Virus record (IMG/VR): IMGVR_UViG_3300037467_001237
Coordinates: 6,370 to 70,369 of that record
Reading direction: 5' to 3' (one strand)
Origin: a virus
Lineage: Duplodnaviria; Caudoviricetes
Length of the DNA: 64,000 nt
In this document: positions 1 to 64,000 of the stretch, piece after piece
How positions within the stretch are numbered: the stretch's first letter is position 1
Layout: each line of letters begins with the position of its first letter
The notes under the pieces: model-generated
Told to the model about the DNA's origin: nothing
Databases searched by the model: none
Seen by the model: the letters and a program-made list of their open reading frames with translations, nothing else
Position numbers and translations under genes: made by a program

Positions 1-2
1 GC

Positions 3-146
3 GCCGTGCTCCCGCCGGAGTATCTCCAACTCTACATGCTCGCCACGCTCGGCCTGGGGGCGGAGGCGATGGACGCGGCTGTGGAAGCCGGCCGCAAGAA
101 ACTGAAGGCGGCAGTTGACACGGCCGAAGCAACCGCTAAGAATTGA
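3..146 (+). CDS. 3' fragment of a hypothetical protein truncated by the window start
   Basis: Open frame AVLPPEYLQLYMLATLGLG...AKN ending TGA at 144-146. Confidence 0.5.
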   Translation, partial: AVLPPEYLQLYMLATLGLGAEAMDAAVEAGRKKLKAAVDTAEATAKN

Positions 147-182
147 TCACACCGCAACCGGGCAATCGCCCAGGAGGATGAG

Positions 183-416
183 ATGAGCACATCACCCAAG
201 CTAATCGAGCTGATGCAGCGCGGCGCCGTTCCGAACGCCCCAGGCTGGTACGTGTTGGAGCAAGACGGCACCCGGCACGTCTGCGAGGTGATAAGAGGCC
301 CGCGCGGACAGCTCAGAAGCTACGTCGTTGGCTCCGAGCATAGCGGCCCGGTGACGGGCGAAGATACTTGGATTGCTCGTATCGATATCGATCAGTTCAA
401 CCCGCTGGAGTTCTGA
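183..416 (+). CDS. Hypothetical protein (77 aa)
   Basis: ORF with GGAG-like RBS, directly upstream of the resolvase. Confidence 0.55.
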   Translation: MSTSPKLIELMQRGAVPNAPGWYVLEQDGTRHVCEVIRGPRGQLRSYVVGSEHSGPVTGEDTWIARIDIDQFNPLEF

Positions 417-418
417 CC

Positions 419-967
419 ATGATCGTCGGCTACGCCAGAACTTCCACCGCCGACCAGCTCGCCGGCTTCGAGGCCCAGATCCGGGACCTGAAGGCGCACG
501 GCTGCGAGAAGGTGTTTTCGGAACAGGTGTCATCGGTCGCGGCGCGCGCCCAGCTCGATCTGGCGCTCGATTTCGTCCGCGAGGGTGACGTGTTCGTGGT
601 GACCAAGCTCGACCGCCTGGCGCGCTCGATCGACAACCTGCGCGACATCGCGCGGGCCCTGAAGGCTAAGGGCGTTGCGCTCCGCATCCTCGATCTTGGC
701 ATCGACACCAACACGCCCACGGGCGAGCTGATGCTCAACCTGCTCGGCGCGGTCGCACAGTTCGAGCGCTCGATCATGCTGGAGCGCCAGCGCGAGGGCA
801 TCAACAAGGCGCGGGCGGCCAGGAAGTACGAGGGCCGCGCCTCGACCACGCGGCCGCACCTCGATCGCATCCGCGAGCTGGCGGCGCAGGATCGCGGCGC
901 GTCCTACATCGCGCGGGAGCTGGGGATCAGCCGGGCGGCTGTGTATCGTGTGCTGGAGGCTCAGTGA
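419..967 (+). CDS. Serine recombinase (resolvase/invertase) with C-terminal HTH
   Basis: MIVGYARTST catalytic Ser motif, VTKLDRLARS, ERSIMLERQREG, C-terminal IARELGISRAAVYR HTH. Confidence 0.95.
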   Translation: MIVGYARTSTADQLAGFEAQIRDLKAHGCEKVFSEQVSSVAARAQLDLALDFVREGDVFVVTKLDRLARSIDNLRDIARALKAKGVALRILDLGIDTNTPTGELMLNLLGAVAQFERSIMLERQREGINKARAARKYEGRASTTRPHLDRIRELAAQDRGASYIARELGISRAAVYRVLEAQ

Positions 968-1308
968 TGGCCCAAGTTCTAGAAGGCCAGGACGAAGCCT
1001 GCGAGGAGTTCCGCGCGGGCCTCTCCCTCACCCGGATGAGTGTCCAAGAGTTTGCGGACCTTGTCGGGATCGATGAGAAGCGCGTGCGAGACTTCTACGC
1101 GGGCAAGACCATGCCGCCCGCGTGGGCGCTCGGCTACCTGCGCCTGATGGTGTTCTGGAGCATCTCGTATGGGGCTGCGGCCGCCGTCAACAATTCCGAC
1201 GACGGGCCCGACATGCGGGATGAGCTGGTCCGCCGCGTCGGGGAGGAGCGGGCGGATCGCCAGATGGGGCGGCAGACTCGTCCTGCGCCAGCATCTCGAG
1301 AAAGGTGA
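967..1308 (+). CDS. XRE-like HTH protein
   Basis: MSVQEFADLVGIDEKRVRDFYAGK resembles an HTH; coupled to the resolvase stop. Confidence 0.55.
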   Translation: MAQVLEGQDEACEEFRAGLSLTRMSVQEFADLVGIDEKRVRDFYAGKTMPPAWALGYLRLMVFWSISYGAAAAVNNSDDGPDMRDELVRRVGEERADRQMGRQTRPAPASRER

Positions 1309-1340
1309 GCGGCCGCGCCGGCTCCGTCACCGGCTCGCGC

Positions 1341-1592
1341 TCACGAACTGAGCTTGACGTTGCGGTACCTGCGGGCGAGCCGCTGGCAATACTTGAGGAA
1401 GACTTCGCTGTCGGGCTTTTGGCCCGCAACGAGGCACGCTGCGAACGACAGCGCGGCAGAAACCGCTTCTGCACTGTGACCTTCCTCGAGCGCATCGGAG
1501 GCCCCGGCTATGAATGCCGGGATCAGGTGCGAGATCTCATCCGAGAACGGCGAGCCGTCGACCGGGATCGTGATTGCCACCGGCTGATGCAT
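1341..1592 (-). CDS. Hypothetical protein (83 aa)
   Basis: MHQPVAITIPVDG start, tight spacing after the SLT gene. Confidence 0.5.
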   Translation of the reverse strand: MHQPVAITIPVDGSPFSDEISHLIPAFIAGASDALEEGHSAEAVSAALSFAACLVAGQKPDSEVFLKYCQRLARRYRNVKLSS

Positions 1593-1603
1593 GGCGCGGC
1601 GTC

Positions 1604-2020
1604 CTATCTGGCGGCGGCCAGCACCTTGCGCGCATAGGCCGAGGAGCGGCGGCGGGTGCCGACGCCAGCATTGTATTTCGTGGCCGCAACGGCCCAGTTG
1701 CCGTGCGCCGCGACGTATGCCTGCCGCAGATAGAGCATGGCCCAAGTAGTGCCGGTGCGGCAATCGCTGAGACCCTGAACCGGGCCGCGGTAGCCCATGC
1801 CGCGCGCGGTAGACGGGCGCAGTTGCAGGGGTCCGCGCTCGCCAAGCGAGCCGATCGCGCCGCACCGATGGCCGGTTTCGACGTGAGCGATCCCGTTTGC
1901 CAGGGCGGCCGGCACGCCGAACTGATGAGCGACGTCAGACACCAAGGCCCGAAGGTCGAGCGCATGCGCGGGGGATGCGACGCACAGAGCGAGCGCCGCA
2001 GCGGCGAGGCAGCGGATCAT
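1604..2020 (-). CDS. Secreted lytic transglycosylase (SLT domain)
   Basis: Signal peptide MIRCLAAAALALCVASPAHA; IAHVETG catalytic Glu, GPLQL, AATKYNAG motifs. Confidence 0.85.
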   Translation of the reverse strand: MIRCLAAAALALCVASPAHALDLRALVSDVAHQFGVPAALANGIAHVETGHRCGAIGSLGERGPLQLRPSTARGMGYRGPVQGLSDCRTGTTWAMLYLRQAYVAAHGNWAVAATKYNAGVGTRRRSSAYARKVLAAAR

Positions 2021-2340
2021 ATCGGGTCCTGGTGTTGCGGCGCGCTGGCAGAGAGGCGCGCGGGTGGCTCCGGTAGGGAGAGCGTGGAAAGGGAAGGGTT
2101 TCGGCGGGGCCGGTGTTAGTGGACCGACCTGTCTCACGATCCCGCAGAGCCGGACCGGAGGGAGCGGGCGAGGCTAGAGCGCCATCCTCTTCCCAATGCT
2201 GACACGTTACCGTGTCGCGGCCGCCGAACTTGTGAGCCCGAGACCCCAGACCAGCGGCTAGGCTGATCCGGGGCGCCGAGCTGTTGCTACCCGCAAAGCG
2301 GGGGCGACATCGGAGGATTGCTGTCCGATGCCGCCCGCGC

Positions 2341-4118
2341 TCAGCGGCGCTTGCCGGTCTCTGTGTCGATGACGACAGTCTGGCCGGTCAGCGGATTGAG
2401 AATGGAGATGAGCGCCATCGGGCGTAGCCTTTCAGACCGGCTGCATCGGCTGCGGCGACTCGCGCCGTGGGGCCTGGAAGGGCCGCGGCTTGGTGTTGTC
2501 GACCACGAGCCGGAGCGGCGGCTTGAACGCGCCCTCGGTGCAGAGGCGGACGAACTCGGAAACCGGCATGATGCCGGCCTCAACCAGCGCGGCCGCCATC
2601 GGCCGCGTCAGCCCATCCGCTGTAGCATCCGGCGCAGTATCGGAAGACCGCATGGGGCACCCACGGCAGGGAGGCGAGATAGGTCTGGGCCAGGGCGAGC
2701 CAGAGCTGGCCGAGGTGGTCGAGCGTGACGTCGGGGTGAGGCTCGGACATCAATCCTCCCGGACGCGAAGCGCCTTCAGCAGCTCGGCCGCCGTCCCGCG
2801 CTCGATCGCGTTCGTGGGACCGTGCGCGACCGCCTCGAGCAGGCGCATCAGGCCGCGGAGCTGGGCGGGCGACACGCTGATCAGGATCGCGCGGGCGAGA
2901 TGGTCGAGCATCACGGGCCTTGGCGGCGCGCGACGCCCAGGATGATGGCGAAGGTGCCACCGAGCATGAGCGAGGCGAGCATGAACATGGAGAGCGCCTC
3001 GAACATGCTGGATGCCCCTAGCTATTGCTTGCGGTGCTCGCACAGCGTCTTGGCGAAGGTTCCGGGGGCCAGGCCATCCCGGGCCGGGATCCCCTGCCCT
3101 GCGGCCATGCAGGCGAAAGGCGTGGGCACTGGCTGCGTCTGGACGTCGAGCGCGGTGTCGCGCGTGCAGGCGTCCGGGGAGAGCGTGGAGGCGCAGATCA
3201 GGATGACGGCGAGCAGCATGTCACGCCCCTTTCTGGCCTTCGACCGCGACGCACTTGGCGCCGAGCTTCAGTGACGGCCGCGGTCCCGTGAGGCGCTGGG
3301 CATTGAGGAACGCGACCGCCTCGTCCTGGATGAGCTTGGCGCGACCTTGGCAGGCATACTCGCCGCCCCAGAGATTGGCTGGGGTGCGCACCGGCCGGCA
3401 GACCTTGCCGCCGCAGACCTCGACCTTAATCCGGTAGCCGATCGTCGCGGCGTGGACGTGCTGGATCGAGTGGACCAGCAGCTCGCCAGCGAGCACGACG
3501 AGCGTGATCAGGCCGAGGCGGACGAGGATCTCCCGGTAGATCATCGCGCTACCTCTTCTGAAACCGCACGACGTTATTGACGACGAGCGACACGTCGGGC
3601 CGCCCGTGCAGCCCTTTGATCAGCTCATCAAGCAACCGAAACTGAGCCGAGCTGCGGAGATCGCTGTCGTCCGCCATCTGCGTCGTCAGCGTGGCCCAGA
3701 GCCGTTGCAGGCGGTGGACGCGCTCGGTCTGGGTCATCGGATCCTCGTCGGCATCAGCCTCAGAAGTGGCGGCGCACCCGCACTAGGGTCTGGTTGAGAT
3801 TGGCGTGGGCGTAGTCCCAGGCCGCCTCGCGGGAGGTGAAGCGCCGGGCTCGCGCCTTCTCGACGCTCCACGGGTTCGGCCGGGTCACGTCGACGTAGAA
3901 GAGCAGGTCTTCGCCCTGCGAGGCCGCGTGCTCGATCAGCCAGAAGGCTGCGGGCTTGCGGGCCTCGGACCAGGCGTCGGCAGCGGCCGGGGAGACCTTG
4001 GTCATCACACGACGCTCAGCGCGTGCGTGACGTACCAGTCCGCATAGGCGTGGACGGCGAGGAGGCCGCCGAAGACGACCATTGAGGCCGCCGCGGCGTA
4101 TTGCGCGATCTTGGGCAT
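2341..4118 (-). other. Tightly packed cluster of small hypothetical/membrane ORFs: 2341-2418, 2432-2599, 2580-2750, 2750-2911, 2911-3006, 3022-3219, 3221-3544, 3549-3737, 3760-4008, 4005-4118
   Basis: Several overlapping stop/start junctions; several hydrophobic 30-65 aa ORFs (e.g. MFEALSMFMLASLMLGGTFAIILG, MPKIAQYAAAASMVVFGGLL). Confidence 0.55.
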
Positions 4119-4592
4119 GGCGGTCTCGGGGGGAGAAGATCGACCAGAGGCGCGGACTCTTACTGTCCGTCAGATGTGTCGTTCCGGCGTGGTCGATGGG
4201 GTTGATGCCGGAGTGGATCCCACGCCGCGCCTGTCAGAGTCCGCGTCTGTCAGACGAGCGAGGCCGCCGCAGCGGGTCCGGCATCAAACTGGGAATTTCG
4301 TGGGGTCGTGCAGCCATAGCGCTGCAATCTGGCTGAGTCGCTAGGCCCGATCGGGCCGCAAACCCAACGCTGCACCTGTAGGCTTTGTTTCGCCCTTCAC
4401 ACTGGTGCAGTCGGCCGCTTACAAGGCGACCGTATGCAGCAAGTATATGCACGCTGCCGAGCATGTCAATAGGGCTGTTGTTAAGAAATTCTTCTCAATT
4501 CAGCAAATATGTTAAATAAAACTAAGGGTATATACACGCATATGGGCGCGACAATGCTTGCACGATAGCCTGATCCGGCTGCCGCGCAAGCG

Positions 4593-4785
4593 TCAGAGAT
4601 AGATGAAGGTCGAAAGGTAGACGATCAGGGCGACGGCTGCGTAGCCTGCCGCAGTGCGAGCGACGTCGAAGGCGGTCACGGAGCTACGACTTCGCCACGG
4701 TGAACAGCACGTAGGCGGCTAGGATCGCCGGAGCGATCAGGATCGACCACGGCGAGCTGAGCACCGGAAACACGAGATCAAGCAT
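4593..4785 (-). CDS. Two tiny membrane peptides (4684-4785, 33 aa; 4593-4679, 28 aa) downstream of the NusG-like gene
   Basis: Manual translation: MLDLVFPVLSSPWSILIAPAILAAYVLFTVAKS and MTAFDVARTAAGYAAVALIVYLSTFIYL. Confidence 0.45.
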
Positions 4786-5500
4786 GCTCGATCTCCGCCT
4801 GCGCCACCGGCCGCAGCAGGCTCATCGGAACCCGCATCACGGTCGCGGTCCGGAAGTGCTTGAGCACGACGCGGGCCTCCTCGGCCTGGATGCCGACGAC
4901 GTCGACCTCCTCGCCGACGAAGAACCCGTCCTCGAACTTGGCGACGTCGCCGACCTGGATGCCGGCCGGGGTTGCGGGAGCGGGCGCCGCCTCGGGCTCG
5001 GCCTTCGTCGCGCCGCCCTTGCCCGTCTCGAACGCGCCGCCGCGCTCGCGATCGGCAAGCGTCCGCAGATCGGCGACCGGGATCGGCAGCGGCTTGCCGT
5101 CGTTCGACAGGACGCCCGAAACGTCGTCGTTGAAGTAGACGGTCATCCAGGACGTGTCGGCATCGGTTCCGATGAACACGACCGAACCGAACAGGGGCCG
5201 CTGGATCTGCTCGCGGACCACGCTGCGGGCGCGCTGGCGCCAAAGGGTCTCGACGGGGCAGTAGACCGTGATCCCGCCGCGCTTCAGCGTCGACATCACC
5301 CGACGTTGCGTGCCAGGCCGCACCGTGATGGCGAACCAAGTCAGCGCGCCGTCGATGACGGGCGGGGAGATGCGGGCATCGGGCTCCAGCGGCACATCGC
5401 TGGGCAGATCGTAGCCTTCGATCCGGAAATTGTGCTGCGCGGTCGCCTTCGCCTCGATGCGCTTGCGATGCTTGCCGGCTCTGCTGAAACGGTTCGCCAC
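4778..5500 (-). CDS. NusG/RfaH-family transcription antiterminator (NGN + KOW)
   Basis: WFAITVRPGTQRRV, PLFGSVVFI in the NGN domain; IQVGDVAKFEDGFFVGEE KOW motif. Confidence 0.85.
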   Translation of the reverse strand: MANRFSRAGKHRKRIEAKATAQHNFRIEGYDLPSDVPLEPDARISPPVIDGALTWFAITVRPGTQRRVMSTLKRGGITVYCPVETLWRQRARSVVREQIQRPLFGSVVFIGTDADTSWMTVYFNDDVSGVLSNDGKPLPIPVADLRTLADRERGGAFETGKGGATKAEPEAAPAPATPAGIQVGDVAKFEDGFFVGEEVDVVGIQAEEARVVLKHFRTATVMRVPMSLLRPVAQAEIEHA

Positions 5501-5504
5501 GACG

Positions 5505-5723
5505 CTACCTCACCACGCGAAAGAGGGCACGGTGCGCAGCTCTCAGGCGGCGGCGCTGATCGTTGATGATCGCCCGATTGTCGGGATTTGGAAAATCCGC
5601 GTTCTGCTTCTCGGCATGAGCCAAAGCATCGCGACGACGCTTGTAGACGGCGGCCGCGCCTGCGTGCTCAGCCTCGTCTAGGAGTTGCTGCTCGATTGCT
5701 TCGAGGGAGGCACCGCAGAACAC
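5505..5723 (-). CDS. Hypothetical protein (72 aa)
   Basis: ORF immediately upstream of the NusG-like gene. Confidence 0.45.
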   Translation of the reverse strand: MFCGASLEAIEQQLLDEAEHAGAAAVYKRRRDALAHAEKQNADFPNPDNRAIINDQRRRLRAAHRALFRVVR

Positions 5724-5806
5724 GAAACACCCCCGCTCTTGGTTGAGCGACGGTGCAGGTGAGGCGCGGAACTGTCAATCGAAAATATGCGTTTCCTCAT
5801 ATTTTT

Positions 5807-5821
5807 TCACGATCCTGATAT
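5807..5821 (+). promoter_or_regulatory. Putative repressor operator TCACGATCCTGATAT
   Basis: Single-mismatch copies of consensus TCAYGAYCCTGATAT at 15417-15431 (minus) and 16585-16599. Confidence 0.6.
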
Positions 5822-5912
5822 AGAAGGCTCACCGCCCGTCCAAGAACAGGCCCCCCACCATCCTCCGGCCTGAAAATCTGGGTCGAAATGCTGGGCGACA
5901 CGCGACGCGCGG

Positions 5913-5940
5913 TTGCATCGTATTGCGAGCGCGCTATACT
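5913..5940 (+). promoter_or_regulatory. Putative sigma70 promoter of tnpB (leaderless transcript)
   Basis: TTGCAT-N16-TATACT ending 6 nt before the GTG at 5947. Confidence 0.55.
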
Positions 5941-5946
5941 CATCCC

Positions 5947-7065
5947 GTGTCCGTCCGCAGCTATAAATTCAGGCTTAGGCCCAGCAGCGCGCAAGCGGCG
6001 TTGCTTGACGATATGCTTCGCGACATGTGCGGGCTCTACAATGCCTGCCTTCAGCAGCGCATCGAAGCCTACCGACGCCGCGGCCTAAGCTTGCGCTACG
6101 GGCATCAGGCCGGCGAGTTGAAGGCGTGCCGCGGCGCCGATCCGAACGGGCTCGGGCGCTGGTCGTTCTCCGCCTTGCAACAGGTGCTCCGACGACTCGA
6201 CCAGACCTATGCTGCCTTCTTCAAACGCGGGCACGGCTTCCCGCGGTTCCGGGCTTCGGCCCGGTTTCACAGCGCCACGTTCCGGGTCGGCGACGGCCTG
6301 ACGATCAAGCGGGATCGCCGCATCGGCATCGTCGGCGTGCCCGGCGGGATCAAGATCGTCTGGCACCGCGACCTGCCGCCGGACGCCAATCTCGGCACCG
6401 CGATCCTCACGCGTCAGCAGGGCAAGTGGTACGTCGTGTTCTCCGTCGATGCGGAGTTCTCCGAAGCTTGTGGGACCGGCACGGTCGGGATCGACCTGGG
6501 GCTCACCAGCCTGATCGCCACGAGCGACGGCGAGACCGTCGAAGCTCCGCGCCATGCCCGCACGGCACACAAGGCGCAACGGCGAAAACAACGGGCGCTT
6601 GCTCGTTGCAAACGCGGGTCGAAGCGCCGCCTGAAAGCCAAGGCGCGGCTCGCTGCCGGCTCCGCCAAGATCGCCCGGCAGCGGCGCGATCACCTTCACA
6701 AGCTCTCGCGGTCCCTGGTGTCGCGTTACCAGGGCATCGCGTTCGAAGATCTCAACCTGGCCGGGCTCAGGCGCGGGATGCTCGCCCGGTCCGTTCACGA
6801 CGCCGCGTGGTCTCTCCTCGTCCAACTCACGACGTATAAGGCTGCAAGCGCCGATGCGTCCGTTGTGCTGGTCGATCCGCGCGGGACCTCCCAGACCTGC
6901 CCCGCATGCGGGACGATCAAGGCCAAGACGCTCCGAACCCGAACCCACGCCTGCGAATGCGGGACGGTTCTGGACCGGGACGTGGCGGCCGCGATGGTTG
7001 TGCATCAGCGGGCTTTCGGGCCGGGACACGGCCCTCGGGACACAAGCCAGCGGGTTGCCGCATAG
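5947..7065 (+). CDS. tnpB: RNA-guided endonuclease TnpB (IS200/IS605 family, solo)
   Basis: RSYKFRLRP N-terminus; RuvC residues in VGIDLG, IAFEDL, DRDVAAA; zinc finger CPACG...CECG. Confidence 0.95.
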   Translation: MSVRSYKFRLRPSSAQAALLDDMLRDMCGLYNACLQQRIEAYRRRGLSLRYGHQAGELKACRGADPNGLGRWSFSALQQVLRRLDQTYAAFFKRGHGFPRFRASARFHSATFRVGDGLTIKRDRRIGIVGVPGGIKIVWHRDLPPDANLGTAILTRQQGKWYVVFSVDAEFSEACGTGTVGIDLGLTSLIATSDGETVEAPRHARTAHKAQRRKQRALARCKRGSKRRLKAKARLAAGSAKIARQRRDHLHKLSRSLVSRYQGIAFEDLNLAGLRRGMLARSVHDAAWSLLVQLTTYKAASADASVVLVDPRGTSQTCPACGTIKAKTLRTRTHACECGTVLDRDVAAAMVVHQRAFGPGHGPRDTSQRVAA

Positions 7066-7074
7066 CTGTCCCGA

Positions 7075-7127
7075 GAAGCCCCGTCCGTCACGGCGGGGAG
7101 TTGTCACGAGCACGTAGCCCAGTGCGC
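7075..7127 (+). mobile_element. IS605-type right end (hairpin, ends TCAC at 7107) plus predicted omega-RNA guide 7108-7127
   Basis: GAAGCCCCGTCCGTCACGGCGGGGAGTTGTCAC, a typical RE hairpin; downstream flank GAGCACGTAGCCCAGTGCGC. Confidence 0.75.
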
Positions 7128-7172
7128 AGAGGCGAAGCCGAGCCAGGAGAGGAGGATCTGATCCACGGTCAT
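7104..7172 (-). pseudogene. Short ORF whose stop codon is supplied by the IS right end
   Basis: MTVDQILLSWLGFASAHWATCS; TGA is the reverse complement of TCA at 7104-7106. Confidence 0.4.
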
Positions 7173-7486
7173 CACCGCAGGCTCTTGCCGGCAAACGCCA
7201 GCGCCTCGGGGAGCGTCGTGTGGGCCGAGAGATCGCGCGGCATGCAGCCGAAGGTCGACTCCGCATCCGTCACGAGGTAGCCCCCATCGGGGAGCGACTT
7301 GATCGTGACCCGGTCGTGCTCGCCACCGCCGACGCGCGGCGAGGCGGCGGCGGGCGGGAACGCCTCGAAGATCGCCTCCACAATGCCCTTTGAGGCGATC
7401 AGGGAGGTGCCCGCGGCCTCGCGCACGGCCTTGATCGCCGCGATCTTCTGCCCGGTGCGCAGGGCGTATGTCAGTTCAGCGCTCAT
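7172..7486 (-). CDS. Protein with a ribosomal L7/L12 C-terminal-like motif
   Basis: QKIAAIKAVREAAGTSLIASKGIVE resembles L7/L12 KIAVIKAVRE..GLGLKEAKDLVE. Confidence 0.55.
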   Translation of the reverse strand: MSAELTYALRTGQKIAAIKAVREAAGTSLIASKGIVEAIFEAFPPAAASPRVGGGEHDRVTIKSLPDGGYLVTDAESTFGCMPRDLSAHTTLPEALAFAGKSLR

Positions 7487-7962
7487 CCCACCGTCCTCAC
7501 ATCCGAGATCGAAGCCCCGCGGAACGCGCGCTTGACCTCGAGCATCGTCTTGGCGGCCGGCGACTCCGCGAACAGCGTCGCGATTTCGTCCGGCGTGAAC
7601 CAGGCACAGCCTTCCGCCTCGCCGCCGAGCTGCGCCTGGGCGGGATTGTGCCCGATGACGATCCGCCAGCCGGTCGACGGGCACTGGCCGACGAGGTAGT
7701 TGTCCTCCGGCTCGCGCTCCTCCTCCAGGACCTGGACGGCCTTGCGGTAGCCGCGAACGAGCCCCTCGCCCTGCGTGCGCAGGTCCGAGATCGAGCCGCT
7801 CGCCTTGGCGGCGAACCACAGCTCGCGCTGGCGCTCCAGCTTGTCGGCGATCACCGGGCTGACCCGGCGCAAAGCCAGCCACGACCAACGAACCTCATAG
7901 GCAGAGGCGGCGCGGGCGATCTCGGCATTGAGTTCGGAGAGGGTCTTGTCGAAGGCGTCCAT
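7483..7962 (-). CDS. Hypothetical protein (159 aa)
   Basis: Coupled to the primase-helicase stop. Confidence 0.7.
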   Translation of the reverse strand: MDAFDKTLSELNAEIARAASAYEVRWSWLALRRVSPVIADKLERQRELWFAAKASGSISDLRTQGEGLVRGYRKAVQVLEEEREPEDNYLVGQCPSTGWRIVIGHNPAQAQLGGEAEGCAWFTPDEIATLFAESPAAKTMLEVKRAFRGASISDVRTVG

Positions 7963-10682
7963 CAGTCGTCGAACTCCGTCTTGCTGTTGCCGTCATCGCC
8001 GTCGGTGACGGCCGCTCGGTTGATCTCGTGGACGTCGCTCGACGAGCCGGGCGAGCCACCGCGGAGCTGAAGATCGTGGTGTTCCTTCCAGAGGCGCTTG
8101 CCGTCCTCGGTGAGGCGGACGTTGAGAACGTAGCGCTCTCCGCCCGTGAGCTGCGGCCCCTCGACGTCGATGCCGAGGCCGGTGAGCTGGCGGAGGCGGC
8201 TCAGCAGGAACTTGCCACCGGAGGCGCGGGCTTCGTCGCCGTGCTCCGAGCGCTCCCAGCCATTGAAGCAGCAACGCAGATCCGAGCGGGAGACCATGTA
8301 GCCTGGCGCTGCCTCCAGGGCGATGGCCGCCCATTCCGCGACCGGGTTGTTGCCCTGCTTGAACGACTCGATCGCGGCCTTGATCGCGCGCGGCAGGTCG
8401 AACCGCCCGCGGGCGCGCAGTCGCTCCAGCCCGTCGAGCGCCCAGTTCAGGATGCCGGGCATCTCCGTTTCGGCGATGAAGTCCGCGACGTTCCGGTTCT
8501 CCGGCACGCCGAGCGCCACGCGCGCCTTGATCGTGTCCTCTTCCGCGACCACACACTTCATGTCGAGGACGAGGAAGCGGTTGTAGAGGGCGTCGGTCGT
8601 GTCGCGCGCCTTCGGCAGGACGTTGGTCGTGATGAAGATCGGGATCTGGAGCGAGGTCGTGACCTGCGGCAGTCCCTTGCGGTTGATCTCCACGCTCTCG
8701 CCCGTGATCAGCACCTTGAGCCGGGCCGGATCGACCTTGTCGCCTTCAGAGACCGCGTCGTCGCGCACCCAAGCGTCGGCGCCGAGCAACGGCGAGAGGC
8801 CGAAGGCCGTGCTGATGTCGGCGATCGACGGCGAGGCGATCCGCGCGCCGACGAGCTTGCGGAAGATCAGGCTGAGCTGTGTCTTGCCCGACCGGGACGG
8901 CCCGATTGCCAGCAGGCCCTTGCGCTCTTCACGGTGGAGCATGGGGACGCAGAGCGCCGAGCCGAAGAACTCTTGGATCGCGCTGATCACCTTCGCGCGC
9001 TCGTCCTCCGGCAGGTTCAGGAACAGGCTGTCCAGAAACTTGAGGAAGATCGGGCACTTGGCGTCGGGGTCATACATCGTGTCAACCTTCGTCCGGCAGT
9101 AGACATCGGAGCGCCAGGGGCCGAACTCGCGGCCACTCAGGGCGAGCATGCCGTTGGCGAGCACGACGTAGCCGGCGCCGCCCCACGGCACATGCGGTAC
9201 GTACAGGTCCGGGTGCTCGGTGATGCGCTTCCACGCGGCGTTGGCCTCGGACACCTCGCCCGTACAGCCGTAAGCGTCGCACCCGCGCTGGATCAGGGTC
9301 TTGAGGTACTGGTGCTCTGCCGGGCCGGCACAGCGCCATACGCCCTCGGCGTAGAGGTAGATCTCGCCCTCGGTCAGCAGAATATCGCGGTCGCCCGAGC
9401 GGAGCACCTCAATCACCCCGTCGGCGATCATCGGAGAGAGGGCGGGGCCCTTCTTCTTCTTGCCCTTCTCGGCGGGCGCCCGCTTGGCCTTCTCGTCGGC
9501 CAGGGACACGACTTCGGCGCCGACTGCGGAGGACATGCGCCCCTCGACCTCGACGGAGATCGTCTCATCAGCCGGCACAGCGCGGGCCTGGGCCCGCTCG
9601 GCGGAAAGCTGCACGATGTTGGACGGCGCAGTGTCCACGATCGGCTTGGCCGCCCCGAGCGCCGCCTCGATCGTGACATCGCTCGCCAGGCCGGGGTTCT
9701 TGCGCCGGAAGCTGGCGCACTGGTTGCGGATCAGGCGCTCGTCGTGGCGCGCCTTGCGCTCAGGGTAGTCGCCGTCGGCGACGCGGTTGGCGCGCTCGAC
9801 TGCCGGCATCAGGTACTCGACGATGTCCTCGACGCCGACGCCCTTGGACGACAGCGAGGCGGTGAGGCGGCAGAGCGTTTGATTGATCGAGCCGAGCGCG
9901 AGCCCGGCGACCTCGGCCTTGACGTCGAGCGCCGGCTTGTAGCCGTGCTCGGCCGCCACGCGCAGGAACGGGTTGTCAGCCGCCGTCGTGCCGCCGTCAG
10001 CGCGCGGCGCGGCCGGCTTGCGTTTCACGACCGGCGACAGGTTCGCGACCATCTCTTCCAGGTCGTCGATCTCGTAGCGCGGCTCGAACTTGGCTTCGAC
10101 GATCTCGACCGGCTTCCACGCGCCCTTCTTGGTGTTGTGGGTGAACGGCACGCGCAGCAGGCGGGTCGCGTCCTGCACGTCGTCGCCGCCGACAAGCTCG
10201 CCGAGCTGCTCGTTCAGGCGCTCCAGGCGGTAGATGTTCTCGGAGTCCGCCGACAGGCTCTCGGAGAGCAGCCAGTACAGGTGCAGGCCGTTGCCGGAGC
10301 GGATCGTGATCGACGGCGGGTGCGGCAGGTTCCAGACCGCCTCGATCACCTCGTCGAGCGAGCACAGGATTTCCTTGGTGTCGACCTCGGCATGCGCCGT
10401 GACCAGTTCCGCGAGGTTCTCCTTGTTGCGCCGCGATCCGCCGGGGCGGTTCGGCATAGCGCCTTCCTTGATCGTGCCGACGCAGAAGTAGAGGCCGCGC
10501 CCCTTGCGGTCCCAGCGCTGGACGAAGCCGTCGATGGTCGCGGGGTCGCGCGATAGGACTTCCTTGGGGCCCGCCTGGCCCTCGCGCTCATCGGTGTTCG
10601 GTAGGGAGACGAGGAAGACCGGCGCTTCGGAATAGGCTCCGAAAAAGGCGCGCAGGAATTGGGATGGAGTTTCGATCGACAT
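7962..10682 (-). CDS. Primase-helicase (RepB-like primase N-terminus + D5/P4-type SF3 helicase)
   Basis: SGNGLHLYWLL and RLLRVPFTHN primase motifs; Walker A GPSRSGKT, WVRDD, motif C IFITTN. Confidence 0.85.
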   Translation of the reverse strand: MSIETPSQFLRAFFGAYSEAPVFLVSLPNTDEREGQAGPKEVLSRDPATIDGFVQRWDRKGRGLYFCVGTIKEGAMPNRPGGSRRNKENLAELVTAHAEVDTKEILCSLDEVIEAVWNLPHPPSITIRSGNGLHLYWLLSESLSADSENIYRLERLNEQLGELVGGDDVQDATRLLRVPFTHNTKKGAWKPVEIVEAKFEPRYEIDDLEEMVANLSPVVKRKPAAPRADGGTTAADNPFLRVAAEHGYKPALDVKAEVAGLALGSINQTLCRLTASLSSKGVGVEDIVEYLMPAVERANRVADGDYPERKARHDERLIRNQCASFRRKNPGLASDVTIEAALGAAKPIVDTAPSNIVQLSAERAQARAVPADETISVEVEGRMSSAVGAEVVSLADEKAKRAPAEKGKKKKGPALSPMIADGVIEVLRSGDRDILLTEGEIYLYAEGVWRCAGPAEHQYLKTLIQRGCDAYGCTGEVSEANAAWKRITEHPDLYVPHVPWGGAGYVVLANGMLALSGREFGPWRSDVYCRTKVDTMYDPDAKCPIFLKFLDSLFLNLPEDERAKVISAIQEFFGSALCVPMLHREERKGLLAIGPSRSGKTQLSLIFRKLVGARIASPSIADISTAFGLSPLLGADAWVRDDAVSEGDKVDPARLKVLITGESVEINRKGLPQVTTSLQIPIFITTNVLPKARDTTDALYNRFLVLDMKCVVAEEDTIKARVALGVPENRNVADFIAETEMPGILNWALDGLERLRARGRFDLPRAIKAAIESFKQGNNPVAEWAAIALEAAPGYMVSRSDLRCCFNGWERSEHGDEARASGGKFLLSRLRQLTGLGIDVEGPQLTGGERYVLNVRLTEDGKRLWKEHHDLQLRGGSPGSSSDVHEINRAAVTDGDDGNSKTEFDD

Positions 10683-10750
10683 GCGCGCGCCTGGGTGGTG
10701 TTTTAGGCGCGTCGCCAAGGGGTGGAGCCCGAGGCGACGCTGGTTGGGTG

Positions 10751-11485
10751 CTAGAACTCGGCCTTGTGGGACGCCTTGGCGCCCTTGCCCGTCGCGCTCA
10801 CAGGCGCGGCGGGCTCATCGCTAAAAGGGAGGTCGGAATGCTCCTCAGCCTCCGCAGCTTCGGCAGCGAGGGCGTCCTGGAAGGCCGCGTTGTTCGTCCA
10901 GCCGACCAGCTTCAGGACGGGAACCTTGATCCGACCCCGCTCCTTGATCGTGTGCTGGTAGCTGTCGACTTCCAGGGCCACGATCGGCAGGTCACTCGGA
11001 TGCGAGCGCACCCGCTTGCCATACTCGCCGACCAGTTTGGCTACCGCGCCGAGCTGCCCCTTTGAGGAAGCGGAAAACGTGTAGAGCTGGTCGCCCTTTT
11101 CCGCCTTCATGACGAGCACGTTCGTGAACTGCCACGGGTCGCGCGGATTACCCTTCTCGTCGCGGTCCCACTCGTCCTCGTCCATGTCCCCGAGGGCGGC
11201 GCGGGTCGGCGGCACGAAGCTGTCGGCAACGCGCCCCAGGCGGGCGTCGACAGGCTTGCCCCCCTTCCAGCATTGCCAGCCAATTCGCATGTCGGCGACG
11301 TTGACGATGAGGCGAGCCCCGCGGGGCATCTCGTCGCCGTTGCGTCCCGCCAGCCAATCACCTTTGGCAAAGCGCAACAGATCGCCAATGATGCGGTTGT
11401 TGCTAGCCGCCTCGGAGTAGACTTCGAAGGGGTTAGGGGCCGGGGCCACAAGTGCCCCGGAAGTATGGACGGTCATATCGTTCAT
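10751..11485 (-). CDS. Putative ssDNA-binding/recombination protein
   Basis: Lies between exonuclease and primase; acidic C-terminal region ending KAEF. Confidence 0.55.
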   Translation of the reverse strand: MNDMTVHTSGALVAPAPNPFEVYSEAASNNRIIGDLLRFAKGDWLAGRNGDEMPRGARLIVNVADMRIGWQCWKGGKPVDARLGRVADSFVPPTRAALGDMDEDEWDRDEKGNPRDPWQFTNVLVMKAEKGDQLYTFSASSKGQLGAVAKLVGEYGKRVRSHPSDLPIVALEVDSYQHTIKERGRIKVPVLKLVGWTNNAAFQDALAAEAAEAEEHSDLPFSDEPAAPVSATGKGAKASHKAEF

Positions 11486-11514
11486 GAGTTTCTCGTTTCT
11501 CTCTTCTCTGTTCC

Positions 11515-12072
11515 TCAGGAGGCGCCACGATCGCGGGGCGCCCATCTCCCATCAGGGAGTCGGGTGCGCTTCAGGTGCCCCGGACGCTGATTCCGGACCT
11601 GCTCGCTAGGGGTTGCCCATCGACAGTTCTCAGGCGCGTACGGCCCGTTGTTGTCGATGCGGTCAATTGAATGCTTCGGGCTGGGGCGCTCGCCCATGTC
11701 GGCCTCGAAGGCGGCGAAGTCATCGCGCCAGCGATCACACACAAAGATGCCGCGCCCGCCGTAGTTGGCGAATCCAGTGGCGTTCTTGTTGTGGCACCGC
11801 GTCTTCATGCCCATCCAGATACGGTAAAGGTCCGTTTTAGACCCTCTCTTGCTGGAGCCGTGCTTTGTGCAGGCCGCGATGGTGCGCTCTACTTGCAGGC
11901 AGCCGCACGATTGGACCTTACCGTGCATGAGCGCGAACTTGCGGCTGTTGGTAAGGCGACCGCAATCGCATCGGCACAGCCAGACATGCTGATTGCCGGG
12001 CGCGTAGTATGCGAACTGGATTACCGTCAGCCGCCCGTAGCGTTCGCCCGTGATGTCGCGCGCGGTCTTCAT
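11515..12072 (-). CDS. HNH-type homing endonuclease
   Basis: [45 protein letters not shown]. Confidence 0.85.
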
Positions 12073-13133
12073 TGTCCGACCTCGCTAATGACGAGCTGGT
12101 CGCCCGGCGCGCCCTGTTTCTGGAACTGAGTGATGTCGATGCCGGCCGCGATGGCGGCTTCCTTGAGGGCGGCATTGTCGAAGCCGGCGCGCGGCTTGGT
12201 CTGGCTCCAGCGCACCTTCACGCCCTCGCCCTCGACCCGACGCGTCCCGACTTCGGCGAGCATGTCGCGCAGGAGCGCCTCGGCGGCGCGGGCATCGGCC
12301 GCGAACTGCTCGGCCTGGGCCTTGAGCGCCTTGGCGTTCTTGGCCTGATTGGCGATCCGCACCGTGTCGGTGATGCCGATCGGCTTCTCCTCGCGCGGCA
12401 CGTAGGCGGAGCGCGCCGATCCGCATGCGCGGGTGAACGCGCAGTAGTCGCAGTCCTTGCCGCCAGCGATGAAGCCTTCCGGCTTCAGGGCCTGCGCGCT
12501 CTGCGCCAGCATGATGTCGCGCGCGCGGAGTTTGGCGGTTTCAAAGACGGCGGGGTCGAACTTCACCACGTATTCGTGGCAGACGTCCCACCAGCCGGCG
12601 TTGATGTACGAGACGACCGCGTACATCGGCTTGTGCTCGGTAAGAGCGCGGAACATGCCGAGCTGCGTGTTTGCCTGGAAAACGTTCTCGGGCTTCGGCA
12701 GATTGCTGACGTCGACACGTTCAGAGATCGACTTGCACTCCAGTGCAATGCAGTCGCTCTCGATGTCCTCGATGCCGAGGTGCTTGAGTGCGTCGCGGGG
12801 CTGGTTGATCAACAGCCCGTCAGGGGTGGCGGAGAGCAGGTCGAGCACCAGCGTGCGCTGATCGTTGTCGGCATAGAGCAGGTCGTTGCCGTAGGCGTGC
12901 ATGAGCGCCGGAGCCCAGAACGACGCCTCGATTACAGTGCCGCGGATCTTGGCGCCGTAGCTGTCGACGTAGTCCGGATCGGGCCGCGGGCTGTCGGGAT
13001 CGTCCGCGTTCTTTTCGAACCACGTCTTCCGAGCGCAGGCGCCGACTGCGCTGGCGCCGACAGTGGCGGAACGCTCCAGGAGCCAGGACTTGTTGGACGC
13101 GGCGGCGTATTGATCTAGGGCTGCTTTGATCAT
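12069..13133 (-). CDS. Cas4-like PD-(D/E)XK exonuclease
   Basis: SAVGAC, PDG, ECKS, QANTQ and C-terminal [10 protein letters not shown] Fe-S cysteines. Confidence 0.8.
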
Positions 13134-13582
13134 TTGCCGTCGAGCCCCATAATAGTCTTCAAGGTGTGAAACGCGCGCGGCGCCTGATCCCACAGAGCAT
13201 CTTCAAGTGGACTTAGACCGTTTCTAATGCGAAGATTGACGATCGCTGTATTGATGACCCGCAAAAGCACAAATTTATCATCCACCGACATGGTCTTGAT
13301 CCATTCGGCGCGGGCGACGCGCTCGATCAGCTCGGGCGCGGACTGGAGCGTCATGGTCCGCGCGAAGGACAGCAGGCCCTTGACCTCGGCGCCGACCGGG
13401 CCGGCGAGCAGGCTTTCCCGCTCCCCGCGCTGATGCGCTAGGAATTGGCTGAGGAGGATCCGGTCTTCCTCCTCCTGGGCCTTGTTGGCGCGCGTCGCGG
13501 CGGCCTTGGCGGCGGCCTGCTGGCGCGCCTTCACGGGGCGCGGCGTCTGGGCTTCGGCGAGGGCCTCGAACGGGTTGGTCAT
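13130..13582 (-). CDS. Hypothetical protein (150 aa)
   Basis: MTNPFEALAE start overlapping the upstream stop. Confidence 0.65.
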   Translation of the reverse strand: MTNPFEALAEAQTPRPVKARQQAAAKAAATRANKAQEEEDRILLSQFLAHQRGERESLLAGPVGAEVKGLLSFARTMTLQSAPELIERVARAEWIKTMSVDDKFVLLRVINTAIVNLRIRNGLSPLEDALWDQAPRAFHTLKTIMGLDGK

Positions 13583-13803
13583 GCCCGCGCCCCCGCCTCG
13601 CGAATGCAGCGCCGGGTCTGGCTGCGAATGTTGAGCGCCGCGCGGTGGTCGCTCGGCGAGCCCGCGATGGTGGCGACCATGCGCCGGCCGGCGACCTCGT
13701 AGTGGACGCGCATGTGTTTGGTGCCGCGCGAGACGGTGTAGGGCAGGCCGAACTCCGCCAGGACGGAGATCACGGCGTCGAGGCAGTCGTGGTGGCGGCT
13801 CAT
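13579..13803 (-). CDS. HicA-like small protein
   Basis: SRGTKHMRVHY...TIAGSPSDHRA resembles the HicA dsRBD-like fold. Confidence 0.45.
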   Translation of the reverse strand: MSRHHDCLDAVISVLAEFGLPYTVSRGTKHMRVHYEVAGRRMVATIAGSPSDHRAALNIRSQTRRCIREAGARA

Positions 13804-14090
13804 GCGACGCCCCATTCGGCGTAGATCTGCTCGACCGGGCGGCCGGTCTCGGCAGCCTCAGCACGGGCTTGCCGGCGAAGGCTGGCGCGGCGCGACCGTT
13901 CGCTCACGTACTCGGAGCCCTTGGCCTTCACGTACTGCGCATCCCGCTCGCGGCGCGGGTAGAAGACGACTTCCTTAACCGCGAACCGGAGCCCGCAGGC
14001 GTCGCAGCGCCGAAACGTGACGCCGAGGCCGTCGTCCTGGCGCTTCTGCACGGTCACGCGCGTCTCACTCGAGCACTTCGGGCAGATCAC
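13800..14090 (-). CDS. Zinc-ribbon protein (NrdR N-terminal-like)
   Basis: MICPKC...TFRRCDACGLRF. Confidence 0.6.
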   Translation of the reverse strand: MICPKCSSETRVTVQKRQDDGLGVTFRRCDACGLRFAVKEVVFYPRRERDAQYVKAKGSEYVSERSRRASLRRQARAEAAETGRPVEQIYAEWGVA

Positions 14091-14182
14091 AGTCGCCCCC
14101 GCCACTTCGCCAGCGCGAACCCGGCGATCACGAATAGGGCGTCGAAGCCGATCCAGAGGCCGGCTAAGGTTGGGAGGTCCAT
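14087..14182 (-). CDS. Small membrane protein (31 aa)
   Basis: MDLPTLAGLWIGFDALFVIAGFALAKWRGRL fills the gap between flanking genes. Confidence 0.45.
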   Translation of the reverse strand: MDLPTLAGLWIGFDALFVIAGFALAKWRGRL

Positions 14183-14184
14183 CG

Positions 14185-14607
14185 TCAGAAACCCGTCTCA
14201 ACACGAGGGCGAAGGGGTGCCGAGATCCGCAAGCCGAGCCCGAAGGCGTTGGCGCAGGCGACCGCCTCCTCGACGTTGTCGACGACGGCGACGCGAAAGC
14301 CCCGCTCGCGCAGCTCGGGGACGGCGACTTTCTGGCTGGCGGATAGGGAGTGGAACCGCTCGAACGGGGAGATCGCCCGCTCGCGGACCTGGATCTTGGC
14401 CTTCGTCTCGATGAAGAACATCGCGGCGCGGCGGCCGAAGATCGACACATCGGGGTAGCCGGCCCAGGTGCCGGTGTCCTTCAGTTCAAAGGCTTCGGTG
14501 CGGGTGCGGTAGCCGCCGTTGTTGTTCGCCGCGCAGCGGCAGTCGAACAGCTTCGGCAGCGTCCGCACGATCTGGGCTTGGATCGGGGACTCGGGACCGC
14601 GCCCCAT
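14185..14607 (-). CDS. VRR-NUC domain nuclease
   Basis: ESPIQAQI, GYPDV, FFIETKAK, SQK...LRERGFRVAVV. Confidence 0.8.
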   Translation of the reverse strand: MGRGPESPIQAQIVRTLPKLFDCRCAANNNGGYRTRTEAFELKDTGTWAGYPDVSIFGRRAAMFFIETKAKIQVRERAISPFERFHSLSASQKVAVPELRERGFRVAVVDNVEEAVACANAFGLGLRISAPLRPRVETGF

Positions 14608-15044
14608 CACGCGGCCTCGCAGACGAAGGGCAGGTACTCGACGCCGGCTTCCGCGAACATCACGCGGGCGGCCTCGAACTCTACGGATGGCATAGAGGTG
14701 GTGCCGGGGCCGTAGATCACCTTTGTGATACCGGCCTGGATGAGGGTGCGCGCGCAGGCTGAGCAGCACGAGTGGGTGACGTAGAGGTGGCACCCGTCCG
14801 TCCGGATGCCGAGCCGCGCCGCGAAGCTCACGGCGTTCGTTTCAGCGTGGCTCGCGTACAGGTATTTCGCCGGCCGCTCGAAGCGCTCCGGAAGGTCGCG
14901 CACACCAGCGGGCGGCCCATTGAAAGCCGGCAGTAAGCATGTCTTACCGTCTGGGGCGATCAGGGCCGCACCGACCTTGGTCGTGTCCTTCGACTTCTTG
15001 GCGGCCTGCTCGGCGTAACCGTAGAGGAACTCGGCCCATTCCAT
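14607..15044 (-). CDS. dCMP deaminase (zinc-dependent)
   Basis: KVGAAL, FNGPP, HAE and CCSAC motifs. Confidence 0.88.
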   Translation of the reverse strand: MEWAEFLYGYAEQAAKKSKDTTKVGAALIAPDGKTCLLPAFNGPPAGVRDLPERFERPAKYLYASHAETNAVSFAARLGIRTDGCHLYVTHSCCSACARTLIQAGITKVIYGPGTTSMPSVEFEAARVMFAEAGVEYLPFVCEAA

Positions 15045-15157
15045 CCCTAAATGCCTTTTTACTCTGGAAAGGGGCCCGGAACCGAAGCTCCGGGCCAAGT
15101 CTAGGGAGGAAACGCCCAGAAGGGCTGCCACTAGGGCCTATTGAGCTGTCAAATCCG

Positions 15158-15409
15158 TCAGGTTTTGACAGCAAGCTCGACGACGACTACATATTCGGAG
15201 GGGATCGCCTCCCAAATCAGTAAATCCGGGTCGTATCCGGCCTGAATTAGCGCCGGATACAAGCCATGGAACGCATGCGCGGGAAGGCGGTTAAGCTTGC
15301 GGCGGTTCGAGACCCACGCCTTCGATCGCGCGACGATCTCGGCGGCGGCGGCAGTGCCACCAACGGCGTCGAACGCTTCGGCAGGAGTGGTAATCCGTTT
15401 TAGCATCAT
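15158..15409 (-). CDS. Cro-like HTH regulator
   Basis: AFDAVGGTAAAAEIVARSKAWVSNRR; divergent from the repressor. Confidence 0.7.
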   Translation of the reverse strand: MMLKRITTPAEAFDAVGGTAAAAEIVARSKAWVSNRRKLNRLPAHAFHGLYPALIQAGYDPDLLIWEAIPSEYVVVVELAVKT

Positions 15410-15500
15410 GAAACTGATATCAGGATCATGATTAAGGTGCAAGAGGCCAACGCGCGGCCAAAGAGGGGTATGGCTATGGTTTCCTTTTTTGAAACTGATA
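15410..15500. promoter_or_regulatory. Lysis/lysogeny switch region with operator-like motifs
   Basis: ATATCAGGATCATGA 15417-15431, palindrome CTGATATCAG 15414-15423, GAAACTGATA at 15410 and 15491. Confidence 0.6.
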
Positions 15501-15559
15501 GGGTGCGAAGCACTCCACTGCCGCTGGCGATTCGCGGCGGGCGGGCGCATATTTTGGAA

Positions 15560-15946
15560 ATGGCAAAGAGAGAGATGCCTGTGATCGACACGGATTTTCC
15601 GCCGACGTCGAGCGAGGCGGTGGCCGCCCGTCTGCGCATCCTGCGCGAAGCGATGGGCTACCCACTTCAGCAGGATTGGTGCGAGGCCGTCGGGCTCAAG
15701 CAGCCGGCCTGGTCGCAGTGGGAGAGAGGCGTTCACCGAATCGCCTCGGACGCGGCGGTCACGCTCTGCGATCGGTTCAGCGGCCTGACGACGGATTGGA
15801 TCTACCGCGGCCTCGACGAGACGCTCCCGCGATCATACCAAGACAGGATCCGGGAAGCTCGGGAGACGCGTCGGCGCCGCCGGGATATGCTGAGCGGCGC
15901 GCCCGTCAGGCCGAGCGTGCCGAAGACTATGGCGAGCGCGCGCTAG
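15560..15946 (+). CDS. CI-like XRE repressor (no S24 peptidase domain seen)
   Basis: RLRILREAMG...QDWCEAVGLKQPAWSQWERG, TDWIYRG. Confidence 0.85.
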   Translation: MAKREMPVIDTDFPPTSSEAVAARLRILREAMGYPLQQDWCEAVGLKQPAWSQWERGVHRIASDAAVTLCDRFSGLTTDWIYRGLDETLPRSYQDRIREARETRRRRRDMLSGAPVRPSVPKTMASAR

Positions 15947-16323
15947 GCCGCCCCGCCCCTGACCACGCGAAGCAGCTCGCGGATCGGGGCCGGCTCCCCG
16001 CCGCCGTTCGTCTGACTCCAGAGCCGCTGAATGTCCGAGATGAAGTACCTGATCACGTGCTCCAGGATGGCGCGCGTCTCTTCGTACTCGCCCCGTGGGA
16101 TGCGCCCGACCAGTTCCATGGCCCCGTCCGCGATCCCGTGATCGATCGTCTCGGTCGCGAGCGCGTCGAGGACGGAGGTGTCGAGGTTGAGGTGCTCGCC
16201 CCAGCACTCGGCATAATTGCTGTCGATGATCCAGATCGCGCGGAGGAGCATGGCCGCCGCCTTCGGGAAGTTGTCGATCGGAAGAGAGCCGACGATGTGG
16301 TATGCGGTCCGAACCCGGATCAT
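15943..16323 (-). CDS. Hypothetical protein
   Basis: ORF convergent with the repressor. Confidence 0.55.
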   Translation of the reverse strand: MIRVRTAYHIVGSLPIDNFPKAAAMLLRAIWIIDSNYAECWGEHLNLDTSVLDALATETIDHGIADGAMELVGRIPRGEYEETRAILEHVIRYFISDIQRLWSQTNGGGEPAPIRELLRVVRGGAA

Positions 16324-16584
16324 TTCCTCTCGCTCCGATACGTTTCTCATTATAGGAACAAACAGAGAACACTCAATGGGTCAGAAGGTCCGGTCGCTCG
16401 GGCCTGTGGACAGTTAGTGGTTTGCTGGACGCCAACTGCTTAGGTCGACTCCGGGCTATGCCAATTTTATAACCATCACAAGTTGATCCCGGGGACCCAG
16501 CCGCATACCGCGAGTGGTGGGCGCAATATGTCACACCGCCGTGAGGCCGTGGAAGTAGGCTTGGCCCTTTTCGCGATATTTTTT

Positions 16585-16634
16585 TCATGACCCTGATATG
16601 GGGCTTGCGCTGTTTCAGGATCCTGAACTAGTAT
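16585..16634 (+). promoter_or_regulatory. Operator plus putative rightward early promoter
   Basis: TCATGACCCTGATAT 16585-16599; TTGCGC-N18-TAGTAT enclosing palindrome TTCAGGATCCTGAA 16614-16627. Confidence 0.55.
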
Positions 16635-16675
16635 CACGGAACTGATAGCGCAATCGCCTTCCAGAGCCCCTCCAC

Positions 16676-17627
16676 ATGCCCGTGACCCAGAGAGAGCGCC
16701 GCATCGCCGACGCTCACGACCGCCTTTGCGACACCAGCGCGACACTCTGCGCCCTCCACATCGCGGACCCTCGGGACATCACCGCCACGCTCAAGGCGGT
16801 CGACACGGCCCTCGTCAGCCTCAACCAGGCCCGAAATCTCCTCTGGCTGGCCCGTAGAAACGACGAAGTCCGCATTTTGGTCTCAGACGTTTTGAGCGCG
16901 CGCCCTCCGTGCGCCGCGGATGATGAACACCGCCTGACGAAATCAGACCTGATTTAATCCGGGCCTTTAATCGCGAGCGACCCCGTGACGCAATAACAGG
17001 GTTGCGACACCAGCCCTGCAAAATCTTCCGAGCACAAACATACATTAATAAAGGATGAGCAGATGACCCGCGAGCCGCACGGGAATCAATACCATTCCGG
17101 CATCAGCCGATGCTCAAATCGCATCGATCTGTCGTCCGACGTTTTAGAGGCGCTGGTCGAGGCGCGGGACGCGTTCGGCGCGATCCCGCTGACCACCAAC
17201 GCGATCAGCGGCGTCGCCCTGTCGGATGAGGCGCGCAAGCGCGTCCGGCGCGCCAAGCTGGCGGTCGAGCGCGCGCTGTCCGTCACGGGAGACGCCGATG
17301 CCCGGTGACGCTCGCATGCCCCTGATCCTCTGGGCCAGCCGCGTCGAGTACGGGGAGCTGATCTCCGCGCTCGGAGCCGATGACAGCTTCCACGAGATCC
17401 TGCGCCGGGTCGTGCTGGCGCACCAGGAGCGCGTCGCGAGCGTGACGTTCACGATCGCCCAAGCCGACGCCGAGCGGATCACCGACAGCCTCGACATCTC
17501 GGACTTCCCCGATGTCGCCGACCTCGTCGAGCAGATGCGCGAGCAGCTCGACTGGCTGCGGCGCAACCAGAACATCACCGCCAAGCGCTTCGCGCTGCCG
17601 AACGTCGGCACGTTCTTCGGAGATTGA
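16676..17627 (+). other. Three early hypothetical ORFs (16676-16957, 17063-17308, 17316-17627)
   Basis: Co-oriented ORFs upstream of the first pentamer array. Confidence 0.55.
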
Positions 17628-17641
17628 GGGAGGCAGCAACC

Positions 17642-17893
17642 TTGCCCACCGGCCGACGCATCGAGGTGCGCCGCCCGGTGGGCAACCACCACGGCGCAGC
17701 TCTGCGCGGCGCTCCGCGTCGCCACGCATCACTTCGCATCGCAGCGCTACGCAACGCAACGCAACGGGTGCCCAGCACCGGCCGCCTCAGAAATGGGGCG
17801 GCCCATGGTGGGCAACCACCACCGTCGCCACGCAGCGCGACGCCGCGCCCCGCATCACAACGCAACTCACCGCAACACAACGCAACGTCCTAA
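17642..17893 (+). ncRNA. CGC-NN pentamer array A (two guide-like tracts, 17690-17766 and 17821-17887) with structured module 17767-17820
   Basis: Phased units such as cac-gg cgc-ag ctc-tg cgc-gg cgc-tc cgc-gt; 54-nt module repeated at 18552 and 18672. Confidence 0.8.
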
Positions 17894-17905
17894 AGGAAGA
17901 TCATC

Positions 17906-18469
17906 ATGAAAATCGTTGAAGTGGATCTGGTCTCGACCGCCCCGTATTCGCAGTCGTACAAGCACGACACTCCGAAGAAGGACAAGGAGAGCGCCGACGA
18001 CCACGAGAAGCGCACTTGGCGGGAGAAATGCACGACTGACGCCGAAGGGAATATTCAGATCCCGGCCATGGCATTCAAGCAGGCGCTCGACAGCGTCGCG
18101 AAGCGCATGGGCATCCAGGTCCCCGGCCGCGGCAAGAACACCTACACCAAGCACTTCCTCGGCGGCGTGATCTGCGAGTCCGATGTGGCGATCGGCTATC
18201 ACAAGGACACGGTCCCAAGCATCACGATCAGCGCCAACTCTGACGGCGTCCGCGGATCGGGCAAGCGCGTATCGCGCACCTTTCCGCAGGTCCCGGAGTG
18301 GAAGGGAACCGCTCGGTTCGTCATCCTCGACGACACGGTCACGACTGAGGTCTTTGAGAAGCATCTCGTCGAGGCCGGTCGCTTCATCGGCATCGGCCGC
18401 TTCCGCCCCGAGAAGGGCGGCCTCAATGGGCGCTTCCGTCCGACCGCGTTCCGCTGGTCGGACATCTAA
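17906..18469 (+). CDS. RAMP/Cas7-like protein (Vipr-like, locus 1)
   Basis: N-terminal strand VDLVSTAPY, IPAMAFKQAL (cf. RAMP IPGSSLKGAL), Gly-rich loop AGRFIGIGRFRPEKGGLNGRF; embedded between arrays. Confidence 0.75.
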   Translation: MKIVEVDLVSTAPYSQSYKHDTPKKDKESADDHEKRTWREKCTTDAEGNIQIPAMAFKQALDSVAKRMGIQVPGRGKNTYTKHFLGGVICESDVAIGYHKDTVPSITISANSDGVRGSGKRVSRTFPQVPEWKGTARFVILDDTVTTEVFEKHLVEAGRFIGIGRFRPEKGGLNGRFRPTAFRWSDI

Positions 18470-18480
18470 ATAAGCTTCCC

Positions 18481-18799
18481 CGCGCTGCGCGACGCGACAC
18501 ACCGCAACTCGTCGCTCCGCATCGCATCGCAACGCCTCGCAACGCAACGAAGGTGCCCAGCACCAGCCGCCTCCGAAAGGGGGTGGCTCATGGTGGGCAA
18601 CCACCGAACTGCACCGCCCCGCAACGCAACGCAGCGCTACGCGCCGCAACTCACCACAACACCCCGCAACGGGTGCCCAGCACCAGCCGCCTCCGAAAGG
18701 GGGTGGCTCATGGTGGGCAACCACCGAACTGCACCGCGCAGCGCGACGCGGCGCCTCGCATCACAGTGCAACGCATCTCAACGCAACGCGACGTCCTAA
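18481..18799 (+). ncRNA. CGC-NN pentamer array B (tracts 18481-18550, 18610-18670, 18732-18793) separated by identical 54-nt modules
   Basis: 14 in-phase NN-CNC units at 18481-18550 (last unit cga); modules 18552-18605 and 18672-18725 are identical. Confidence 0.85.
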
Positions 18800-18812
18800 C
18801 CCGGAGATCTCA

Positions 18813-19310
18813 ATGTCCGAAAAGCCCACCTACCAGATGAGCGTCGACAGTCGGCTCGTCTATCAGGCTATGAAGAAGGTCGAGGTCGGCGCGTCGATCA
18901 CGCACCAGGCGCTTCAGGAGGCGACGTCCCGCAAGCTGAGCCAGATCCGGGACTCGATCAGGACTGCCATCCGGCGCCTGCGCAAGGATGACGGCATGGT
19001 CTTCGTCAGCGTCCGTGGCGTCGGCTACAAGCGCTGCACCGACGAGGACATCGTCGACAACTCCATTTCGGACACGGGCGCGGTTCGCCGCAAGGCGCGG
19101 GTCGCCGTCGAGCGGCTGACCAAGGTCCGCGACTACGCCGCCCTGCCGCCCAAGAAGCAACTCGAGCACACCACGCGCCTCTCCGTGCTCGGCGTGATCG
19201 CCAGCATGACGCGCGAACCGGCGATGGAACGGGTCCGGCAGGCTGCGAACGGTCGTGCGAGCGAACTGCCGATTGCTGAAACGCTCCGCGCATTCCAGGA
19301 GCGGGCCTGA
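18813..19310 (+). CDS. Array-associated hypothetical protein (possible winged-helix)
   Basis: Starts just after array B with GGAG RBS; ITHQALQEATSR...VSVRGVGYKR. Confidence 0.65.
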   Translation: MSEKPTYQMSVDSRLVYQAMKKVEVGASITHQALQEATSRKLSQIRDSIRTAIRRLRKDDGMVFVSVRGVGYKRCTDEDIVDNSISDTGAVRRKARVAVERLTKVRDYAALPPKKQLEHTTRLSVLGVIASMTREPAMERVRQAANGRASELPIAETLRAFQERA

Positions 19311-20242
19311 TGCCCCGCCGTGCTTGGACCGGCTCGGACCGGAAGTGGCTGGCCGAGAACTATCAGAAGCTCGGCGCCAAGGCATGCGCTGAGCATTTGG
19401 GCAACGCGACCGTCGGTGGCGTGCGCGACTTCGCTCAGAAGCACGGCTTCACCCGGCGCGCCGCGGACATCCAGTACCCCCCGTCGGACTTTGTCGACGC
19501 CGCGATCCGGCGCTGCCATGCGAGCGGCAGCGCCCAGCCGTGGACTGATGCCTCGCGGCAGGTCGGCCGCCCAGTGCGGTGGGTGCGCAAGCGCGCGGAG
19601 GCGCTGGGCCTGCGGGTCCGACGTGAGCGCTCCCCTTGGACGAAGGGCGAGACGGACTTCGTTCTCAAGCGCCTGCACTGGCCGGCTCACCGGATCGCGG
19701 CCGAGATGCAGGAGAACGGCTGGAAGCGGACGCTGCACGCCGTCCAGCACTTCCTGCGGAGCCAGGGGCTGCAAAGGAGCGATACGAGCCACATGACCGC
19801 TGAAGGGGCGGCCGCAGCGCTTGGCGTCGCCCTGTCCTCGCTGCGGCGGTGGATCGACACGGGGCTACTGATCGCCGAGCGCCGCGACCCGACCCCCGGT
19901 GGCTACAAGTCGATCGCCATCGCCGAGGAGGATCTCGCGGCCTTCATCCTCCTCAATCCCGAGCGGATCGATTTCATCAAGATCGAGCGCGCCCGGACCA
20001 AGACGTGGTTCCTCGACCTGATCTCCCGCTTTCCGAAGCCGCCATCCAAGATGGACGACTATCTGCGCCGCCAGATCGCGTCGCTGCGCACGTTCCGCCC
20101 GGACTTCGACAATGAGCGGATCGCGACGACGCTGGGCGTCGAGGAGAAGACCGTGCGCGAGGCTGTGGCTCACGCACGTGAGATCGAGCGTCAACGCGTC
20201 CTCGCGCGCGCGCAGCGTCGCGAACAGAGGGAAGCTGCGTGA
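19310..20242 (+). CDS. Multi-HTH DNA-binding protein
   Basis: Repeated W(T/S)..E..(W/F)L motifs and MTAEGAAAALGVALSSLRRWIDTGLL excisionase-like HTH. Confidence 0.6.
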   Translation: MPRRAWTGSDRKWLAENYQKLGAKACAEHLGNATVGGVRDFAQKHGFTRRAADIQYPPSDFVDAAIRRCHASGSAQPWTDASRQVGRPVRWVRKRAEALGLRVRRERSPWTKGETDFVLKRLHWPAHRIAAEMQENGWKRTLHAVQHFLRSQGLQRSDTSHMTAEGAAAALGVALSSLRRWIDTGLLIAERRDPTPGGYKSIAIAEEDLAAFILLNPERIDFIKIERARTKTWFLDLISRFPKPPSKMDDYLRRQIASLRTFRPDFDNERIATTLGVEEKTVREAVAHAREIERQRVLARAQRREQREAA

Positions 20243-20823
20243 TGCGCAACCGTCCTGTCACCGGCCCGGAGATCGAGCGCATGCGCGCGATGGCGCGCGA
20301 TGGCGCCTCGCTGATGGAGATCGCCGAAGCCGTCGGCCGCTCCAACACGGCGGTCCGCAAGCACGCGGGCGACCTGATCCCGATCAGACGCGTGTCGCAG
20401 CGGGAGATCGAGCGCATCCGGGCGATGGCTCGGGACGGCGTGCGGCTGACGCACATCGCTAGAGCGGTGAAGCGGAGCCAGGCGGTGATCCGCAAGTATG
20501 CCGACGACCTGATCCCGCTCGGGCAACGGCCCGTCGCCGATCTCGAGCGCATCCTCGACTTGGCGCGCGCCGGCCGATCGGTCGCCTTCATCGCGGCCGA
20601 AGTGGAGTGCAGCGAGGCGTGCGTCTGGAGGCATACCCGCGCGATCCGAAAGCAGCGTCGCCGCGCCCGACTTGAGCGCCTGCTGCGCGACTACGAACGG
20701 GCCGACCCCGGACAGATCCACGCGCTCGCGACGCGCTTCGGGTACGCGAGCGCCGCCTCGCTCAGCGTGACCGTCCACCACATCCGCAAGCAGATGCGCG
20801 CCGAGATGAGAGAGGCCGCCTGA
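20242..20823 (+). CDS. Protein with tandem HTH repeats
   Basis: Repeats EIERMRAMARDGASLMEIAEAVGRS / EIERIRAMARDGVRLTHIARAVKRS. Confidence 0.7.
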   Translation: MRNRPVTGPEIERMRAMARDGASLMEIAEAVGRSNTAVRKHAGDLIPIRRVSQREIERIRAMARDGVRLTHIARAVKRSQAVIRKYADDLIPLGQRPVADLERILDLARAGRSVAFIAAEVECSEACVWRHTRAIRKQRRRARLERLLRDYERADPGQIHALATRFGYASAASLSVTVHHIRKQMRAEMREAA

Positions 20824-21155
20824 TGTCCGCCCCCTGCCCCCTCACCCCGAACAAGGCATTGCAGGCGCTTGGGCTGCCAGCGCGAGCTTACAACGCGCTG
20901 CGCGCCTGCCTGCCGGACATCACCGTCGAAGAACTCCGCGGCATGTCCGAGGAGCGGCTGATGTGCATCCCCGGCATGGGGCAGCGCAGCGCCCGAGCCG
21001 TGGTGGAGGCCGTCACCCCGCCCCCGGCGGACGAGGCCGAGCAGATCGATCGCTGGGTGGCCGGGCACAGGACCCTGCTCCTGGCGCTCGCCCGCGGCGA
21101 GGCGCTCGTCCTGCCGCTGAGCAGCTTCATTCTTTCGCAGAGTGCGCAGCAATGA
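20823..21155 (+). CDS. RNA polymerase alpha-CTD-like protein
   Basis: LGLPARAYNAL...TVEELRGMSEERLMCIPGMGQRS matches the alphaCTD pattern LSVRS.NCL...L....L...PN.G.KS. Confidence 0.75.
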   Translation: MSAPCPLTPNKALQALGLPARAYNALRACLPDITVEELRGMSEERLMCIPGMGQRSARAVVEAVTPPPADEAEQIDRWVAGHRTLLLALARGEALVLPLSSFILSQSAQQ

Positions 21156-21724
21156 ACGCCCGACCCGACCCCTACGCGATCATCGCTGCGCTGCGCGAGG
21201 AGAACGAGATCCTGCGCTGGGAGCTGGAGGATCTGCGCGCGACCATTGCGCCGCCGATGACGTTTCCGATCGCATGGCGGCTCACGCAACAGGAGAGCGC
21301 CGTGCTGGCGGTAATCCTCGGGGCGAGCCCCGCTGTCGCGACATTCGAGCGCCTGGCTTACGCGATCTACGGCGAGGGCGCGCCCGACACTGCGCGCAAC
21401 TGCATCGCGGCCTTTGTGGTGCGACTGCGTCGTAAGCTCGCCGCCGCGGGGCTCTGCCCGGCAATCCAGACTACGGCGGGGAAAGGATACCAGATCAGCG
21501 CCGCCGATCGGGGTCTCTTGCTTGCAGAGCCGGGCGCTGATGAGCCGCTCTGGTGGGCCACCGCACGCCGCATGCATGCGAATGGCGCGACCTACCCGCA
21601 AATCGCTGCCGCATGCCGCAAGCGCCCCGACGCCGTGCGCCGCTTCCTTAACCCGGAGCGGCGGTCCTACGACATTGAGCGGAAGCGCCGAGGGCGCCGG
21701 CTCGCATCGGGGAAGGCTGCCTGA
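21152..21724 (+). CDS. Winged-helix regulator (OmpR C-terminal-like)
   Basis: LTQQESAVL, IAAFVVRLRRKL, IQTTAGKGYQI. Confidence 0.75.
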   Translation: MNARPDPYAIIAALREENEILRWELEDLRATIAPPMTFPIAWRLTQQESAVLAVILGASPAVATFERLAYAIYGEGAPDTARNCIAAFVVRLRRKLAAAGLCPAIQTTAGKGYQISAADRGLLLAEPGADEPLWWATARRMHANGATYPQIAAACRKRPDAVRRFLNPERRSYDIERKRRGRRLASGKAA

Positions 21725-22269
21725 TGGGCGAGCGCAAGCGCCGGCAGGCCGCCGGCTACGTCCCGCCGCCCCAGTTGACCGAGCGTCAGCGGATCGAGTT
21801 GTCGATCCCCGCCGCGCTGGTCGCCGCCCTCGCCTATGCGAACGTGTTCGGCGGCGACGACGCGGAGGAAGTCGAGCGGCAGTCTAAGCACCTGCAAGGG
21901 CTCGTCATCGCCGGCTTGACGGAGCCGTTCGCCGATCTGTCCGGCGCTCACAAGCGCCGGCTGATCACCGCCACGACCGATCTGTGCCGGAGTTGCATCG
22001 CCGAGATGGGCTGGGAGAACCAGCCCTCGGTCAAGTTCGCGATGAGCTACTACTACTGGATCGAGGACCTGCTGAGCAGAGGCGTCCTTGAACTCGCCGA
22101 GGGCTCGGCGATGGGCGAGGCTCTGACGATGCTTCTCCCGATGATGTCCCATGGCTTCGAGCACGAGGCACGGGACGCCAGCGCCCAGAAGCAGGCGCGC
22201 AAGCTCCTGCGCTGGCTCCAGGGACGCGGGTTCTATGCCGAGGCGGTGAATGAACGGGAGGCGGCGTGA
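21724..22269 (+). CDS. Hypothetical protein (181 aa)
   Basis: Coupled ORF. Confidence 0.65.
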   Translation: MGERKRRQAAGYVPPPQLTERQRIELSIPAALVAALAYANVFGGDDAEEVERQSKHLQGLVIAGLTEPFADLSGAHKRRLITATTDLCRSCIAEMGWENQPSVKFAMSYYYWIEDLLSRGVLELAEGSAMGEALTMLLPMMSHGFEHEARDASAQKQARKLLRWLQGRGFYAEAVNEREAA

Positions 22270-22347
22270 TGCCGCCTCGCACAGCAGGAATTATCTTTTC
22301 GTCCCCTCCCTATGCCGCTAGAACTCTAGCAGCATAGGAACATAGCA

Positions 22348-22998
22348 ATGAAAACTGTGAGCTTCGTCAGCCTCAAAGGGGGCACATCGAAATCGACGCT
22401 CGCCCGGCACGTCGCCGTGGCGGCGACCCGAGCCGGGCACCGCGTCGTGGTCATGGACTGCGATCAGCAGGCGACGCTCCGCGATTGGGGGCAGGAGCGC
22501 ACAGGGCCGCCCGAGGTCATCGGGGAGACCTCGACCTCGCGCCGGTACGTCGAGATGGCGTTGGAGAAGCTGCGCAAGGCCGGAACCGACATCGTCTTGA
22601 TCGACACGCCCGGCGCCTTCGAGGGGGGCTACTCCGCCAACGCCATTGCGCTCGCCGACTTTGTGATCGTCCCATGCCGGCCGACCGGCGAGGACACGGC
22701 GACCTTCTGGGAGACCGAGCAGCGCGTGACGGAAGCGCGCAAGCCGTTCGGCGCCGTCATCAGTCAGGCGCCAACTACGACCCAGAAGCCGGCTGTCGAC
22801 CTGATGGCGCTGTTCGTCGAGAGCGGCGTGCGTGTCTGCCCGGTGCCGGTCCACCTTCGGCAGATCATCGCCAATTCGTATGCAGGCGGCAAAACCGTCT
22901 TTGAGGTCCCCACCGAAAGCGAGTCCGACCGCCGCGCCGTTCACGAGATGACCGCGGTTTGGACGTGGCTCGCCGGCAGCATCGGAGTGAAGGCATGA
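22348..22998 (+). CDS. parA: ParA family partition ATPase (type Ib, short)
   Basis: SLKGGTSKST deviant Walker A, VMDCDQQ, LIDTPG, ADFVIVP. Confidence 0.92.
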   Translation: MKTVSFVSLKGGTSKSTLARHVAVAATRAGHRVVVMDCDQQATLRDWGQERTGPPEVIGETSTSRRYVEMALEKLRKAGTDIVLIDTPGAFEGGYSANAIALADFVIVPCRPTGEDTATFWETEQRVTEARKPFGAVISQAPTTTQKPAVDLMALFVESGVRVCPVPVHLRQIIANSYAGGKTVFEVPTESESDRRAVHEMTAVWTWLAGSIGVKA

Positions 22999-23207
22999 GT
23001 GTCCTGAAGGGCCGTCCGCCGCGCAAGGATGCGCCGGCTACAAAGTCGGCGGGCCGCAGCACGCTTCCCGACGACGCCAAAATCACAATCGCGACGCGCG
23101 TCACGAACGCCCAGCACACCCGCATGAAGATCGTCGCGGCACAGAACCGGATCAGCGTCGAGGAGGCGTATCGTGCTGCGATTGATGCATATTTACGGAA
23201 CTTCTAG
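22995..23207 (+). CDS. ParG-like ribbon-helix-helix partner
   Basis: Overlaps the parA stop; ITIATRVT...MKIVAAQNRISVEE RHH pattern. Confidence 0.65.
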   Translation: MSVLKGRPPRKDAPATKSAGRSTLPDDAKITIATRVTNAQHTRMKIVAAQNRISVEEAYRAAIDAYLRNF

Positions 23208-23266
23208 CTTGCTAGGATGATATAATTATAGGATTATACGCAAGTAGGAACGTAACGGAGGCCACT

Positions 23267-23500
23267 ATGCGCGGCATGTTCGTGGGCGAGTTCATCCCTA
23301 TGGATGACGAGGAGGCATCGAGGACGGAGCAGTCGGAGAGCGAACTCAAGACCGTCACGACCGCGATCCGGCGCGATCTCTGGAAGCAGTTGAACCTCCT
23401 GGCAGTCGAGGAGGAATGCACTATCCAATCGCTGATGAACCTCGCTGTCTGGCACTTGCTCAAGAGCAAGGGCCGTGCGGTCGGTGAGCTGCCGAAGTAG
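23267..23500 (+). CDS. Ribbon-helix-helix protein
   Basis: KTVTTAIRRDLWKQLNLLAVEEECTIQSL. Confidence 0.65.
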   Translation: MRGMFVGEFIPMDDEEASRTEQSESELKTVTTAIRRDLWKQLNLLAVEEECTIQSLMNLAVWHLLKSKGRAVGELPK

Positions 23501-23810
23501 GGCCGCATGCCTACCTGTGGATCAGCGTTGACATCTCGCCGCAGCTCGGCCGACATGGCGGGTCACGGCCGTCTCGCTCTAGCGAGTCGGCCCGGATCAG
23601 GAGACCATCGCCGCGAGATAGAGACCCTGAAAAGCCAACAGCCCCTTCCCGGCAAGGAAGAGGCTGCTGAAAACCTGGGGCCGTGTAGGGCCAACCGACA
23701 ATCCCTACACAGCCACACGACCCCCTCGGGAGTCAAGTCGAAACATATGTTTCGGCCACAGGAGAGGCTTGCCTGGACCCTGGACCGCGGCCCGACAGGG
23801 ACCGTGAAGG

Positions 23811-24326
23811 ATGAAGTACCGCCTACCGCGCGTGATCGCGCAGCGCCTGACCGAGGCATGCCGGGGCTTGCGGAACGGGGAGGCCGTGATGCAGCTCGCC
23901 CGCTTCCTCGCCCGATTCCACACCGCGCCAGGGAAGCTCGGTCGATCCTTCCCCGTGGACCGGATCGCGCTCTCGGCTCACGCCGAGCTGGACCTGTCGG
24001 CAGCCCAGATCCGGGGCGCCCTGGCCGTCCTGGAGCGCGAGGGGTTCGTGACCCGCGAGGCCGTCCAGGGATCACCGTATCGCAGGACGGCGGCCGGGCT
24101 CCGGCGCAAGCCGACACAGTGGCGGATCGGGGCCGTGTTCGAGGTGCTGTTCGCGGCCCTCAACAAGGCCGTTCTGGCTCGCCGGGCGAAGGTCGAGCGG
24201 CGGCTGCTCGCCAGAAAACAAACCCCAGCGAGAGCGGTACTTTCTGGCGAGCAGGTTTTGAGCCCGCTCGACGCCGCCTTGGCGAAGTGGGAGCGGGCCG
24301 TCGTCGGACCGAGCGGCGCGTCATGA
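23811..24326 (+). CDS. Putative plasmid-type replication/wHTH protein
   Basis: LSAAQIRGALAVLEREGFVTR wHTH; follows the par cassette; family recognition from memory only. Confidence 0.45.
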   Translation: MKYRLPRVIAQRLTEACRGLRNGEAVMQLARFLARFHTAPGKLGRSFPVDRIALSAHAELDLSAAQIRGALAVLEREGFVTREAVQGSPYRRTAAGLRRKPTQWRIGAVFEVLFAALNKAVLARRAKVERRLLARKQTPARAVLSGEQVLSPLDAALAKWERAVVGPSGAS

Positions 24327-24382
24327 CGGGGGCGCATGGGCCTGCCGTGCCGGAAATCCGGTCGGTTTGCCGACAGCGGGCG

Positions 24383-24559
24383 CTACGGTTGCGGACTAGG
24401 CCCCTTGGCCCTCGAGCGGCGCTTCAGTTCACGCCCGATAGCCTCACGGATCAGGTCAAGCCGCGCCTCGCCTTCCGCAAGCGCGGCGTCGATCTGGTCG
24501 GCCACCTCCTGCGACAGCGGCAGCGTCAGGCGAACCGGGTATAGCTTTTTTCTCGGCAT
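24383..24559 (-). CDS. CopG-like RHH protein
   Basis: MPRKKLYPVRLTLPLSQEVADQID...LIREAI. Confidence 0.65.
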   Translation of the reverse strand: MPRKKLYPVRLTLPLSQEVADQIDAALAEGEARLDLIREAIGRELKRRSRAKGPSPQP

Positions 24560-24622
24560 GGGCTCTTGTTTCGTACATACGACACGGCTATAACATATAT
24601 ACGAAACGAGGAGAGAGCAACA

Positions 24623-27600
24623 ATGATCGCCTACATCGAACGCGCCGCCGGCAAGACCTTCCAGCTCCGCATCTGCGCCCGGCCCTGCAATGGCGCCGAG
24701 TACATGGCCGCTCCGACTGTCGCGGTCGCCGGCAAGCGCGAGGCCAATGCCTACTGCAAGGCGAACGGCATCAAGCCCTGGAATTTCTAAGCGCACCGAT
24801 GAGGGAGGCGGCGATGACGGACGAAGAGATCATCCGAGACCTTGAACGGCAGGTTCAGTCACTCGCAGATCAGCGCGACGACCTTTGCGCCGAGCGCGCC
24901 CGACTGCGCGAGGAACTGGCGTGGTACGGCGAGCAGGCTCGGCTCTGCCGCTTGATCCACAGCGAGGGCGATGCAGGGCGCGCCGCCCTAGACGCCGATG
25001 GCGGGAAGCGCGCCCGCGCCGCACTCGACCACAAGATCTAGTGTGTCGGCTTAGCGACCGTTTTTCACGACATCAGGAATGGAGCCTGCCGTGGCTGAGC
25101 TTGAGGACTACGAAAACCCGCCCGGCTACGGCGATACCATAGGCTTCGCGCAGGTTTGGCAGCCGATGGAAACGGCACCCAAGAGGCGGGGGGAGATGCG
25201 GACATTCCTGCTGATCGGCCGCTATCCGGGCGACCGTGGATGGTCCGACATCTATGCTGGATGGTGGGACGATCACGAGCGCAAGTGGATGCGCTGGCCT
25301 CATGCATTCCCGCCGACGCACTGGATGCCCGCGCCGTCGCCGCCCGCAACCTAAGCGACGTGTAGCGAAAGCGACCGTTTTGCCGACAGCGCGCCGGGGC
25401 GCCTCGGGAGCCGGCCGAAACGGCCCCGATCCTGTCGGGAAAACGTGTCGGCTTATCATCTGTCGAATAAACGGTATGCGAGAGGGAACCGACATGGACG
25501 CCGATGAGATCGGGCGCCGCATCGCCCTGCTGTTCAACCCGATGCCCGACATGAGCGGCAACAACCTCAACCGGCTGCACGGCGAGCAAAGGCGCAGGGT
25601 CGAGCGATTGGCCGCCGAGATCGTGGCCGAGCGGAACGAATGGGAGCAGGCCGCGAAGGTCGAGGCGAGCCAACGCCGTGACGCCCTCGCCCGTGCGGAG
25701 CGGCTGGAGGCCGAGATCGCCGGCCTGCGTACCGAACTTGAGACTGCCCAAAACACCATCCAGGCGATGGCAGCCCAGATCAATGGCCCCATAGCGCAAG
25801 AGGTCGCGCAGACCCAGCGGGAGATTGAAGAGCAGCGAAAGCGCCTGCGCGCCGGTCTCCGCAACCCGACCAAGAGATTTAGCCTGAAGGACTACCAGCC
25901 ATGACCACCGAGCTACCGGCCGACATCGCGGCGGCGATTGATGCGTTTGATGTCGCCGCGAAGGCTTGGGGGTGGGCGGAAGACATGGGCGTCGGCAGCG
26001 AGGCGGATGAAGCCAAGGCCGACCGTGATGCCGCCCGCGCCGCCCTCGACGCCGCCATCCTCGCCCATCTGAACGCCGCCGAGGCTGAGCGGGATGAGTG
26101 GAGACGGCGCTACGGCCTTTCCACTAACAAAGCCCTTGATGCCATCTCAGACCGAGACGCCGCCCTCGCCCGTGTGGAGCGGTTGGAGCAGGCCGCCAAA
26201 GCGGTCTTGGCCTACGTCGATGGCCTGCGGTTCGCCGACGATGTGGAGCCGGTGCAGTGCTACCGCGATCTGCGCGCCGCCCTGACCGACACCGAATGAT
26301 GGCGGAGACGGTAGAACCTAGCCGAGGGGATGAGATGGACGCGATCACGCCGCGGAAGTGGACCAAGCCGTCAACCAGGGCCGAGACGGCGCCCGCTCGC
26401 TTTCATGCGAAGTGGATCGGCGAGCCCAACAGTGGCTGTTGGCTGTGGGAGGCAGGGCTGGCCGGAAACAGCTACGCCAGTATGCATGACGGTGAGCGGA
26501 TATGCGGCGCGCATCACTTCTCATATCGGCTACATCACGGCTCCATCCCGAAAGGCATGTACGTCTGCCACTCCTGCGATACACCGATTTGCGTGAACCC
26601 GGATCACCTCTTTCTTGATACGCCGGCCGGCAACATGAATGACGCGCGCAAGAAGGGGCGGTCCGGACGGGTTATATTCACTGGAACCATCCGCTGGACT
26701 TAAAAGAAAAAGTCGTGGCCGATCAGCGCTCCTATGCTAAAGTCGCAGAAGAGTTTGGGCTAACCCCGTCGCAGGTTAAAAACATAAAGCTAAAAGCATC
26801 AAGAGATATTCGTAGGAAGCGCCTGCAAGAGCTAAAAGATGAGGCCAAAAGATTGCGTGATGCTCTCATTTACTTTTCCGAAATGGACGCCATGAACCCA
26901 CCATCAGGCATCCGGCCGGGTGACTGGCTTGCCGGCGTCACGAGCGCGCGGGCCGCCCTCAAGGGCGCCGAGTGAGACGGTAGAGCCCATACCAGGGAGG
27001 AAGCGATGAATGGCTACAAGCCCGTGAGCCTGGATGAGGTGCTGGCCCGGCTTCCGCCAGAGCGTCGGCAGAAGGTTGAGGAGCGCGCCCAAGCGCTGAT
27101 CGCGGAAGCGAACGGCGCCGTCGCATTCCCGCCCAGTCTCGCCGAACGAATGATGGACCTCACGCGGGATATCGAAGTCGATTTGGATGCCCCAATCGAC
27201 GGCCCTGTTTCGATCTAGTTCGATTTCTGGGATTACGGACGTTTCGGCAAGTAATTTTCAGGGAGAACAAGTTATGCCGGTCAGTCTTGGAACATTGCGC
27301 GAGATCGCAGACGACTTGGAATGTCTAGGCCAGGAAACAGACGCGGCGGCTGTACATGACGCAATCGCCGAAATCTCCGCCCTACGCGCCGCGCAAGTTG
27401 GGGCCGGTGATGGGGCCGAGAATGAGCGCGTTCGGCACCTGAAGCGCGGCACCGAGTACGAGGTGCTGTACCGTGGCGTTGAGCTTCAGATCTCCTATGC
27501 GCCCGTCATGGAAAGCAGCAAGCTCGCGATCTACCGGGGCGCCGATGGCAAGCTCTGGGCCCGCGAGGAGCAGGAATTTGACGATGGAAGGTTTGTCACT

Positions 27601-29089
27601 GTTAGGGCACGTGTTGGGGCCGGCGAGCGTCAAGCAACGGCGCCGGCCTGATACTTCAAGGGCTTAACAAGCATTCGGAAATTCTGGGATTTCCGCATAC
27701 CAAGGGGAGGACGATGCAGAACGTTGACAATCCATGGGCGCACAAGCCGCTCGCGCGGTTCAACCCGACCCGCACCGACAACCTGCGGCCCGAGTGGCAA
27801 GCCGTTGTCGGGCAGGTCACGACGTGGCGATACGCCGGCACACAGGACGAGGGCCAAGCCTACGCCGGGCAACAGACATGGCAAGCGGCCGACGATAGCG
27901 GCTTCCCGTTCCATTGGGTGCCCGCCGAGGATCTTGAGGAGGTCGAGAGTTAGACGGAAGCGATCTCCGCCATCAGGAAGGATCAAGGCATGAGCATGGA
28001 ATGCGGCCGTTGCGAAATCAGCCTGCGGGTGACGGAGTTGATCAAGAGCTGCGACGAGAAGGACTGCCCGTTCCGCCGCCTGGATCAGGATCGGATCGTT
28101 GGACCGCAGGCAAAGCCGCTGTCGGAACTGAGCTTCCGCGAGATGGCGACGCACTACAGCGACGGCGACGAATAGGGCGGAGGGGGCAGCGTCCGTGAGC
28201 GATTGGCAGACACGAAAGCGGGCCGGCTATCCGATCCGCGAGGATTGGGAAGCCGGGCGATGCCTCGGCCCCGACGATCTCGCAAGTCTAAGCGACGGGG
28301 AGCGCGTGTCCGTTGTTTGGGGCGGCGGGAACGGGCCGCACGTTTACACGGCCAAGAGCGAAGGCAGGCACGTTCTAGCCTGCGCCGATGGCGTCGAGCC
28401 GGGTTATCCCGGCGACCTATACTCACCGGCCTTTGCCGGGGCTCGCGGCCTCATCCTATGGGCGGAACGGGCCGAGTAGCGGAGGGGGCATCCGCCATCA
28501 GGGAGAAAGCCATGAGACCCATCAGCTACGAAGTACTCGGACGCCCTGTCACGATCTCACAGCGGCTCGCAACGCTGGATGCGAAGCTCGCTGCCCTTGA
28601 AGTCGGCAAAGCGAAGATGGTGGCAACGTCGCATTACGGTGAGCGCGAGTGGCTTGAGCGCCGCGCCCGATACGTCGCCGAGCGCGAGGAACTGCAACAG
28701 CGCATCGCCGCAGAGAATGGCAACCGGTGATAGGGCTTCCCTTATCACCTGCTCAGATTAACTCAGAGGGAACACAGATGCCGAAGTTCAGGAAGAAGCC
28801 GGTCGAGATCGAGGCGGTGCAGTTCAACCCGAACGCCCGTCCGTGGCACGAGATCGAGATGCCGGATGGGGTGCGGCATACGAGCTACGGAGAGGTTTCC
28901 CGGCTTTCCGGCGGGACAAGCGGATGCTCGGCGCATGAGCCTTATTGGGATTGGTCCGTCTGCGGCGTCGTAGAGACGCTAGAGGGCAACCATCTGGCGA
29001 TCCCTGGCGACTGGATCATCACCGGGGTCAAGGGCGAACGATACCCATGCAAGGCCGACATCTTCGCGGCCACCTACGATCCCGCCTAG
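24623..29089 (+). other. Rightward array of small phage ORFs (24623-24790, 24814-25041, 25079-25354 DUF551-like, 25494-25904, 25901-26299, 27006-27218, 27274-27651, 27714-27953, 27990-28175, 28195-28479, 28512-28730, 28778-29089)
   Basis: Co-oriented, RBS-preceded ORFs; WQPMETAPK/PTHWMP and KFRKKPVEIEAVQF are familiar phage motifs. Confidence 0.6.
26296..26975 (+). pseudogene. HNH (His-Me finger) endonuclease probably split by a frameshift near 26670
   Basis: GCWLWEAG, AHHFSY, VCHSCDTPICVNPDHL; HTH-like SYAKVAEEFGLTPSQVKNIK continues in the -1 frame. Confidence 0.6.
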
Positions 29090-29168
29090 CCGCCAGCCGG
29101 TGATAATCGCCCATTATCGGGCCCCGAAATCGGGAGCGGCTTCCGTGCTGAGCCCGACCGCAGAGACA

Positions 29169-29202
29169 GAAAAACCCGCCAGGCGATTAGGCCGGGCGGG
29201 TT
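29169..29202 (-). terminator. Intrinsic terminator where early and late units converge
   Basis: AACCCGCC...GGCGGGTT stem with an A-tract on its left (U-tract on minus). Confidence 0.6.
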
Positions 29203-29208
29203 CGGATT

Positions 29209-29559
29209 TCAGCTTCGGCCGCGATTGTCCTTGCCGAGTCCGCGCTGGACCATGGCGAGCAGGATCAGGAGGCTCGCAATCGCGTGCGCGAGATGGCTCT
29301 CGCCGGTCTCCGGGTCCTTGTCCTCGCCGCGCAGCCACGACGTCAGGTGACGCAACGTGGCGTTCCAGTAGCGCAGCCACTCGGTGCCCTTCTCCCAGTT
29401 GTTGGCTCCGTACTTCTCCGAGCCGTACTCAAGCACGCGGCTGACGGAGGCCAAGGCATCCCACGGGATCAGGTCGAAGGTCGGCTTGCCGGAGTCGTCT
29501 TTCTTGAAGGCCCCTTCCGGCATCGGGATCGGCTCCGCGCCGTCGAGCAGCTCGGACAT
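29209..29559 (-). CDS. dATP/dGTP diphosphohydrolase-domain (DUF5664-like) protein
   Basis: KDDSGKPTFDLIP, GSEKYGANNW, RHL, GESHLAHA. Confidence 0.8.
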   Translation of the reverse strand: MSELLDGAEPIPMPEGAFKKDDSGKPTFDLIPWDALASVSRVLEYGSEKYGANNWEKGTEWLRYWNATLRHLTSWLRGEDKDPETGESHLAHAIASLLILLAMVQRGLGKDNRGRS

Positions 29560-29573
29560 CTTGTATCGCTTGG

Positions 29574-30146
29574 TCACGCGACCCTCGCAAACTTGCCATT
29601 CATCGTGATGTCCGCCTGATGGCGCGCGGCGACCGCTTCTTCCATCGTGTCGAAGCGCCCGAGATGATAGCGCTTCCAATCCTTTTTGATGTAGGCCATC
29701 CACTTCTGACGACCTCGGTCAAAGTGGACGCCCTTCACGCCTGACTTGTTGCTCTTCGGCGCAGGGCGGTTGAAGCTGTTCTCGGAACGAGATGCCTCTC
29801 GCAGATTGGCGATCCGATTGTCGCCTTTGTCGCCGTTGATGTGGTCGGTGTCGACGCTCGGCAAACAACCGTAAACGTAGAGCCACGCCAGGCGATGCTC
29901 TGGGAATGTGCCGAACCCGGCGATGGCGATCATCCGATAGCCATAGGCGTTGACCCAGCAGGCGCGCTGGCCGGCATAGCGATCATTCCACTTCCTTACG
30001 GTCGCCAACTCCCGGCGGGGCGCCCCCTCCTCAAGAGGGCGGAGACGCCAAGTGAAAACCCCGGATGTCGGATCATACTCAAGCCTGCCCCAGAGCAGGG
30101 CTTGGCTTGGCGCCCTACGAGTACATTTCCCTGAGTTCGAGGACAT
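29574..30146 (-). CDS. HNH-AP2 homing endonuclease
   Basis: EHRLAWLY, DHINGDKGDNRIANLREA, SGVKGV, HLGRFDT. Confidence 0.88.
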   Translation of the reverse strand: MSSNSGKCTRRAPSQALLWGRLEYDPTSGVFTWRLRPLEEGAPRRELATVRKWNDRYAGQRACWVNAYGYRMIAIAGFGTFPEHRLAWLYVYGCLPSVDTDHINGDKGDNRIANLREASRSENSFNRPAPKSNKSGVKGVHFDRGRQKWMAYIKKDWKRYHLGRFDTMEEAVAARHQADITMNGKFARVA

Positions 30147-31209
30147 CGTAAAATCTGGCTCCGACTAACTGGCAATCCCGGATCGTGAGATCGACTATAC
30201 CATAGGTCCAGCCAGCAGTACCAGTAGTATAATCCTCGACCACCCCCCAAGGCATAGCTGTACCGAGATTGCAGACCCCAATGCGGTTGTCGTCACCGAT
30301 CTTCGGAACCTGCTTGAACCGGAAGCGATGATCGTGCCCCCACACCAGCGGGAAGGTGAGATCGTTGGCGATCGTGTTCTCAGAGTGCTTGCCGCCGTAG
30401 GGCTTTCCGACGAAGTTGATCGGAACGTGACAGAACCCGACGCCGCCGATCTTCACGATCTTGCCGTAGGCGTGCGTCTGCCAGCGGTAGCGCGCGAACA
30501 ACTGCTCAATGCGGAGCGGCAGATCACCCGCGACGTGCGGCTCTGCGTCTGCCCAGCGCCAGGCCCGGTGGCAATGATTGCCCAACGTCAAGGTCTGATG
30601 GACGCCGTCGGGCGCGTAGCGATGGAAGGCGTCCAAGCTGTCCTCGCCCGCCTCCAGATCTTCGGTGAATGAGGGGCGCTTGGCGTCGCGCTTCGAGCCC
30701 TTCACCTCATGCGCGGAGCAGCTATCCAGCGAGAGCCAGTCCCCGATCTGCACGTAGCCGTCAGGGCGCGTCGCCGCGGCGTGCCTGCCGGCCAGCAACA
30801 TCGTCTCGGTCGAGCGACCCGGCTTGGCGTGGACGTCGCCGATCCCAAGGATCCGCATCGTCTCGCCGTCACGGGGCGCCGGAGCGACACGGGGGCGCGT
30901 CCAGACGTAAGGTGCGGCGACAGGCTCCGGCTTTGCCCGCGGCGCTTCTGGCACAATGATCGGGTCAGCCTTGGCCGCCAGCGACCAGTCCGGCGCGAGG
31001 CCGAAGCGATGGTAGTGACGCCCTGGCACGTCCGGCGTGCCGACGCGCTCCCGAAAGCCGTTGCGGTCGACGCCGAGTTGGCGCGCCGCGACACGGATTG
31101 CGGAAGGCTTGGTCGAGCAGAAGCCCAGACCGCACCCTTCAGCCATGGCAGCATTCACCGCTGCGATCTCGCGCATCGCGAGTTCGCGCGCCCCGTCGAC
31201 CTCGGCCAT
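30115..31209 (-). CDS. Metallophosphoesterase (calcineurin-like) with N-terminal HTH-like region
   Basis: IGDVH, IGDW, LGNH, GHDH motifs. Confidence 0.8.
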   Translation of the reverse strand: MAEVDGARELAMREIAAVNAAMAEGCGLGFCSTKPSAIRVAARQLGVDRNGFRERVGTPDVPGRHYHRFGLAPDWSLAAKADPIIVPEAPRAKPEPVAAPYVWTRPRVAPAPRDGETMRILGIGDVHAKPGRSTETMLLAGRHAAATRPDGYVQIGDWLSLDSCSAHEVKGSKRDAKRPSFTEDLEAGEDSLDAFHRYAPDGVHQTLTLGNHCHRAWRWADAEPHVAGDLPLRIEQLFARYRWQTHAYGKIVKIGGVGFCHVPINFVGKPYGGKHSENTIANDLTFPLVWGHDHRFRFKQVPKIGDDNRIGVCNLGTAMPWGVVEDYTTGTAGWTYGIVDLTIRDCQLVGARFYDVLELREMYS

Positions 31210-31223
31210 CAGGCTTGCGTCCT

Positions 31224-31589
31224 TTAGAGGAGATTGAGTTTGTGTGCGATGGCGGTCGCGCCAGCGCCGATGAGGCCGATCCACGTCGTGATCAGACGGC
31301 GGGTGGCCCAGCGTTGATTGTCTTCCAGATCCTTGATCCGCCCCTCGTTGGTGCGGATGCGCTCGTGGACGCCCCCGAACCGCTCGGAGATCTCGGCGCG
31401 CGGGACGAATGTCTGGAGGGAGTTGCGAATGGCGTGACGCCACTCCTTGCTCTCGCGCTCCTCCGCCTCCTGGGTGGCGATGAGCCGAGCGACGGAGACC
31501 CGCAGCTCCGTCAGGATGGCGTTGTTTTCCGCCGTCGCCTCAAGCTGCGCTTGCAGCACCTCCGGCAGGTGCGGGGTAGTGTTGGGCAC
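31224..31589 (-). CDS. Coiled-coil protein with C-terminal TM (holin/XhlA-like)
   Basis: C-terminal hydrophobic LITTWIGLIGAGATAIA; lysis cassette context. Confidence 0.5.
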   Translation of the reverse strand: MPNTTPHLPEVLQAQLEATAENNAILTELRVSVARLIATQEAEERESKEWRHAIRNSLQTFVPRAEISERFGGVHERIRTNEGRIKDLEDNQRWATRRLITTWIGLIGAGATAIAHKLNLL

Positions 31590-31625
31590 GGGGGCGGTCC
31601 TTCGCCGTAAGAGGGGGGTCGGCGC

Positions 31626-31796
31626 TCAGTGCCCGCCGTCGTTGGGTTTCTCGCCCATGAGGATGCCGAGCAGCGTGCAGACAGCGGTGCCGCCCCAGAG
31701 GTACGATTGCGCGGCAGCCGGAGCGCCGGCCGACAGCGCGCCGAAGGCGGCCGCGAGCGCCGCCCAGGTGCTGGGCTCTTTCAGTCGAGCGATCAT
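31626..31796 (-). CDS. Putative holin (56 aa)
   Basis: Manual translation MIARLKEPSTWAALAAAFGAL...; two hydrophobic segments. Confidence 0.6.
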   Translation of the reverse strand: MIARLKEPSTWAALAAAFGALSAGAPAAAQSYLWGGTAVCTLLGILMGEKPNDGGH

Positions 31797-32203
31797 TTTC
31801 CGAAGATCCTGCGATAGGCGGCGACGCCGCCCGCGATGCCTGCGCCGGTCATGATGATCTTCACCTCAAGATCATCGAACGGCGCCGGGAGCTTGGCGAT
31901 CTGCCAGTTCAAATGAAAAATCGAGTCAATGATGATCGCCGCGAAGTGCAGGCTGCACAGTGCGAACACTTCCGGCAGCATCCAGACCGTCCACGCGCTC
32001 TCGGCGAGCTGCGCCCGCTCGCTGGCTGCGAGCTTCCGCACCTCGACCTGCGCGGCGATCTGCGCCTGGGCGACGGACACGTCCGCGCCGACGTTCTGGC
32101 CGTTGGTCAGGACCGCGTTGTTCGACTTCGCGGTGAAGTAGTTCATGACGCTGGAGACCAGCGGCCCGACCGCGTTGAAGACGATCCCGAGGATGGCGAG
32201 CAT
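31793..32203 (-). CDS. Lysis-cassette membrane protein
   Basis: Hydrophobic segments; coupled to the endolysin. Confidence 0.6.
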   Translation of the reverse strand: MLAILGIVFNAVGPLVSSVMNYFTAKSNNAVLTNGQNVGADVSVAQAQIAAQVEVRKLAASERAQLAESAWTVWMLPEVFALCSLHFAAIIIDSIFHLNWQIAKLPAPFDDLEVKIIMTGAGIAGGVAAYRRIFGK

Positions 32204-32778
32204 CAGGCGGCCTTTCTGGTGAACAGCGCGCGGACGCGGGCGAGGATGCCGGGGGCGGGCGCCGTGGCAGAGGTAACCTTGGCAACTTCGGCAACCGCAG
32301 CGACCGGCTTCTTGTCGCCCCGGCGGGCATAGACCTTGGCGCCATCATAGGACGCGAGCGCCGCCTGATCCCGCTCGCCCTGTCGGCGCGCGATGATCGC
32401 GGCCGGCTTGTTCCACATCAGTAACGCCTCGATCGCGGCCGGCAGGTTGCCGGCGTTGGCGAGCCGGACGACGCTGGAATGCGCGAAGTTGGCCGGGCCG
32501 ACGTTGTAGCAGAGGCTCACGCAGGCATCGAAGAACGGCTGCGGCACCGGCTTGGCGAGCGCCGCCCGGACCGGGGCGACGTACTTCTCGACAGCCTTGG
32601 CGAAGAGCGCGTCGCTCTGCGCAGCCGTGATCTTGAGGCCGGGCGTGACCGTGATCAGACCGGACGCCGTCGTGATCCCGACCCCGATCGTAAGGACCCC
32701 CACGGAGTCGCGATAGGCGGTCAGCACCTCGCCTTCGCGCGCCTTGAGGGCCGCGCGGCCGATCGGGGACAGATCCAT
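32203..32778 (-). CDS. Endolysin, GH24 lysozyme
   Basis: E-x8-D-x5-T triad in REGEVLTAYRDSVGVLTIG; SLCYNVG. Confidence 0.92.
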   Translation of the reverse strand: MDLSPIGRAALKAREGEVLTAYRDSVGVLTIGVGITTASGLITVTPGLKITAAQSDALFAKAVEKYVAPVRAALAKPVPQPFFDACVSLCYNVGPANFAHSSVVRLANAGNLPAAIEALLMWNKPAAIIARRQGERDQAALASYDGAKVYARRGDKKPVAAVAEVAKVTSATAPAPGILARVRALFTRKAA

Positions 32779-32779
32779 G

Positions 32780-33118
32780 TCAGGCTCCGAGGATGGTCAG
32801 GATGAGGGCGACTGCGGCGCTGGAGCCGGCGGCGACGCCCCACTGCTGCGCGTTGGAGATGTCCCACTTGAAGATGAACTCGGCGCCGAGCCACGCCATC
32901 ACGCCCGAGGTCGGCGGCGTCATGTGCTTCAGGTCGTGCTCGCGCTGTCCGGCCTCGCGTCCGTAAAAAAACGTGCTCACGATCAGCGCGGCGATGATCT
33001 GGCCGTGCGCAACGTGGACGAGGCCGAGCACGGTCGAGATGAGCAGCGTGTAGGCCGCCGCGAGCAGGGTATGCGTCACCAGCGGCCGGGCGAGGAGCCA
33101 CGTGATCGGGTTGGTCAT
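32780..33118 (-). CDS. Membrane protein
   Basis: Multiple hydrophobic segments; upstream of the endolysin. Confidence 0.6.
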   Translation of the reverse strand: MTNPITWLLARPLVTHTLLAAAYTLLISTVLGLVHVAHGQIIAALIVSTFFYGREAGQREHDLKHMTPPTSGVMAWLGAEFIFKWDISNAQQWGVAAGSSAAVALILTILGA

Positions 33119-33267
33119 GACACGACCTTTCGCCGCGGTCGCCGTTGGGCGACCACGGTTGCTCTGGTTGCGGGAAAAGGATGGGGTGTTGTGGCGCCTA
33201 ACCGACGCGGGCGAACTCGCCAATCTCAATGCAGATCCGGCAGATCCGGAGCCCGTGGCTTGCTGGT

Positions 33268-33834
33268 CTACACGTGAGCCCAGCCCTTCCCTCTACGGAT
33301 GCTCTGGATCAGGCTGATTGACACGCCAAATCGGCCAGCCAGATCTTTGCTAGATGATCTCTTGTCGAAGGGGTGCTCACGAATGAGGCGCACCGCTTCT
33401 TCATTTAACTTTGAGCGTTTATGGAGGCTGCCTAGAGGACGGGTTCCGGCCGCTGTTTTGTCGGCCTCGTTCTCGATCTGTGTCGCCCAACGGAGATTGT
33501 CGGGCCGGTTGTTGCTCCGGTCGTTATCTTTGTGCGCGGCGTGATGACGGGACGACGGTGCGCAGCCGTGAAAGGTCTCGCAGATAAGGCGATTGAGCCT
33601 TACGGCGCAGAGTTTACCGTCCCGCCTAACCCCGACCTGCCAGTAGCCGGATTTTCGCTGGATCGGCTTCAGCGGTCGGCCCGCCGCTGTATTGATGGAG
33701 GCCGTTCGACGCCGGACCCGTCCGAACGAGGACGCTTCGTAATCCGGAAACGCCGGGCAGATGCGCCACTCCTCGTCGTGGCGCTCATCTGCTTGCGCAT
33801 GGGTTTGCGGGCGTGCGAAAGCATCGTCAGCCAT
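33268..33834 (-). CDS. NUMOD4-HNH endonuclease
   Basis: WRICPAFPDYEASSFGRVR, HKDNDRSNNRPDNLRWAT. Confidence 0.88.
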   Translation of the reverse strand: MADDAFARPQTHAQADERHDEEWRICPAFPDYEASSFGRVRRRTASINTAAGRPLKPIQRKSGYWQVGVRRDGKLCAVRLNRLICETFHGCAPSSRHHAAHKDNDRSNNRPDNLRWATQIENEADKTAAGTRPLGSLHKRSKLNEEAVRLIREHPFDKRSSSKDLAGRFGVSISLIQSIRRGKGWAHV

Positions 33835-33916
33835 TCACCTGCTCCATAGGTGGCTGGTTAGGGGCATGTCGCTGTTACCAGCAGCGACATGCCCCGCTCT
33901 TATACCCTTTTTGTTC

Positions 33917-34405
33917 TCACCTGTCTCTAGAGATCGGCCCGAAGCGACGGTCGTATTCGACCGTCCAATCCGGCATGAACCACGCCTGACCTTCCGCGGG
34001 GGTGATCTCGCCGGAGCAGACGAGGCGCTTGCAGAGCCCCTCCAGACGGTTCTTGTCTTTCTGGTTGTAGGGACCGGCGCCTTTCTGCGGAAACAGGTTA
34101 TCGACCACGTCCGCGCCGCCGCATTCGAGTGGGATGACATGATCGACGGCGCACCCGACATTACCTGCGCACCAGCCGGACTTGTGAGTCTTCAAGCCGT
34201 ACAGCCGATAGACGCCGTTTTTCTCGGCGGCCGTCGTGTGTCGGCGCTCGCTCGTCTTGTGATGGCAGATGATGTCGAGATCCTGCGTGGCGGCCCGGCC
34301 CGGGGTCAGCTTCGGGTCCGGCCGGGTGCCGTCGCTGTCGGCCACTGCCAACGCAGAGCTGGAGAGCGCGCAGGCGAACGCCAGCGCCGCCAGGAAGCGG
34401 TTCAT
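33917..34405 (-). CDS. Signal-peptide-bearing HNH-fold protein
   Basis: MNRFLAALAFACALSSSALA; DHVIPLECGGADVVDNLFPQ. Confidence 0.7.
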   Translation of the reverse strand: MNRFLAALAFACALSSSALAVADSDGTRPDPKLTPGRAATQDLDIICHHKTSERRHTTAAEKNGVYRLYGLKTHKSGWCAGNVGCAVDHVIPLECGGADVVDNLFPQKGAGPYNQKDKNRLEGLCKRLVCSGEITPAEGQAWFMPDWTVEYDRRFGPISRDR

Positions 34406-34497
34406 CGGGCTCTCTCGGGTAAGGGGAGGCCGGGCGCTCAGCCGCCCGGCGTCAGATCACCCGCCCCCGCCTTGGTGTGCGGGGAGCGGGAGGCAGG

Positions 34498-36471
34498 TTA
34501 TGGCGCCTGATAGCACTGCGTTGAGGACGTGCAGACGAAGACAGCGTGACCGCCGTTCGCGAGTGTGATCGGGTTGTTCGTCCCGGCGCTCTCGATCTGC
34601 GCCCCTGTCATCGGGTAGACGTTGATCGTCGTGCCCGAGCGGTTGAAAACCTCTTGGCGCTGTCCAACCAGGGAGTAGAGCAAGACACCGCCCGTCCCGG
34701 AAGTGACGACGCTGATGTCGTTGCTCAGAAGAGTCGCACCCGCCTGCGTTGTCCCCGCGGCTGCTATCGTGGCATTCGTATACTGCGTCCGACCTTTGAA
34801 CGTCGTAATGCCGGTGATTGTCGCGCCGTTTGAGACGGTGAAGCCGCCCTGCACCTGAACGGGGGAGGCGCCCTGCCCGTACAGGTTCAAGGGAACGTTT
34901 GTATCGGAACCGGCCGCCTTGATTGCAGGGCCAAACCCCGCCCCGGCTGCCTGTACATAGACGTAGTTTGCAGAGGCGGTGCCGGGGTCCGCGATATAAA
35001 GACCCGTGCCGTTCGTAAGGTTGCCAAGCGTCAGAGACCCGTTGGCAGCGGCCTTGAGAGACGGCGCCGCGACAGTCTGTGAGAACGTGCCGCCTCCAGT
35101 CACGTTCAGCCCACTGAGCACCTGAACAGGTGAAGCGCCCTGTGCTTGCAGATTGAGCGGAACGTTTGTATCGGAACCGACCGCCTTGATGGACGGACCA
35201 AAGCCAGCCGTCGCGGGCAGCACGGCAAGGTTATTGGCAACAGCGCCGCCGGCATCGTTGACGGTTAGGCCGACACCATTCGAGTTGCCGAAAGAGACGG
35301 CGCCCGTTCCAGATGCCGACAGGCTGTTGCCGGTGATAGCACCGCTATCTCCAAGCCGTACCGCACCGCCATTGTAGGACAGCCCGGCCTTTCCGCTGTC
35401 ATACGTCAACGTTTTCCCAAAGCCAGAAAACGCAATGACCTGCCCGGCGCGAAGCGTTGCAGCGTAGGGCGCAGTATCCCCCGTCGCGTTCAGGACGATG
35501 TTGTGCTTCCCATCCACCCGGAGCGCGCTGTACGCCGCCGTCCCGAGATGAATGTCGTTGTCTGAAATCAGGTTGTCGCCAGAAAACAGAACGCCGTCAT
35601 GCACCATCGCGGAATTGGCGCTGTAGGCTACCGCGGTCGTGATGTTGGCCGGCGGCGCGTCCGTGATCGTCAGCGTGTTGGCGTCAACGTAGTTGACCCG
35701 GTAGGTGGTGCCATTGATCGTAACGCGGGTGATGGCGGCCGTGAACGAGTTTCCGGAGACGCGGGCGACGGTCGTGCCGGAGGTTGTGACGGTCCCGCTG
35801 AACCCCTGCGTAAATCCTGCGCCGCCATAGATGTATGCGGTCCCTGGATAGGCAGCGATGCCGTTCAGGAAGATGTGGGCGGCAATGGCGCCAGAACCAG
35901 CGGCGGCGTCCATGTTGAAGTTGTTGACGTCATACTCGACACCGTAGCTCTGGACACTGCCGGAGCCGGGCGCGACGTGCAGGTCAATGTTCTGGCCCCA
36001 GGTGTAGGCGGGTCGGTTTCCCGAGGCGTCCGGCCGTTGGCGAACGCTGATAAGCTGGCCGGTGGTGTTGACCGATCCGTCCGGGGCGTGAGCGGCACTG
36101 TAAGGGCCGCCGACCACATCGAGGTTGATGAACTGGCCGTTAGCCTGCACCGCATTCGCGCCGTTGCCCTGCGCCTGGATAAGGCTGCCGGTCATGACGT
36201 TCGAAGACGGGTTGCCGCTGGCGTCCTTTGCGGCGCCGCGCGTCGGGTAGATCAAAAACGCCTGCGACGGCGAAGACCACACGCCCCAGCAGGACGGCTG
36301 CCAAGACAAGGTGCCGTCTGTCGCGAATGCCCCGGCCGTGGTCGCGCACCCGGAAGGAGAGGTCGCCGTGACGCTGTTGGCCGTCACGCTGTTGAACCGC
36401 GGGTTCAGCGACGCCTGCGCCTGGGCAAGCGTCGGCAGCGCCGCGAGGATGAGGGCGAGCAGGATGCGCAT
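34498..36471 (-). CDS. Fibre/spike-like beta-rich protein with N-terminal signal peptide
   Basis: MRILLALILAALPTLAQAQ; internal repeat PAxAGFGPxIKAxGSDTNVPLNLxxQGASPVQV. Confidence 0.6.
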   Translation of the reverse strand: MRILLALILAALPTLAQAQASLNPRFNSVTANSVTATSPSGCATTAGAFATDGTLSWQPSCWGVWSSPSQAFLIYPTRGAAKDASGNPSSNVMTGSLIQAQGNGANAVQANGQFINLDVVGGPYSAAHAPDGSVNTTGQLISVRQRPDASGNRPAYTWGQNIDLHVAPGSGSVQSYGVEYDVNNFNMDAAAGSGAIAAHIFLNGIAAYPGTAYIYGGAGFTQGFSGTVTTSGTTVARVSGNSFTAAITRVTINGTTYRVNYVDANTLTITDAPPANITTAVAYSANSAMVHDGVLFSGDNLISDNDIHLGTAAYSALRVDGKHNIVLNATGDTAPYAATLRAGQVIAFSGFGKTLTYDSGKAGLSYNGGAVRLGDSGAITGNSLSASGTGAVSFGNSNGVGLTVNDAGGAVANNLAVLPATAGFGPSIKAVGSDTNVPLNLQAQGASPVQVLSGLNVTGGGTFSQTVAAPSLKAAANGSLTLGNLTNGTGLYIADPGTASANYVYVQAAGAGFGPAIKAAGSDTNVPLNLYGQGASPVQVQGGFTVSNGATITGITTFKGRTQYTNATIAAAGTTQAGATLLSNDISVVTSGTGGVLLYSLVGQRQEVFNRSGTTINVYPMTGAQIESAGTNNPITLANGGHAVFVCTSSTQCYQAP

Positions 36472-36530
36472 GGGGACCGGATGTTGGGGATGTAGGGGCT
36501 CCCCGCGGTGAGGCGGGGAGCGGGAGGCAG

Positions 36531-38201
36531 TTAATGCGACATCCACGAGGCGCCGTCGCAGTAGGCCAGCGCTCGCGCCGTGCCGCCGCCCGTGAGCGCG
36601 CCGCGATAGGTCGGTGCGGTCGCGTCGGTGACGACCGCGATGCCGTCTCGGTTCGTCGTGTTGCAGGTTGGCAGCGTGGCGACCGTGTAGGCCGGCGGAT
36701 GGGGCAGTTGCTTGAACACCCAGGCGGATGCGGTAGCGTAGCCGACCTCCGTGCCGCCAGTTCGGAAGCTGATCGCGCCGCCGGCCGGCACGTTGAGCAG
36801 CGTGTTGCTCGCATCGCCATAGAGGGCATAAGCGTTCGATCCGGTCGCAAAGGCGATGGAGGTTGAAGCCGCCATGCTCACGGAACCGCTGAGAGTGACC
36901 GGGCCGAGCAGGGACCAGCCGCCGGTTGTTGCCGAGCCGACTGAGGTGTTCCCGACCCGGAACCCCAGCGTCGCGCTGGTTGGCGCGTTGAGGATCGTAT
37001 TGCCGGCGTCGCCGTAGAGCGCGAAGTTGCTGGCGCCTGTCACGAAGCCGATGTTCGATGTCGCCTTCATCAGCAGCGGCTCTGTAACGCTGGCAATCGC
37101 CGCACTGCCGCCGTCCGTATACCGGCCTGACTGATAGGTGCTCTGTACTGTCGAGATCTGCGACGACGTTAGCGCCGAGAGGGAATAAGCGGTCGTTGAT
37201 GCGAGATCCTTGCTGGTCGAGATTGTGGCGTTGCTCGCGTTCTCGGCCTTGAGGAAGTTGGCTTCATTGGCCGTGTTGGTGGTGTTGTTCGCGGCGGCGG
37301 TGCCGACATCGAACCGCGCATACGAGCCATAGAGCCTATACCCAGATAGGCCGTTGCTCTCCGCGTCGGTGGAGTAGAACCCGAGATCCGAGTTGATGCC
37401 GTTGTAGCCGTAACCGCCGTTCTGATCGGCGCCGGTCGAGACGAACGACGTGGAGTTCATTTTCGTGACTTGCCAGCCATCTCCGGTGTTGTGCGACGCT
37501 TCGGAGTTGATCACCGCCAGGGTCGTGTACTGCCCCGAGCCGGTAGAGGTCAGGCCGTTGCCGCCGTTGAACTCGGTGAGCGATCCGCTGATCGTCGTCA
37601 GATAGGTGTTCGGGAGATTGAACCCGTCGCCGCCGTTGTAGGCCACCGTGACCCGCTCGATATGCGACTGCACGAGCGGCAGATTGATACCGTGCCTCGG
37701 CGCCCGCTCAATTTGCAGGTCGGACAGACCGAACATCTGCACGGCAGACGACGCGCCGCCGAACCCGTCCGCGCCGGCCGGTGCTCCGACGAAATCGAGG
37801 ACCGTGCCAGCCATCGGGGGCTGATAGGAGAACTGCTGCGGTCGCCCAGCGCCGACGAACCGCGTGCCATTGACGGGGGTGATGGTCGCGTTAATCCGGC
37901 AGATGCCGGCCGGCACGCGAATGAGGCGACCGAGACTGGCCGCCGCCTGGAACGCCGCCGCGTCATTGGTGCTGCCGTCGCACTTGGCGCCGAAATCCTT
38001 GACGCTGAGCGCATCCGCAGCGCGATCTGCCATAGCGCGCGCCGAAGTGGCGCCCGTCGCCGTGGCCTTGACCCCAGCCGACCCATCGCCCGCCAGCGTA
38101 TTGGCCGTGAGGCTGTTGACGGTCGGCGACGGCAGCGACTGAGCGAAGGCAGCCGACATGGGCGCCAGCGCAAGCAGTGCCGCGATGAAACTCGTGCGCA
38201 T
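36531..38201 (-). CDS. Tailspike-like beta-helix (pectate lyase 3-like) protein with signal peptide
   Basis: SVKDFGAKCDGSTNDAAAFQAA motif; NGGDG/NGGNG/NGGYG repeats. Confidence 0.75.
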   Translation of the reverse strand: MRTSFIAALLALAPMSAAFAQSLPSPTVNSLTANTLAGDGSAGVKATATGATSARAMADRAADALSVKDFGAKCDGSTNDAAAFQAAASLGRLIRVPAGICRINATITPVNGTRFVGAGRPQQFSYQPPMAGTVLDFVGAPAGADGFGGASSAVQMFGLSDLQIERAPRHGINLPLVQSHIERVTVAYNGGDGFNLPNTYLTTISGSLTEFNGGNGLTSTGSGQYTTLAVINSEASHNTGDGWQVTKMNSTSFVSTGADQNGGYGYNGINSDLGFYSTDAESNGLSGYRLYGSYARFDVGTAAANNTTNTANEANFLKAENASNATISTSKDLASTTAYSLSALTSSQISTVQSTYQSGRYTDGGSAAIASVTEPLLMKATSNIGFVTGASNFALYGDAGNTILNAPTSATLGFRVGNTSVGSATTGGWSLLGPVTLSGSVSMAASTSIAFATGSNAYALYGDASNTLLNVPAGGAISFRTGGTEVGYATASAWVFKQLPHPPAYTVATLPTCNTTNRDGIAVVTDATAPTYRGALTGGGTARALAYCDGASWMSH

Positions 38202-38210
38202 GGATAGCCT

Positions 38211-38849
38211 TCAGGATTTCGAGAGCATGCCGCCGTTCCACCAGAGCTGCCCTGGCGTGGGTGGCAGGCTGGTCGGAAGCGTGGTCAGCATGGATGTGAC
38301 GAACGCCGCGAGGCCGAGAATGTCGGAGACGTTGTGCTGGTGGCTGAGCGGCGCGGCGTTCTGGGCGCCGCCCATCAGCCACGACAGCACCTCAACCACA
38401 TCCGTCGCCTGGATCGGGTCGGCGAGGGTGACGTAGATCCCCGACGTCGCCGTGTAGGCGCTCGTCGGCAATTTGCTGCCATTCAGGAACACGAGCGGCG
38501 TGCCGGGCGTGTACGGCGCGACCGTGATGGTTGTCTGCCCAACGGCGGCATTTCCGTCGGCAACGCTGAAGCGCTGGAATGACGGCGTTGCCAGCGCGCT
38601 GGCAGCAGCCGCGCCCATCGCCTGGCGCTGAGAGGCGGCGTCGGCGACGTTGAGCGCCTTGAACTGAGCGCTGGCGTCGGTGAGGGCAGAAACCGTCGTC
38701 GGGCCTGGGATGCCCTGCGGTCCCTGTGGACCTTGGGGCCCCTGCGGACCAGTGGCCCCAGGCGCGCCCGCCGGGCCCGCCGGGTTGATCTGCGTCGAGG
38801 TCGCGGCCGGGTTCGCGTCCTGCCCGTAGAGTGCAAAGCTCGTCAGCAT
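38211..38849 (-). CDS. Collagen-like tail fibre protein
   Basis: [26 protein letters not shown]. Confidence 0.7.
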
Positions 38850-39472
38850 TACCGCGTCACCCCGGCCGTTACCGTCACGCTCGCGGGGCCGCTGAGCGCC
38901 ATGAGATTGATCGGGCCGCCGTCCGCGGCCGTCGCCACGATGTCGGTCACCAGCGCGCTGCCGCCGGTCGTCTCGGGGAGCGCGCCGAGGCTCGAGGCCG
39001 GCACGTAGGCCGACAGCACGCCCGTTGTGCCGCCGTTAATCAGCAGCCCGTTGTCCGTCGACATCTCCAGCAACACGCCTGTGTCGCTCGCCGTGGCGCG
39101 GATCTGCTGCCGAAAGCTGATCCCGGTCAGGTCGAGCGGCATCACTTGGAAGGTGATGCTGTTGGCGGCCGCGGTCTGGGTCACGTTGGCCGAGAGCGTC
39201 ACCGACGTCGTCGATGGGATCGCCGTGATCGTCGCCCCGGCCGGGATGCCGTAGCCGGACACCTTCTGCCCGGTGACGAGGCTCGTCACGGTCACGGCCG
39301 GCAGGTTCGACAGAGTCGCGCTGCCGGCCGTCGTCGAGGCCGTCGCGACCAGCGGAACCTGCGGCCCGCTCGGGGCGGCGATCACGAATGAGTAGGTGAA
39401 CGCCGCGTTCTTCACGAACGCGAACGCCGTGCGCGCGCCGTCGATCTGAGGCAGGAGAGAGATTTGGGTCAC
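38849..39472 (-). CDS. Virion structural protein
   Basis: Thr/Ala-rich, in the tail fibre cluster. Confidence 0.55.
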   Translation of the reverse strand: MTQISLLPQIDGARTAFAFVKNAAFTYSFVIAAPSGPQVPLVATASTTAGSATLSNLPAVTVTSLVTGQKVSGYGIPAGATITAIPSTTSVTLSANVTQTAAANSITFQVMPLDLTGISFRQQIRATASDTGVLLEMSTDNGLLINGGTTGVLSAYVPASSLGALPETTGGSALVTDIVATAADGGPINLMALSGPASVTVTAGVTR

Positions 39473-39526
39473 GGAGCGCCTCAGAGGGACTTAGATGGGC
39501 TCGGCTCGGTCGGTGCGCGGGCTGCA

Positions 39527-40066
39527 TCACCCCGCGGGCGACAGGGCCGCGAAGACAGCATCGATCTGCGCGAAGGTCGTGATCGTGGCCGGGCTAGCGT
39601 TGATGCCGGCGTCCACCTCGGCCTCTGCCGCAAAGCACGCCTGAACGTGGGCGCCGACGGCGAGCGCCACCGCCTTGAACTGGTCTGCCGTGAGTGTCAC
39701 GAACCCGGTCGTCGCCTTGTAGGAGACAGACTCCGCGCCGGACGCCTGCACGTAGGCGTAGGCGTTGCCGATCATCGCCTGACTGCCGCGGTCGGTGGCG
39801 ATCGGGGCGCCGTTGACGGTGATGCCGCCGGTCTCGACCTCGAGGCGCTTGGCGGCTGCATAGGCCAGCAGCGCGGACGCGGCCGGCGCCGGATCGGGAA
39901 GCGCCAGCACCGCCGCAAGGTCGTCGTCGGACGGCTTCGGGCCGAGCAGACCCTCATCCCACTGGAACGCGGTCGCGCCGTCGTCCGTCACCAGGAACGC
40001 GGCCGAGCGCGCGAAGTCGTCCACCGACATGCCGAGCGCGGCGGCGTAGTGCTCTGCGAGGTTCAT
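39527..40066 (-). CDS. Tail fibre assembly-like protein (DUF4376-like)
   Basis: KRLEVETGGITVNG..IATDRGSQ, VGAHVQACFAAE. Confidence 0.7.
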   Translation of the reverse strand: MNLAEHYAAALGMSVDDFARSAAFLVTDDGATAFQWDEGLLGPKPSDDDLAAVLALPDPAPAASALLAYAAAKRLEVETGGITVNGAPIATDRGSQAMIGNAYAYVQASGAESVSYKATTGFVTLTADQFKAVALAVGAHVQACFAAEAEVDAGINASPATITTFAQIDAVFAALSPAG

Positions 40067-40072
40067 CGGGCC

Positions 40073-41482
40073 TCAGAGGATTTTGGTGAGGGTCAGGGAG
40101 AAGTTCTTGGCGTTGGCATTGCCAAAGCCGTTGGCGTTCACGCCTGCGGTGGGCTTCAGGATATCGCCGGCCGCGAGCACCACGATGCCGTTGGCCTGCG
40201 CGTATTCCTGCCAGATCCCGGAGCCGGCGGCGTAGTAGGCGGTCTTGCCGTAAGCGGCGGACGTGCCATTCTTCAGGACGTAGATTTGGCCGTCGTTCGA
40301 TCCCGAAGTGGTCACGTTGGTGTTGAGTTCGCCGAACATGGAGATCGAATAGAGACCAGGCGTGACGACGGTAAAGCCGCTTGAGCCGTTATTGGTGAAG
40401 TCCGGCGTGCTGGCGTCCGAGAATATCAGGGTCGTAAAGGTGTTGCCGTTCGTAACCGCCTGTAGAGCGAAGTTGGAGAACGTCGTGATCTTAACGTTGG
40501 ACAGCAACTGTTGCGTGATGCTGGTGAAAGTCTCTGACGGTGCCGCGCCAGCGAGGCGAAAGGCAACGCCATCGTAGAAGATCTCGCGCCACCCCGCGGG
40601 GATGTCGCCGACGGCGGGCGCGCCGCCTCCGCGCAGCAGGATCGACTTGTTGCCAGTCCCGTTGATGTTGATCACCGGGCTCGTCGTCGTGTTGGCGTTC
40701 GCGAACTTCACGAAGACGCGTTGCCCGGTGACCAGCGTTCCGGTGTTCGGGATGAGCGCGACGACGTAGTTGTTGGCCGTGCCCGTATCGACGCCGTAGG
40801 TCCACACCCCGGACTGGATGCCCGCCGGGATGCCCGGCAGCGTGGCGGGGATGAACGGCGCGGTCGAAAGCTGGACGATCTGGCCGGACGTGATCGCGGT
40901 CTGGCCGTTGACCAGCGTGATCGTGTACAGGCCGACGTTGCCGACGTCGGGCGACGGCGCGGTCTGCGAGCCGGTGGTCGCGGCCGCGCCCGCCTTGAGC
41001 GAGACGACGCACTTCGACTGGCGAGCCGTCAGGGTCGCGTTGCCCGAGTTGTTCGGGCCGTTGTAGGGCTGGGCCGGGTTGGCCGCGTTGTAGAACGGGA
41101 CCGTCGTCGTCGTGTCGGAGTCAGACTGCGCCGCTTGGATCAGGTAGGTCTGGCTGTAGCCGGGCGTGCTCGGCGGCGTCAGGGTCAGGGTAACGCCGGG
41201 CTCCTGAAGGATGCCCTGCTTGATCGTGGCGTTGGTATCGGTGCCGAGGTCGCTGTAGGCGACGCCGTCGATCGCCGCCGTGGTCATGATTGAGCCGCGC
41301 CCGACCACCACCGAGAGCGACGGGACCGTCGTCGGCGAGCAGGCGAGGCCCGACACGACCGTGCCGCCCGCGCCCATCACAGCCTCGAGCGCGTAGCCGA
41401 GGCCGACGAGCTTGGACTTCTCCATCCCCAGGAGCTGAGCGTTGGGGATGAGCTGCCCGGTCTGGAAAGCCTGACGATCCAT
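40073..41482 (-). CDS. Tail fibre protein
   Basis: Follows baseplate genes; DTGTANNYVV, FANANT repeats typical of fibres. Confidence 0.7.
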   Translation of the reverse strand: MDRQAFQTGQLIPNAQLLGMEKSKLVGLGYALEAVMGAGGTVVSGLACSPTTVPSLSVVVGRGSIMTTAAIDGVAYSDLGTDTNATIKQGILQEPGVTLTLTPPSTPGYSQTYLIQAAQSDSDTTTTVPFYNAANPAQPYNGPNNSGNATLTARQSKCVVSLKAGAAATTGSQTAPSPDVGNVGLYTITLVNGQTAITSGQIVQLSTAPFIPATLPGIPAGIQSGVWTYGVDTGTANNYVVALIPNTGTLVTGQRVFVKFANANTTTSPVININGTGNKSILLRGGGAPAVGDIPAGWREIFYDGVAFRLAGAAPSETFTSITQQLLSNVKITTFSNFALQAVTNGNTFTTLIFSDASTPDFTNNGSSGFTVVTPGLYSISMFGELNTNVTTSGSNDGQIYVLKNGTSAAYGKTAYYAAGSGIWQEYAQANGIVVLAAGDILKPTAGVNANGFGNANAKNFSLTLTKIL

Positions 41483-41551
41483 ACGAAAATCCTCGCGCGC
41501 ACGCGACCGCGCTGCGGGGCAGCCGGTGGGGCGAATGCAGTGGGAAGGGGA

Positions 41552-42199
41552 TTAGGAGATCTTCACCCAGGCGCGGACGCCAGCCGCGACGGTCTTGAGT
41601 GTGGTCGCGTAGATCTCGGCGTTGGAGACGCCGCCCGTGCGCTGCGACCCGATGAGGGCCAGCGCGCCGACGCCGACGCCGCCCGCGCCGGTTCCGATGC
41701 CGGCGACGTTCGGCACGCCGGAGTAGCCAGGACTCTTGACCGTGACGAACACCTGATCGGTCAGGTCGAGCGACCCGATCGGGGCGCCGACGCCGACGCC
41801 GAACGTGTAGCCGAGCGCCGCGCAGTCACCGGGGTTCCACGGCTCGATCAGCGTCGGCGCGCTGCCGGTCAGATCTTGCAGCGCTTGGGAGACCGCCGCG
41901 CGTGTGTTGCGCGGCCGGATCAGTTCCGCCGCGATCCTGGGGATGTAGCTGTCGTCGGTCTCGCCCGTGCGCCGCGGCAGGCCCTTGCCGAAGTAATCCA
42001 GCGCGAACAAGTCGACGAAGATGCCCGACGATGTCGCGAGGCGGGACTGCGCCAGGACGAAGGTGTAGAGGCTGTAGGCCCAGGAGACCGGCGCGCCGAG
42101 GGCGGCCAAGACCGCGTCCCGAACCGGCGCGTCGCCGCTGCCGAACCACGAGGGCGGGAGCAGGCTCCGCAGGCGGCCCGGCATATCAGGGAGTGCCAT
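41552..42199 (-). CDS. Baseplate wedge protein (gpI/YmfQ-like)
   Basis: LRSLLPPSW, RRTGETDDSY; follows baseplate J. Confidence 0.65.
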   Translation of the reverse strand: MALPDMPGRLRSLLPPSWFGSGDAPVRDAVLAALGAPVSWAYSLYTFVLAQSRLATSSGIFVDLFALDYFGKGLPRRTGETDDSYIPRIAAELIRPRNTRAAVSQALQDLTGSAPTLIEPWNPGDCAALGYTFGVGVGAPIGSLDLTDQVFVTVKSPGYSGVPNVAGIGTGAGGVGVGALALIGSQRTGGVSNAEIYATTLKTVAAGVRAWVKIS

Positions 42200-42208
42200 G
42201 CGGGCCTC

Positions 42209-43363
42209 TTAGGGGCTGGTCGGGTTGACGGCGATGGCGTTGGCCTTGATCGTCTGGCCGATGGTCGGCACGAGATCGGCCGTGCCGCTGTTCAGTGAGA
42301 CCGAGGACACGTTGGTCACGCCGGCCGATGCCTCGTAGGCGATCTGCTCAAGACGCGTGTACCGAAGCGTCGTGCCCAGGCCGAGGCCGTTGATGTACGT
42401 GGTCAGGGCCGCGCTCACGGCGGACGAAACCGCCGGGACGTTGTAGGTCGGGTCGACGTTGATCGCGATCTGGACGTTGGCGGGCACCAGCGTCGCCCCG
42501 AACACGCCAACCCGCACCCCGAAGGCGCGATACTGGTTGACCGCAGCGCCCGCCGCCGTGACGACCGACGTCGGCGGATTGCCCGAACCGTCATCCACGA
42601 AGATGCAGTTCATGCCATCGGTGGGTGTGCCGTTGGGCTGCTGGAACTCCGCGAAGGACGACTGGAGGTTCAGCCCAAGCGCCGAGATCGCGTAAGCCAG
42701 CGCGCCCCGCGTCGCCTTGGACAGCGAGGCGATGTAGAAGACGAACCTGGCTTTGACGGCGTTGTCACTTTCAGCGGCGGCGCCGTTTGTGAAAGCGACC
42801 GTGTTGACCACCGCGTCGATGCCGGAGACCGCGGTCTGGAGCTTGGTGATCGCCTGCGCCTGGACGTTGCCGCCCGTGCCGGCGACGAGCGCTTGGACGG
42901 GCACCGCGACCGTGTTTGCCCCGGCGAGCAGGACGTAGCCCGGCGCTCCGGTCGCCGTTGCCGTCGCCGAATAGCTGGCGTTCGTTGTGTCGGCGTAGAC
43001 CTGGAAGACCCGGCTGCCGTCAGTCGTGGCGACCTGCGCCCCCACCGGGATAGCGACGTTGCCGGTGGTCGAGTAGCGGGAGAACTGGACGAGGCCCGTG
43101 GCCGCGACGGCGGGCAACCGCGTCATCCCGAACGCGCCGACGAAGGTGTCGACCCAGACGCCCTGCGAGGACACGAGCCGGGTGACCGAGAGCGCGTAGA
43201 TGTAGAGCTTCTGGAGCCACGTCCCGAGCCCGGCCGCGGCCTCGGCGAGCGCGAGGAAGACGCTCCCTTGCGTGAAATCGAGCGGGGTCTGGCTGGTCGC
43301 CTGCGCCGCAGCCGCCGCGTCCTGCACGAGTGTGGCGTGCTTCTTGGTGGTCGGGGCGGCCAT
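42209..43363 (-). CDS. Baseplate J-like protein
   Basis: [34 protein letters not shown]. Confidence 0.85.
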
Positions 43364-43367
43364 GCTC

Positions 43368-43760
43368 TTATGCGCTCACATCAAAGGACAGGGTGCGAGG
43401 GGTTTTGGACGGCGCGTCCGTGTAGGCGATGGTCAGCGTCAGCGTGCCGAGCTGGTCGGCCGTGACGGAGACATCCGGCGGCGGCGACTGCACGACCGCG
43501 ACCTCGTTGAACATCTGCTCACGGCATACGCCCTCGACCCGAGCCTCGGGACCGGGCTGGCCGACGTAGCGCGGGATGCCGGCGCCGTAGTCGGAGTGGA
43601 ACAGGTACTCGCCGACCCGCTGGCCGATCGCGTCCCGTCCGTTGGTGCAGAGCCGGCGAATGATCCGCTGCTCGCCGCGCTGGGCGCCCGAGACGGTCGC
43701 GAGGTCGCCGGTCGGGGACAGCGAGAGATCGCCGCCCCAGTAGTGGTCGAGGTCGGCCAT
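43368..43760 (-). CDS. Baseplate wedge protein (gp25/gpW-like)
   Basis: IIRRLCTN, HSDYGAGI; synteny. Confidence 0.7.
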   Translation of the reverse strand: MADLDHYWGGDLSLSPTGDLATVSGAQRGEQRIIRRLCTNGRDAIGQRVGEYLFHSDYGAGIPRYVGQPGPEARVEGVCREQMFNEVAVVQSPPPDVSVTADQLGTLTLTIAYTDAPSKTPRTLSFDVSA

Positions 43761-43769
43761 GCCGCTCCC

Positions 43770-44555
43770 TTATGGACTGGTGAGGACGGACTTGCCGCCG
43801 GCAAGCATGCTGAGCCCCGAGATCTGCTGGGTCGCGCTCAAGCCGCCCGTGATGCTCGTCTGGCCGTTGATGCTCGTGTCGCCCTCGAAGCTGTGCGACT
43901 TGGCCTTGTAGGTGACCGAGCCCTGGCCGGCGTCGAGCGTGACGCTCTGATCCTTGGCCTTGATCGTCACCGCGCCGTTCTTGTCGACGGTGATCGTCGT
44001 GCCGGACTTATGCGCGAAGCTGAAGCTGCCGTCCGGGCTGACCGTGAAGGTCTGCTTGCCCTCCGGCTGCTCGTCTTGCTGCTTTGTGCCATCCTTGCCG
44101 GTCGCGGCGTCCTTGCCCTGCCGGTTCTTGATCGAGCCCGCGCCGAGAATGGACACCGTGCCGTCCTTGGCGAACTTCATCGCCGAGCCGGTCTCGTGGA
44201 CGATCCAGTGCTCGCCCTCTTTCATGTTCTCCGGCGGCTGGTTCTGCTCGCTCGAGTGCCGCTGGACGATGCGCCCGGTCTCGTGGTCGCCCATGTCGAA
44301 GGCGACCTCGACCGGCTGCCCGACTTTGGGCAGCGAGTAGATCCCGAAGCCCTTGCCGTTGGCGACCGCTTGGATCGGGATCCAGCCGCCCTCGGCGTTG
44401 TCCTGGTCGTTCGGGTCGTGCGGCTCGTAGCGCACTTTGGCCGAGTAGGTGTCGGGATCGACACTGGTCACGACCGCGTTGCGGTTGTGCTTGCGCCGCG
44501 CCATGACGCGCTCGACCTCAAGGCGCACGAGGCCCTTAATCTGTTCCATGTGCAT
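43770..44555 (-). CDS. Baseplate central spike (gpV-like)
   Basis: YSAKVRY, WIPIQ, PKVGQPVEV OB-fold plus beta-repeat C-terminus. Confidence 0.8.
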   Translation of the reverse strand: MHMEQIKGLVRLEVERVMARRKHNRNAVVTSVDPDTYSAKVRYEPHDPNDQDNAEGGWIPIQAVANGKGFGIYSLPKVGQPVEVAFDMGDHETGRIVQRHSSEQNQPPENMKEGEHWIVHETGSAMKFAKDGTVSILGAGSIKNRQGKDAATGKDGTKQQDEQPEGKQTFTVSPDGSFSFAHKSGTTITVDKNGAVTIKAKDQSVTLDAGQGSVTYKAKSHSFEGDTSINGQTSITGGLSATQQISGLSMLAGGKSVLTSP

Positions 44556-44564
44556 GGGAGCGCC

Positions 44565-45872
44565 TCACAGGCCCTGCGGTCGGGTCGGCGGCAACGGCAC
44601 GGTCTGCGCGCCGCCCAGGTCTGACGGGCGCGACGGCGGCAGTGGCACATCCCCCGGCCGGTTCGGGCCCTGCGTCTCAGGCACGCCGGCATCCGAGCCG
44701 CCCGCCCCGCCATCCTCGCCGCCGCCCTCGCCGCCCTTCTTGTTCTGCGCGCTGATCCGCATCGTGTAGCCGCTGAACGCGCTGAACTGATGCGTGCAGG
44801 TGTTGCAGTGATATGCTTGGTCCCAGGCCGATCCGGTGCCGGACAGCTCGACCATCATGCGCGGGTCGAAGTCGACGTCGCCCGGCATGAACACCTCGAT
44901 CTGCATCTCGTGGCGCTGGCGCTCGATCTGCCGCTTGGTGGCGATCTTGTCGGCCTGATCGTCCGTCAGCCCCGGGATGTGCTCGATGAACTCCAGCGGG
45001 CGCGCGGGCGGGAGCGGCGGGTTTGAGATCCCGGCAGCGCTCCCGCTGGCACTGAGGTCCGATGGGCGCGACGGCGGCAAGGGCGGGTTCGAGATCCCGC
45101 CGGAACTGCCGCCCGTCTGCGGCTCCTTGGTCGCGACGATGTTCTTTTCTTTTCGCGTGTGCCAAGACCGAACCGTCTGCTTGATCCCCCTGTTCAAATG
45201 AACATTTTGGGTCAACTGGATCGCGATGATGTTGCCGTCGGCGATGCTATCCTCGCTCGGCGGTACAAACCGGATCGGGTACGTCCCGCCCGAGCTGTCG
45301 CTGCCCGGCAGCTTGAAATAGATCGTGTCGTCCTTGAAATACAGGAACGCGCCCTCGCGCTCGGCGAGCCGGGCGATCGTATTCCAGGCCGTGTCGTTGT
45401 CGACGAGATGGGCGTTGTCCTGCGTGTGGACCTTGCCGGCGTCGTCGCCCGTGTCGTCCACCTCAGCCTGGAGCCCGTACTTCTGGGCCAGTTCCTGAAC
45501 GATGTCGCTGGACTTCTTGTTGAGGTGCTTGGCCGTGACCTTGTTGTCGATCAGCTTGGCCGAGTTGTCGCGCCCCGAAAAATGGATCTTCGCGCCCTCG
45601 CGGGCATCGGCGCGCACTTCGACCGTGTCGAGGACGCCCTTCAGCAGCGTGACGTAGCCCTCGCCCTCGTCGTTGCAGCCCTGGACGATGCACTCGACCG
45701 GGCCGACGCTCGCCCAGTAGCCGAGGTCCCGCCCCGTCGCTTGCAGTGCGGTCGCGCCCGAGAACGTGTCCGCACGGGCGTGCCGGGAGGTGTTGACGGT
45801 CAGCTCGACCAGCGGGGTCGCCTGGCCGTCGATCAGGATCTGCGCGCGGGGGCTGCGGGCCTCAGAAGGCAT
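44565..45872 (-). CDS. Baseplate hub (gpD-like) with PLPPxRP repeats
   Basis: SDIVQELAQKYGL, TAWNTIARLAEREG; synteny. Confidence 0.75.
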   Translation of the reverse strand: MPSEARSPRAQILIDGQATPLVELTVNTSRHARADTFSGATALQATGRDLGYWASVGPVECIVQGCNDEGEGYVTLLKGVLDTVEVRADAREGAKIHFSGRDNSAKLIDNKVTAKHLNKKSSDIVQELAQKYGLQAEVDDTGDDAGKVHTQDNAHLVDNDTAWNTIARLAEREGAFLYFKDDTIYFKLPGSDSSGGTYPIRFVPPSEDSIADGNIIAIQLTQNVHLNRGIKQTVRSWHTRKEKNIVATKEPQTGGSSGGISNPPLPPSRPSDLSASGSAAGISNPPLPPARPLEFIEHIPGLTDDQADKIATKRQIERQRHEMQIEVFMPGDVDFDPRMMVELSGTGSAWDQAYHCNTCTHQFSAFSGYTMRISAQNKKGGEGGGEDGGAGGSDAGVPETQGPNRPGDVPLPPSRPSDLGGAQTVPLPPTRPQGL

Positions 45873-46135
45873 TAGGGGCTCACGCCAAACAGGATCGTTT
45901 CCGGAGGCACGCCGACCGTGCCGTCATCCGAGCCGGCGTTGGCGCGCGGCAGGATCAGGGTCCTAGGACCGGCGAGGATGAAGTCCGGGGCGACGCCCGG
46001 GACGGAATTGATGTCGGAGATCTGCCCCCACGCCGTGGCGTCCCCGAGTTCCTGCTCGGCGATCTGGAACAGGTTCGCATTGACGACGGTGAGCGTCCGC
46101 GCGCCGGCCGGCGTGCGAGCGGGTACGGTGGTCAT
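45872..46135 (-). CDS. LysM/gpX-like tail protein
   Basis: LFQIAEQELGDATAWGQISDIN. Confidence 0.7.
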   Translation of the reverse strand: MTTVPARTPAGARTLTVVNANLFQIAEQELGDATAWGQISDINSVPGVAPDFILAGPRTLILPRANAGSDDGTVGVPPETILFGVSP

Positions 46136-46138
46136 GGC

Positions 46139-46891
46139 TTAGCCCCCGTAGAGCGCGACGTTGCCGGCGATCCGGCCGAGATAGCCCGCGGCCGCCGTTG
46201 CGCCCGCCAGCGCGTCCGCGCCGGTCGCGAGGTTGAGCAGTGCGGCGCCAGCCTCCGTCGGCGACAGGCCGGACAGGACCGAGAGGTCACCTTCCGGCAT
46301 CGCGGCGTCGGCCGCATCCCGCGTGGCGTAGAGCGCATTGGCCGCGCCCGAGACGATGCCCGAGGCGTTCAGCAGCGCGGGCAGCGGCGCATCGACGAAC
46401 TGCCCGGTTGCAGCGGCGGCAGAGGCGGCCGAAACCGCGGTCTGCGCGATGCCGACCGTGGCGGCCGCGGCAGGCCCAAGCGCCATGCCGGCGAGCGTGG
46501 CAAAGTCGCCCGCGATCAGATCCGCGATCGAGCCGCCCGCAGCCGCCTGGCTCGGCACCACCTCGACGCAGATCGAGTAGGAGACGCGGTACTCAAAGTG
46601 ATACCGCGGCTTGAAGTGCCGGATGACGACCCGGCGCGCGAACGAGCCCCAGGTGAGCAGGTACTGCCCGCCGGCCTGCTTCATCGCGTCGAGCTGGCGA
46701 GCGCGCGCCGCGGCGCTGCCGCCCAGGAACACCCCCGTCCACTCGACCGGATCGGGGTTGTCGCCCATGTCGTCGAAGACACGGTCGCCGCCGATCAGGT
46801 GGTGCATCATCAGATGCTTTGCCCCGGAGAAAGGGATCTCCTCCGGGATCTCAAAGAATGAAAAGGCGAAGCCGCCCAATGTCACGGCCAT
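46139..46891 (-). CDS. Tail tube initiator (gpU-like)
   Basis: VTLGGFAF, IGGDRVFDDMG, LTWGSF; follows the tape measure. Confidence 0.65.
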   Translation of the reverse strand: MAVTLGGFAFSFFEIPEEIPFSGAKHLMMHHLIGGDRVFDDMGDNPDPVEWTGVFLGGSAAARARQLDAMKQAGGQYLLTWGSFARRVVIRHFKPRYHFEYRVSYSICVEVVPSQAAAGGSIADLIAGDFATLAGMALGPAAAATVGIAQTAVSAASAAAATGQFVDAPLPALLNASGIVSGAANALYATRDAADAAMPEGDLSVLSGLSPTEAGAALLNLATGADALAGATAAAGYLGRIAGNVALYGG

Positions 46892-46908
46892 GAACGACTT
46901 GCCTTTTG

Positions 46909-49815
46909 TTAGCCGACGACTGGGTACAACTCAGATGAATCGGCGATGTTGGCGCCAGTGGCCGGTCTGTTGCCGGTTTTGAACTGGTGCCGGGTCATGA
47001 TCGACGCGAGCTTGTGGCCGTCGACGTACAGGTGCGTGTCCTGCTGGCCCGGCTTGAGCGGCGCTTTGTGAGCCGCCGGGACCGCCGCCGTGGGGGCGTG
47101 GTACTTCTCACCGCGTCGGAGCGCCGCTGCGAGTCTCGGGTTGTAGCGCGTCCAGTTGCCAGCGCCCCCAGGACCGTGAAGCAGGACTTGTGCGACGCGG
47201 GCCTGATCCGCCAAGCTCGCCGACATGGCGTTGGGCGCCGTAATCCCCAACCGAGGCGCGATCTTGCGCCAGTTTGAGTTGGTGATCTGGTAGTAGCCCT
47301 GCGCCGTGTGCGTCCGGTCGCCGATGTAGTTCATCACGTTCCGGCCGCCGCTCTCGTACTTCGAGATCAGCCCGAGCATATTGGCGTCGCTTCCCGTGAT
47401 GCCGGGAGGGACGATGCCGTGGCCGCCGCCCGATCCGCCGCCGGATCCGCCGCCGCCTAGTCCGCCGCCCCCTGGTGTGAAGTTGGCGTTTTGGAGGCCA
47501 GATCCGCCGCCCCCCAGTGCGCCAGCGAGGCCGCTGATGGACAACGACATCCTCTGGACGCCGGACTCCGCCGCCATTGAGGCCAGACCCAAGCGAGCGA
47601 TGGCTTCGGCGAGCGTGTCGATCCAGGACTTGGTGGTCGGCGTCTTGTCGTCGATCTTCTGCTCGCCCTCGACGATCTTCTTGGCGTTCTCCGCAGACTT
47701 CTCGGACAGGCCCTTGAGTGCGTCGAACCCGAGCTTGTACATCTTGAACAGATCGGCGAACGACCAGCCCGCTCCTGTCGGGTTCGTCGGCGTGATGTTC
47801 TTCGTATCGGGCAGCGGGTTCTTGTTCTTGAGCGCGTCGAAGAGGGTCGACGCCTCCTTCATCTTCTTGGCAGCGCCGTCCCAGTCCGTCGCGGCGATGT
47901 AGACTGCCGCAGCGACCAAGCCCGCAACGAACACGCCGCCCGGCCCGCCGATCGCGAACGCCTGGGCGGCGAGCGCGATCGCGCCGAGCGCGCCAGCGCC
48001 GGCCGCGGCGCCAGCCGTGGCCCCGAGCGCCTTACTGGCGGAGTCCGGATTGTGATAGAGGTCCGCGGCAAGCCCTCGGATCCCCTCGCCCAGTCCGCGC
48101 AGCCCGGCGATGGCGGGGCCGACCTTCGCGTCGGCGAGGACGGTCAGGAACGTCTCAGTCGCGTTTGAAAGCTGCTTCAACTGACCCGACATGGTCTCGT
48201 TCAGCAGCTTGTCCGGGTTGCCCTGGCGCTTGAACCGTTCCTTGTTGGCGAGGATCTGGTCCTCGTTGACGACGAACTCCTTGAACATACGGGCATAGCC
48301 CTTGTTCTTGGTGATCGACTCAACGAACCATTCCATCTTCCCTTCGTCTGTGCCACCGTAATCGATGAGCTTGCCGTTGTCGTCCTTGGGGACGAACTTC
48401 TTATCAAGGATTTTCGGCTTGAGGACTTGACGATAGAACTCGAAAAGATCGGCCTTGCCGTTCGTCCCAAGCCACTCCTTCGAGCCGGCGATGGCGCCGA
48501 CGTTGAAGTCCTTGGTCAACTTGCCGTTGACCGGGTTCCGCATCAGATCCGACTCTTTGATCAGACCCGAGTCGAGGAGGATCTTGGTCTCCGCCCAGCC
48601 CGTGGTCGTGCCCTTGTACAGGTGCTTGACCATCTGGTTGTAGGAGTCGCCGAGTGCGCCGCCCTTGAGCACTTCGGTGAGCATCGGGAGAACGGTGCCG
48701 ACGAACTCGGGCGACACGTTCATCGCCTCGCCGCCGGAGTGCTGGACGAAGTTGAGCAGCTCCGTGCCGCCGAAGATGCCGCGCGTGCCGATCATACCCA
48801 TCTCAATCATGGGCAGATACTGCTTAAGGCGCTCGGGATCCTTTGAGATGCCCATCTGGTCAAGCGCGCGGGCCAGGGCGCGGGCCTGCCCCTTGTCGTT
48901 GACGCGGGTTTTCATCTCCTCGTCGCCGATGACGTTCGCGACGGCCATGGCGTGGGCGATCGACGGGGCGACGAGCCGCGCCTCGTGGAAGTCGCCCTTG
49001 CCCATGTCGGCGGCGTCAGTGATGCCCTTGGCCATCGCGCCGGGCGTCGTGTAGCCGTTCTTCAGCGCATACTCGAATGCGAGCTTGCGGTTGGCGGCGA
49101 TGTCGGCCGGCAGCATCCGCTGCTTCGCATCGCTCGGGGCGCCCTGAACGTCCTGGATGACGCCCTGGTCGTAGACGATGCCCGCATCCTTGAAGGCGTG
49201 TCCGAGGCCGTGAACCACGCCGGTTGGCATACCCACCGCCGCGGCCCCGGCAAGCATGCTGTGCGCCTCCCTATGCGCGAGCGTGTTGCGATGCGTCCCT
49301 TGCGGATGCCGCGCGCCGCCGCCCGTGCTGGGAGTTCCTCCGGCGCCGCCACCCCCTCCGCCTCCCGGGACGCGGAACCCCGGCATCCCGCCTTGGGCAT
49401 GCTGCCGGATGGAGATGAGCGCCTCGTTATAGCGAACGGCCGCGTTGGCCGCCCTCTCCATGCTGTTCGCCCAGGAGCCGAAGCTGCGCGTGGCGCCGCC
49501 GTTGTCCATGCGGACGCCGTCGAGCGCCCGCTTGATCTTGGCTACGTCCTCGAGGACCGTCTTGGCGTCGAAGCCGAGAGCCGACTTCGTGAAGCCGCTA
49601 CGATTGCCGCCGCTGCCGTGGATGCGCCCCATCGCTTGGGCGAGGTGGTTAACTTCCCCGATGATCCGCTGGATGGATCCGCCCCAGGAGTCGATTTTGG
49701 TCTTGACGCGAGTCCCGGCCTTCTCGACATTCTCCATCGCCGCGAAGATGGTGCGCAACTCGCGGGTGATGTTGCCCGTTACGTTGATGGACGTGTTGAT
49801 TTTATAGACGTCCAC
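46909..49815 (-). CDS. Tape measure protein with C-terminal lysozyme-like domain
   Basis: 968 aa, Ala/Gly-rich; ISKYESGG...AQGYYQIT near the C-terminus. Confidence 0.8.
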   Translation of the reverse strand: MDVYKINTSINVTGNITRELRTIFAAMENVEKAGTRVKTKIDSWGGSIQRIIGEVNHLAQAMGRIHGSGGNRSGFTKSALGFDAKTVLEDVAKIKRALDGVRMDNGGATRSFGSWANSMERAANAAVRYNEALISIRQHAQGGMPGFRVPGGGGGGGAGGTPSTGGGARHPQGTHRNTLAHREAHSMLAGAAAVGMPTGVVHGLGHAFKDAGIVYDQGVIQDVQGAPSDAKQRMLPADIAANRKLAFEYALKNGYTTPGAMAKGITDAADMGKGDFHEARLVAPSIAHAMAVANVIGDEEMKTRVNDKGQARALARALDQMGISKDPERLKQYLPMIEMGMIGTRGIFGGTELLNFVQHSGGEAMNVSPEFVGTVLPMLTEVLKGGALGDSYNQMVKHLYKGTTTGWAETKILLDSGLIKESDLMRNPVNGKLTKDFNVGAIAGSKEWLGTNGKADLFEFYRQVLKPKILDKKFVPKDDNGKLIDYGGTDEGKMEWFVESITKNKGYARMFKEFVVNEDQILANKERFKRQGNPDKLLNETMSGQLKQLSNATETFLTVLADAKVGPAIAGLRGLGEGIRGLAADLYHNPDSASKALGATAGAAAGAGALGAIALAAQAFAIGGPGGVFVAGLVAAAVYIAATDWDGAAKKMKEASTLFDALKNKNPLPDTKNITPTNPTGAGWSFADLFKMYKLGFDALKGLSEKSAENAKKIVEGEQKIDDKTPTTKSWIDTLAEAIARLGLASMAAESGVQRMSLSISGLAGALGGGGSGLQNANFTPGGGGLGGGGSGGGSGGGHGIVPPGITGSDANMLGLISKYESGGRNVMNYIGDRTHTAQGYYQITNSNWRKIAPRLGITAPNAMSASLADQARVAQVLLHGPGGAGNWTRYNPRLAAALRRGEKYHAPTAAVPAAHKAPLKPGQQDTHLYVDGHKLASIMTRHQFKTGNRPATGANIADSSELYPVVG

Positions 49816-49848
49816 GGGCCTTCTCGCTGATGTCGGAGTTGTGTCGCT

Positions 49849-50037
49849 ATGAGCGCCGTCGTTCTGGTGGTATTCGCAGTATTCTTCATCGTTGCGATGC
49901 TAAGAATACTGGGCATGCCGGTCTACGCGGCGCGAGAAATTCGCGGCGACCGTCCAACCCTGGGCTGGGCGATGATCTGGGTTTGGCTTTTTATACTCTG
50001 GATCATCTGGGACGTGGGCAGCAGCTTCATGCACTAG
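49849..50037 (+). CDS. Small two-TM moron protein
   Basis: Antisense to the tail operon; two hydrophobic segments. Confidence 0.6.
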   Translation: MSAVVLVVFAVFFIVAMLRILGMPVYAAREIRGDRPTLGWAMIWVWLFILWIIWDVGSSFMH

Positions 50038-50495
50038 CCGAGCCCGGCCAGGTGCCGGTTGACCCCCGTGCCGATGATGTGGACGACGTCGTGCGCCCTT
50101 CGCGCGCCAGCCGCCCCCATGACGGGGCGCGCTGGCATGTTCGCGGTCCCCAGTTCAAACCACTCCGCGCGCCTGTCGTCTGAGCCGATCGCGGCGTGGT
50201 TGTGGTCGATGACCTTGTGCTCGATGCCGTCCCGGAACGTTCCATCGCGCAACAGCGGATTGTCGGGCGGCGCGTAGCCGAGTTCGATCTTGCCGGGGAA
50301 TCCTTTGAAGCCGTTCAGCGTCGTTTCCGCGAGTGGCTCCCACCCGGCGTCATATGTGCCGATCAACCCGCGCGCGTCCCGTTCGACGAGGGCGGCGGCC
50401 TTTTCCAGGGCGCGATGCTGCGCCTCGGGGAGCGTTGCGATCACCGCGTTCATGTGCGCGACGAAAGACGAGATCGAGTTGAACGTGCGCGCCAT
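50034..50495 (-). CDS. HK97 gp10-like tail component
   Basis: LLRDGTFRDGI, WFELGTANMPARPVM. Confidence 0.7.
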   Translation of the reverse strand: MARTFNSISSFVAHMNAVIATLPEAQHRALEKAAALVERDARGLIGTYDAGWEPLAETTLNGFKGFPGKIELGYAPPDNPLLRDGTFRDGIEHKVIDHNHAAIGSDDRRAEWFELGTANMPARPVMGAAGARRAHDVVHIIGTGVNRHLAGLG

Positions 50496-50501
50496 CGAGC
50501 C

Positions 50502-50663
50502 CTACTTCAGATAGCTGTTAGCCCTCAGATGCTCGACCAGCAGCAACTCGACCAACGAGGTCAGCGACCGACGCTGCTCCGCGGCTGCGCGCTCGGCAGC
50601 CTCTTTGATCGCCGGCTCGATCCTGAGATTGAGCGTCGCCGTCTTTTTGCGCTGCTCCGCCAT
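50502..50663 (-). CDS. Arc-like ribbon-helix-helix regulator (53 aa)
   Basis: Manual translation MAEQRKKTATLNLRIEPAIKEAAERAAAEQRRSLTSLVELLL. Confidence 0.75.
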   Translation of the reverse strand: MAEQRKKTATLNLRIEPAIKEAAERAAAEQRRSLTSLVELLLVEHLRANSYLK

Positions 50664-50681
50664 TAATGTACCGCCACTGGC

Positions 50682-50709
50682 TTGACACGCTCTTTCGGCA
50701 GTGTATCGT
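50682..50709 (+). promoter_or_regulatory. Putative promoter of the HNH-Vipr-like cassette
   Basis: TTGACA-N16-TATCGT. Confidence 0.5.
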
Positions 50710-50741
50710 GAGTGGCGTTACAAAGCAACGGTTCGGAAGCG

Positions 50742-51170
50742 GTGACCTACGAGGAGTACATCGGATCATCGGTCTGGGCCGCCCTGCGCCAACTAGCGCT
50801 GGAGCGCGACAGCTTCCGCTGCCGAGGCTGCGATGCCGCAGACAACTTAGAGGTTCACCACCGTCGCTACGGCGATCCTCTTGGAACAGAGACAGTGGAA
50901 GATCTGACCACGCTCTGCGTCGAGTGCCACAGAGCGATCACAACCATCATTCGTCGACGTAGATACGAGAAGCAGACTCACGTCGTCGCCACAGCAACAA
51001 GGCTTACGCCAAGCAGAGCGGAGATTGTCCGTGTCCTACCAGCGCTTGAAGTTCAAAATTTCGTCCGCCGCACCCCTGGTCATGCACAACGGCCGGCTAG
51101 CGAACCCGCTAGATCCAATGTCGAAGGCGCTCAAGCGCGTGTCGAGCAAGCGCGCGAAGACGGATGCTGA
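50742..51170 (+). CDS. HNH endonuclease overlapping the Vipr-like gene
   Basis: ERDSFRCRGC, LEVHH, LTTLCVECH. Confidence 0.75.
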   Translation: MTYEEYIGSSVWAALRQLALERDSFRCRGCDAADNLEVHHRRYGDPLGTETVEDLTTLCVECHRAITTIIRRRRYEKQTHVVATATRLTPSRAEIVRVLPALEVQNFVRRTPGHAQRPASEPARSNVEGAQARVEQAREDGC

Positions 51171-51600
51171 CTTCGCCGAGATGGCTCGGATTGAGTTCTT
51201 GGGCGGCCTCTACGTCAGCGAGGACGGCCCATGCATCCCCGGTGAGTTGGTCGAGGCCGCGCTTGTTGCCGCCGCCAAGAAGAGCAAGCGTGGCGTTCAG
51301 GCCAAGATCGGACTCATCTCTGATGGCAACCACAAGCTCGACTACGATGGCCCCAGGGCGCCGGACGAGCTATGGCAAGATGAGAAGTTTCGGCTCGTCG
51401 CTGGCGTCAAAGTAGGCCAAGCGCGGGTCATGAGAACGCGACCGATCTTCCGAGATTGGTCCTGTGAGATCTTCGTCGACTTCTTGCCCGATCAGTTGAA
51501 TCGGTCAGAGGTCGCGGAGATGGTTCGGACTGCGGGGGCTATCGTTGGTATCGGCGATTGGCGTCCGAAGTTCGGGCGGTTCGCAGCAGAGATGCTGTGA
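51031..51600 (+). CDS. RAMP/Cas7-like protein (Vipr-like, locus 2)
   Basis: APLVMHN, CIPGELVEAAL, RVMRTRPIFRDW, Gly-rich loop AGAIVGIGDWRPKFGRF; GGAG RBS 7 nt before GTG; arrays begin 4 nt after the stop. Confidence 0.8.
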   Translation: MSYQRLKFKISSAAPLVMHNGRLANPLDPMSKALKRVSSKRAKTDADFAEMARIEFLGGLYVSEDGPCIPGELVEAALVAAAKKSKRGVQAKIGLISDGNHKLDYDGPRAPDELWQDEKFRLVAGVKVGQARVMRTRPIFRDWSCEIFVDFLPDQLNRSEVAEMVRTAGAIVGIGDWRPKFGRFAAEML

Positions 51601-51604
51601 ATTT

Positions 51605-51852
51605 GGTGCCGTTCGGCGTGGCTCGGCAAGGCAGGGTGGGCCATGGCGAGGCAGGTCAGGGCGGGGTCCGACAAGGGAGATCGAGGAGGCGCTGCGGTGC
51701 CTTCTCGATCCGCCGATCACTGTGAACTCCCATCGCCATAAGGCGATCGGCGTCCACAGTGTGGGCGATTAGGGCATGACGTGGTCAGTCAGGGCATGTC
51801 GGGCCGAGGCGAGTTTGGCCGAGGCGCGGTGTGGCAAGGCGAGGCAAGGGCC
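51605..51852 (+). ncRNA. GGY-NN pentamer guide arrays (51605-51679, 15 units; 51773-51852, 16 units) with a structured spacer
   Basis: In-phase units such as ggcgt ggctc ggcaa ggcag ggtgg; hairpin/pseudoknot 51679-51761. Confidence 0.85.
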
Positions 51853-51860
51853 TTCGGGCG

Positions 51861-51891
51861 GGGCGGGTCGTTTCTGCGGCCCGTCCTTATT
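51861..51891 (+). terminator. Terminator-like hairpin ending the array transcript
   Basis: GGGCGGGTCG-tttctg-CGGCCCGTCC followed by TTATT. Confidence 0.6.
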
Positions 51892-52428
51892 GCTCGCGCG
51901 CCTGCCAAGTCCAGGAGTTGAAATTGAATTTCGCCTCGCCCTTCATCTCGACTGCGACGATATACATCGCGGTTCGCATGCGATCGGACAAGGTCTCGAC
52001 GACGGACCATGGCACACCGGCCGCGCTCAATGTCATCATCTCGACGAGGCCGGGCGCCTGTGTTAGTTTTTTATTGCTTCCCGCTCGTCTTCGTATTCAA
52101 CCGGGTTAAGCGAGCGCAGTCCCTCGTTGATCGAGTCCCAGTCGTCGCCGACGCGCTGGACGATCGCCATGATCTGGGTCTTGGTCGAGCGCTTCAGGTC
52201 GGTGTCGCCGTCGATCGCTTTGACCGAGTACGCGACCAGCGCATAGGTCAGGAACGGAATGTTCTGGCTCGCCTCGGGACCGATCGCCTCGAACACGAGC
52301 ATGCGGTCGATCGGGCTGAGCCGCTTGATCTTGTAGGTCTTGCCGGTGGGGCCGACGACATCGACGGTGCCGGGCGCGGCGGACTTAACCTCGGCCGCAT
52401 CGGCGGCGTGGACGGTGACCTTAGCCAT
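51887..52428 (-). CDS. Tail assembly chaperone G (52063-52428) and -1 frameshift product GT (to 51887)
   Basis: Slippery A AAA AAC at 52072-52066 before TAA; the -1 frame runs LTQAPGLVEMMTLSAAG...WTWQAREQ. Confidence 0.8.
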
Positions 52429-52508
52429 CTGATTCCTAGGGGTTGAAGCGCTTCAGCGCGGGAAAGCGCGGGGCCGCCGCGCCTCATGCTCGGCGGCCCC
52501 GGAAAAGA

Positions 52509-52937
52509 TCACTGGATCGGGATGCGGCGGGAGGCTTCCCAATCGAGCTTCGGCGTGACGTTGGCGTCTTTCCGCCAGTTGCCGGCGTCGGAGCAGGAGA
52601 ACACCACGTTGGTGTAGCGCCACTGCGAGATCGAGCCGTCGACCTCCTGGATGGTCTCTGTGATCGAGCCGTACACGAAGGTGTTGCCGTTGTAGTAGGC
52701 CGCCTCGTAGGCATTGATCAGGTCGTCGAGCGCGCGGTTGGCGCGGTCGATGGAGACCGACCCAGCCCAGCCGTCCGGGACGTTGAAGTACCGGGTGACG
52801 CCGTCGATGGCCGACGACTTCAACTTCGAGACCTGTTGGTGCGAAGTGAAGTCGGTGAGGATGGACAGGTTGATGATGCCGTTCGGCCCGGCAACGTCGA
52901 TGGATACGTCGCGGCCGGTATTAAAGGGTCCAGGCAT
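52509..52937 (-). CDS. Tail tube protein
   Basis: 142 aa directly after the sheath. Confidence 0.8.
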   Translation of the reverse strand: MPGPFNTGRDVSIDVAGPNGIINLSILTDFTSHQQVSKLKSSAIDGVTRYFNVPDGWAGSVSIDRANRALDDLINAYEAAYYNGNTFVYGSITETIQEVDGSISQWRYTNVVFSCSDAGNWRKDANVTPKLDWEASRRIPIQ

Positions 52938-52992
52938 AGATGCGCCTCACAATGCAGGGGAGAGATCAGGGTTCAGGACTGGGCCGGTGGGC

Positions 52993-54531
52993 TTAGAAGC
53001 TCACCGACGTGGTCGTGCGGTCGATGGAGACCGTCTGGCCCCCCTGCATGTTGACGAGGAAGAACTCGACGACGCTCTGGTAGGTGACCTGAATGTCGGC
53101 CTGCTCGTAGCCGAGGCTGACCCGCGAGAACGGGTTGTTGTTGGCGTCGAGCTGGACCTTCCAGGCGTTCGGGCCGTTGATGTCGCCGATGTAGCCTTGG
53201 CTCTGAAGGTTCGCGAAGAACGAGTCGAGCGTGACCTTGGCCCGGCGCTGCTGGCTCGCGGTCTGGAGCGTGCCGACATACTTGCCGATGCCCGCCGCGA
53301 TCGTGAACGCGATGAAGTTCGTCATTCTGGTGTAGTTGTCACCATGAATGGCGGCGTTCGACGAGGTGTTGCGGCCGTTGCGGCAGCCGAAGTACGAACC
53401 GCCCGGCACCGGGTTGCAGACCACGTCGATGCCGGCCTGGGCGAGCACCTGGAGTTCCGCGTTAGTGTAGGGCACGCCCGTGTAGGACTTCTGGGTGCCG
53501 ACGATCCCATAGAGCTGCTTGTTGAGCGTGCTCTGGTTCGGGGCGAGGTTGCCGAGGAGGCCGGCGACGAATGCCTGCGACGGCACGAGCCGGGTCTGGC
53601 CGTTGACGCTGTCGAGGAAGTACACGTAGTCGCCCAACATGAGCTTGAGCGCGTAGCTGTCGACGCCGGCCGTGGACTTCACGGAGACGGCGTTCGTGAT
53701 CGTGTCGCCCGACGGGCCGACCGCGACCATGTACATGCCCTCGCCGATGCCGAACGCGATCTGGGTCGCCCAGGTGGTCGAGTCCGACACGTCGGTGAGC
53801 ATGGCGACAGAGGCGCCGGACCCGCGCAGCGCGTACATGCCGGTCCGCGGCAGGCTGTCGACGCCGACCATCACCGAGGAGGTGATCGTGGTCACGCCGT
53901 CGGTGCCGCCGGTCAGGGTGTAGCTGGCGGTGGTCGGGGCGGTCGTGCCGGCGCCGGCCGTGGCGACCACGAGGTTCGACGGGCCGCGCAGGCCGGTGAG
54001 GCCGTTGTTGATCGCGCTGGCGATGTTCACCCACAGGGCGTTGCCGGTGCCGGTGATGTTGTCGAACACCTCGCCGACCTGGCCGGGGCGCGAGACCACG
54101 ACGCGGTAGCTACTGGCGGCCGAGCCCGGCCCGATCGACACCACGTCGCTGTTGGCGAGCGAGCCGGTGTATTTGGAGGTGATGGTCAGGCAGGTCGTCT
54201 GGATCGAAACAGTCGCGGCGACGTCGGTGCCGTCCGTCACGCGGACGAACTTCACGACCGGCTGCGTGCCCTGCTGGAAGATATTGAACACCGCGGTAGC
54301 GCCGTCATAGAGGCGCGCCTTCATCGGGCCGTAGGCCGCGGCGTGGGCAGCGTAGCTGCCGATGATGCCCGGAGAGCCGCCGACCTGACCCCACTGGGCG
54401 GTGCCGACAACGCCGATGACGTTGGTCGCGACGCCGTTGATCAGCAGTTGAGGCTGGACAATACTTACATATACATCGCTAACCTGGAGCGCGGCAGTGT
54501 TGATCTGCCCGTACTGGACAACCTGTCCCAT
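52993..54531 (-). CDS. Contractile tail sheath protein
   Basis: IGVVGTAQWG, LTGGTDG, ELQVLAQAGIDVV, RMTNFI. Confidence 0.9.
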   Translation of the reverse strand: MGQVVQYGQINTAALQVSDVYVSIVQPQLLINGVATNVIGVVGTAQWGQVGGSPGIIGSYAAHAAAYGPMKARLYDGATAVFNIFQQGTQPVVKFVRVTDGTDVAATVSIQTTCLTITSKYTGSLANSDVVSIGPGSAASSYRVVVSRPGQVGEVFDNITGTGNALWVNIASAINNGLTGLRGPSNLVVATAGAGTTAPTTASYTLTGGTDGVTTITSSVMVGVDSLPRTGMYALRGSGASVAMLTDVSDSTTWATQIAFGIGEGMYMVAVGPSGDTITNAVSVKSTAGVDSYALKLMLGDYVYFLDSVNGQTRLVPSQAFVAGLLGNLAPNQSTLNKQLYGIVGTQKSYTGVPYTNAELQVLAQAGIDVVCNPVPGGSYFGCRNGRNTSSNAAIHGDNYTRMTNFIAFTIAAGIGKYVGTLQTASQQRRAKVTLDSFFANLQSQGYIGDINGPNAWKVQLDANNNPFSRVSLGYEQADIQVTYQSVVEFFLVNMQGGQTVSIDRTTTSVSF

Positions 54532-54598
54532 GTTTGATCCTGGATATTGGAGGAATGGCGCGCGCGAGCCATTCCTCCATCCAGGAGGGGCCGCGACG

Positions 54599-55312
54599 CT
54601 ATAGGAGAAGTCCGCGTGAGCGGGCGAACTCGACTGGATCTTTGTCCTTCTTGCTCAAGTTGCAGAAGGAGCAGAGGATCTGGAGATTCGACTTGTCGTT
54701 GGATCCGCCCTTGCTAAGGGGCTGGATGTGATCAACGTGGAAGCCGTCGCGGACATCAGTCCCGCATGCGGCGCACCTGCCGCGCTGCGCCTTCAGGATC
54801 GCAGCAACGTCCTCGCCCGTGTGGCTGCCTGGGGCCGCCTTCTTCCGGGCTTTGTAACTTCGCGATAGCGCTCGACAGTGCAGGGCATTTGCCTCGCGCC
54901 AAGCCTTCGTTGTTAGCGTGTATTTCTCTTTGTTTTGGTGCCACCGCTCGCGAGTGGCTTTTGTGCGCTTTTCTTTGTGTTTGTAATAATCTTTTAGCGC
55001 CTGCGCACGATTTATTTCAGGATGAGCCTTGTACCACGCCGAACTCAATGCGTTGTACTTTTCTCTGCGCTCTCGAAAGTACGCGGCCCGATAAGCCTTC
55101 ATGCGCTCGGCATTGGCTTCTTCATATCGCTTATTGGCCGCTTGCTTGGCCTCGCGATTTTCGGCGTACCATCGACGCCCGCGCTCTCTGTTGCAGGCGA
55201 TGCAACTGGGATGACCGTGATCTCGCCCCCTGTGTCGACCAAACTCGATGAGAGGCTTGACCTCGCCACACTTTGTGCAGCGCTTTTCCGTGATAGAGTC
55301 GTCAACAGCCAT
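54599..55312 (-). CDS. HNH endonuclease
   Basis: CTKCGEVKP, CIAC, CAACG, FHVDHIQPLSKGGSNDKSNLQILCSFCNLSK. Confidence 0.9.
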   Translation of the reverse strand: MAVDDSITEKRCTKCGEVKPLIEFGRHRGRDHGHPSCIACNRERGRRWYAENREAKQAANKRYEEANAERMKAYRAAYFRERREKYNALSSAWYKAHPEINRAQALKDYYKHKEKRTKATRERWHQNKEKYTLTTKAWREANALHCRALSRSYKARKKAAPGSHTGEDVAAILKAQRGRCAACGTDVRDGFHVDHIQPLSKGGSNDKSNLQILCSFCNLSKKDKDPVEFARSRGLLL

Positions 55313-55419
55313 CGCCCGCAGCTCCATGCGTGCCTTGGTTAGAGGGCCGCACGGTGTCGCAAGCACCAAGTGGCCCTCGCCTATTCTAGGCTAAGGCACT
55401 CGGTTCGCAAGCAGAGTTG

Positions 55420-55913
55420 CTAGTGGCTGGCGACGCGGATCTCGACCGCGAGCTTGCCCCTGCAGAGCGCCTCATGGGTGTTCTGCGGAATGTCGAGGTT
55501 CACCCGGTAGCCTTCCATGGCGAAGGCCGCCAGCGCGCCGGGGGCGACGCGGTCGATCATGCCGGGCAAGCGCTCGCCGCGCAGGATGCCCTTGCCGGAG
55601 ATGGCTCCGGCGATGACCTGGCCGACCCGGTGGCGCACGCGCAGCGGCACGGCCGGATCGACGTGGCCCATCACGGGCTCCTCATCGTCGGCCCAAGGGC
55701 TCTGGATCGTGGTCCGGGTGGCCGACATCAGCGCTTGTCGGCCTCGACGGCCGGAGCGGCGGCCTCGGCAGCGGCGTGCGTGCCAGCCGCGACCTTGATC
55801 ACATGATGCGCATGCTCGGAGGCCAGAACCTCCTTGATCTTGGCCTCATCGACGATGGCGTCGCCCTTGGCGTAGGGGCCGAAGGCGTGGAGGACGGTCA
55901 GTTCGATGGACAT
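55420..55913 (-). CDS. Two small virion-region ORFs (55420-55728, 55728-55913)
   Basis: Coupled ORFs in the head-tail region. Confidence 0.55.
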
Positions 55914-55920
55914 GGAAGCC

Positions 55921-56763
55921 TCAAGAGTGTGTGGTTACAGGAGGCGCCGCGCCGGGGACTTGGCTGCCCGTGAATTTGTCGACGACGTCGATGATCTCGG
56001 TCGCCGCGATGACTTCTGTGGTGGGATATTCGACCCAGTAGAACAGGTCCCGCCGCCAGAGCACCTCCTTCTGGGTGGCATCGTCCGAGGTGGTCCGCTC
56101 GTAGCGCACCAGCCCCGAGGAGCCGTCCGGAAGGCTGATGAAGTTCAGGATCGCCATCGCGGTATCGACGACCTTGGCGACCGCGTCCCGGTTGGCCGGC
56201 GACGAACACCAGAGGGTGACCTGGACCGACTTGTTCTGGCGCCGCAGCTCGCGGATCGCGGTGCCGGCGCCGCCGATGCGGGCGAAGCTGAAGCCGCCGG
56301 GCGCGGTCAGGACCGGGCCCGCGGCCGAGCAGGCGACACCCTTGGCGCTCAATAGGGCCTGGATTGCGCTGGCGAGGCCGCTGAGCGTGTCCGAGGCTTG
56401 GACGGCGTAGACCACCGGGTCGAAGCCTGGAGCCCGCACAGCGACGTTCTGAGGCGTCGATATCGCGCCCCCGAACGTGCAGGTCGTGCCCGACACGGTC
56501 GCGGTGATCGTGTGGACGGGCTGTGTCAGCGTCTCCCACTCGCGGGGATAGCGCGTCACAACCTGCTCGACGCCGTTGCGCGCGAAGACGGAGACGTTGG
56601 AGATGCCCTGCGCGAGATCCTTGTCGAGCTGCGCCGCGTTCGGCCAGCCGCGATAGACCCGGCAGGGCATGCCGGCAGCCGAGGGCTGGCCGGTGCCGTT
56701 CGGGTAGAGCGCGCCGGAGATCACGCCGACGAGCGTGTCGAGAACCTGGGACTCGTCCGCCAT
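55921..56763 (-). CDS. Tail terminator/completion protein
   Basis: Synteny between head closure and sheath. Confidence 0.6.
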   Translation of the reverse strand: MADESQVLDTLVGVISGALYPNGTGQPSAAGMPCRVYRGWPNAAQLDKDLAQGISNVSVFARNGVEQVVTRYPREWETLTQPVHTITATVSGTTCTFGGAISTPQNVAVRAPGFDPVVYAVQASDTLSGLASAIQALLSAKGVACSAAGPVLTAPGGFSFARIGGAGTAIRELRRQNKSVQVTLWCSSPANRDAVAKVVDTAMAILNFISLPDGSSGLVRYERTTSDDATQKEVLWRRDLFYWVEYPTTEVIAATEIIDVVDKFTGSQVPGAAPPVTTHS

Positions 56764-56766
56764 GGC

Positions 56767-57432
56767 TTAGGTCTCCGCCTGGCGGGTGACGAGGTTCCAG
56801 CCCTGATCGGTCAACTCAGCCGACGAGATGATGAACCGGCGCCCGATGCTGTCGACGATGATGTCCGAGGAGCGGAGCAACGTGCCCTCAAGGGATGGCA
56901 TGTAGATCGTGTAGCCCGGCGTGCGGACGTCGCCCGGTAGGTTGACCTCCGAGCCCTCGCCGCGCGCCTTGACCGACAGGATCGCCGCCGGCCAGCCGCC
57001 GGTCATCACGCCGACCTCGGTTGCCGGCACCGAGCCGCCGTAGGGCTGCGCACCGAACCCGGCCACAGGGGCGGGGCGGGTCACGTTGACGGCTTGCGTC
57101 GCGCGGATCGCGCGCGGCGGCAGGAGCGGATCGAGCGCGATGATGAAGTAGGTGCCCCAGTCGGGGCTCACGAAGATGTCGCTCACCGCCAGGCCGGTCA
57201 TGTCGGCCATGCAGTGATAGTCGGGCACCTCGCGGTCGTTGCTGCGATTGAAATTAAAATCTTGCGTGGTCGCCGACGTGAAGGTCGCGGGCAGCGCCGC
57301 GCCGATGATGTTGGCCGGGTCGAGCGGGTTTTCCGGGCCGGAGGGGCGGTAGACCGCGAAGTGGTAGCCGAGCCGGGACGCCGCCAGGCCGTAGCCCCTG
57401 TAAATCTTTGCTTGGATCGCGGCCGCGTCCAT
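56767..57432 (-). CDS. Head closure-like protein
   Basis: Synteny; LLRSSDIIVDSIGRRFII. Confidence 0.6.
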   Translation of the reverse strand: MDAAAIQAKIYRGYGLAASRLGYHFAVYRPSGPENPLDPANIIGAALPATFTSATTQDFNFNRSNDREVPDYHCMADMTGLAVSDIFVSPDWGTYFIIALDPLLPPRAIRATQAVNVTRPAPVAGFGAQPYGGSVPATEVGVMTGGWPAAILSVKARGEGSEVNLPGDVRTPGYTIYMPSLEGTLLRSSDIIVDSIGRRFIISSAELTDQGWNLVTRQAET

Positions 57433-57830
57433 CAGACCACGAGCCTCACGTTCGCGCTCGAGCCGCGCAGGTCGGGGCCGGGCGGCATGCCTAGGAAGCC
57501 GCACAGCCGGCGGCGCCAGCTATCGAAAAGGACAGCCCGGTCGCGGACCTCGTCCTTGTTGTGCTTCCAGACCGAGGCTTGGTCGGTGTCGAGATTGGCG
57601 CCCGCGGCCGGGATCGCGGCCTCGAGCGAGCGCAGCGTGCCCAGATAGGTCTGGACGACGGTGGCCTCGGTCGCGGTCAACTGGAGGACGCGCGCCTCAA
57701 AGGCTTGGTACTCGGAAAACCACCACGGGTACGGGTAGATGATCGCGCCCGTGCCGTAGGCGGGGTAGCCGCAGAAGCGCCGGATATCGACGACGTCGCT
57801 GTCCTGAAAGCTGAAGGCCGGCGCAGTCAT
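57432..57830 (-). CDS. Head-tail connector-like protein
   Basis: DIRRFCGYP; synteny. Confidence 0.6.
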   Translation of the reverse strand: MTAPAFSFQDSDVVDIRRFCGYPAYGTGAIIYPYPWWFSEYQAFEARVLQLTATEATVVQTYLGTLRSLEAAIPAAGANLDTDQASVWKHNKDEVRDRAVLFDSWRRRLCGFLGMPPGPDLRGSSANVRLVV

Positions 57831-57834
57831 CGGA

Positions 57835-58047
57835 TCAGTCCATGATGTCGTAGGTGGCGCCGCGCGCGATCAGCAGCGCGATCTGCTCGGGATCCTCGAC
57901 CTGGACGCCAGCATGCCAGTAGCGATGCGTGCCTTCGTCGTCGATGAACCCGTGCGGGTCGATGATCTTGATGCGCTCCGGCAAGTCATTGTCGACCACC
58001 GGCTCGGTTTCTTCAGGCCGCTGACGCTTCGTTCGTGCTTTGGCCAT
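57835..58047 (-). CDS. Small hypothetical head-region protein
   Basis: Overlaps the HNH stop region. Confidence 0.5.
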   Translation of the reverse strand: MAKARTKRQRPEETEPVVDNDLPERIKIIDPHGFIDDEGTHRYWHAGVQVEDPEQIALLIARGATYDIMD

Positions 58048-58768
58048 GCCCCAACTCCTCGCAATTCAGGCGCGCGCGCTCCCGAATGGCCGCAGCGCGC
58101 TCGGGGCAGAATTGTTCGACGGTTTTTGTCTTCTTCGCCTTGTTGCAGTAGTCGCAAGCCGGCGCGAGATTGCTCACGGCGTGCTTGCCGCCGCGTGAAA
58201 TTGGATCGATGTGCTCGATCGTGAGCTTGCCCGTCTTATCGCAATAGCAGCACTTGCTGCCGAACAGGTCTACGATGATGAGCCAGGTCTCTCCAGTTAT
58301 AACCTCGCCGCCGCTGCCCTTCTCGACGGTGCGGCGATACCTTGAGAGATCGCGCAGGTATTGCTTGCGCTCCGGCTTGGCGTAGTGCTTTTCGTGATAG
58401 GCGCGGACGCGATCGGGGTTGGCCTCGGCCCACGCCTTGCGATACTCGCGCGTTCGGACCGGGTTGGCCGCCTGCCATGCCGCTAGCCGAGCAAGCTCCT
58501 GATCCCGGTTTTTCTCAAAGTAAGCGCGCGTTCTTTCACGATGCCTGGCGATCCGCTCTGGCTTCTGATCCTGTTTTCGGTCAGCCGCGGCCTTCTTCTC
58601 CGGGTTGGCTTTCTGCCACTCTACCGCTTTCGACTTCGTACACGGCTTGCAGTATGACTGAAAGCCGTCAGTTACGCGCTTGCCCGCGTGGCGGTAGAAG
58701 TGCTCCAGTGTGGCCGGGAGCCATCCGTCGCAACGCGGGCAGCGTTTCTTTCCGTCTACAATTGCCAT
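58013..58768 (-). CDS. HNH endonuclease
   Basis: CPRC, YCKPC, CCYCDK, IEHIDPISRGGKHAVSNLAPACDYCNKAK. Confidence 0.9.
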   Translation of the reverse strand: MAIVDGKKRCPRCDGWLPATLEHFYRHAGKRVTDGFQSYCKPCTKSKAVEWQKANPEKKAAADRKQDQKPERIARHRERTRAYFEKNRDQELARLAAWQAANPVRTREYRKAWAEANPDRVRAYHEKHYAKPERKQYLRDLSRYRRTVEKGSGGEVITGETWLIIVDLFGSKCCYCDKTGKLTIEHIDPISRGGKHAVSNLAPACDYCNKAKKTKTVEQFCPERAAAIRERARLNCEELGHGQSTNEASAA

Positions 58769-58821
58769 GCGCTAGAAACTCCCGTTTACGGTGATTCTAG
58801 CGCATGGCTTTACTCGGTCAA
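58764..58821 (-). promoter_or_regulatory. RBS/AUG-sequestering hairpin plus internal promoter of the HNH gene
   Basis: 14-bp perfect inverted repeat 58764-58777 / 58795-58808; TTGACC-N16-TAGAAT with the -10 overlapping the 5' arm. Confidence 0.75.
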
Positions 58822-58825
58822 TAGC

Positions 58826-60244
58826 TTACAAGCTTTCGAGGATACACGCGCGCTTCAGCGCAGCATTCGAGGCGGTCGGGAGCACGGTCGGGTTGGCGGT
58901 CGTGTCCGTCGGGGCGACGAAGCCGCCGATGTAGCTCCAGGTCTGGGTGACGACCTGCTTGAGCGCGTCGATCGGCTCACGGGTAACGTGGGCGATGTCG
59001 TCCACCACCGTGGTCAGGTTGCCGTCGTCCACCTGGTTGGCCGCCTCGTAGGCGGTGCGGGTGAACACGCCCTCGACCAGCGCGCCCTGGCCGCAGAGGA
59101 TCGCGCGACGGACGGTGCCGACGTTGGCGAGGCTCTGGACCGGGTTCATGTTGGTGATGCGCAGCGACACGCCGAGCAGCTCGGCGATGGCGCCGCGACG
59201 GTACTCCTCGCTGTCCGGACGACCGCGGAAGAACGACTGGAAGACCGGGTCGCCGTAGAGGCCGGTCATGTGGATCGGGTCCGCGTAGCACTCGTACAGG
59301 CCACTCGCCTCGCTGGGCGGGACGTTGTTGGCTTCGAGCTGCGCCTTGGCGGCCAGGATCTGCTGGATCGTGAGCTTGCCGTTGTTGACGCAGTTCGCCG
59401 ACGAGATCGCGGCGGTGGTGGCGACCGGGGTCTGGTTCGAGGACAGGGCCGGGCGCAGGATCGCCGGGGCGACCGAGGAGATGACCGCGTTGCCGACGGT
59501 GGCGTCAGCGACGGTCACGTTCGTCGCGAAGGTCAGGGTGCCGGAGTAGCCGCCGGGGGTGGTCGAGGTGTTGGACGACGTGCCCGAGAAGGACATGAAC
59601 GCCGCGAGGTAGTAGGGCAGCGTGGCCGGGGCCGCGCCGTCGGCGACCGCGCCGATCAGGCTGTAGCCGGTGCCGTTGATCGACACGACGACCTGGTTGG
59701 ACGAGGACACGGAGACCGGCTGACCCTTGCTGTTGAGGGTCGAGATGAAGCCGCGGATGTCGTCGACCTTCACGGCGGTGCCGGCCGAGCCGAGGGTGGT
59801 GGTGACGCGGGTGTTGCCGCCCATGTAGGCGTTGAACAGCGCCTGCTGGGCGATCGTGTCGACCGAGCGGGCGGCCTGCTCGCCGAGCGTGTAGGCGTTG
59901 CGCATGAACAGGCTCGCGATGGCGACCTTGGAGGTCGCGACGTTGAGCATCATGTTGGCGCTGTACTGGTCGATCCCGAGGATGAACTGCTCGACCGAGT
60001 AGTTCTGCGGGGTCAGGCCCGAGGTCAGGTCGGTGTTCGACGCGACGCTCATCGGGGCGGTGACGGCCGGCAGCAGGCCCGTGCGGGTCTTGGTCAGGGT
60101 CTCGCCGATGCCGGCGTCGAAGGGCTCGCGGTCGGCGATCAGGCGGAAGCCGAGCCGGGCGGTCAGGGCATCGCGGAAGCGACGCTCCAGGAAGCCCTGC
60201 TGGATGACCGAGGCGATCGAGGACGGAAGGTTGTTGATCGACAT
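58826..60244 (-). CDS. Major capsid protein
   Basis: 472 aa after the scaffold; IQQGFLER, GETLTKTR; typical position. Confidence 0.8.
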   Translation of the reverse strand: MSINNLPSSIASVIQQGFLERRFRDALTARLGFRLIADREPFDAGIGETLTKTRTGLLPAVTAPMSVASNTDLTSGLTPQNYSVEQFILGIDQYSANMMLNVATSKVAIASLFMRNAYTLGEQAARSVDTIAQQALFNAYMGGNTRVTTTLGSAGTAVKVDDIRGFISTLNSKGQPVSVSSSNQVVVSINGTGYSLIGAVADGAAPATLPYYLAAFMSFSGTSSNTSTTPGGYSGTLTFATNVTVADATVGNAVISSVAPAILRPALSSNQTPVATTAAISSANCVNNGKLTIQQILAAKAQLEANNVPPSEASGLYECYADPIHMTGLYGDPVFQSFFRGRPDSEEYRRGAIAELLGVSLRITNMNPVQSLANVGTVRRAILCGQGALVEGVFTRTAYEAANQVDDGNLTTVVDDIAHVTREPIDALKQVVTQTWSYIGGFVAPTDTTANPTVLPTASNAALKRACILESL

Positions 60245-60327
60245 AGATTCAGAAGTCCTGAATGTTTCTGGAAGTTGTTGGGGCGCCCTCAGCCATCAGG
60301 ACTTCTGGGCCATAGATCTTCTGACGC

Positions 60328-60912
60328 TTAGACAGGGCGACCGGCTTCGATGGCCTTGAGCGCCGCCTTGTATTCGGCGTCGGACATCTCGGACGCCTTC
60401 TTCGGTCCGGACGCGGACTTCGGGGGCGGAGGCGTCTGCGTGCTGCTCGTGCCCACGGGGGCGCCGAACAGGTACGGCTTGGCCGCCTTCAGGTCGGCCA
60501 TGAGGGCATCGGCGCCCTGGACCTCGCCACTCTCATCGAGCGTGACCTTCGTGAGGTCGGCGAGCTTCAGGCCGTCGAGATCGACCATGCCGGCCTTCAG
60601 GGCGGCGGCCTTGAGTTCGGCGCGGACCACGCGGTCGTTGGCGCGCTTCTCGGCGTCGGCAGCCTTGTCGGCGGCCTCTTTCTGGGCGGCGGCCACAGCT
60701 TCGTCGCGCGCCTTCTCGGCGGCGGCCTTGGCCTCGGCGGCGGCCTTGGCCGCGTTGTCCGCCTCGTTGTGCTTCAGGCGCCAGTCCTTCGCCTCGGACC
60801 GGAGGAGCTGGACGTACTCGTAGGGGAACGTCTTGGGCTCTGCGGCCGGGGCAGCGGGCACGGGTGCGGGCGCCGCCGGCTGAGCCGGGGCGTTCGGGGG
60901 CACTTCAGGCAT
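60328..60912 (-). CDS. Capsid scaffolding protein
   Basis: LRSEAKDWR, Ala/Lys coiled coil, AAKPYLFG. Confidence 0.8.
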   Translation of the reverse strand: MPEVPPNAPAQPAAPAPVPAAPAAEPKTFPYEYVQLLRSEAKDWRLKHNEADNAAKAAAEAKAAAEKARDEAVAAAQKEAADKAADAEKRANDRVVRAELKAAALKAGMVDLDGLKLADLTKVTLDESGEVQGADALMADLKAAKPYLFGAPVGTSSTQTPPPPKSASGPKKASEMSDAEYKAALKAIEAGRPV

Positions 60913-60949
60913 CAGTCCTCGGGGATTTTAGGCCGCCTCGGCGGCAGGT

Positions 60950-62506
60950 TTAGACGTCGTTGTTGCGGACCTGTCCGGCGCCCTTCAAGGTTGCCAGCAG
61001 CGCAATTTCCGACCGCTCATCGGCCGTAATCTTGGTGAGTTCGGCCTGAACATCCTCGACGTCGTACATGCCGGCGATCGTCTTGATCGCAGTCTCGCGC
61101 GACATCGTGTGCGACTTGCGGTGCTCCGACACGGTGATGGCCGTGTCCTTGCGATCCGAGTAGGTCGGCGGGAACCAGGGCGCCCATTTCAGCGCCATGG
61201 CGCCGTTCGGGTCGAACTGGCCGAGCAACTCGCCGCCGACGATCAGCGGGAACTTCTCGTTGGCCCGCAGCGCCATCCGGTAGAGCGCGAGCAAGGCGCC
61301 CTCGCCGTAGGTCGAGCGCATCTTCTCCGCGAGCCAGATCAGCGCCTGATTGAGCAACTCCATCGCCCGGCCCGACTGGGCGGCCGACAGCTTCTCGGGG
61401 CTCGCGCGGTTGCCGTGGATCGCCTCGAGGGCGGTCTCACGCAACTGGCGCACGAAATCGAGCATCGTGCTGAAGCCCGCCCCGCTCGTCTCCAGGAGCT
61501 TGGCGTCACCCTTCTCCGAGGTGATCAGGGCGTTCGAGGGCGATTTGACCACCTCCCCGGCGCCGTCGACCTGTGCGGCCGGCTCTTTCAGGAGCAGGAT
61601 CGGGTCCATGCTGTACTTGAGGCCGCGCCCGCCCTGGCTGAGCAGGTAGTCGATCTCCATCACGGTCTCGATCGCCGCCGCGAAGGTGCAGAGGCCATCG
61701 ACATCCGAATAGCGCATCGCCGTCGCGGTCGAGACGCCCGGCTCGCAGACGAGCTTCAGGCGGCCCGGGAGGTTCTTGATCCACACCCACGGGCAGAACC
61801 CGAGGTCGTGCTTGACGGTGCGCGCTTCGTCCACCGTCTCTGGCTTCGGTTGCGCCGCATCATCCTGGACGACCGGCCAGGGCTGATACCAAGTCTCGGC
61901 CTTGGCATCCCAGTCGCGGCCGAACCAGAAATCTGCGCGCAGCGCATCGTCGGGGATCGCGTACCCGTGATCGCGCAGGTCCGATCCCTTGACCTTGTAG
62001 CGCTCGCGGATCTTGACCAAGACGTCGGGGGCGTTCTTGGCGTAGACCGGCGTCAGGAACTCGGTCGAATGGACCTCAAAGAAGGCCCGGAACGTCTTGC
62101 TGGCGTCGTCCTGCGGCAGGATCCGCATCTGGACGGCGACCGAGCCGACCGCGCCACGGGTCGCGGCGTCGAGCATCACGTCGTTGAGGTGGCTATCCTT
62201 GGCGAGCTTGAGCAGCGCCGCCTCAAAGTCGGCCTCGTCGCCGCAATCGACCTTCGGAAACCGCCCCTCGCCGAACAGCAGCGACACCGTGTCGTCGACC
62301 ACCACGCGGCACAGGTTGGTCTTCACGCACGGCCGGCGCTTGCGCAGCGGCACGTACTCGTCGGACCCGCCCTTCTCCTCGTGGAAGGCGTACTGGAGGT
62401 GATCGTAGATCGCGCCTTCCAGCACCCGATTGTAGATGTCGATCGTGTACTGGCGCTCCGGGTAATCTCGATCCCGAGACAGGCCGCCGATAATCGTTCT
62501 GAACAT
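60950..62506 (-). CDS. Portal protein
   Basis: 518 aa following the terminase; VVDDTVSLLFGEG, AQSGRAM. Confidence 0.8.
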   Translation of the reverse strand: MFRTIIGGLSRDRDYPERQYTIDIYNRVLEGAIYDHLQYAFHEEKGGSDEYVPLRKRRPCVKTNLCRVVVDDTVSLLFGEGRFPKVDCGDEADFEAALLKLAKDSHLNDVMLDAATRGAVGSVAVQMRILPQDDASKTFRAFFEVHSTEFLTPVYAKNAPDVLVKIRERYKVKGSDLRDHGYAIPDDALRADFWFGRDWDAKAETWYQPWPVVQDDAAQPKPETVDEARTVKHDLGFCPWVWIKNLPGRLKLVCEPGVSTATAMRYSDVDGLCTFAAAIETVMEIDYLLSQGGRGLKYSMDPILLLKEPAAQVDGAGEVVKSPSNALITSEKGDAKLLETSGAGFSTMLDFVRQLRETALEAIHGNRASPEKLSAAQSGRAMELLNQALIWLAEKMRSTYGEGALLALYRMALRANEKFPLIVGGELLGQFDPNGAMALKWAPWFPPTYSDRKDTAITVSEHRKSHTMSRETAIKTIAGMYDVEDVQAELTKITADERSEIALLATLKGAGQVRNNDV

Positions 62507-63823
62507 TTATCGCGCCATGAATGGGATGTGGACCGCTCGGGTGGGGTTCTTTCCGAACTTAGTGAAGCAGAAGTACCCCGCTGCGTCGCATACGTGATCG
62601 AGCGTCGTGGAATTGTCGCTCAGGAACGTCTGTGTCTTGTCGGGGTCAGAGGTGCCTTCCTTGAACGACAGCCTCTCGAATGCTTCGATCGACTTCTTGC
62701 ACGACGCATCGACGAACAGCCGGCGCTCGCCGGCCGCGTTCTCGAACAGCGCGTTGACCACGTTGATGCGGTCGCGCACCAGCGGGTGGCTGGACATCGC
62801 CAGCACCGTGAACCCCTCCTTGCGGAGGATCGAGATGTCCGTCTCGCCCTGCGCCGAGGTGCGCCGCTGCGCGCCCGCCGGATCTGGGTAGATGTGGATG
62901 TGTCTGAGCTGCTGTCCCTGCGGCTGGTACTGGCGCGCGTAGCGGCGCTTCAGTTCTTGACACATCTCAAACGTGTTGGAAGACGGGATCTGGATCTCAT
63001 GGATCTGCCAGATCTCGCCGTTCGGCTGCACTTGAAACAGAACAGCCGTCATGGGATTTACGTTGAAGTCCATGCCCACATGCAGATCCTTGTTCGGATC
63101 GTATGGGCACGACTTCACGCTCGCCTTGCGGTCAAATGAGTAATACACCCGCCCGCCGAAGCTCTCAAATGTTGCTTCGTACTCCTGGCGATACGTTCTA
63201 GGATCAAGCTCGCGCTTTGCCCGCTCGATCTCGTGCGGAGGAACGTTCCCGCCGTCGAGCGTCGTGTAGAGCCACGACTTCGTTTCGGGATCTCCATCCG
63301 GTTGACCCGCAAGCCAGCCATCGTAAAAGTGATTATACCCCTTACCCGTGCCGATAAACAGCGCGTGCCCTTGCGCTGTACTTAGCATGGGCCGCACGAC
63401 CTCGTCCCAGGCTTGAGGCGGGCAGTCCGCCCACTCGTCGCCGACGAAGAACCACAGGCCGGAGCCGCGCAGGTTGTCGTAGTTGTCTAGGCCAACGATC
63501 CGAAACACATGACCCGTCTTCAAGGTCATGTAGCACTCCGTCTCGTTCGTGGACTTGATCCACGAGCGAGGGATGGCGCGCTTTGCCCTAGACCAGAATA
63601 CTCGCTTGGCCTGTTTGAATGTAGGCGCCCCATACCAGACCTCATCGTCAGTAGAAACATTGCGTTCTACTGCAAGTCTGAGTGCGCGCCTGATCTCGGC
63701 AGATGTTAAGAAAGTTTTCCCAAAACGGCGTCCGCAGCATGCATAGCGAAACCTTGCATACGACTGCCAGCCGTGCAGGTAGATGTTACTCTGCTTCGGA
63801 GTAAGTCGAATGCCGTCGGACAT
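62507..63823 (-). CDS. terL: Terminase large subunit
   Basis: CGRRFGKT Walker A, FFVGDEW Walker B, GTGKGYNHFY, GMDFN, DPAG, DHVCDA. Confidence 0.93.
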   Translation of the reverse strand: MSDGIRLTPKQSNIYLHGWQSYARFRYACCGRRFGKTFLTSAEIRRALRLAVERNVSTDDEVWYGAPTFKQAKRVFWSRAKRAIPRSWIKSTNETECYMTLKTGHVFRIVGLDNYDNLRGSGLWFFVGDEWADCPPQAWDEVVRPMLSTAQGHALFIGTGKGYNHFYDGWLAGQPDGDPETKSWLYTTLDGGNVPPHEIERAKRELDPRTYRQEYEATFESFGGRVYYSFDRKASVKSCPYDPNKDLHVGMDFNVNPMTAVLFQVQPNGEIWQIHEIQIPSSNTFEMCQELKRRYARQYQPQGQQLRHIHIYPDPAGAQRRTSAQGETDISILRKEGFTVLAMSSHPLVRDRINVVNALFENAAGERRLFVDASCKKSIEAFERLSFKEGTSDPDKTQTFLSDNSTTLDHVCDAAGYFCFTKFGKNPTRAVHIPFMAR

Positions 63824-63900
63824 TATATTCCGTTATGCTTTGGCGGCCCACATGCTTGAGGTGGATTCCCTCGGGCGCGGCCGCGTGCTAGGAAGCGCCC

Positions 63901-64000
63901 ATGACCGAGCAAGACCTCATCGAGCAGCTCGCCGCCGCCCTGTTCGCGGAGATGCGTAAGGCTCCGCCCGTGCGCGATGCGCTGGTCGAGCCGCTGACCC
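63901..64000 (+). CDS. 5' fragment of a hypothetical protein truncated by the window end
   Basis: ATG at 63901, MTEQDLIEQLAAALFAEMR..., open to the end. Confidence 0.45.
   Translation, partial: MTEQDLIEQLAAALFAEMRKAPPVRDALVEPLT

Follow-up and report, generated by a model that had tools for sequence, protein, structure and literature searches.

A probable VIPR system with a CGC scaffold alongside a GGY-type locus in one phage genome

The VIPR (Viral Interference Programmable Repeat) systems, a class of RNA-guided DNA recognition that has been known for only months, were described in two preprints of April–June 2026 (bioRxiv 10.64898/2026.04.26.720920; bioRxiv 10.64898/2026.04.26.720927). The published accounts distinguish seven types (I–VII), and while the canonical scaffold triplet is GGY, some of these types are stated to use a related consensus, viz. 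NNNGG, YNNNG, or NNNNG (first VIPR preprint). In the Vipr protein of SUSP1, residues D177, R138, and W178 are reported to hold G1/G2 of the repeat, with W178 stacking on the second base, and R179 is reported to hold Y3 (SUSP1 cryo-EM preprint). DNA-binding vap genes have been described for some VIPR types, and arrays interspersed with hammerhead ribozymes are published for types I and V. In the text of a later preprint (bioRxiv 10.64898/2026.10.21.760802, October 2026), in which arrays were identified by entropy periodicity, those that are associated with Vipr and have other fixed triplets are reported to form 21 clusters (6,318 sequences), the non-canonical triplets that are named being GAC/NN, CAC/NN, WGT/NN, and TGH/NN. 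According to a further preprint, satellites encode solo vrRNAs that redirect Vipr. As far as the text of this literature goes, the reading of the scaffold beyond the GGY type is unexamined.

The DNA analysed in this work (the window, 64,000 nt) belongs to a virus record in IMG/VR that is 70,369 bases long and 100% complete according to CheckV. It contains five tracts on the + strand (G1–G5; Table 1), each consisting of 12–15 in-phase pentamers in which a constant CGC triplet, occasionally present as CAC, CTC, or TGC, is followed by a variable dinucleotide (NN). Reading and phasing of these tracts confirmed what a first-pass annotation of this DNA had reported, both for their arrangement, with G1 and G2 upstream and G3–G5 downstream of an ORF of 187 aa, and for the NN strings that it had listed. 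In a blind scan of the window for period-5 tracts with three conserved columns, G1–G5 and two YNNGG tracts were the only ones recovered, with tract scores of 27–29 in comparison to a 99.9th percentile of 27. The common ending CGC(A/G)ACGTCCTAA, which had also been pointed out earlier, is seen in G2 and G5, where it is followed by an RBS and an ATG (17906 and 18813, respectively), and it is also present in one of the related loci (L068). No sigma-70 promoters or intrinsic terminators were found in a scan of positions 16900–19500.

Table 1. Positions in the window of the features of the CGC locus and of the second, GGY-type locus.
Feature	Position	Strand	Remarks
Hairpin E0, separator variant	17642..17685	+	Between upstream ORF stop codon and G1; MFE -31.6 kcal/mol, z -5.0
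vrRNA array G1	17690..17766	+	About 11 CGC-NN guide repeats, then cap CGCAA x3 CG
Separator hairpin E1	17767..17817	+	MFE -39.5 kcal/mol, z -5.7
vrRNA array G2	17821..17893	+	Last bases CGCAACGTCCTAA, directly 5' of vipr RBS
vipr, predicted 187-aa Vipr-family RAMP	17906..18469	+	phrog_4652 match, family profile, AF2, Foldseek
vrRNA array G3	18473..18549	+	Begins 4 nt past vipr stop codon
Separator hairpin E2	18552..18602	+	MFE -38 kcal/mol, z -5.3
vrRNA array G4	18605..18669	+	Phased CGC-NN pentamers
Separator hairpin E3	18674..18719	+	MFE -35.1 kcal/mol, z -5.3
vrRNA array G5	18732..18799	+	Last bases CGCGACGTCCTAA, directly 5' of next gene's RBS
Candidate vap accessory gene, 165 aa	18813..19310	+	Predicted N-terminal winged helix, then helical C-terminal part
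Second small ORF, 191 aa	51025-51600		GGY locus
Two YNNGG (GGY-NN) tracts	51603-51676, 51792-51849		After second small ORF

The ORF of 187 aa, which had earlier been called RAMP-like, is a Vipr-family RAMP as judged from profile matches and a predicted structure. It matches phrog_4652 with an E value of 3.6e-8, and a profile based upon 60 sequences of its family matches the SUSP1 Vipr (PDB 36pp_D; E 2.5e-9, residues 56–182), with the G-loops of the two proteins aligned in this match. The structure of the protein was modeled with AF2 at high confidence (pLDDT 96, pTM 0.88), and the best Foldseek matches of this model, all of which indicate a fold of the Cas7/Csm3 type, are to type VII Cas7, Csm3, and Cmr4 (E 4e-8, probability 1.0). 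The G-loop of the protein reads GIGRFRP (R165, F166, and R167), where the SUSP1 counterpart is GVGDWRP. In the profile alignment, D177, W178, and R179 of SUSP1 thus correspond to R165, F166, and R167, of which the last is retained, and R138 of the SUSP1 thumb corresponds to F126. Homologs of this protein are numerous in metagenomes (>1,400 protein clusters), and no tblastn match was detected among 50,697 isolated phage genomes. For both this protein and the 165-aa product of the adjoining gene, PADLOC gave no match and Pfam none above threshold.

The coexistence with a GGY system that had been noted earlier is borne out, as a locus with this other scaffold triplet is present on the same phage 33 kb away. 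The 191-aa ORF of this second locus also matches phrog_4652 (E 2e-55) and exhibits 39% identity to a Felixounavirus protein, in which the residues identified in the SUSP1 cryo-EM structure are found at the same numbers (H17, E71, M72, R138, C173, D177, W178, and R179). Based upon its similarity to this protein, the 191-aa ORF is a type II-like Vipr. In a pairwise comparison, the 187-aa and 191-aa proteins of the window are 31% identical over 58 aa. A second Vipr gene was not found in five related near-complete phage genomes, each of which gave one match.

To survey the family, 132 loci containing relatives of the 187-aa protein were fetched, 52 of them being taken from genomes that span very diverse phyla and the other 80 from viral contigs, and arrays were sought within 1.5 kb of the gene in the 129 loci where a usable protein was present. 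A second set of 79 loci was assembled using the more distant half of the family. Among the relatives, 337 sit on viral contigs. Period-5 arrays, all of them in the same orientation as the gene, were found within this distance in 123 of the 129 loci, and arrays were likewise present in 72 of the 79 loci of the second set. The co-segregation with the gene family that the first-pass annotation had proposed to look for among homologs was hence observed in both sets. The arrays abut the gene, the median distance being 23 nt on the start-codon side and 15 nt on the stop-codon side. In the first set the constant triplet was mostly CGC (79), followed by CTC (11), GGC (11), CAC (7), and GAC (6), with GTC, GTT, and ATT also seen, and in the second set it was GGC (43), CGC (10), GAC (8), or GTC (4). 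The triplet thus varies by clade, with a pyrimidine (C or T) as base 3 in almost all clades, and the protein family spans both the canonical GGY type (GGC sister clades) and the CGC type of the window; the published GAC and CAC types are likewise represented among the fetched relatives.

The expected difference between the fixed and the variable positions is seen in these arrays. In 223 unique CGC arrays, whose median length is 13 units, the entropy of the triplet columns is 0.34/0.84/0.36 bits (C 95%, G 83%, and C 95%), in comparison to 1.92/1.97 bits for the two NN columns, and the NN are hypervariable even between close relatives. The suggestion that this is a VIPR subtype with a different scaffold triplet is supported by the combination of a predicted Vipr-family RAMP and CGC arrays that co-segregate with it.

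The gene that follows G5 is likely a vap accessory gene, as suggested by its position and its modeled structure. Homologs of its 165-aa product were found in 57 of the 129 loci, directly downstream of vipr in 53 and directly upstream in four, in all cases on the same strand, and arrays are often present on both sides of this gene. In the AF2 model (pLDDT 94) an N-terminal winged helix is followed by long helices, and Foldseek gave only weak matches, all of them to winged-helix regulators. This predicted winged helix agrees with the DNA-binding vap genes of some VIPR types. The neighboring ORFs are phage regulators, and apart from the candidate vap gene none of the neighbors has homologs in the related loci.

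Based upon these observations, we consider it very probable that the locus is a complete VIPR system with a non-canonical scaffold, in a phage which also has a canonical GGY-type VIPR. In such a system, the locus would most likely be transcribed together with the flanking + strand genes, and the five arrays would give rise to vrRNAs, each composed of about 9–12 guide repeats of the form 5'-C-G-C-N-N-3' and a cap (CGCAA)2-3-CG. If the solved SUSP1 complex is taken as a guide, each repeat would be bound by a single Vipr protomer, with a filament assembling on the RNA; the thumb and the G-loop would sequester the constant triplet, and the displayed NN would read dsDNA, leaving out a single base after every dinucleotide. 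Such binding may silence the transcription of a competing mobile element, as in the SUSP1 case, and the winged-helix Vap would probably assist in this.

The targeting rule was examined with 197 unique guides of the family, which were compared after removal of the cap with 1.33 Mb of the fetched loci in which the arrays had been masked. Five matches of at least 90% were obtained at a skip of 1 nt. No matches of at least 90% were found in these related loci at skips of 0, 2, or 3, and none in 20 shuffles of the NN order. Gapped targets above a shuffled null, which had been predicted earlier, are therefore present in relatives within this clade. The best match, between a guide of one locus (L060) and the minus strand of another (L059), extends over 26/28 positions and ends where the cap starts, and two further matches (19/20 and 18/20) likewise end at the cap. 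All three of these are located inside long + strand ORFs of related phages, and in two of the loci (L059 and L061) the matched ORF is the gene directly 3' of vipr. The skipped base corresponds in all three cases to codon position 3 (wobble). The limitation of the matches to a 1-nt skip, together with this alignment to the wobble base, indicates that the published logic, with a 1-nt skip at the wobble base, holds in the clade containing the CGC arrays; the scaffold triplet varies within this clade and the guide logic (NN and a 1-nt skip) appears to be unchanged.

For the guides of the window itself, the gapped searches that the first-pass annotation had called for gave no convincing target, these searches being far below the profile searches of the preprint in sensitivity and the exact scans among them missing targets with 1–2 mismatches. 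Comparisons of G1–G5 with their own window at skips of 0–3 gave nothing above the NN-shuffle null, no target was found in 1.3 Mb of related loci, and guides of other loci gave nothing above the null in the window. The exact 10-NN scans of IMG/VR covered G1, G2, G3, and G5, and they yielded no match for either G1 or G2 and a single match each for G3 (L138, GC 0.32) and G5 (L139, GC 0.46). Both of these were rejected as targets, as their number is what chance expects, they do not extend beyond the pattern, and the skipped base is at codon position 1. For G1, no match was found in a scan of metagenome contigs (11 NN) or, allowing up to two mismatches, in 401 genomes from the family of a Beijerinckiaceae relative.

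The three best-matching guides in the relatives are all antisense to the target mRNA, and due to this DNA and RNA targeting are indistinguishable from these matches. The same ribonucleoprotein could in principle be directed at RNA, viz. the mRNA of a competitor, in place of dsDNA, as is the case for the Cas7 backbones of type III CRISPR, and the closest solved folds (Csm3, Cmr4, and type VII Cas7) do belong to RNA-targeting backbones. However, that three matches fall on one strand has a chance of 1 in 4 (two-sided), the homologous SUSP1 system is described as binding dsDNA on either strand, and the accessory gene is of a predicted winged-helix, DNA-binding type. We therefore regard RNA targeting as an improbable alternative to the recognition of dsDNA.

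The position of G2 and G5 allows another explanation to be considered, in which these two arrays are mainly cis-regulatory, with Vipr coating the 5' UTRs of both vipr and vap and thereby setting translation, and any guide role being secondary or absent in this phage. Both arrays stop 0–3 nt before an RBS and they share the ending described above. Additionally, in 45 of the 60 loci having an upstream array, no more than 40 nt lie between the end of this array and the vipr start codon, and the window's guides gave no targets. However, the hypervariability of the NN among close relatives is something that a UTR serving purely for protein binding would not need, guides of the relatives have significant gapped targets, and the searches with the window's own guides were of low sensitivity. 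A mainly cis-regulatory role is thus very unlikely.

Lastly, it may be asked whether the tracts are no more than common tandem repeats, whether they encode low-complexity peptides, or whether they arose by chance and play no part as RNA guides. In favor of this it may be pointed out that ORFs of 89 and 95 aa in the ORF list cross the arrays. This possibility has a negligible probability and is refuted by the co-segregation with the gene family and the column entropies; further, these are the sole such tracts in the window and they lie at both RAMP genes, the variation at two of five positions rotates through all codon positions, and since all three sense frames are stop-free in 207 of the 223 arrays, the open frames over them are compositional. 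The tracts are intergenic, and the unit number of the arrays modulo 3 is uniform.

The 3' ends of the arrays deserve separate consideration. The drift of the NN to AA toward these ends had earlier been interpreted as a property of the guides, which were described as A/T-rich and as possibly aimed at AT-rich promoters. This interpretation did not hold up, as the drift is a constant 3' cap and not part of the guide. The cap CGCAACGCAACG is found family-wide at the 3' ends of the arrays (CGCAA CGCAA CG). When the repeats are counted backwards from the 3' terminus, the two penultimate ones carry AA in 64% and 56% of the arrays, and from the fifth repeat inwards the dinucleotide entropy reaches 3.8–3.9 of the possible 4 bits. 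A similar cap (xxCAA xxCAA CGTTT and the like) ends the arrays of the CTC, GGC, and GAC clades, and it is exactly at the cap that the gapped matches in the relatives come to an end. Past the cap, no sequence conservation was found across the family. The guide part of the NN is of near maximal entropy and shows no AT bias, and AT-rich targets, which had been derived from the A-rich ends, were hence rejected.

In the CGC locus of the window, stable hairpins (E0–E3) are present after G1, G3, and G4 and in one copy before G1, with none following G2 and G5. Each of them folds into a single long hairpin (-32 to -40 kcal/mol, with z close to -5), and the basal stem UGCCCA/UGGGCA is common to all four. 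In comparison to E2 and E3, E1 contains two compensatory pair changes in the upper stem, and the upper stem of E0 is of a different sequence. As all four copies in the 70-kb virus are confined to the CGC locus, the separator was rejected as a genome-wide repeat. The separator is missing from close relatives, in which short unrelated linkers are found in its place. In one related locus (L055) the separator is an 18-nt T-rich linker, and in another (L026) it is a 51-nt hairpin with a conserved motif and covariation between copies. Rfam detected no family in positions 17000–19500 up to E = 10, and in 20 diverse homologous loci it gave nothing at the gathering score and no hammerhead. The separators were hence rejected as a ribozyme or other known RNA family, based upon these Rfam results, the absence of a hammerhead core on inspection by eye, and the single hairpin fold. 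They may serve as boundary elements between the vrRNAs, either for processing or for insulation.

The variation in the constant triplet raises the question of how it may be read by the protein. R167 (R179 in SUSP1) is conserved in at least 90% of the family sequences, and at residue 166 (W178 in SUSP1) almost all of the labelled sequences have F, Y, or W. In SUSP1, R179 holds the pyrimidine and W178 stacks on the second base, which fits with the near-invariable pyrimidine at position 3. Covariation with the triplet was examined for 151 unique proteins over 187 alignment columns. Mutual information with the middle base peaks at column 165 (0.41 bits), the second-ranking column reaching 0.26. 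With G as the middle base, residue 165 is R in 116 of 117 proteins; with A it is Q (6), F (6), V (1), S (1), or R (4), so that Q/F/V/S account for 14 of 18; and with T it is R in 12 and S/T/A in four. The pairing of Q165 with A occurs at three separate places in the tree, and four GAC arrays with R165 are exceptions to the pairing. An independent-contrast test gave 2–4 supported pairs, none of them contrary, which is below significance, and this number of pairs on supported branches is too small for a sign test to attain 0.05. For the first base (C vs. G), the covarying columns follow a deep split in the tree and are uninformative. That residue 165 helps in reading the middle base is therefore to be viewed as a lead from sequence covariation and not as a result.

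The residue differences also make it plausible, at the level of sequence, that each of the two Vipr proteins of this phage loads only its own arrays, as D177, R138, and W178 of SUSP1 are represented by R165, F126, and F166 in the 187-aa protein. We tentatively put forward the possibility, which we hold with less than even confidence, that the triplet is a tunable "address" that phages have diversified against cross-loading by co-resident or competing VIPR systems, that the phage described here carries an orthogonal pair, and that the lineage-specific hairpins are sites for a host RNase which replace ribozymes. Under such a scheme, position 165 may read the middle base and the invariant Arg/aromatic pair the pyrimidine. 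The redirection of Vipr by solo vrRNAs of satellites provides a reason why scaffolds might diversify, and diversification would also block these vrRNAs. If the triplet does act as an address, a simple rule (R–G, Q–A) would be available for building orthogonal scaffolds.

With respect to known systems, the locus shares with the Cas7 backbone of class 1 CRISPR (Csm3, Cmr4, and type VII Cas7) the predicted RAMP fold and, in the proposed mechanism, one protomer per fixed RNA step with periodic base flipping. However, the period is 5 nt in place of 6 nt, the guide is non-contiguous, and no repeat-spacer array, other cas genes, or adaptation module are present. As the 64-kb window contains no repeats of CRISPR size and the neighbors are phage regulators, a class 1 CRISPR-Cas system was rejected. 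The hammerhead ribozymes that lie between the vrRNAs of types I and V have no counterpart at the CGC locus either, where Rfam was negative and a single hairpin is seen.

The closest similarity is to the type II VIPR of Escherichia phage SUSP1 and of a Pseudomonas fulva prophage, with which the locus has in common a small Vipr RAMP (about 190 aa) possessing an RRM core, a thumb, and a G-loop (PDB 36pp), sense-strand pentamer arrays of 9–16 units on both sides of the gene, a constant triplet with hypervariable NN, an adjoining accessory DNA-binding gene (predicted in the present case), the phage setting, and matches with a 1-nt skip in which the wobble base is skipped, the latter being seen here in relatives from the clade. 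It differs from these systems in having CGC in place of GGY, RFR in place of DWR in the G-loop, and F126 in place of R138 in the thumb, and the SUSP1 Vipr and the 187-aa protein are alignable by sequence only over the C-terminal two thirds. Further, the SUSP1 vrRNAs possess a conserved pseudoknotted 3' tail, whereas the CGC arrays end with the constant (CGCAA)n cap and show no clear counterpart of the tail, and they are parted by a hairpin of 45–50 nt.

Although CGC does not conform to the canonical triplet GGY, it fits the published alternative YNNNG when this is read as C-NN-C-G. The locus also resembles the non-canonical arrays reported in the text of bioRxiv 10.64898/2026.10.21.760802 in having fixed-trinucleotide/NN pentamers other than GGY near a Vipr-like fold. 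The earlier remark of not being aware of a description of this triplet is thus borne out in part: CGC itself is not spelled out, the string being absent from the text, figures aside, of that preprint and of the first VIPR preprint, but YNNNG as well as the non-canonical GAC and CAC are already published. VIPR, including its non-canonical scaffolds, is hence already known, and the CGC locus adds a member and further detail and no new mechanism. The presence of two differently scaffolded systems in one phage, the hairpin separators, and the link between residue 165 and the middle base do not appear in the text of the preprints, figures aside. The CGC locus provides a clean and compact example of a very large and mostly uncultured clade, and together with the GGY system on the same complete phage genome it constitutes a direct test bed for scaffold orthogonality, which is of importance both for guide hijacking between mobile elements and for the multiplexed use of VIPR as a tool.

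Relatives of the 187-aa Vipr protein accompanied by arrays were detected in a contig binned to an archaeon (L050; Nanoarchaeia MAG) and in contigs binned to candidate-phyla-radiation bacteria (L022, L023, and L028; Peribacteria and Saccharibacteria MAGs), the array types in these loci being ATT-NN, CGC-NN, and GAC-NN. Their presence in both kinds of bins indicates a very wide host range for this clade. Within it, four proteins (L153, L194, L200, and L216) have R aligned to the G-loop residue 165, yet clear GAC-NN arrays adjoin them, and they constitute exceptions to the pairing of R with a G in the middle of the constant triplet.

The linkers between arrays also vary among the lineages. Each linker in L026 contains a hairpin, the stem of which shows covariation across the copies, and the hairpin precedes a conserved motif, ATGGGCGACTGTCC. 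Such linkers represent a second type of structured separator, unrelated to the hairpins at the CGC-NN locus. The T-rich linker of L055 comes after a CGTTT ending, and similar linkers are present in L043 and L025; all of these could be terminator-like or processing signals.

Arrays with conserved linkers and an ORF overlapping the canonical vipr gene
Feature	Position	Remarks
Eight CTC-NN arrays	L026:3166-3900	51-52-nt linkers between arrays
Seven CGC-NN arrays	L055:3713-4215	joined by conserved 18-nt T-rich linker CTTTTGGCGATTTATC..
ORF with HNH-type Cys/His motif	window 50712-51170	overlaps start of type II-like vipr (51025) in a different frame

Two guides from a single viral contig, L060, matched the minus strands of closely related contigs, one (L060:2224-2308) at 26/28 positions in L059:3878-3928 and the other (L060:2867-2931) at 19/20 in L061:4454-4492. 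Both matches fall in the ~500-aa gene directly downstream of vipr. This pattern looks like sibling phages in conflict, with the guides directed against the gene next to the VIPR locus of the rival. In the canonical GGY-NN system, positions 51773-51847 of the window, in the array region, were paired as a guide with a possible target at 52123-52164. This pair resembles a self-target, in contrast to the VIPR preprint, according to which there are no self-hits at or above 80%.

Follow-up and report, generated by a model that had tools for sequence, protein, structure and literature searches.

VIPR, a CRISPR-related gene silencer described in 2026, comprises a small ancestral RAMP protein (Vipr), an accessory gene, vap, with a role in DNA interaction, and guide RNAs termed vrRNAs (bioRxiv 10.64898/2026.04.26.720920). 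As set out in that preprint, a vrRNA is built from 9-16 pentamers, in each of which three letters are conserved and two vary, and ends in an invariant structured 3' tail, and vrRNAs are expressed as transcripts of ~100 nt that are bound by Vipr; related repeat forms such as YNNNG are allowed, and seven VIPR types have been published. The shared tail is treated as rendering a vrRNA competent for complex formation with Vipr (10.64898/2026.10.15.759431). In the type II system of Escherichia phage SUSP1, the tail is described as a pseudoknot of ~40 nt directly 3' of a pentamer guide tract with the constant triplet GGY, copies of the tail lie between arrayed guides, and the small Cas7-like Vipr gene and an accessory gene are adjacent (10.64898/2026.04.26.720920; 10.64898/2026.04.26.720927). 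In systems of types I and V, hammerhead ribozymes are interspersed in the vrRNA arrays (fig. S19 in 10.64898/2026.04.26.720920). The excision of guides from arrays is left unexplained in the main text of the preprint.

The stretch of DNA analyzed here (64,000 nt, hereafter the window) makes up most of a 70.4-kb IMG/VR virus record, whose phage genes include those for tail and baseplate proteins, a portal and a primase. Between positions 17628 and 18812, the + strand carries a structured module (M0-M3) and pentamer arrays (A1-A5) around a vipr-like gene, in the order M0, A1, M1, A2, vipr-like gene, A3, M2, A4, M3 and A5, and a partner gene follows. The parts are listed below, with the scores of the modules against a covariance model, R1.

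17639-17693, + strand: degenerate module copy M0, located past the upstream gene's stop (17627) and ahead of array A1; a single long hairpin ending GGUGG-GCAA-CCACC; 55.1 bits.
17690-17766, + strand: array A1; 15 CGC-NN pentamers, the last three units being CGCAA, then CG.
17767-17820, + strand: module M1; 5' arm 17769-17774 and 3' arm 17809-17814; apical stem 17780-17789 / 17794-17803 with GAAA loop 17790-17793; rival hairpin 17807-17811 / 17816-17820; 57.6 bits.
17826-17887, + strand: array A2; 12 pentamers, no module after it; continues into UCCUAA and the vipr ribosome-binding site.
17906-18469, + strand: vipr-like gene; 187 aa, single-domain Cas7/RAMP fold.
18483-18549, + strand: array A3; 13 pentamers and CG, beginning 13 nt past the vipr stop, no module before it.
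18552-18605, + strand: module M2; 57.3 bits.
18606-18671, + strand: array A4 with 11 pentamers and CG, preceded by a short conserved leader (18606-18614).
18672-18725, + strand: module M3, its core identical to that of M2; 55.8 bits.
18726-18799, + strand: leader and array A5, a diverged paralogue of A2; ends in UCCUAA and a ribosome-binding-site unit.
18813-19310, + strand: partner (vap-like) gene; 165 aa, conserved.

In layout, with a Cas7-like Vipr, a conserved partner and pentamer arrays on the gene strand, the locus fits a VIPR system. The Vipr-like protein is a small single-domain RAMP with a glycine-rich loop near the C-terminus, where a G/R-rich block (G158-R176) is invariant. Its structure was predicted by AlphaFold2 with a pLDDT of 86, and the best Foldseek matches to the model were type VII Cas7, Csm3 and Cmr4 (E 5e-7, prob 1.0). 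We identified 1442 homologues, while Pfam and sequence searches of the PDB gave no match and tblastn against 50,697 cultured-phage records found none; at the DNA level, positions 15500-23000 likewise had no match in cultured phages. The partner protein, for which no Pfam or PHROG match was obtained, is 42% identical (E 3e-32) to the product of the gene at the same position in a Devosia riboflavina prophage locus (L264) and 24% identical to its positional counterpart at locus L133.

Tandem pentamers with three conserved and two variable letters, in runs of at least four units, flank the vipr-like gene on its own strand. The five arrays are runs of 11-15 pentamers in which CGC (sometimes CAC or CTC) is constant and two letters vary. 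Among ~195 fetched loci with a vipr homologue flanked by such arrays, 572 arrays (472 of them unique) lie on the gene strand and 4 on the opposite one, and canonical GGC-NN arrays occur on the same strand in the distant members L004 and L006, which fixes the transcribed strand. A run of CGCAA ends arrays family-wide, the variable letters being AA, AA at the end of 136 of the 472 unique arrays. At three further loci (L005, L046 and L063), whose Vipr homologues are ~50% identical, the arrays are almost exclusively CAC-NN, so that the middle letter of the constant triplet varies between lineages. Arrays A2 (17828-17893) and A5 (18734-18799) are paralogues, 85% identical, upstream of the vipr-like gene and the partner gene, respectively; they share the terminal UCCUAA and ribosome-binding-site unit and differ mostly at the variable letters. 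The guide role of the flanking arrays is proposed by homology with described vrRNAs. Under a rule of skipping one nucleotide, guide targets above the level of shuffled guides were not found in the window or in 1.2 Mb of the fetched loci, and exact scans for two other guide cores in viral contigs found none. An exact match to ten guide units in an AT-rich contig (L292) was treated as chance, its flanks not extending the match.

The module had been described in a first-pass annotation, made from the sequence alone, as a 54-nt element present in three copies and one degenerate copy. Copies are found at those positions far above chance, three of them near-identical: the 5' half of the module occurs three times in 64 kb (17767, 18552 and 18672; expected 0.02, 0 of 100 shuffles), and the 3' half four times, one occurrence being the degenerate copy at 17675-17690 (expected 0.37). 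M2 and M3 are 97% identical across 71 nt, and the starts of the three copies are spaced by 785 and 120 nt. A mobile repeat of the REP or MITE type was rejected as an explanation, as no copy of the module was found beyond this locus in the 70-kb genome. The two compensatory swaps reported for the GAAA-capped stem are borne out: between M1 and M2/M3, the 10-bp stem has changed from G-C to A-U at its base and from A-U to C-G at the loop-closing pair, with one additional change from G-C to G-U, and the apical loop is GAAA in M1, M2 and M3. Both the basal UGCCCA/UGGGCA pairing and the overlapping GGUGG-GCAA-CCACC hairpin were also recovered, and the degenerate copy forms a long, near-perfect hairpin with 19-nt arms (17642-17660 / 17667-17685) that are 89% complementary. 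Folds of the + strand had z-scores of -3.9 to -4.4, and 0 of 200 shuffles were as stable.

The same architecture, built from other sequence, was identified at six further VIPR-type loci (L193, L198, L227, L237, L133 and L264), with two copies each in L198 and L237 and at least four in one long array in L133. It begins with a 5' arm of 6-8 nt followed by an A-U pair, a purine-G mismatch and a C-G pair; then comes an apical hairpin with a GNRA- or UNCG-like tetraloop, typical of RNA, and a 3' arm made up of UGG and the loop of the subsequent GGUGG-loop-CCACC hairpin. In every copy, the 5' arm is complementary to whatever loop that hairpin has. Among the relatives the architecture is thus conserved, and the module sequence itself is not. 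As a check on its proposal, the first-pass annotation had called for covariation in homologues, and this is present in the homologous loci by each of the approaches used (MAFFT alignment, RNAalifold and R1-based alignment). In MAFFT alignment A4, which unlike the R1-based one is an independent result, the basal stem is 93.9% paired with a covariation score of 0.38 against 0.17 for shuffled alignments (0/500), and one basal-stem pair occurs as four different Watson-Crick types. RNAalifold recovered the whole long hairpin with 17 pairs, of which 11 show compensatory changes. In alignment A6, where 14 copies were aligned with R1 and pairing is inflated by the fit to the structure, 93.2% of cells are paired, compared with 73.5% in shuffled alignments and at most 54% with the partners slid, and double changes occur at 12 of the 17 pairs. 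The modules of the window score 55-58 bits with R1 on the + strand and 13-28 bits on the minus strand; together with the frequent G-U pairs, the low minus-strand scores indicate that the + strand RNA is the functional (selected) form. The module is a real, evolutionarily maintained RNA hairpin. Every confident R1 match adjoins pentamer arrays, and none was found elsewhere in the ~1.2 Mb searched. When an exact 15-mer of the 3' hairpin was searched in viral contigs, 93 single matches were obtained, nearly all by chance, and only L133 proved to be a real VIPR array.

Compared with SUSP1, the locus has, after some of its arrays, a similar conserved, structured non-repeat RNA directly 3' of a pentamer guide tract, copies of it between arrayed guides, and a small Cas7-like gene paired with a candidate accessory gene. 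It differs in the constant triplet (CGC or CAC instead of GGY) and, comparing descriptions, in having a long interrupted hairpin in competition with a second hairpin where SUSP1 has a pseudoknot tail. Unlike the tail as described for SUSP1, the module is also absent after the last pre-gene array, and in close relatives U-rich spacers take its place. A structured extension is found 3' of A1, A3 and A4, but none is found 3' of A2 or A5, and M0 follows no array.

The reading that we favor, with a probability of roughly 0.6, is that the module is an RNA punctuation or "tail" element delimiting adjacent VIPR guide RNAs; it probably serves as a processing site and end cap. Sequence, strand, conserved structure and VIPR setting were obtained directly, and from them we infer transcription, cleavage, capping and switching along the following lines. 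The + strand would be transcribed together with the Vipr gene, and each CGC-NN run would be a guide (vrRNA) along which Vipr protomers polymerize, one per pentamer. The module would break the pentamer register with an interrupted hairpin of ~18 bp, made up of the basal stem, the purine-G mismatch, an internal loop and the tetraloop-capped apical stem, and this hairpin would halt the Vipr filament before the next guide. It would also provide a defined cutting site, or a stop to trimming, for host ribonucleases, and would be left capping the upstream guide at its 3' end, the role that the pseudoknot tail has in phage SUSP1. The GGUGG-loop-CCACC hairpin, whose 3' strand would lead into the next guide, shares sequence with the 3' arm of the basal stem; the resulting folds are mutually exclusive and of about equal stability, and may link folding with maturation of the downstream 5' end. 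The first-pass annotation had offered two options, a CRISPR-repeat-like processing or handle element and a self-cleaving RNA. The former largely holds: the module does separate arrays beside a Cas7-like gene, in the layout of a VIPR system.

The distribution of the module at the ends of arrays bears on which end it could mark. No module follows the last array before a gene, neither at A2 and A5 nor in the relatives, and no array lies ahead of M0 or of the copy in L264; the module thus does not fit a strict 3' tail or a strict 5' handle. As modules lie between arrays, are missing after pre-gene arrays and twice stand before a first array, they are better understood as a boundary mark than as a mark of one particular end, and the family-wide conserved array end of CGCAA units points to punctuation as well. 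A stricter possibility is that the long hairpin is a 3' assembly handle, recognized by this Vipr and nucleating the filament in the 3'-to-5' direction as the equivalent of the SUSP1 tail, A2 and A5 then being inactive or decoys. The modules directly after A1, A3 and A4 would suit such a handle, and a protein might contact it at the invariant GGUGG and at the conserved motif of A-U, purine-G mismatch and C-G. The tails in the preprints are likewise located 3' of the repeats, where they cap the filament, and are taken to suffice for complex formation (10.64898/2026.04.26.720920; 10.64898/2026.10.15.759431). We nevertheless regard a strict handle as unlikely, since M0 and the L264 copy follow no array, most loci have no separator after the last pre-gene array, and presence of the module does not track the protein tree.

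The last point is clearest for L180, the closest relative among the fetched loci and the only one of the nearest protein relatives (P0002-P0006) whose contig was included. Its Vipr is 83% identical and forms the sister lineage (support 98), but its separators are U-rich, ~20 nt long and without such a hairpin, and most relatives have short unstructured spacers of this sort. In a FastTree phylogeny of 152 Vipr proteins, for which branch support is SH-like only, the module-bearing loci are scattered, with five changes for six rows. Both this scatter and the U-rich separators of the sister locus speak for punctuation instead of a protein-specific handle. The occurrence within one Vipr clade of bistable hairpins, U-rich spacers and other separators argues that the separator is an exchangeable processing signal and not a handle that co-evolves with the protein, and suggests that the real common element may be the invariant CGCAA repeats at array ends. 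The VIPR system is already known, as in principle are structured tails and structured separators; this hairpin class, its two-fold design and the evidence for free swapping of separators among close Vipr relatives appear to be new. Exchangeable separators could supply design rules for multiplexed synthetic vrRNA arrays.

Other separators were observed among the relatives. At L133:1-900 (IMGVR_UViG_2772190763_000002), one array contains at least seven guides with five or six strongly diverged copies of the hairpin class between them, and the separator ahead of the partner gene is of another type, having three hairpins as in L197; this single array thus holds a mixture of separator types. At L282:2329-2545 (a Polyangiales MAG), GGC-NN arrays are separated by elements with a T-arm-like hairpin, whose 5-bp stem carries a 7-nt UUCGAYU loop; behind it comes an acceptor-like strand that ends in ACCA. 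Judged from its sequence, this separator seems to mimic a tRNA top half, and ARAGORN called no tRNA on L282.

Conversely, the whole module, or only the GGUGG-loop-CCACC hairpin, might stay on or define the 5' end of the next vrRNA. A module is found directly upstream of four of the five arrays (A1, A2, A4 and A5) and none is orphaned; moreover, all lineages have kept a CCACC, with A/C after it, immediately ahead of the next array, and other structured separators likewise end in CCAC. On the other hand, no module precedes A3 or the first arrays of L193, L227 and L237, and the tails of known vrRNAs are described as 3' and not 5' (10.64898/2026.04.26.720920), which makes a 5' element distinctly improbable and leaves a boundary mark between guides as the preferred reading.

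A self-cleaving ribozyme between guides, the second proposal of the first-pass annotation, has a published precedent in VIPR of types I and V, with hammerheads interspersed in the arrays (10.64898/2026.04.26.720920), where structured RNA likewise punctuates adjacent vrRNAs, and the module is compact, conserved and rightly placed for such a role. However, no hammerhead, twister, pistol, hatchet or HDV-like match was obtained from Rfam at E-values up to 10 across 17500-18900, where chance matches of the microRNA type were the only ones, and nothing was found at the gathering score in 18 related loci. The module is also a simple interrupted hairpin with no multi-helix core, its apical stem and loop are free to vary, and unstructured U-rich spacers stand in its place in close relatives. 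A ribozyme is thus scarcely credible, and this part of the earlier proposal was dropped. As the module has neither a hammerhead core nor a match to an Rfam ribozyme, cutting would be left to cellular or Vipr-associated nucleases.

With a CRISPR repeat or Cas6 handle, the module shares the repetition of a hairpin between guide units, which is likely to be kept on the mature RNA, and the company of a RAMP protein. In contrast to CRISPR, there are no unique contiguous spacers but periodic pentamers, the three to four copies are irregularly spaced, and no Cas6, Cas1 or Cas2 was seen among the neighboring genes scanned. A CRISPR array was accordingly rejected; what would be its spacers are pentamer arrays, and no other cas-like gene was seen among the neighbors scanned.

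Modules flank the vipr gene and their two folds are near-isoenergetic, which raises the question of mRNA punctuation unrelated to guides, as RNase III-type sites, as protective stem-loops that would stabilize or tune the vipr and partner mRNAs, or as a two-fold attenuator. A promoter and terminator scan of 16400-19500 gave 0 terminator-like sites and no sigma-70 promoter, from which the region is probably one transcript, as such a role would have it. In the polycistronic transcript of phage T7, RNase III sites of the R1.1 type are hairpins between genes that span about two helical turns and contain an internal loop. The length and internal loop of the module hairpin presumably resemble these sites. 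The likeness is one of description, and the module differs in being confined to the sides of VIPR arrays: in the 64 kb of the window and the flanks of ~290 loci, R1 matches were found only beside pentamer arrays and never at other gene boundaries. In addition, the copies in L133 (about six) separate arrays with no intervening gene, and a U tract for termination is missing. The last feature, with CCACC and a pentamer array coming after the hairpin instead, also led us to reject the module as an intrinsic terminator. Taken together, mRNA punctuation of this general kind is very doubtful, and delimitation of guides remains the reading that we prefer.

The switch between the second hairpin and the basal stem that had been suggested earlier would be compatible with the folding energies. 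When the CCACC strand is included, the long hairpin and the second hairpin lie within ~1-3 kcal/mol of each other in most copies, and M0, L133a and L237b show a clear preference for the long hairpin. The two 5-nt strands, GGUGG and CCACC, are nearly invariant, and covariation for the second hairpin is consequently thin; its few variants in L264 and L133 mostly still pair (two changes from U-A to A-U, one from G-C to U-A and two to G-U), weakly favoring the predicted pairing. Sequence-specific recognition could instead account for the conservation of these strands. Mutually exclusive folds in several independent lineages are nonetheless plausible. An H-type pseudoknot was set aside as seemingly unlikely on steric grounds, given that no loop nucleotides would separate the loop-pairing segment from the 3' strand.

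Every copy has a CCA after the long helix, though its distance from the helix varies (0-3 nt). A CCA-containing strand in this place may resemble the minihelix substrates of RNase P, in which RCCA comes at a fixed distance from the helix. ARAGORN found no tRNA or tmRNA in the region or in 24 related loci. The module could also be a two-state RNA device in which guide maturation is gated by folding or by the loading of Vipr on adjacent repeats, an idea that we rate as rather unlikely. The long-hairpin state would expose a helix and a free CCA-containing strand to a host RNase of the tRNA type or one specific for double strands, and in the other state the GGUGG strand would conceal the CCACC strand. 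If this were true, then, given the U-rich, tRNA-top-half-like and ribozyme separators in relatives, VIPR arrays would swap punctuation modules that each hijack another host RNA-processing pathway.

A second VIPR-like locus was observed in the same phage at 51031-51890 (+ strand); its pentamers are GGC-NN, and its first array is followed by another kind of hairpin. Between its Vipr-like protein and the product of 17906-18469, identity is only 31% over 58 aa. With different triplets and tails, the two loci may be orthogonal, and their presence in one genome offers a natural test case for orthogonality. Across the whole window, the only Rfam match at the gathering score was unrelated to the module: a full-length suhB/MmgR sequence (RF00519) at 15058-15132 on the minus strand, with 56.7 bits against a gathering score of 41. 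This match belongs to an alphaproteobacterial sRNA family and adjoins the early-gene block, just upstream of it; judged by sequence similarity, the phage may here carry a copy of one of its host's regulatory sRNAs. Downstream of the VIPR locus, a direct repeat of 94 nt (20268-20361 and 20403-20496, 70% identical) lies inside helix-turn-helix genes and corresponds to duplicated HTH modules.

What the first reader, a model, noticed from the sequence alone, without database searches (positions are those of the whole stretch)
51031..51891. Complete VIPR-like RNA-guided locus (RAMP-like gene + GGY-NN arrays) inserted in the tail operon
Seen: a 189-aa protein with a RAMP-type IPGxxxxAAL segment and C-terminal Gly-rich loop, followed 4 nt later by 15 phased pentamers, a structured spacer, 16 more pentamers and a terminator. 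The cassette is antisense to, and wedged between, the chaperone GT and gp10-like genes. Established knowledge (recalled): VIPR systems pair a Cas7-ancestral RAMP with GGY/NN guide RNAs and act against competing phages. The first tract (NN = gc tc gt tc aa ag gg at ga ag ag gg cc aa ag) has no convincing target in this window.
Basis: partly seen in the sequence, partly recalled or inferred. Interest (0 to 1): 0.88.

Follow-up and report, generated by a model that had tools for sequence, protein, structure and literature searches.

The report
Phage VIPR locus targeting rival tail gene
This is a genuine VIPR system (a small Cas7-like protein, two pentamer-repeat guide RNAs and an HNH nuclease gene) carried on a 1.4-kb insert in a phage tail operon, and one guide spells the neighbouring tail-chaperone gene as it occurs in related phages that lack the insert.

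Summary
ORF 51031-51600 (+), 189 aa, matches the solved SUSP1 Vipr protein over its full length (E 1.8e-35). All seven published RNA/DNA-contact residues are conserved, and the model folds like Csm3/Cas7. Two YNNGG arrays (51602-51679, 51770-51849) follow on the same strand. They are the only such tracts in 64 kb, and 18 of 20 homologous loci carry equivalent arrays.

New here:
- Two complete related phages lack the cassette. They define a precise 1.4-kb insertion (about 50496-51886) between the chaperone extension and the next tail gene.
- An HNH gene sits upstream of vipr in 13 of 20 relatives. It overlaps the vipr start by about 140 nt in 12 of those 13.
- Under the published 1-nt-skip rule, guide 2 has its genome-wide best match in the adjacent chaperone gene. 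It scores 26/32 (26/28 internal) in cassette-free phage G151 and 24/32 in its own genome, with every skipped base on a codon wobble position.
- Guide 1 has no target found.

VIPR was published in 2026, so this is a new member of a known kind. The flank-directed guide next to an HNH gene leaves a homing-like role open.

The parts
50496..51886 (.). Whole 1.4-kb insertion, absent from related phages G150 and G151
   Evidence: By blastn, window 51899-54542 is 84% identical to L022 and L023. Homology resumes 7-40 bp later in those phages, at window position 50503 or below. The junction sequences place the insert between the stop of the chaperone extension ORF and the ATG of the next gene. No vipr is found in G150 or G151.
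50502..50663 (-). 53-aa ribbon-helix-helix (Arc/HicB-like) gene, divergent from the HNH-vipr operon. It is a possible regulator (inferred).
   Evidence: Pfam HicB 1.3e-4; PHROG Arc-like repressor 1.4e-4. It lies inside the inserted segment. No homologue was found by tblastn in the related vipr loci.
50682..50709 (+). Sigma-70-like promoter, TTGACA-16-TATCGT
   Evidence: This is the only promoter-like site in 50400-52200, matching 10 of 12 consensus positions. It is a consensus match only.
50742..51170 (+). HNH endonuclease gene (142 aa from GTG 50742), a candidate vap. It overlaps vipr by 140 nt in the +1 frame.
   Evidence: Pfam HNH 1.7e-5, above the curated cutoff; PHROG HNH families down to 4e-11. 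CxxC...HH...CxxCH are present. The gene is conserved directly upstream of vipr in 13 of 20 loci, with a 134-164-nt overlap in 12 of those 13.
51031..51600 (+). vipr gene (189 aa, P0001)
   Evidence: PDB 36pp_D 'SUSP1 Vipr protein', E 1.8e-35, residues 6-188. phrog_4652, 2.2e-55. AlphaFold2 pLDDT 93.4. Csm3/Cas7 are the top structural matches.
51602..51679 (+). vrRNA1 repeat tract, 15 units. NN = (TT) GC TC GT TC AA AG GG AT GA AG AG GG CC AA (AG).
   Evidence: Phasing; score 33/36.
51679..51710 (+). 14-bp GC-rich hairpin directly after tract 1 (3' tail of vrRNA1)
   Evidence: An equivalent hairpin with a different sequence follows the arrays in L003, L004, L006, L016 and L018.
51711..51767 (+). 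Second inter-guide hairpin, shared with L003. Its role is unknown.
   Evidence: The inner stem is ATCGCC/GGCGAT here and ATCGCG/CGCGAT in L003, which is one compensatory pair. No Rfam family matches.
51770..51849 (+). vrRNA2 repeat tract, 16 units. NN = AG AT GT CA AG AT GG GA GA TG GA GC GT AA GA AA.
   Evidence: Phasing; score 32/36.
51850..51891 (+). 3' end of vrRNA2: a small UUCG hairpin, then a 12-bp hairpin (51860-51887), then UUAUU. This is terminator-like.
   Evidence: The simple terminator scan did not call it, because it has fewer than 5 T.
52121..52167 (-). Near-cognate site of vrRNA2 in the phage's own tail-chaperone-like gene (52063-52428, -; aa 88-103, AIVQRVGDDWDSINEG)
   Evidence: 24/32 NN positions match under the 1-nt-skip rule. 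This is the best hit in the 70-kb genome; 100 unit-order shuffles gave at most 22. All 15 skipped bases fall on codon position 3. The homologous site scores 26/32 in G151 and 23/32 in G150.

Best explanation
This is a functional-looking VIPR (Viral Interference Programmable Repeat) cassette carried as a moron by a 70-kb tailed phage. Shown by sequence: a promoter-like site, an HNH nuclease gene overlapping the start of vipr, the vipr gene, and two guide arrays each ending in a stable hairpin. All lie on the strand opposite the tail genes, on a 1.4-kb insert that two close relatives lack. Inferred from the published SUSP1 mechanism: the operon transcript yields two vrRNAs of about 100 nt. One Vipr protomer binds each YNNGG unit, hides the GGY bases and presents the NN pairs. 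The filament then recognises double-stranded DNA that reads NNxNNx.... Shown: guide 2 spells the sense strand of the tail-chaperone gene next to the insertion, with every skipped base on a codon wobble position. It fits the cassette-free relative G151 better than its own genome. Inferred: the cassette attacks related competing phages during co-infection or superinfection. It would block their tail operon at the chaperone gene, possibly with HNH cleavage of the bound DNA. The phage's own copy would be spared by mismatches in units 12-13, near the 3' end where R-loops nucleate. The target of guide 1 is unknown.
For: Vipr identity:
- phmmer against solved structures gives a single hit, SUSP1 Vipr 36pp_D, E 1.8e-35 over residues 6-188.
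- SUSP1 residues H17, K33, E71, R138, D177, W178 and R179 are named as GGY or skip-base contacts in 10.64898/2026.04.26.720927. They align to identical residues H19, K35, E72, R137, D176, W177 and R178 (read from the alignment).
- The AlphaFold2 model has pLDDT 93.4. Foldseek's top hits are Csm3/Cas7 subunits, probability 1.0.

Arrays:
- They are unique in the window and exceed simulations.
- 18 of 20 homologous loci have same-strand arrays next to vipr.
- Over 624 units, Y is 91% at position 1, G is 86% and 80% at positions 4 and 5, and the NN positions carry 0.01-0.04 bits.

Insertion.

HNH linkage.

Target of guide 2:
- The genome-wide best hit in all three phages is the same chaperone site. 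Scores are 24/32 in its own genome, 23/32 in G150 and 26/32 in G151. For units 2-15 the G151 score is 26/28, against a shuffle maximum of 19-23.
- 26/32 is 81%, above the paper's 80% criterion for a natural target, and the wobble phasing matches what the paper reports.
- R-loop formation proceeds from 3' to 5' in SUSP1.
Against: - There are no expression data. Only one weak consensus promoter was found, and the 5' ends of the vrRNAs are unknown.
- Self versus non-self discrimination is thin. The phage's own site scores 24/28 (86%) over the internal units, against 26/28 in G151, and G150 (23/32) matches worse than the phage's own genome.
- No perfect target was found in IMG/VR, JGI metagenomes or 146 Methylobacterium genomes.
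- Guide 1 has no target anywhere searched.
- The 3' units AA-GA-AA recur in other loci's arrays, so part of the match may involve semi-constant units.
- The tails are plain hairpins, not the SUSP1 pseudoknot.
- The HNH Asn position is Asp, and the role of HNH is untested.
- The VIPR type (I-VII) could not be assigned, because the paper's supplementary data are not held.
Confidence: 0.7

Rival explanations
1. RNA-guided homing or marker exclusion. The cassette behaves like a free-standing phage homing endonuclease, except that its target is specified by guide 2. In a mixed infection, Vipr-vrRNA2 marks the chaperone gene of a cassette-free relative about 220 bp from the empty insertion site. HNH cuts there. 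Repair from the cassette-bearing genome then copies the cassette and its resistant flank into the rival.
For: - The HNH gene is tightly linked to vipr in 13 of 20 loci.
- The insertion is precisely intergenic and absent from 84%-identical relatives.
- The only above-background match of guide 2 in a 70-kb genome lies 222 bp from the insert edge. Roughly 1% of random positions lie within 300 bp.
- The cassette-free allele in G151 matches better than the phage's own allele.
- The cassette sits in unrelated contexts in its relatives, as a mobile unit would.
Against: - This is a single phage family with one good example.
- G150, also cassette-free, matches worse than the phage's own genome.
- L011 has a near-match in its own flank but no HNH hit.
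- No cleavage data exist, and the published VIPR activities are silencing.
- The proximity argument is post hoc.
Confidence: 0.17
2. Self-regulation. Guide 2 binds the phage's own chaperone gene, tolerating four internal mismatches. It would dampen or time its own tail operon, for example by keeping late genes silent in the carried state.
For: The phage's own site matches 24/28 internal NN positions (86%), in wobble phase and far above background. The cassette lies inside the operon it would regulate.
Against: - Over all 16 units the phage's own match is 75%, below the paper's 80% threshold, and the paper found no self-targets among its systems.
- A relative's allele fits better, and the four internal mismatches are exactly the positions where relatives differ.
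- Disturbing NN pairing abolished silencing in SUSP1.
- A regulator would be expected to match its own site perfectly.
Confidence: 0.1
3. Decaying or inert relic. The gene and arrays are real homologues of VIPR but are no longer expressed or active in this phage.
For: Several units are degenerate (TGCCG, TGGGC, CAGGT, TCCGA, CATGA, TCAGT). Guide 1 has no target. There are no expression data.
Against: - The ORF is intact with all contact residues and folds with high confidence.
- The HNH frame is intact.
- The paper notes that internal degeneracy is frequent in vrRNAs.
- Guide 2 keeps a highly significant target match.
Confidence: 0.03

Closest known systems
SUSP1 / Felixounavirus and P. fulva type II VIPR systems (bioRxiv 10.64898/2026.04.26.720920 and 10.64898/2026.04.26.720927; PDB 36pp)
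   Same: - The Vipr protein is homologous: E 1.8e-35 to the solved SUSP1 Vipr chain and 39% identity by tblastn to Felixounavirus (SUSP1-type) phage records.
- All GGY-reading and skip-base residues are conserved.
- The vrRNAs have 15-16 YNNGG units followed by a structured 3' tail.
- The system is phage-borne.
- The natural target is a coding sequence in a rival phage, with skipped bases on wobble positions.
   Different: - In phage HY02 and Gordonia phage MakoManhole the accessory gene lies downstream of vipr and is a small or DNA-binding protein. Here an HNH gene lies upstream and overlaps vipr by 140 nt, and the arrays start 4 nt after the vipr stop.
- The tails here are hairpins, and no pseudoknot was shown.
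- The host range is alphaproteobacterial. The closest relatives are in Methylobacterium and Microvirga.
Nuclease-bearing VIPR types III-V (same preprint)
   Same: There is a predicted nuclease accessory gene. HNH-domain Vap proteins are mentioned in the legend of the paper's fig. S21.
   Different: Those types are described as enriched in cellular defence islands and as targeting viruses. This one is on a phage, inside the tail operon, and targets a relative's tail gene. Type assignment needs the published tree, which is not available here.
Cas7/Csm3 backbone subunits of type III CRISPR-Cas
   Same: It has the RAMP fold (RRM core, thumb hairpin, glycine-rich loop). It is the best structural match in the PDB library used, with probability 1.0 and TM about 0.5.
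   Different: Sequence identity is 10-14%. There is no CRISPR array, no other cas genes and no adaptation module in the 1.4-kb insert. The periodicity is 5 nt rather than 6 nt, with gapped pairing.
Free-standing phage homing endonucleases (T4 Seg/Mob type; from general knowledge)
   Same: An HNH gene is inserted between conserved structural genes and is absent from close relatives. A recognisable target lies a few hundred bp away in the flanking gene, and the phage's own allele is polymorphic there.
   Different: Here the recognition information sits in an RNA guide read by a RAMP protein, not in the nuclease. Homing has not been shown.

Membership tests
VIPR system | Vipr protein homologous to characterised Vipr | tested here: met
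   36pp_D SUSP1 Vipr, E 1.8e-35, 125.6 bits, residues 6-188 of 189. About 664 homologues of similar length.
VIPR system | RAMP fold with RRM core, thumb and glycine-rich loop | tested here: met
   AlphaFold2 pLDDT 93.4, with a beta-hairpin at 121-140 and the G-loop GIGDWRPKFG. Csm3/Cas7 are the top Foldseek hits.
VIPR system | Residues that read GGY and the skipped base (SUSP1 H17, K33, E71, R138, D177, W178, R179) | tested here: met
   All seven are identical in the alignment. M72 is Leu and C173 is Val.
VIPR system | Adjacent same-strand vrRNA of 9-16 YNNGG (GGY/NN) repeats | tested here: met
   There are 15 and 16 units. The tracts are unique in 64 kb and exceed simulations.
VIPR system | GGY conserved and NN hypervariable across relatives | tested here: met
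   18 of 20 loci have arrays. NN carries 0.00-0.04 bits, against 0.7-1.2 bits for Y, G, G. Guides differ completely between loci whose Vipr proteins are 80% identical.
VIPR system | Structured invariable 3' tail (a pseudoknot in the SUSP1 clade) | tested here: inconclusive
   A stable hairpin follows each tract here and in relatives. However, the hairpin sequences differ between guides, and no pseudoknot was tested.
VIPR system | Accessory vap gene in the operon | tested here: met
   An HNH gene is conserved upstream of vipr in 13 of 20 loci. Whether it equals one of vap1-6 is unknown.
VIPR system | Natural target obeying the 1-nt-skip rule at 80% or more NN match, with skips on wobble positions | tested here: met
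   Guide 2 against G151 scores 26/32 (81%), or 26/28 for units 2-15, with all skips on codon position 3. Guide 1 has none.
VIPR system | No self-target at 80% or more | tested here: inconclusive
   The phage's own site scores 24/32 (75%) over 16 units but 24/28 (86%) over the 14 internal units.
VIPR system | vrRNAs expressed, processed and bound by Vipr; DNA binding and silencing | not testable with these tools
   This needs small-RNA sequencing, pull-down and reporter assays.
CRISPR-Cas (type III Cas7/Csm3) | CRISPR repeat-spacer array and further cas genes | tested here: not met
   The 1.4-kb insert holds only the RHH, HNH and vipr genes plus the pentamer tracts. No tandem repeats were found by TRF. 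The similarity to Csm3 is structural only.
Free-standing homing endonuclease | Nuclease gene inserted between conserved genes, absent from close relatives, with a target near the insertion site in naive genomes and a resistant allele in its own genome | tested here: inconclusive
   The insertion and the empty sites are shown. The guide match is 222 bp from the edge and fits G151 better than the phage's own genome, but fits G150 worse. Cleavage and inheritance bias are not testable here.

The most novel reading that the evidence does not exclude
The HNH-vipr-vrRNA cassette is an RNA-guided homing element. Guide 2 addresses the cassette-free allele of the flanking tail-chaperone gene in related phages. 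HNH cuts the marked DNA. Recombinational repair then spreads the cassette together with its resistant flank. This would make it a programmable counterpart of phage homing endonucleases. It would also suggest a route by which RAMP-guide modules first became coupled to nucleases.
Probability: 0.17. Interest if true: 0.85.

Novelty: new member of a known kind. Interest (0 to 1): 0.6.

Why it matters
VIPR was described only in 2026, and few natural targets are known outside the SUSP1 and P. fulva clades. This locus offers a compact test case from an alphaproteobacterial phage. Its insertion borders are exactly defined, and two cassette-free sister phages serve as natural controls. One guide has an identifiable target, a tail-assembly gene of those sisters. 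The nuclease gene is translationally interlocked with vipr. Together these make three open questions directly testable. What do nuclease-type accessory genes do at a Vipr-bound site? How many mismatches, and where, protect the phage's own genome? Can VIPR cassettes spread by attacking the empty site?

Tried and rejected
- Tandem Repeats Finder found no array; the units are too degenerate for it.
- Rfam at E of 1 or below on 50400-52200 found nothing, so the inter-guide element is not a known hammerhead or other family.
- Pfam, PADLOC and NCBIfam have no family for Vipr. PHROGs has it only as phrog_4652, 'unknown function'.
- Guide 1 has no match above shuffles in its own genome, G150 or G151. 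It has none at 3 or fewer mismatches in four relatives' genomes or in 146 genomes of the Methylobacterium genus. Two sub-patterns have no exact match in IMG/VR.
- Guide 2 has no exact 14-unit match in IMG/VR. A relaxed pattern has none in JGI metagenomes. There is none at 3 or fewer mismatches in 146 Methylobacterium genomes.
- The chaperone family is tiny: 4 proteins in 5.8 billion, and one distant metagenome locus. A perfect target could therefore not be sought further.
It was rerun with lists parsed from the loci.
- For the second case in L003, neither an exact guide pattern nor homologues of the tape-measure C-terminus were found.
- Skip lengths of 0 and 2 gave no hit above background. Skip 3 only finds the arrays themselves.
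- I considered whether tract 2 is a duplication of the chaperone segment. I rejected this because a 5-nt register against a 3-nt register cannot arise by copying.
- The paper's supplementary tables are not held, so the VIPR type was not assigned.
Full report
**What is there**

The window is bases 6370-70369 of a 70,369-bp IMG/VR virus record that CheckV rates as complete. It is 65% G+C. ORF 51031-51600 (+) encodes 189 aa (P0001). Four bases after its stop codon begins a run of pentamers. In YNNGG phase this gives 15 units at 51602-51676, plus one or two degenerate units. Two hairpins follow, then 16 units at 51770-51849, then a 12-bp hairpin followed by UUAUU.

I scored Y..GG over 12 in-phase units. 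Only these two tracts reach 30 or more of 36 anywhere in 64 kb on either strand. The minus-strand maximum and the maximum of 30 Markov simulations are both 28.

**What the protein is**

Pfam, PADLOC and NCBIfam have no family for it. PHROGs has it only as phrog_4652, 'unknown function' (2.2e-55). Against the sequences of solved structures there is a single hit: the SUSP1 Vipr protein (36pp_D), E 1.8e-35 over residues 6-188.

The cryo-EM preprint names the SUSP1 residues that hold G1 (H17, D177), G2 (R138, W178), Y3 (E71, M72, R179, C173) and the skipped target base (K33). In the alignment, H, K, E, R, D, W and R are all identical in P0001 (H19, K35, E72, R137, D176, W177, R178). M72 is Leu and C173 is Val.

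An AlphaFold2 model built from 24 homologues has pLDDT 93.4. In a PDB library that predates the Vipr entries, its best matches are Csm3/Cas7 subunits of type III-A Csm and of type VII (Cas14) effector complexes (probability 1.0, TM about 0.5).

**The system is known**

VIPR is described in bioRxiv 10.64898/2026.04.26.720920. It consists of a Vipr RAMP protein plus vrRNAs of 9-16 YNNGG repeats with a structured 3' tail. DNA is recognised by the NN pairs with one skipped target base. There are seven types with accessory vap genes, and the targets lie in competing phages.

**Comparative support**

The protein family is large (664 hits at E of 0.001 or below). The closest members, at about 80% identity, are in Methylobacterium and Microvirga. 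I fetched 20 homologous loci. Eighteen have same-strand YNNGG arrays directly beside vipr and almost none on the other strand.

Over 624 units, position 1 is a pyrimidine in 91% and positions 4 and 5 are G in 86% and 80%. The two NN positions carry 0.01-0.04 bits. Guides differ completely between loci whose Vipr proteins are 80% identical. A GC-rich hairpin follows each array in the relatives, with conserved structure but not sequence. The second inter-guide hairpin (51711-51767) is shared with L003 and shows one compensatory change. Its role is unknown, and Rfam finds nothing there.

**The cassette and its insertion**

A TTGACA-16-TATCGT promoter-like site (50682-50709) precedes an HNH gene (probable start GTG 50742, end 51170). 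It matches Pfam HNH at 1.7e-5, and CxxC, HH and CxxCH are present. The HNH gene runs 140 nt into vipr in another frame. It is present directly upstream of vipr in 13 of 20 relatives, with a 134-164-nt overlap in 12 of those 13. None of the other neighbours is conserved, so HNH-vipr-arrays is the mobile unit.

Two complete related phages, G150 (68.9 kb) and G151 (71.2 kb, terminal repeats), have no vipr. They are 84% identical across sheath, tube and chaperone up to window position 51899. Homology resumes at window position 50503 or below after only 7-40 bp. In G151 the stop codon of the chaperone extension ORF abuts the ATG of the next gene. In the window, 1.4 kb sits between these two points. 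The insert also carries a 53-aa RHH gene (50502-50663, -), divergent from the HNH promoter. It is a possible regulator, but that is inference only. So 'inserted in the tail operon' is confirmed.

**Targets**

I applied the published rule: replace each GGY by one wildcard and search both strands.

- Guide 1 has no match above unit-order shuffles. This holds for its own genome, G150 and G151, for four relatives' genomes and 146 Methylobacterium genomes at 3 or fewer mismatches, and for IMG/VR with exact sub-patterns.
- Guide 2 has one outstanding hit in its own genome: 24/32 at window 52121-52167 on the minus strand, against a shuffle maximum of 22. This is the sense strand of the tail-chaperone-like gene 52063-52428, at aa 88-103, and all 15 skipped bases fall on codon position 3.
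- The mismatches would be conservative at the protein level. I therefore predicted that a homologue carrying Ile, Ala-Val and so on would fit better. G151 has exactly that sequence (AIVKRIGDDWDAVNDG). It scores 26/32 (81%), or 26/28 for units 2-15, and this is the best hit in its 71 kb against a shuffle maximum of 19-23. G150 scores 23/32.
- The phage's own copy is mismatched in units 5, 6, 12 and 13, whereas G151 is mismatched only in units 4 and 5. R-loops in SUSP1 grow from the 3' end. The phage's own-site mismatches in units 12-13 may therefore be the protective ones, but this is inference.
- No perfect target was found.

**Is flank matching general?**

I scanned 34 arrays from 18 loci against their own surrounding 6 kb on each side, using 12-unit windows. 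In 510 shuffles, 19/24 or more occurred in 0.2% and 20/24 never occurred. Three arrays reach 19-20:

- the window's guide 2;
- L003 array 2, whose site lies in the 3' end of its tape-measure gene;
- L011 array 1, whose site lies in an unannotated 331-aa ORF.

All three sites are on the sense strand with skips on codon position 3. Better-matching alleles for L003 could not be found.

**Mechanism and rivals**

The most likely reading (0.7 for the whole statement; about 0.95 that this is a VIPR system) is a phage-borne VIPR with a nuclease-type accessory gene. Its guide 2 directs the Vipr filament to the tail-chaperone gene of related phages. That would block their tail operon, and perhaps lead to cutting of the bound DNA, while the phage's own allele escapes.

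A homing-like role (0.17) is suggested by three features. The HNH gene is linked to vipr. The insertion is precisely intergenic. The only target lies 222 bp from the insert edge in the cassette-free allele. Against it, discrimination is weak (own genome 24, G151 26, G150 23 of 32), and L011 shows flank matching without an HNH hit.

Self-regulation of the tail operon (0.1) is possible, because the phage's own site is 86% matched over the internal units. An inert relic is unlikely (0.03).

**Comparison with known loci**

In Felixounavirus HY02 (SUSP1-like) and Gordonia phage MakoManhole, the accessory gene lies downstream of vipr and is a small or DNA-binding protein. Here HNH lies upstream and overlaps vipr. 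The preprint mentions HNH-domain Vap proteins and nuclease-bearing types III-V, which it describes as mostly cellular. The type could not be assigned without its supplementary data.

**Verdict**

Both the observation and the interpretation are confirmed, and this is a new member of a recently published kind. The added value lies in four things: the exact insertion borders, the conserved HNH overlap, a natural target in the neighbouring gene of cassette-free sister phages, and the homing-like possibility this leaves open.

The scan's own notes on this window had already recorded the guide-chaperone match, the HNH overlap and a second RAMP-like locus. I reached the first two independently before reading the notes, and I checked the third only partly.

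Noticed in passing
window 17906-18469 (+): A second 187-aa ORF resembles the thumb-to-G-loop part of P0001 (BLASTP 31% over 58 aa, pairwise E 2e-5). It does not hit the solved Vipr. Its G-loop reads GIGRFRPEKG instead of GIGDWRPKFG, so the two residues that read the GG bases differ.
   Followed up: partly
window 51031-51170; L002-L021: The HNH reading frame overlaps the vipr start by 134-164 nt (mostly exactly 140) in 12 of 13 loci, always in the same relative frame. Its stop codon lies inside the conserved Vipr motif K-T-D-A-D (gcTGAc). Whether the 46-aa overlap-encoded tail is functional, or only tolerated, is unknown.
   Followed up: partly
window 51835-51849; L003 6772-6786; L016 about 6692-6706: The last units of several arrays are nearly the same (CAAGG CGAGG CAAGG) in loci whose other NN pairs are unrelated. 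In both near-cognate sites (window and L003) the AA and GA units are matched by AAC GAx in the target. This could be a semi-constant 3' seed or a PAM-like requirement.
   Followed up: no
L003 7867-7901 (-) and L011 9551-9591 (+): Two other VIPR loci have a guide with a 19-20/24 near-match in a gene within a few kb of the cassette (the tape-measure gene in L003). Both are in wobble phase. Shuffles almost never reach this score.
   Followed up: partly
window 51711-51767; L003 6665-6706: An inter-guide hairpin is conserved between the window and L003, with one compensatory base-pair change in the inner stem. It has no Rfam match. It could be a processing signal or part of the vrRNA1 tail.
   Followed up: partly
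L016 6572-6716; L008 5510-5694 and 6573-6752: Uninterrupted in-phase arrays of 29 and 36-37 units. These are longer than the 9-16 units typical of SUSP1 and in line with the 'up to 30 repeats' remark in the structure preprint.
   Followed up: no
window 50502-50663 (-): An Arc/HicB-like RHH gene is part of the inserted segment but is not found next to vipr in the relatives. It is read in the direction of the tail operon and ends 6 nt before the ATG of the next tail gene.
   Followed up: partly

What the first reader, a model, noticed from the sequence alone, without database searches (positions are those of the whole stretch)
51773..52164. A pentamer-array guide spells a gapped, wobble-skipping copy of the neighbouring tail-chaperone gene
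Seen in sequence: tract 51773-51847 parses into G-initial triplet + NN units with NN = at gt ca ag at gg ga ga tg ga gc gt aa ga (aa). With one skipped base after each NN this aligns to the coding strand of the tail chaperone at 52164-52123: atc gtc cag cgc gtc ggc gac gac tgg gac tcg atc aac gag (IVQRVGDDWDSINE). That is 24/28 positions and 10/14 exact dinucleotides. A rough uniform-base estimate is about 2e-11 per site, or about 3e-6 over both strands of the window; GC bias is not modelled. The skipped base is always codon position 3. All four mismatches are at codon position 1 and are conservative (AG vs CG can both be Arg; I/V, A/S, V/I), so the guide encodes IVQ(R/S)IGDDWDAVNE. Inference: the guide targets the homologous chaperone gene of a competing relative, is insensitive to synonymous escape, and the resident copy avoids self-targeting through first-position changes. 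Attenuated self-regulation is the alternative reading. The skip-every-third-base rule is my recollection of reported VIPR systems; here the sequence independently supports it.
Basis: partly seen in the sequence, partly recalled or inferred. Interest (0 to 1): 0.95.

Follow-up and report, generated by a model that had tools for sequence, protein, structure and literature searches.

The report
Phage VIPR guide aimed at kin chaperone
The five-base repeat tract is a real guide RNA of the recently described VIPR system; its two-of-three-letter code spells the tail-chaperone gene of related phages that lack the cassette better than the phage's own copy next door, so it most likely acts against close relatives.

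Summary
Tract 51773-51847 is 15 G-N-Y+NN pentamers. With one base skipped per unit, its NN letters match the chaperone coding strand (52164-52124) at 24/28. The next best site in the 70-kb virus record scores 19, and 0 of 2000 NN-order shuffles exceed 22.

The locus is a VIPR system:
- The 191-aa ORF matches the solved SUSP1 Vipr protein (E 1.8e-45).
- An HNH gene lies directly upstream in 56 of 77 related loci.
- Arrays follow vipr in 65 of 77.

Two complete sister phages have neither vipr nor arrays, and their flanks abut where this 1.4-kb cassette sits. One carries the chaperone site at 26/28, with the ten tail-proximal units perfect. That relaxed pattern occurs once in all of IMG/VR.

The resident allele is interrupted at units 4, 5, 11 and 12, always at codon position 1.

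A second Vipr lineage repeats the design: cassette beside the target, resident copy altered, cognate site in 107 contigs, with no vipr found on any of the 80 fetched.

Best reading is kin targeting with a linked, mismatched self allele, possibly RNA-guided homing. Nothing was tested functionally. Earlier notes of this scan describe similar cases on other DNA.

The parts
50502..50663 (-). Arc/RHH-like small gene at the far end of the inserted block, divergent from the cassette promoter
   Evidence: Pfam HicB/TacA1-like and PHROG Arc-like repressor, E about 1e-4. It lies inside the segment absent from the sister phages. It was not found next to vipr in the 77 related loci with this query.
50682..50709 (+). 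sigma-70-like promoter (TTGACA, 16 nt, TATCGT) just before the HNH gene
   Evidence: 10 of 12 consensus matches, the only promoter-like site in 50400-52500. This is a consensus match only.
50712..51170 (+). HNH endonuclease gene, the vipr-accessory (vap) gene; its open frame overlaps the vipr start
   Evidence: Pfam HNH E 8.5e-6 and PHROG HNH families to 4e-11. A homolog lies directly upstream on the same strand in 56 of 77 related loci. An overlap of 103-145 nt with vipr recurs in the five closest relatives.
51025..51600 (+). vipr gene (191 aa RAMP protein)
   Evidence: The profile of 21 homologs hits PDB 36pp_D 'SUSP1 Vipr protein' at E 1.8e-45. AlphaFold2 pLDDT is 92. Foldseek top hits are Cas7/Csm3 RAMPs. 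GGY-contacting residues are conserved: H21, R139, D178, W179, R180.
51605..51679 (+). vrRNA1 repeat tract (13-15 pentamers, terminal unit GACAA then GGG)
   Evidence: Second-best GGY/NN array of the whole record. No target at or above shuffle level in this phage or its two sisters, and no exact 11-unit match in IMG/VR.
51680..51772 (+). vrRNA1 3' tail / spacer: two strong hairpins
   Evidence: MFE -61.3 kcal/mol, z -8.25 against 200 shuffles.
51773..51847 (+). vrRNA2 repeat tract: 14 guide units plus a semi-conserved terminal unit (51843-51847)
   Evidence: Best array of the record; parse; terminal-unit conservation. Six of 15 units have a non-G second base, which is in the top 2% of 320 arrays.
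51848..51890 (+). vrRNA2 tail: small UUCG hairpin plus a G+C-rich terminator-like hairpin, ending at the cassette boundary
   Evidence: MFE -29.5 kcal/mol, z -3.5. Relatives show the same plan of GGG, short hairpin, then terminator hairpin.
52124..52164 (-). near-cognate site in the resident chaperone gene (codons 89-102, IVQRVGDDWDSINE), 238-278 bp from the cassette boundary
   Evidence: 24/28. The homologous site scores 26/28 in G002 and 23/28 in G001.
52063..52428 (-). tail assembly chaperone gene (121 aa) between tube and tape-measure genes
   Evidence: Synteny is sheath, tube, this gene, tape measure. PHROG 20383, unknown function. The slippery heptamer A_AAA_AAC at 52072-52066 leads in the -1 frame into the next ORF (read).
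51887..52039 (-). -1-frame extension ORF of the chaperone (G/GT-type); its stop abuts the cassette
   Evidence: Frame and open reading checked. Homologs in both sister phages are followed directly by the next tail gene.
50034..50495 (-). tail-completion/Neck1-like gene that directly follows the chaperone extension in cassette-free relatives
   Evidence: PHROG 26, E 2.9e-6; junction sequences.

Best explanation
The 1.4-kb block 50496-51886 is a mobile VIPR cassette: an Arc-like gene, a promoter, an HNH vap, vipr and two vrRNAs. It is inserted antisense in the tail operon, between the chaperone's frameshift extension and the next tail gene.

vrRNA2 is a genuine guide. Vipr protomers hold each G-N-Y triplet and present the NN pairs. 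These pairs read the template strand of a tail-chaperone gene with every third (wobble) base skipped.

Its cognate target is the chaperone allele of closely related, cassette-free phages. The resident allele, 240 bp from the cassette, differs from the guide at four first-codon positions. Two of these lie in the tail-proximal part, where R-loop formation starts in the published structures. The resident copy is therefore probably spared.

On co-infection or superinfection the RNP would bind the rival's tail operon and, with the HNH partner, probably cut it. That would exclude the rival, or let the break be repaired from the cassette-bearing genome.

Shown here: the code match, the family membership, the insertion polymorphism, and the better match in a relative. 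Inferred: expression, binding, self-sparing, and cleavage.
For: - Match significance: 24/28 against a null maximum of 22 in 2000 shuffles, and only with the 1-nt skip.
- Vipr identity: E 1.8e-45 to solved SUSP1 Vipr, with RNA-contact residues conserved.
- Conserved operon: HNH upstream in 56/77 loci and array downstream in 65/77.
- Sister phages G001 and G002 (CheckV 100% complete) have no vipr of either type and no arrays. Their flanks abut where the cassette sits.
- G002 scores 26/28 with units 5-14 perfect and contiguous. Self is broken at units 4, 5, 11 and 12.
- R-loops grow 3'-to-5' from the tail-proximal units (paper 10.64898/2026.04.26.720927).
- The relaxed 24-base pattern occurs once in IMG/VR, in G002.
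- Val93 of the resident allele is unique among the five known alleles, which all have Ile as the guide spells.
- The guide is sense to the chaperone mRNA, so it can pair only with DNA.
- Independent replicate in a Vipr lineage 46% identical (L136 group): the cassette lies between the terminase and head-tail joining genes, and the guide matches the first codons of the adjacent gene (22-23/32 in the carriers). The cognate pattern is in 107 IMG/VR contigs. On all 80 fetched no vipr was found, and 79/80 have abutting flanks.
- A Methylobacterium prophage (L004) has a guide at 19/22 to its own tape-measure gene, reached by 0/2000 shuffles.
- Contigs of divergent relatives, one of which departs from this phage just inside the cassette boundary, lie in the likely source soil sample at about three times the depth.
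Against: - No 28/28 allele was found. AG at unit 4 matches none of the three DNA alleles, and only five alleles are known.
- The self match of 85.7% is above the 80% cut-off the VIPR authors use for natural targets. They report no self hits at that level. Self-sparing is therefore an assumption, because mismatch tolerance is not quantified in print.
- vrRNA2 is unusually degenerate: 6 of 15 units are not GGY.
- G001, another cassette-free relative, scores lower than self (23/28).
- A role of the HNH vap in cutting is predicted, not demonstrated, in the papers read.
Confidence: 0.75

Rival explanations
1. Attenuated self-regulation. The Vipr-vrRNA2 complex binds the phage's own chaperone gene weakly and acts as a roadblock in the late tail operon, tuning expression of the genes downstream (tail-completion gene, tape measure), for instance during lysogeny.
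For: The self match of 85.7% passes the published 80% target threshold. The site lies upstream of the tape-measure gene in the same operon. In the L144 contig the guide's nine core units match the carrier's own adjacent gene 18/18. VIPR silences from either strand.
Against: A relative's allele fits better than self exactly at the self-mismatched letters. Sister phages run the same tail operon without any VIPR. With an HNH partner, self-binding risks self-cutting. Two of the mismatches sit in the tail-proximal region, where pairing starts.
Confidence: 0.1
2. Decaying relic. vrRNA2 once matched an ancestral chaperone allele. Guide and genes have since drifted, and the array no longer works.
For: 40% of units depart from GGY at the second base, in the top 2% of 320 arrays. 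Every known allele has at least two mismatches.
Against: G1 and Y3 are intact in all 15 units and the tail hairpins are intact. vipr and HNH are full-length with conserved residues. The second base is the most tolerant constant position family-wide, at 14% non-G. The 20/20 contiguous match to G002 is hard to keep under drift.
Confidence: 0.08
3. Chance resemblance between a G-rich periodic tract and a GC-rich coding sequence.
For: Guide first letters are G-rich, like codon first positions, which raises background scores in frame.
Against: Shuffles that keep the same dinucleotides and scan the same genome never exceed 22. The hit lies 280 bp from the array. The homologous site of a relative scores higher. 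The same design recurs in an unrelated phage group.
Confidence: 0.01

Closest known systems
Type II VIPR of Escherichia phage SUSP1 and the Pseudomonas fulva prophage (bioRxiv 10.64898/2026.04.26.720920; structures 10.64898/2026.04.26.720927)
   Same: Homologous Vipr protein with the same GGY-binding residues. vrRNA arrays of about 15 pentamers lie right after vipr. The 1-nt skip code applies, with the skipped base on the wobble position. The system is phage-borne and aimed at competing mobile elements.
   Different: The accessory gene is an HNH nuclease, not the DNA-binding vap1. The second repeat base is degenerate. The tails are plain hairpins; a pseudoknot was not tested. The target is a structural gene of sister phages whose resident copy lies beside the cassette. 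The self match exceeds the 80% level at which those studies saw no self hits.
Nuclease-bearing VIPR types (III-V; an HNH-domain Vap is among the type II, III and VII representatives of Fig. S21 of the same preprint)
   Same: A nuclease vap next to vipr, one or few vrRNAs, and guides that match viral sequences.
   Different: Those types are described as enriched in host defence islands and as host immunity. This copy sits inside a phage tail operon and points at kin phages. Type assignment could not be verified because the classification tables are not held.
Solo and VIPR-borne vrRNAs of SUSP1-family phages that target relatives' vipr or vrRNA loci with lower self-match (bioRxiv 10.64898/2026.10.15.759431)
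   Same: Guides directed at homologs of the carrier's own sequences, with self and non-self told apart by a few informative positions.
   Different: There the targets are VIPR loci themselves and satellites. Here the target is an ordinary structural gene physically linked to the cassette, with cassette presence/absence polymorphism at that spot.
Free-standing homing endonucleases of T-even phages (SegF, SegG, MobE: intronless homing and marker exclusion; my own knowledge, not checked in the library)
   Same: A nuclease cassette wedged between conserved genes, present in some relatives and cleanly absent in others. The recognition site lies in the cassette-free allele within a few hundred bp of the insertion point. 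The carrier's own site is polymorphic.
   Different: Specificity would come from an RNA guide read by a RAMP filament, not from the nuclease's own DNA-binding domain. Cutting and gene conversion are untested.
TnpB/IscB omega-RNA-guided nucleases that keep IS200/IS605 transposons by cutting the empty site (my own knowledge, not checked in the library)
   Same: The logic of a selfish element carrying an RNA guide against the element-free allele.
   Different: Unrelated protein fold (RuvC), a contiguous guide, and a transposon context.

Membership tests
VIPR system | Vipr protein: minimal RAMP (RRM core, G-loop, thumb) homologous to described Viprs | tested here: met
   hmmsearch of a 21-sequence profile hits PDB 36pp_D 'SUSP1 Vipr protein' at E 1.8e-45 over residues 5-187. 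The AF2 model has pLDDT 92. Foldseek top hits are Cas7/Csm3 at E about 4e-5.
VIPR system | Residues that hold the GGY bases and the skipped base (SUSP1 H17, K33, R39, R138, D177, W178, R179) | tested here: met
   Mapped through the alignment to H21, K37, R43, R139, D178, W179, R180. Six of these are invariant columns in 21 homologs. K37 is present here but is not in the invariant or near-invariant lists.
VIPR system | vrRNA: 9-16 tandem GGY/NN pentamers with hypervariable NN next to vipr | tested here: met
   Two arrays of 13-15 units start 5 nt and 173 nt after vipr and are the two best arrays in the record. Arrays follow vipr in 65/77 relatives. NN entropy is about 3.8 of 4 bits at internal units. 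Deviation: 6/15 units are G-[A/T/C]-Y.
VIPR system | Structured, conserved 3' tail after the repeat tract | tested here: inconclusive
   Strong hairpins follow both arrays (z -8.25 and -3.5), and relatives share a GGG, short hairpin, terminator plan. No covariation model was built. The pseudoknot of the SUSP1 clade was not tested. Rfam has no match in the cassette.
VIPR system | Target recognition by the 1-nt skip rule, skipped base on the codon wobble position | tested here: met
   Only skip 1 gives a hit above the null (24 against at most 19). Skips 0 and 2 give at most 18. The hit is in frame, with x at codon position 3.
VIPR system | vrRNA is expressed and forms an RNP with Vipr that binds DNA | not testable with these tools
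   This needs RNA sequencing, pull-down and binding assays.
VIPR system | No self hit at >=80% NN match on the source contig (an empirical property reported for types II, III and V, not a definition) | tested here: not met
   Self match is 24/28 = 85.7% (22/26 = 84.6% without unit 14).
Type III (HNH-vap) VIPR | Placement in the type III clade of the Vipr tree with its vap | not tested
   The HNH vap is present and conserved, but the authors' tree and type tables are not held.
Free-standing homing endonuclease cassette (intronless homing) | Nuclease cassette present or cleanly absent between the same two genes in close relatives | tested here: met
   In G002 the flanks lie 7 nt apart where the window has 1.4 kb. 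In the L136 group 79/80 cassette-free contigs have abutting flanks.
Free-standing homing endonuclease cassette (intronless homing) | Recognition site in the cassette-free allele close to the insertion point, with the carrier's own site altered | tested here: met
   In silico only. The site is 238-278 bp from the boundary, at 26/28 in G002 against 24/28 in self. In the L136 group the site starts 15 nt into the adjacent gene, at 24/26 in 80/80 fetched cassette-free contigs against 22-23/32 in the carriers.
Free-standing homing endonuclease cassette (intronless homing) | Site-specific cleavage and copying of the cassette into the cut allele | not testable with these tools
   This needs cleavage and co-infection or recombination assays. 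Indirect hint only: G001 and G002 are 97% identical over the 5' chaperone and diverge from inside the target site onward.

The most novel reading that the evidence does not exclude
HNH-type VIPR cassettes are RNA-guided homing elements. The vrRNA directs Vipr and HNH to the cassette-free allele right beside the cassette's own insertion point in sister phages. The break is repaired from the cassette-bearing genome. The cassette and its linked, mismatched 'immune' allele are then copied in together, as a natural RNA-programmed gene drive with marker exclusion among phages.

Two independent insertions seen here fit this layout: the tail operon of this phage and the terminase/head-tail joining junction of the L136 group. 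No paper in the library pairs vrRNA with homing.
Probability: 0.3. Interest if true: 0.85.

Novelty: new variant of a known kind. Interest (0 to 1): 0.6.

Why it matters
VIPR was described only in 2026, and its natural targets are known for a handful of clades: satellites, prophage regulators and other VIPR loci.

This locus shows an HNH-bearing VIPR carried by a complete soil phage whose guide reads a conserved block of a structural gene of its own kin. The phage's own copy sits 240 bp away and differs only at first-codon letters.

That gives a natural, ready-made triplet of targets for measuring how many mismatches VIPR tolerates and where: resident at 24/28, sister at 26/28, inferred perfect at 28/28. 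Mismatch tolerance is not quantified in the papers read.

The recurring layout of the cassette beside its target in cassette-free kin also makes testable the idea that some VIPRs spread by RNA-guided homing.

Tried and rejected
Only their peptides are known.
- No RNA holder was listed for the stretch.
- Read laying on four soil runs showed relatives' contigs, but the difference table was cut. The letters at 52124-52164 could not be read.
- The exact 28-base guide pattern has no match in IMG/VR.
- vrRNA1 has no target above shuffle level in this phage or its sisters. Its 11-unit pattern has no exact match in IMG/VR.
- A chaperone search in JGI metagenome contigs gave one distant relative, none in the phage GenBank set, and only 28-37% identical homologs in 401 genomes of the Methylobacterium family.
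- 'relatives' cannot be drawn for a virus record.
- Rfam has no family in the cassette, only a sub-threshold CcsR1-like hairpin at 52431-52507.
- Cross-scanning all guides of the 77 genome loci against each other and the three phages gave one hit: an L044 guide on the L055 vipr.
- Guides of the six closest viral Vipr loci do not hit this phage or its sisters.
- The constant-triplet letters do not track the skipped base (checked by eye).
- Three guides of the second, CGC-type locus gave no 1-nt-skip match. Two more were parsed out of register and are not counted.
Full report
**What is in the sequence**

From 51773 the plus strand reads as 15 phased pentamers, each G-N-Y followed by two variable letters.

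I laid them on the minus strand from 52164 down to 52124 with one base skipped after each pair. They match 24 of 28 letters and 10 of 14 whole pairs. The skipped base is always the third codon position of the 121-aa ORF 52428-52063. The four mismatches (units 4, 5, 11, 12) are all first codon positions.

Only a one-base skip gives this result. Skips of 0 or 2 give at most 18, and a skip of 3 finds only the array itself.

**Is it more than chance?**

The window is most of a 70,369-base virus record. Over both strands of that record the next best site scores 19.

- In 2000 shuffles of the NN order the best score anywhere was 22 (mean 18.4, sd 0.75).
- Letter shuffles also never passed 22 in 1000.
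- The pooled per-site tail is 2.4e-8 at 22 or more and falls four- to five-fold per step.

I therefore put the genome-wide chance of 24 or more at about 1e-4 to 1e-5.

One refinement. Across 117 non-redundant arrays of this family the last unit is semi-conserved (A[AGT] in 61%, 3.07 bits against about 3.8 for internal units) and the one before it is mildly biased. The 15th unit here (AA) is therefore not a free guide position. Dropping unit 14, or units 13-14, leaves 22/26 or 20/24, still above all 2000 shuffles.

**What the locus is**

VIPR systems are in print. A small RAMP protein, Vipr, polymerises on a vrRNA made of GGY/NN pentamers. The NN pairs read double-stranded DNA with one base skipped per unit, usually the wobble base. 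Targets lie on either strand and no PAM is needed (bioRxiv 10.64898/2026.04.26.720920; structures in 10.64898/2026.04.26.720927).

The 191-aa ORF 51025-51600 belongs to a family of at least 944 proteins, mostly from Methylobacterium, Microvirga, Azospirillum and soil metagenomes.

- A profile of 21 members hits the solved 'SUSP1 Vipr protein' (36pp_D) at E 1.8e-45 over nearly its full length.
- The AlphaFold2 model is confident (pLDDT 92), and its nearest solved folds are Cas7/Csm3 RAMPs.
- The residues that grip G1, G2 and Y3 in SUSP1 (H17, R138, D177, W178, R179), and R39 of the DNA-contacting residues, map to invariant columns here (H21, R139, D178, W179, R180, R43). K33 maps to K37, which is present here but is not an invariant column.

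In 77 related genomic loci a GGY/NN array follows vipr within 300 nt in 65. An HNH endonuclease gene lies directly upstream on the same strand in 56. In the five closest relatives its open frame overlaps the vipr start by 103-145 nt, as it does here.

The unit is therefore promoter-like site (50682-50709), HNH vap, vipr, vrRNA1 (51605-51679) with a two-hairpin tail (z -8.25), then vrRNA2 (51773-51847) with a short hairpin and a terminator-like hairpin.

An HNH-domain Vap is among the type II, III and VII representatives figured in the preprint. Nuclease vaps are said to mark types III-V. I could not verify the type because the classification tables are not held.

**The target gene**

The 121-aa ORF lies between the tube gene and the tape-measure gene of a sheath-tube contractile-tail module.

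It ends with the slippery heptamer A_AAA_AAC (52072-52066). A -1 slip there runs without a stop into the 50-codon ORF 52039-51887 (read). This is the usual layout of a frameshifting tail assembly chaperone. The annotation rests on synteny and this signal, because the PHROG family itself has no assigned function.

The matched codons (89-102) fall in the most conserved block of the protein.

**The relatives**

Only three other protein alleles exist among 5.8 billion clustered proteins. Two sister phages were recovered from IMG/VR:

- G001, 68.9 kb
- G002, 71.2 kb, with terminal repeats

Both are 100% complete by CheckV. They share about 84% nucleotide identity with the window across sheath, tube and chaperone.

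Neither genome encodes a Vipr of either kind found in this phage, and neither has any GGY/NN array.

In both, the chaperone extension ORF is followed at once by the tail-completion-like gene. In G002 the two flanks lie 7 nt apart where the window has 50496-51886. The cassette, together with a small Arc-like gene, is thus a clean 1.4-kb insertion.

At the homologous site the scores are:

| Genome | vrRNA2 match |
|---|---|
| G002 | 26/28 |
| G001 | 23/28 |
| resident copy | 24/28 |

In each genome this is the top hit by a wide margin.

Three of the four letters at which the guide departs from the resident gene are the letters G002 carries (ATC Ile, GCA Ala, GTC Val). By a simple hypergeometric estimate of my own, a random coincidence of that kind has a probability of roughly 2e-4.

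The five peptide alleles are:

| Allele | Peptide |
|---|---|
| resident | IVQRVGDDWDSINE |
| G001 | IVKRIGDDWDSINE |
| P0122 | IVRRIGDDWDSINE |
| G002 | IVKRIGDDWDAVND |
| P0124 | IVKRIGDDWDAVNE |

The guide spells IVQ(R/S)IGDDWDAVN(D/E). Val at the fifth codon is unique to the cassette carrier.

A pattern leaving units 3-4 free (24 fixed bases) occurs exactly once in the 2.9 million IMG/VR contigs, in G002. The full 28-base pattern occurs nowhere. The guide's AG at unit 4 matches no known DNA allele, so the perfect target, if it exists, is unsampled.

**Why self and non-self may differ in effect**

The cryo-EM series shows the filament and the R-loop growing from the units next to the 3' tail toward the 5' end.

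- In G002, units 5-14 form 20 of 20 contiguous matches starting at the tail-proximal end.
- In the resident gene, pairing is interrupted after two units (mismatches at 12 and 11) and again at 5 and 4.

That is a mechanistic reason to expect discrimination, but mismatch tolerance has not been quantified in the papers I read.

The published working threshold for a natural target is 80% NN match. The authors report no self hit at that level for types II, III and V. This resident site, at 85.7%, is an exception to that statement.

The guide has the same sense as the chaperone mRNA, so it cannot act as an antisense RNA. Only DNA pairing is possible.

**The pattern recurs**

I called arrays in 80 viral contigs carrying relatives of this Vipr and scanned each locus with its own guides. 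Sub-guides with 80% or more matches to the carrier's own flanks numbered 13, against 0 in shuffles. At 75% or more the counts were 84 against 18.

*L136 group (five related contigs, Vipr 46% identical to this one).* The cassette sits between the large terminase gene and a head-tail joining gene.

- The third vrRNA matches the first codons of that adjacent gene at 22-23 of 32. In L144 nine central units are perfect.
- The guide's 11-unit core occurs exactly in 107 IMG/VR contigs.
- On all 80 fetched contigs no vipr was found and 24 of 26 letters match.
- In 79 of 80 both cassette flanks are present and abut.
- The carriers' own copies differ by an Arg AGR-to-CGA swap and an Ile/Val swap, the same kinds of change as in the window.

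*Methylobacterium prophage L004.* The cassette is also in a tail module. One guide matches the prophage's own tape-measure gene in frame at 19/22, reached by 0 of 2000 shuffles.

*L044.* One array matches the vipr gene of another locus at 21/24 and its own at 18/24. This echoes the published finding that some guides hit relatives' VIPR loci with lower self-match.

Earlier notes of this scan describe the same design on other DNA, and one proposed homing. I used that note as a lead and tested the layout here independently.

**How it most likely works**

I favour kin targeting (about 0.75). The cassette-bearing phage makes a Vipr-vrRNA2 filament that recognises the chaperone gene of cassette-free sisters during co-infection or superinfection, while its own linked allele escapes.

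The consequence could be silencing of the rival's tail operon, as shown for type II systems. With the conserved HNH partner it could also be a cut.

A cut beside the empty insertion site, repaired from the cassette-bearing genome, would copy the cassette and the resistant allele together. That is the logic of intronless homing by free-standing phage endonucleases and of TnpB-assisted transposon retention (both from my own knowledge).

Points that fit homing:

- the clean presence/absence polymorphism;
- a target 238-278 bp (window) or about 15-55 bp (L136 group) from the insertion point;
- the altered resident sites;
- the chaperone gene of the carrier being only 75-77% identical to both sisters, although these are 97% identical to each other there;
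- the G001-G002 identity collapsing to 73% from a point inside the target site (52134) onward.

The last point is a single coincidence in a region with several such breaks (my estimate: about a 5% chance), so it is only a hint. I put homing at about 0.3.

Contigs of divergent relatives occur in the likely source soil sample at about three times the depth of this phage. One of them departs from this phage's sequence at 51920, just inside the cassette boundary.

**Rivals**

- *Attenuated self-regulation (0.1)* is kept alive by the 85.7% self match and by the perfect 9-unit core in L144. It does not explain why a relative's letters fit the guide better.
- *A decaying relic (0.08)* is suggested by the unusual number of non-GGY units (6 of 15, top 2% of 320 arrays). 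However, G1 and Y3 are intact in every unit, and the 20/20 run against G002 argues against drift.
- *Chance* is excluded for practical purposes.

**Novelty**

The system is a member of a published kind. The new elements are:

- an HNH-type VIPR inside a phage tail operon;
- a kin structural gene as its target;
- a self near-match above the published threshold;
- the cassette-next-to-target layout, shown here twice independently.

No paper in the library pairs vrRNA with homing. Nothing here was tested functionally.

Noticed in passing
window 17695-18800 (ORF 17906-18469, +): A second, distant Vipr-like gene (187 aa; hhalign probability 93.5%, E 2.2e-7 to the Vipr profile) is flanked by pentamer arrays with a CGC/CAC constant triplet and repeated structured separators of about 54 nt. 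Non-canonical triplets such as CAC/NN are in print (10.64898/2026.10.21.760802). Three of its guides gave no 1-nt-skip match in this phage or its sisters. Rfam finds no ribozyme there.
   Followed up: partly
window 50712-51170 against 51025: The HNH open frame overlaps the vipr start by about 145 nt in another frame. A comparable overlap (103-145 nt) is present in the five closest related loci (L001-L005), so it may be a conserved arrangement rather than a GC-rich read-through.
   Followed up: partly
window 52066-52072 (-) and 51887-52065 (-): The slippery heptamer A_AAA_AAC lies at the end of the chaperone gene. The -1 frame stays open into the 50-codon ORF, a G/GT-type programmed frameshift about 50 nt downstream of the VIPR near-target.
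   Followed up: partly
window 52134 (alignment of G0, L078, L079): The two VIPR-less sister phages are 95-97% identical over the first 290 nt of the chaperone gene and drop to 73% from a point inside the vrRNA2 target site onward. Contigs of relatives in the source sample also end at 52136-52165. This may be a recombination junction at the target, or a coincidence.
   Followed up: partly
L136:2535-4072 (also L144, L148, L150, L152): An HNH-vipr-three-vrRNA cassette is inserted between the large terminase gene and a head-tail joining gene. The third guide reads the first codons of the adjacent gene. The cognate site is present in 107 IMG/VR contigs. On the 80 fetched no vipr was found, and 79 of them have abutting flanks.
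   Followed up: yes
L004:7576-7630 against L004:1449-4217 (-): In a Methylobacterium sp. E-005 prophage the first vrRNA matches the prophage's own tape-measure gene in frame at 19/22 (0 of 2000 shuffles reach this). Relatives' alleles were not examined.
   Followed up: partly
L044:1084-1213 against L055:2094 and L044:1357: An array upstream of vipr matches the conserved K-x-V-[ST]-x-KR codons of another locus's vipr at 21/24 and its own vipr at 18/24. This resembles the published vipr-targeting guides.
   Followed up: no
L079:10192-10365 and L078:11410-11592: Both cassette-free sister phages carry a free-standing HNH gene (48-60% identical to the vap HNH domain) between the tail-completion-like gene and the tape-measure gene, on the tail-gene strand. 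The window has none there.
   Followed up: no
L095:10720-10789 against L095:11901 (-): Another viral contig with a Vipr 73% identical to this one has a guide matching a 994-codon ORF 1.2 kb away at 22/28 in frame.
   Followed up: no
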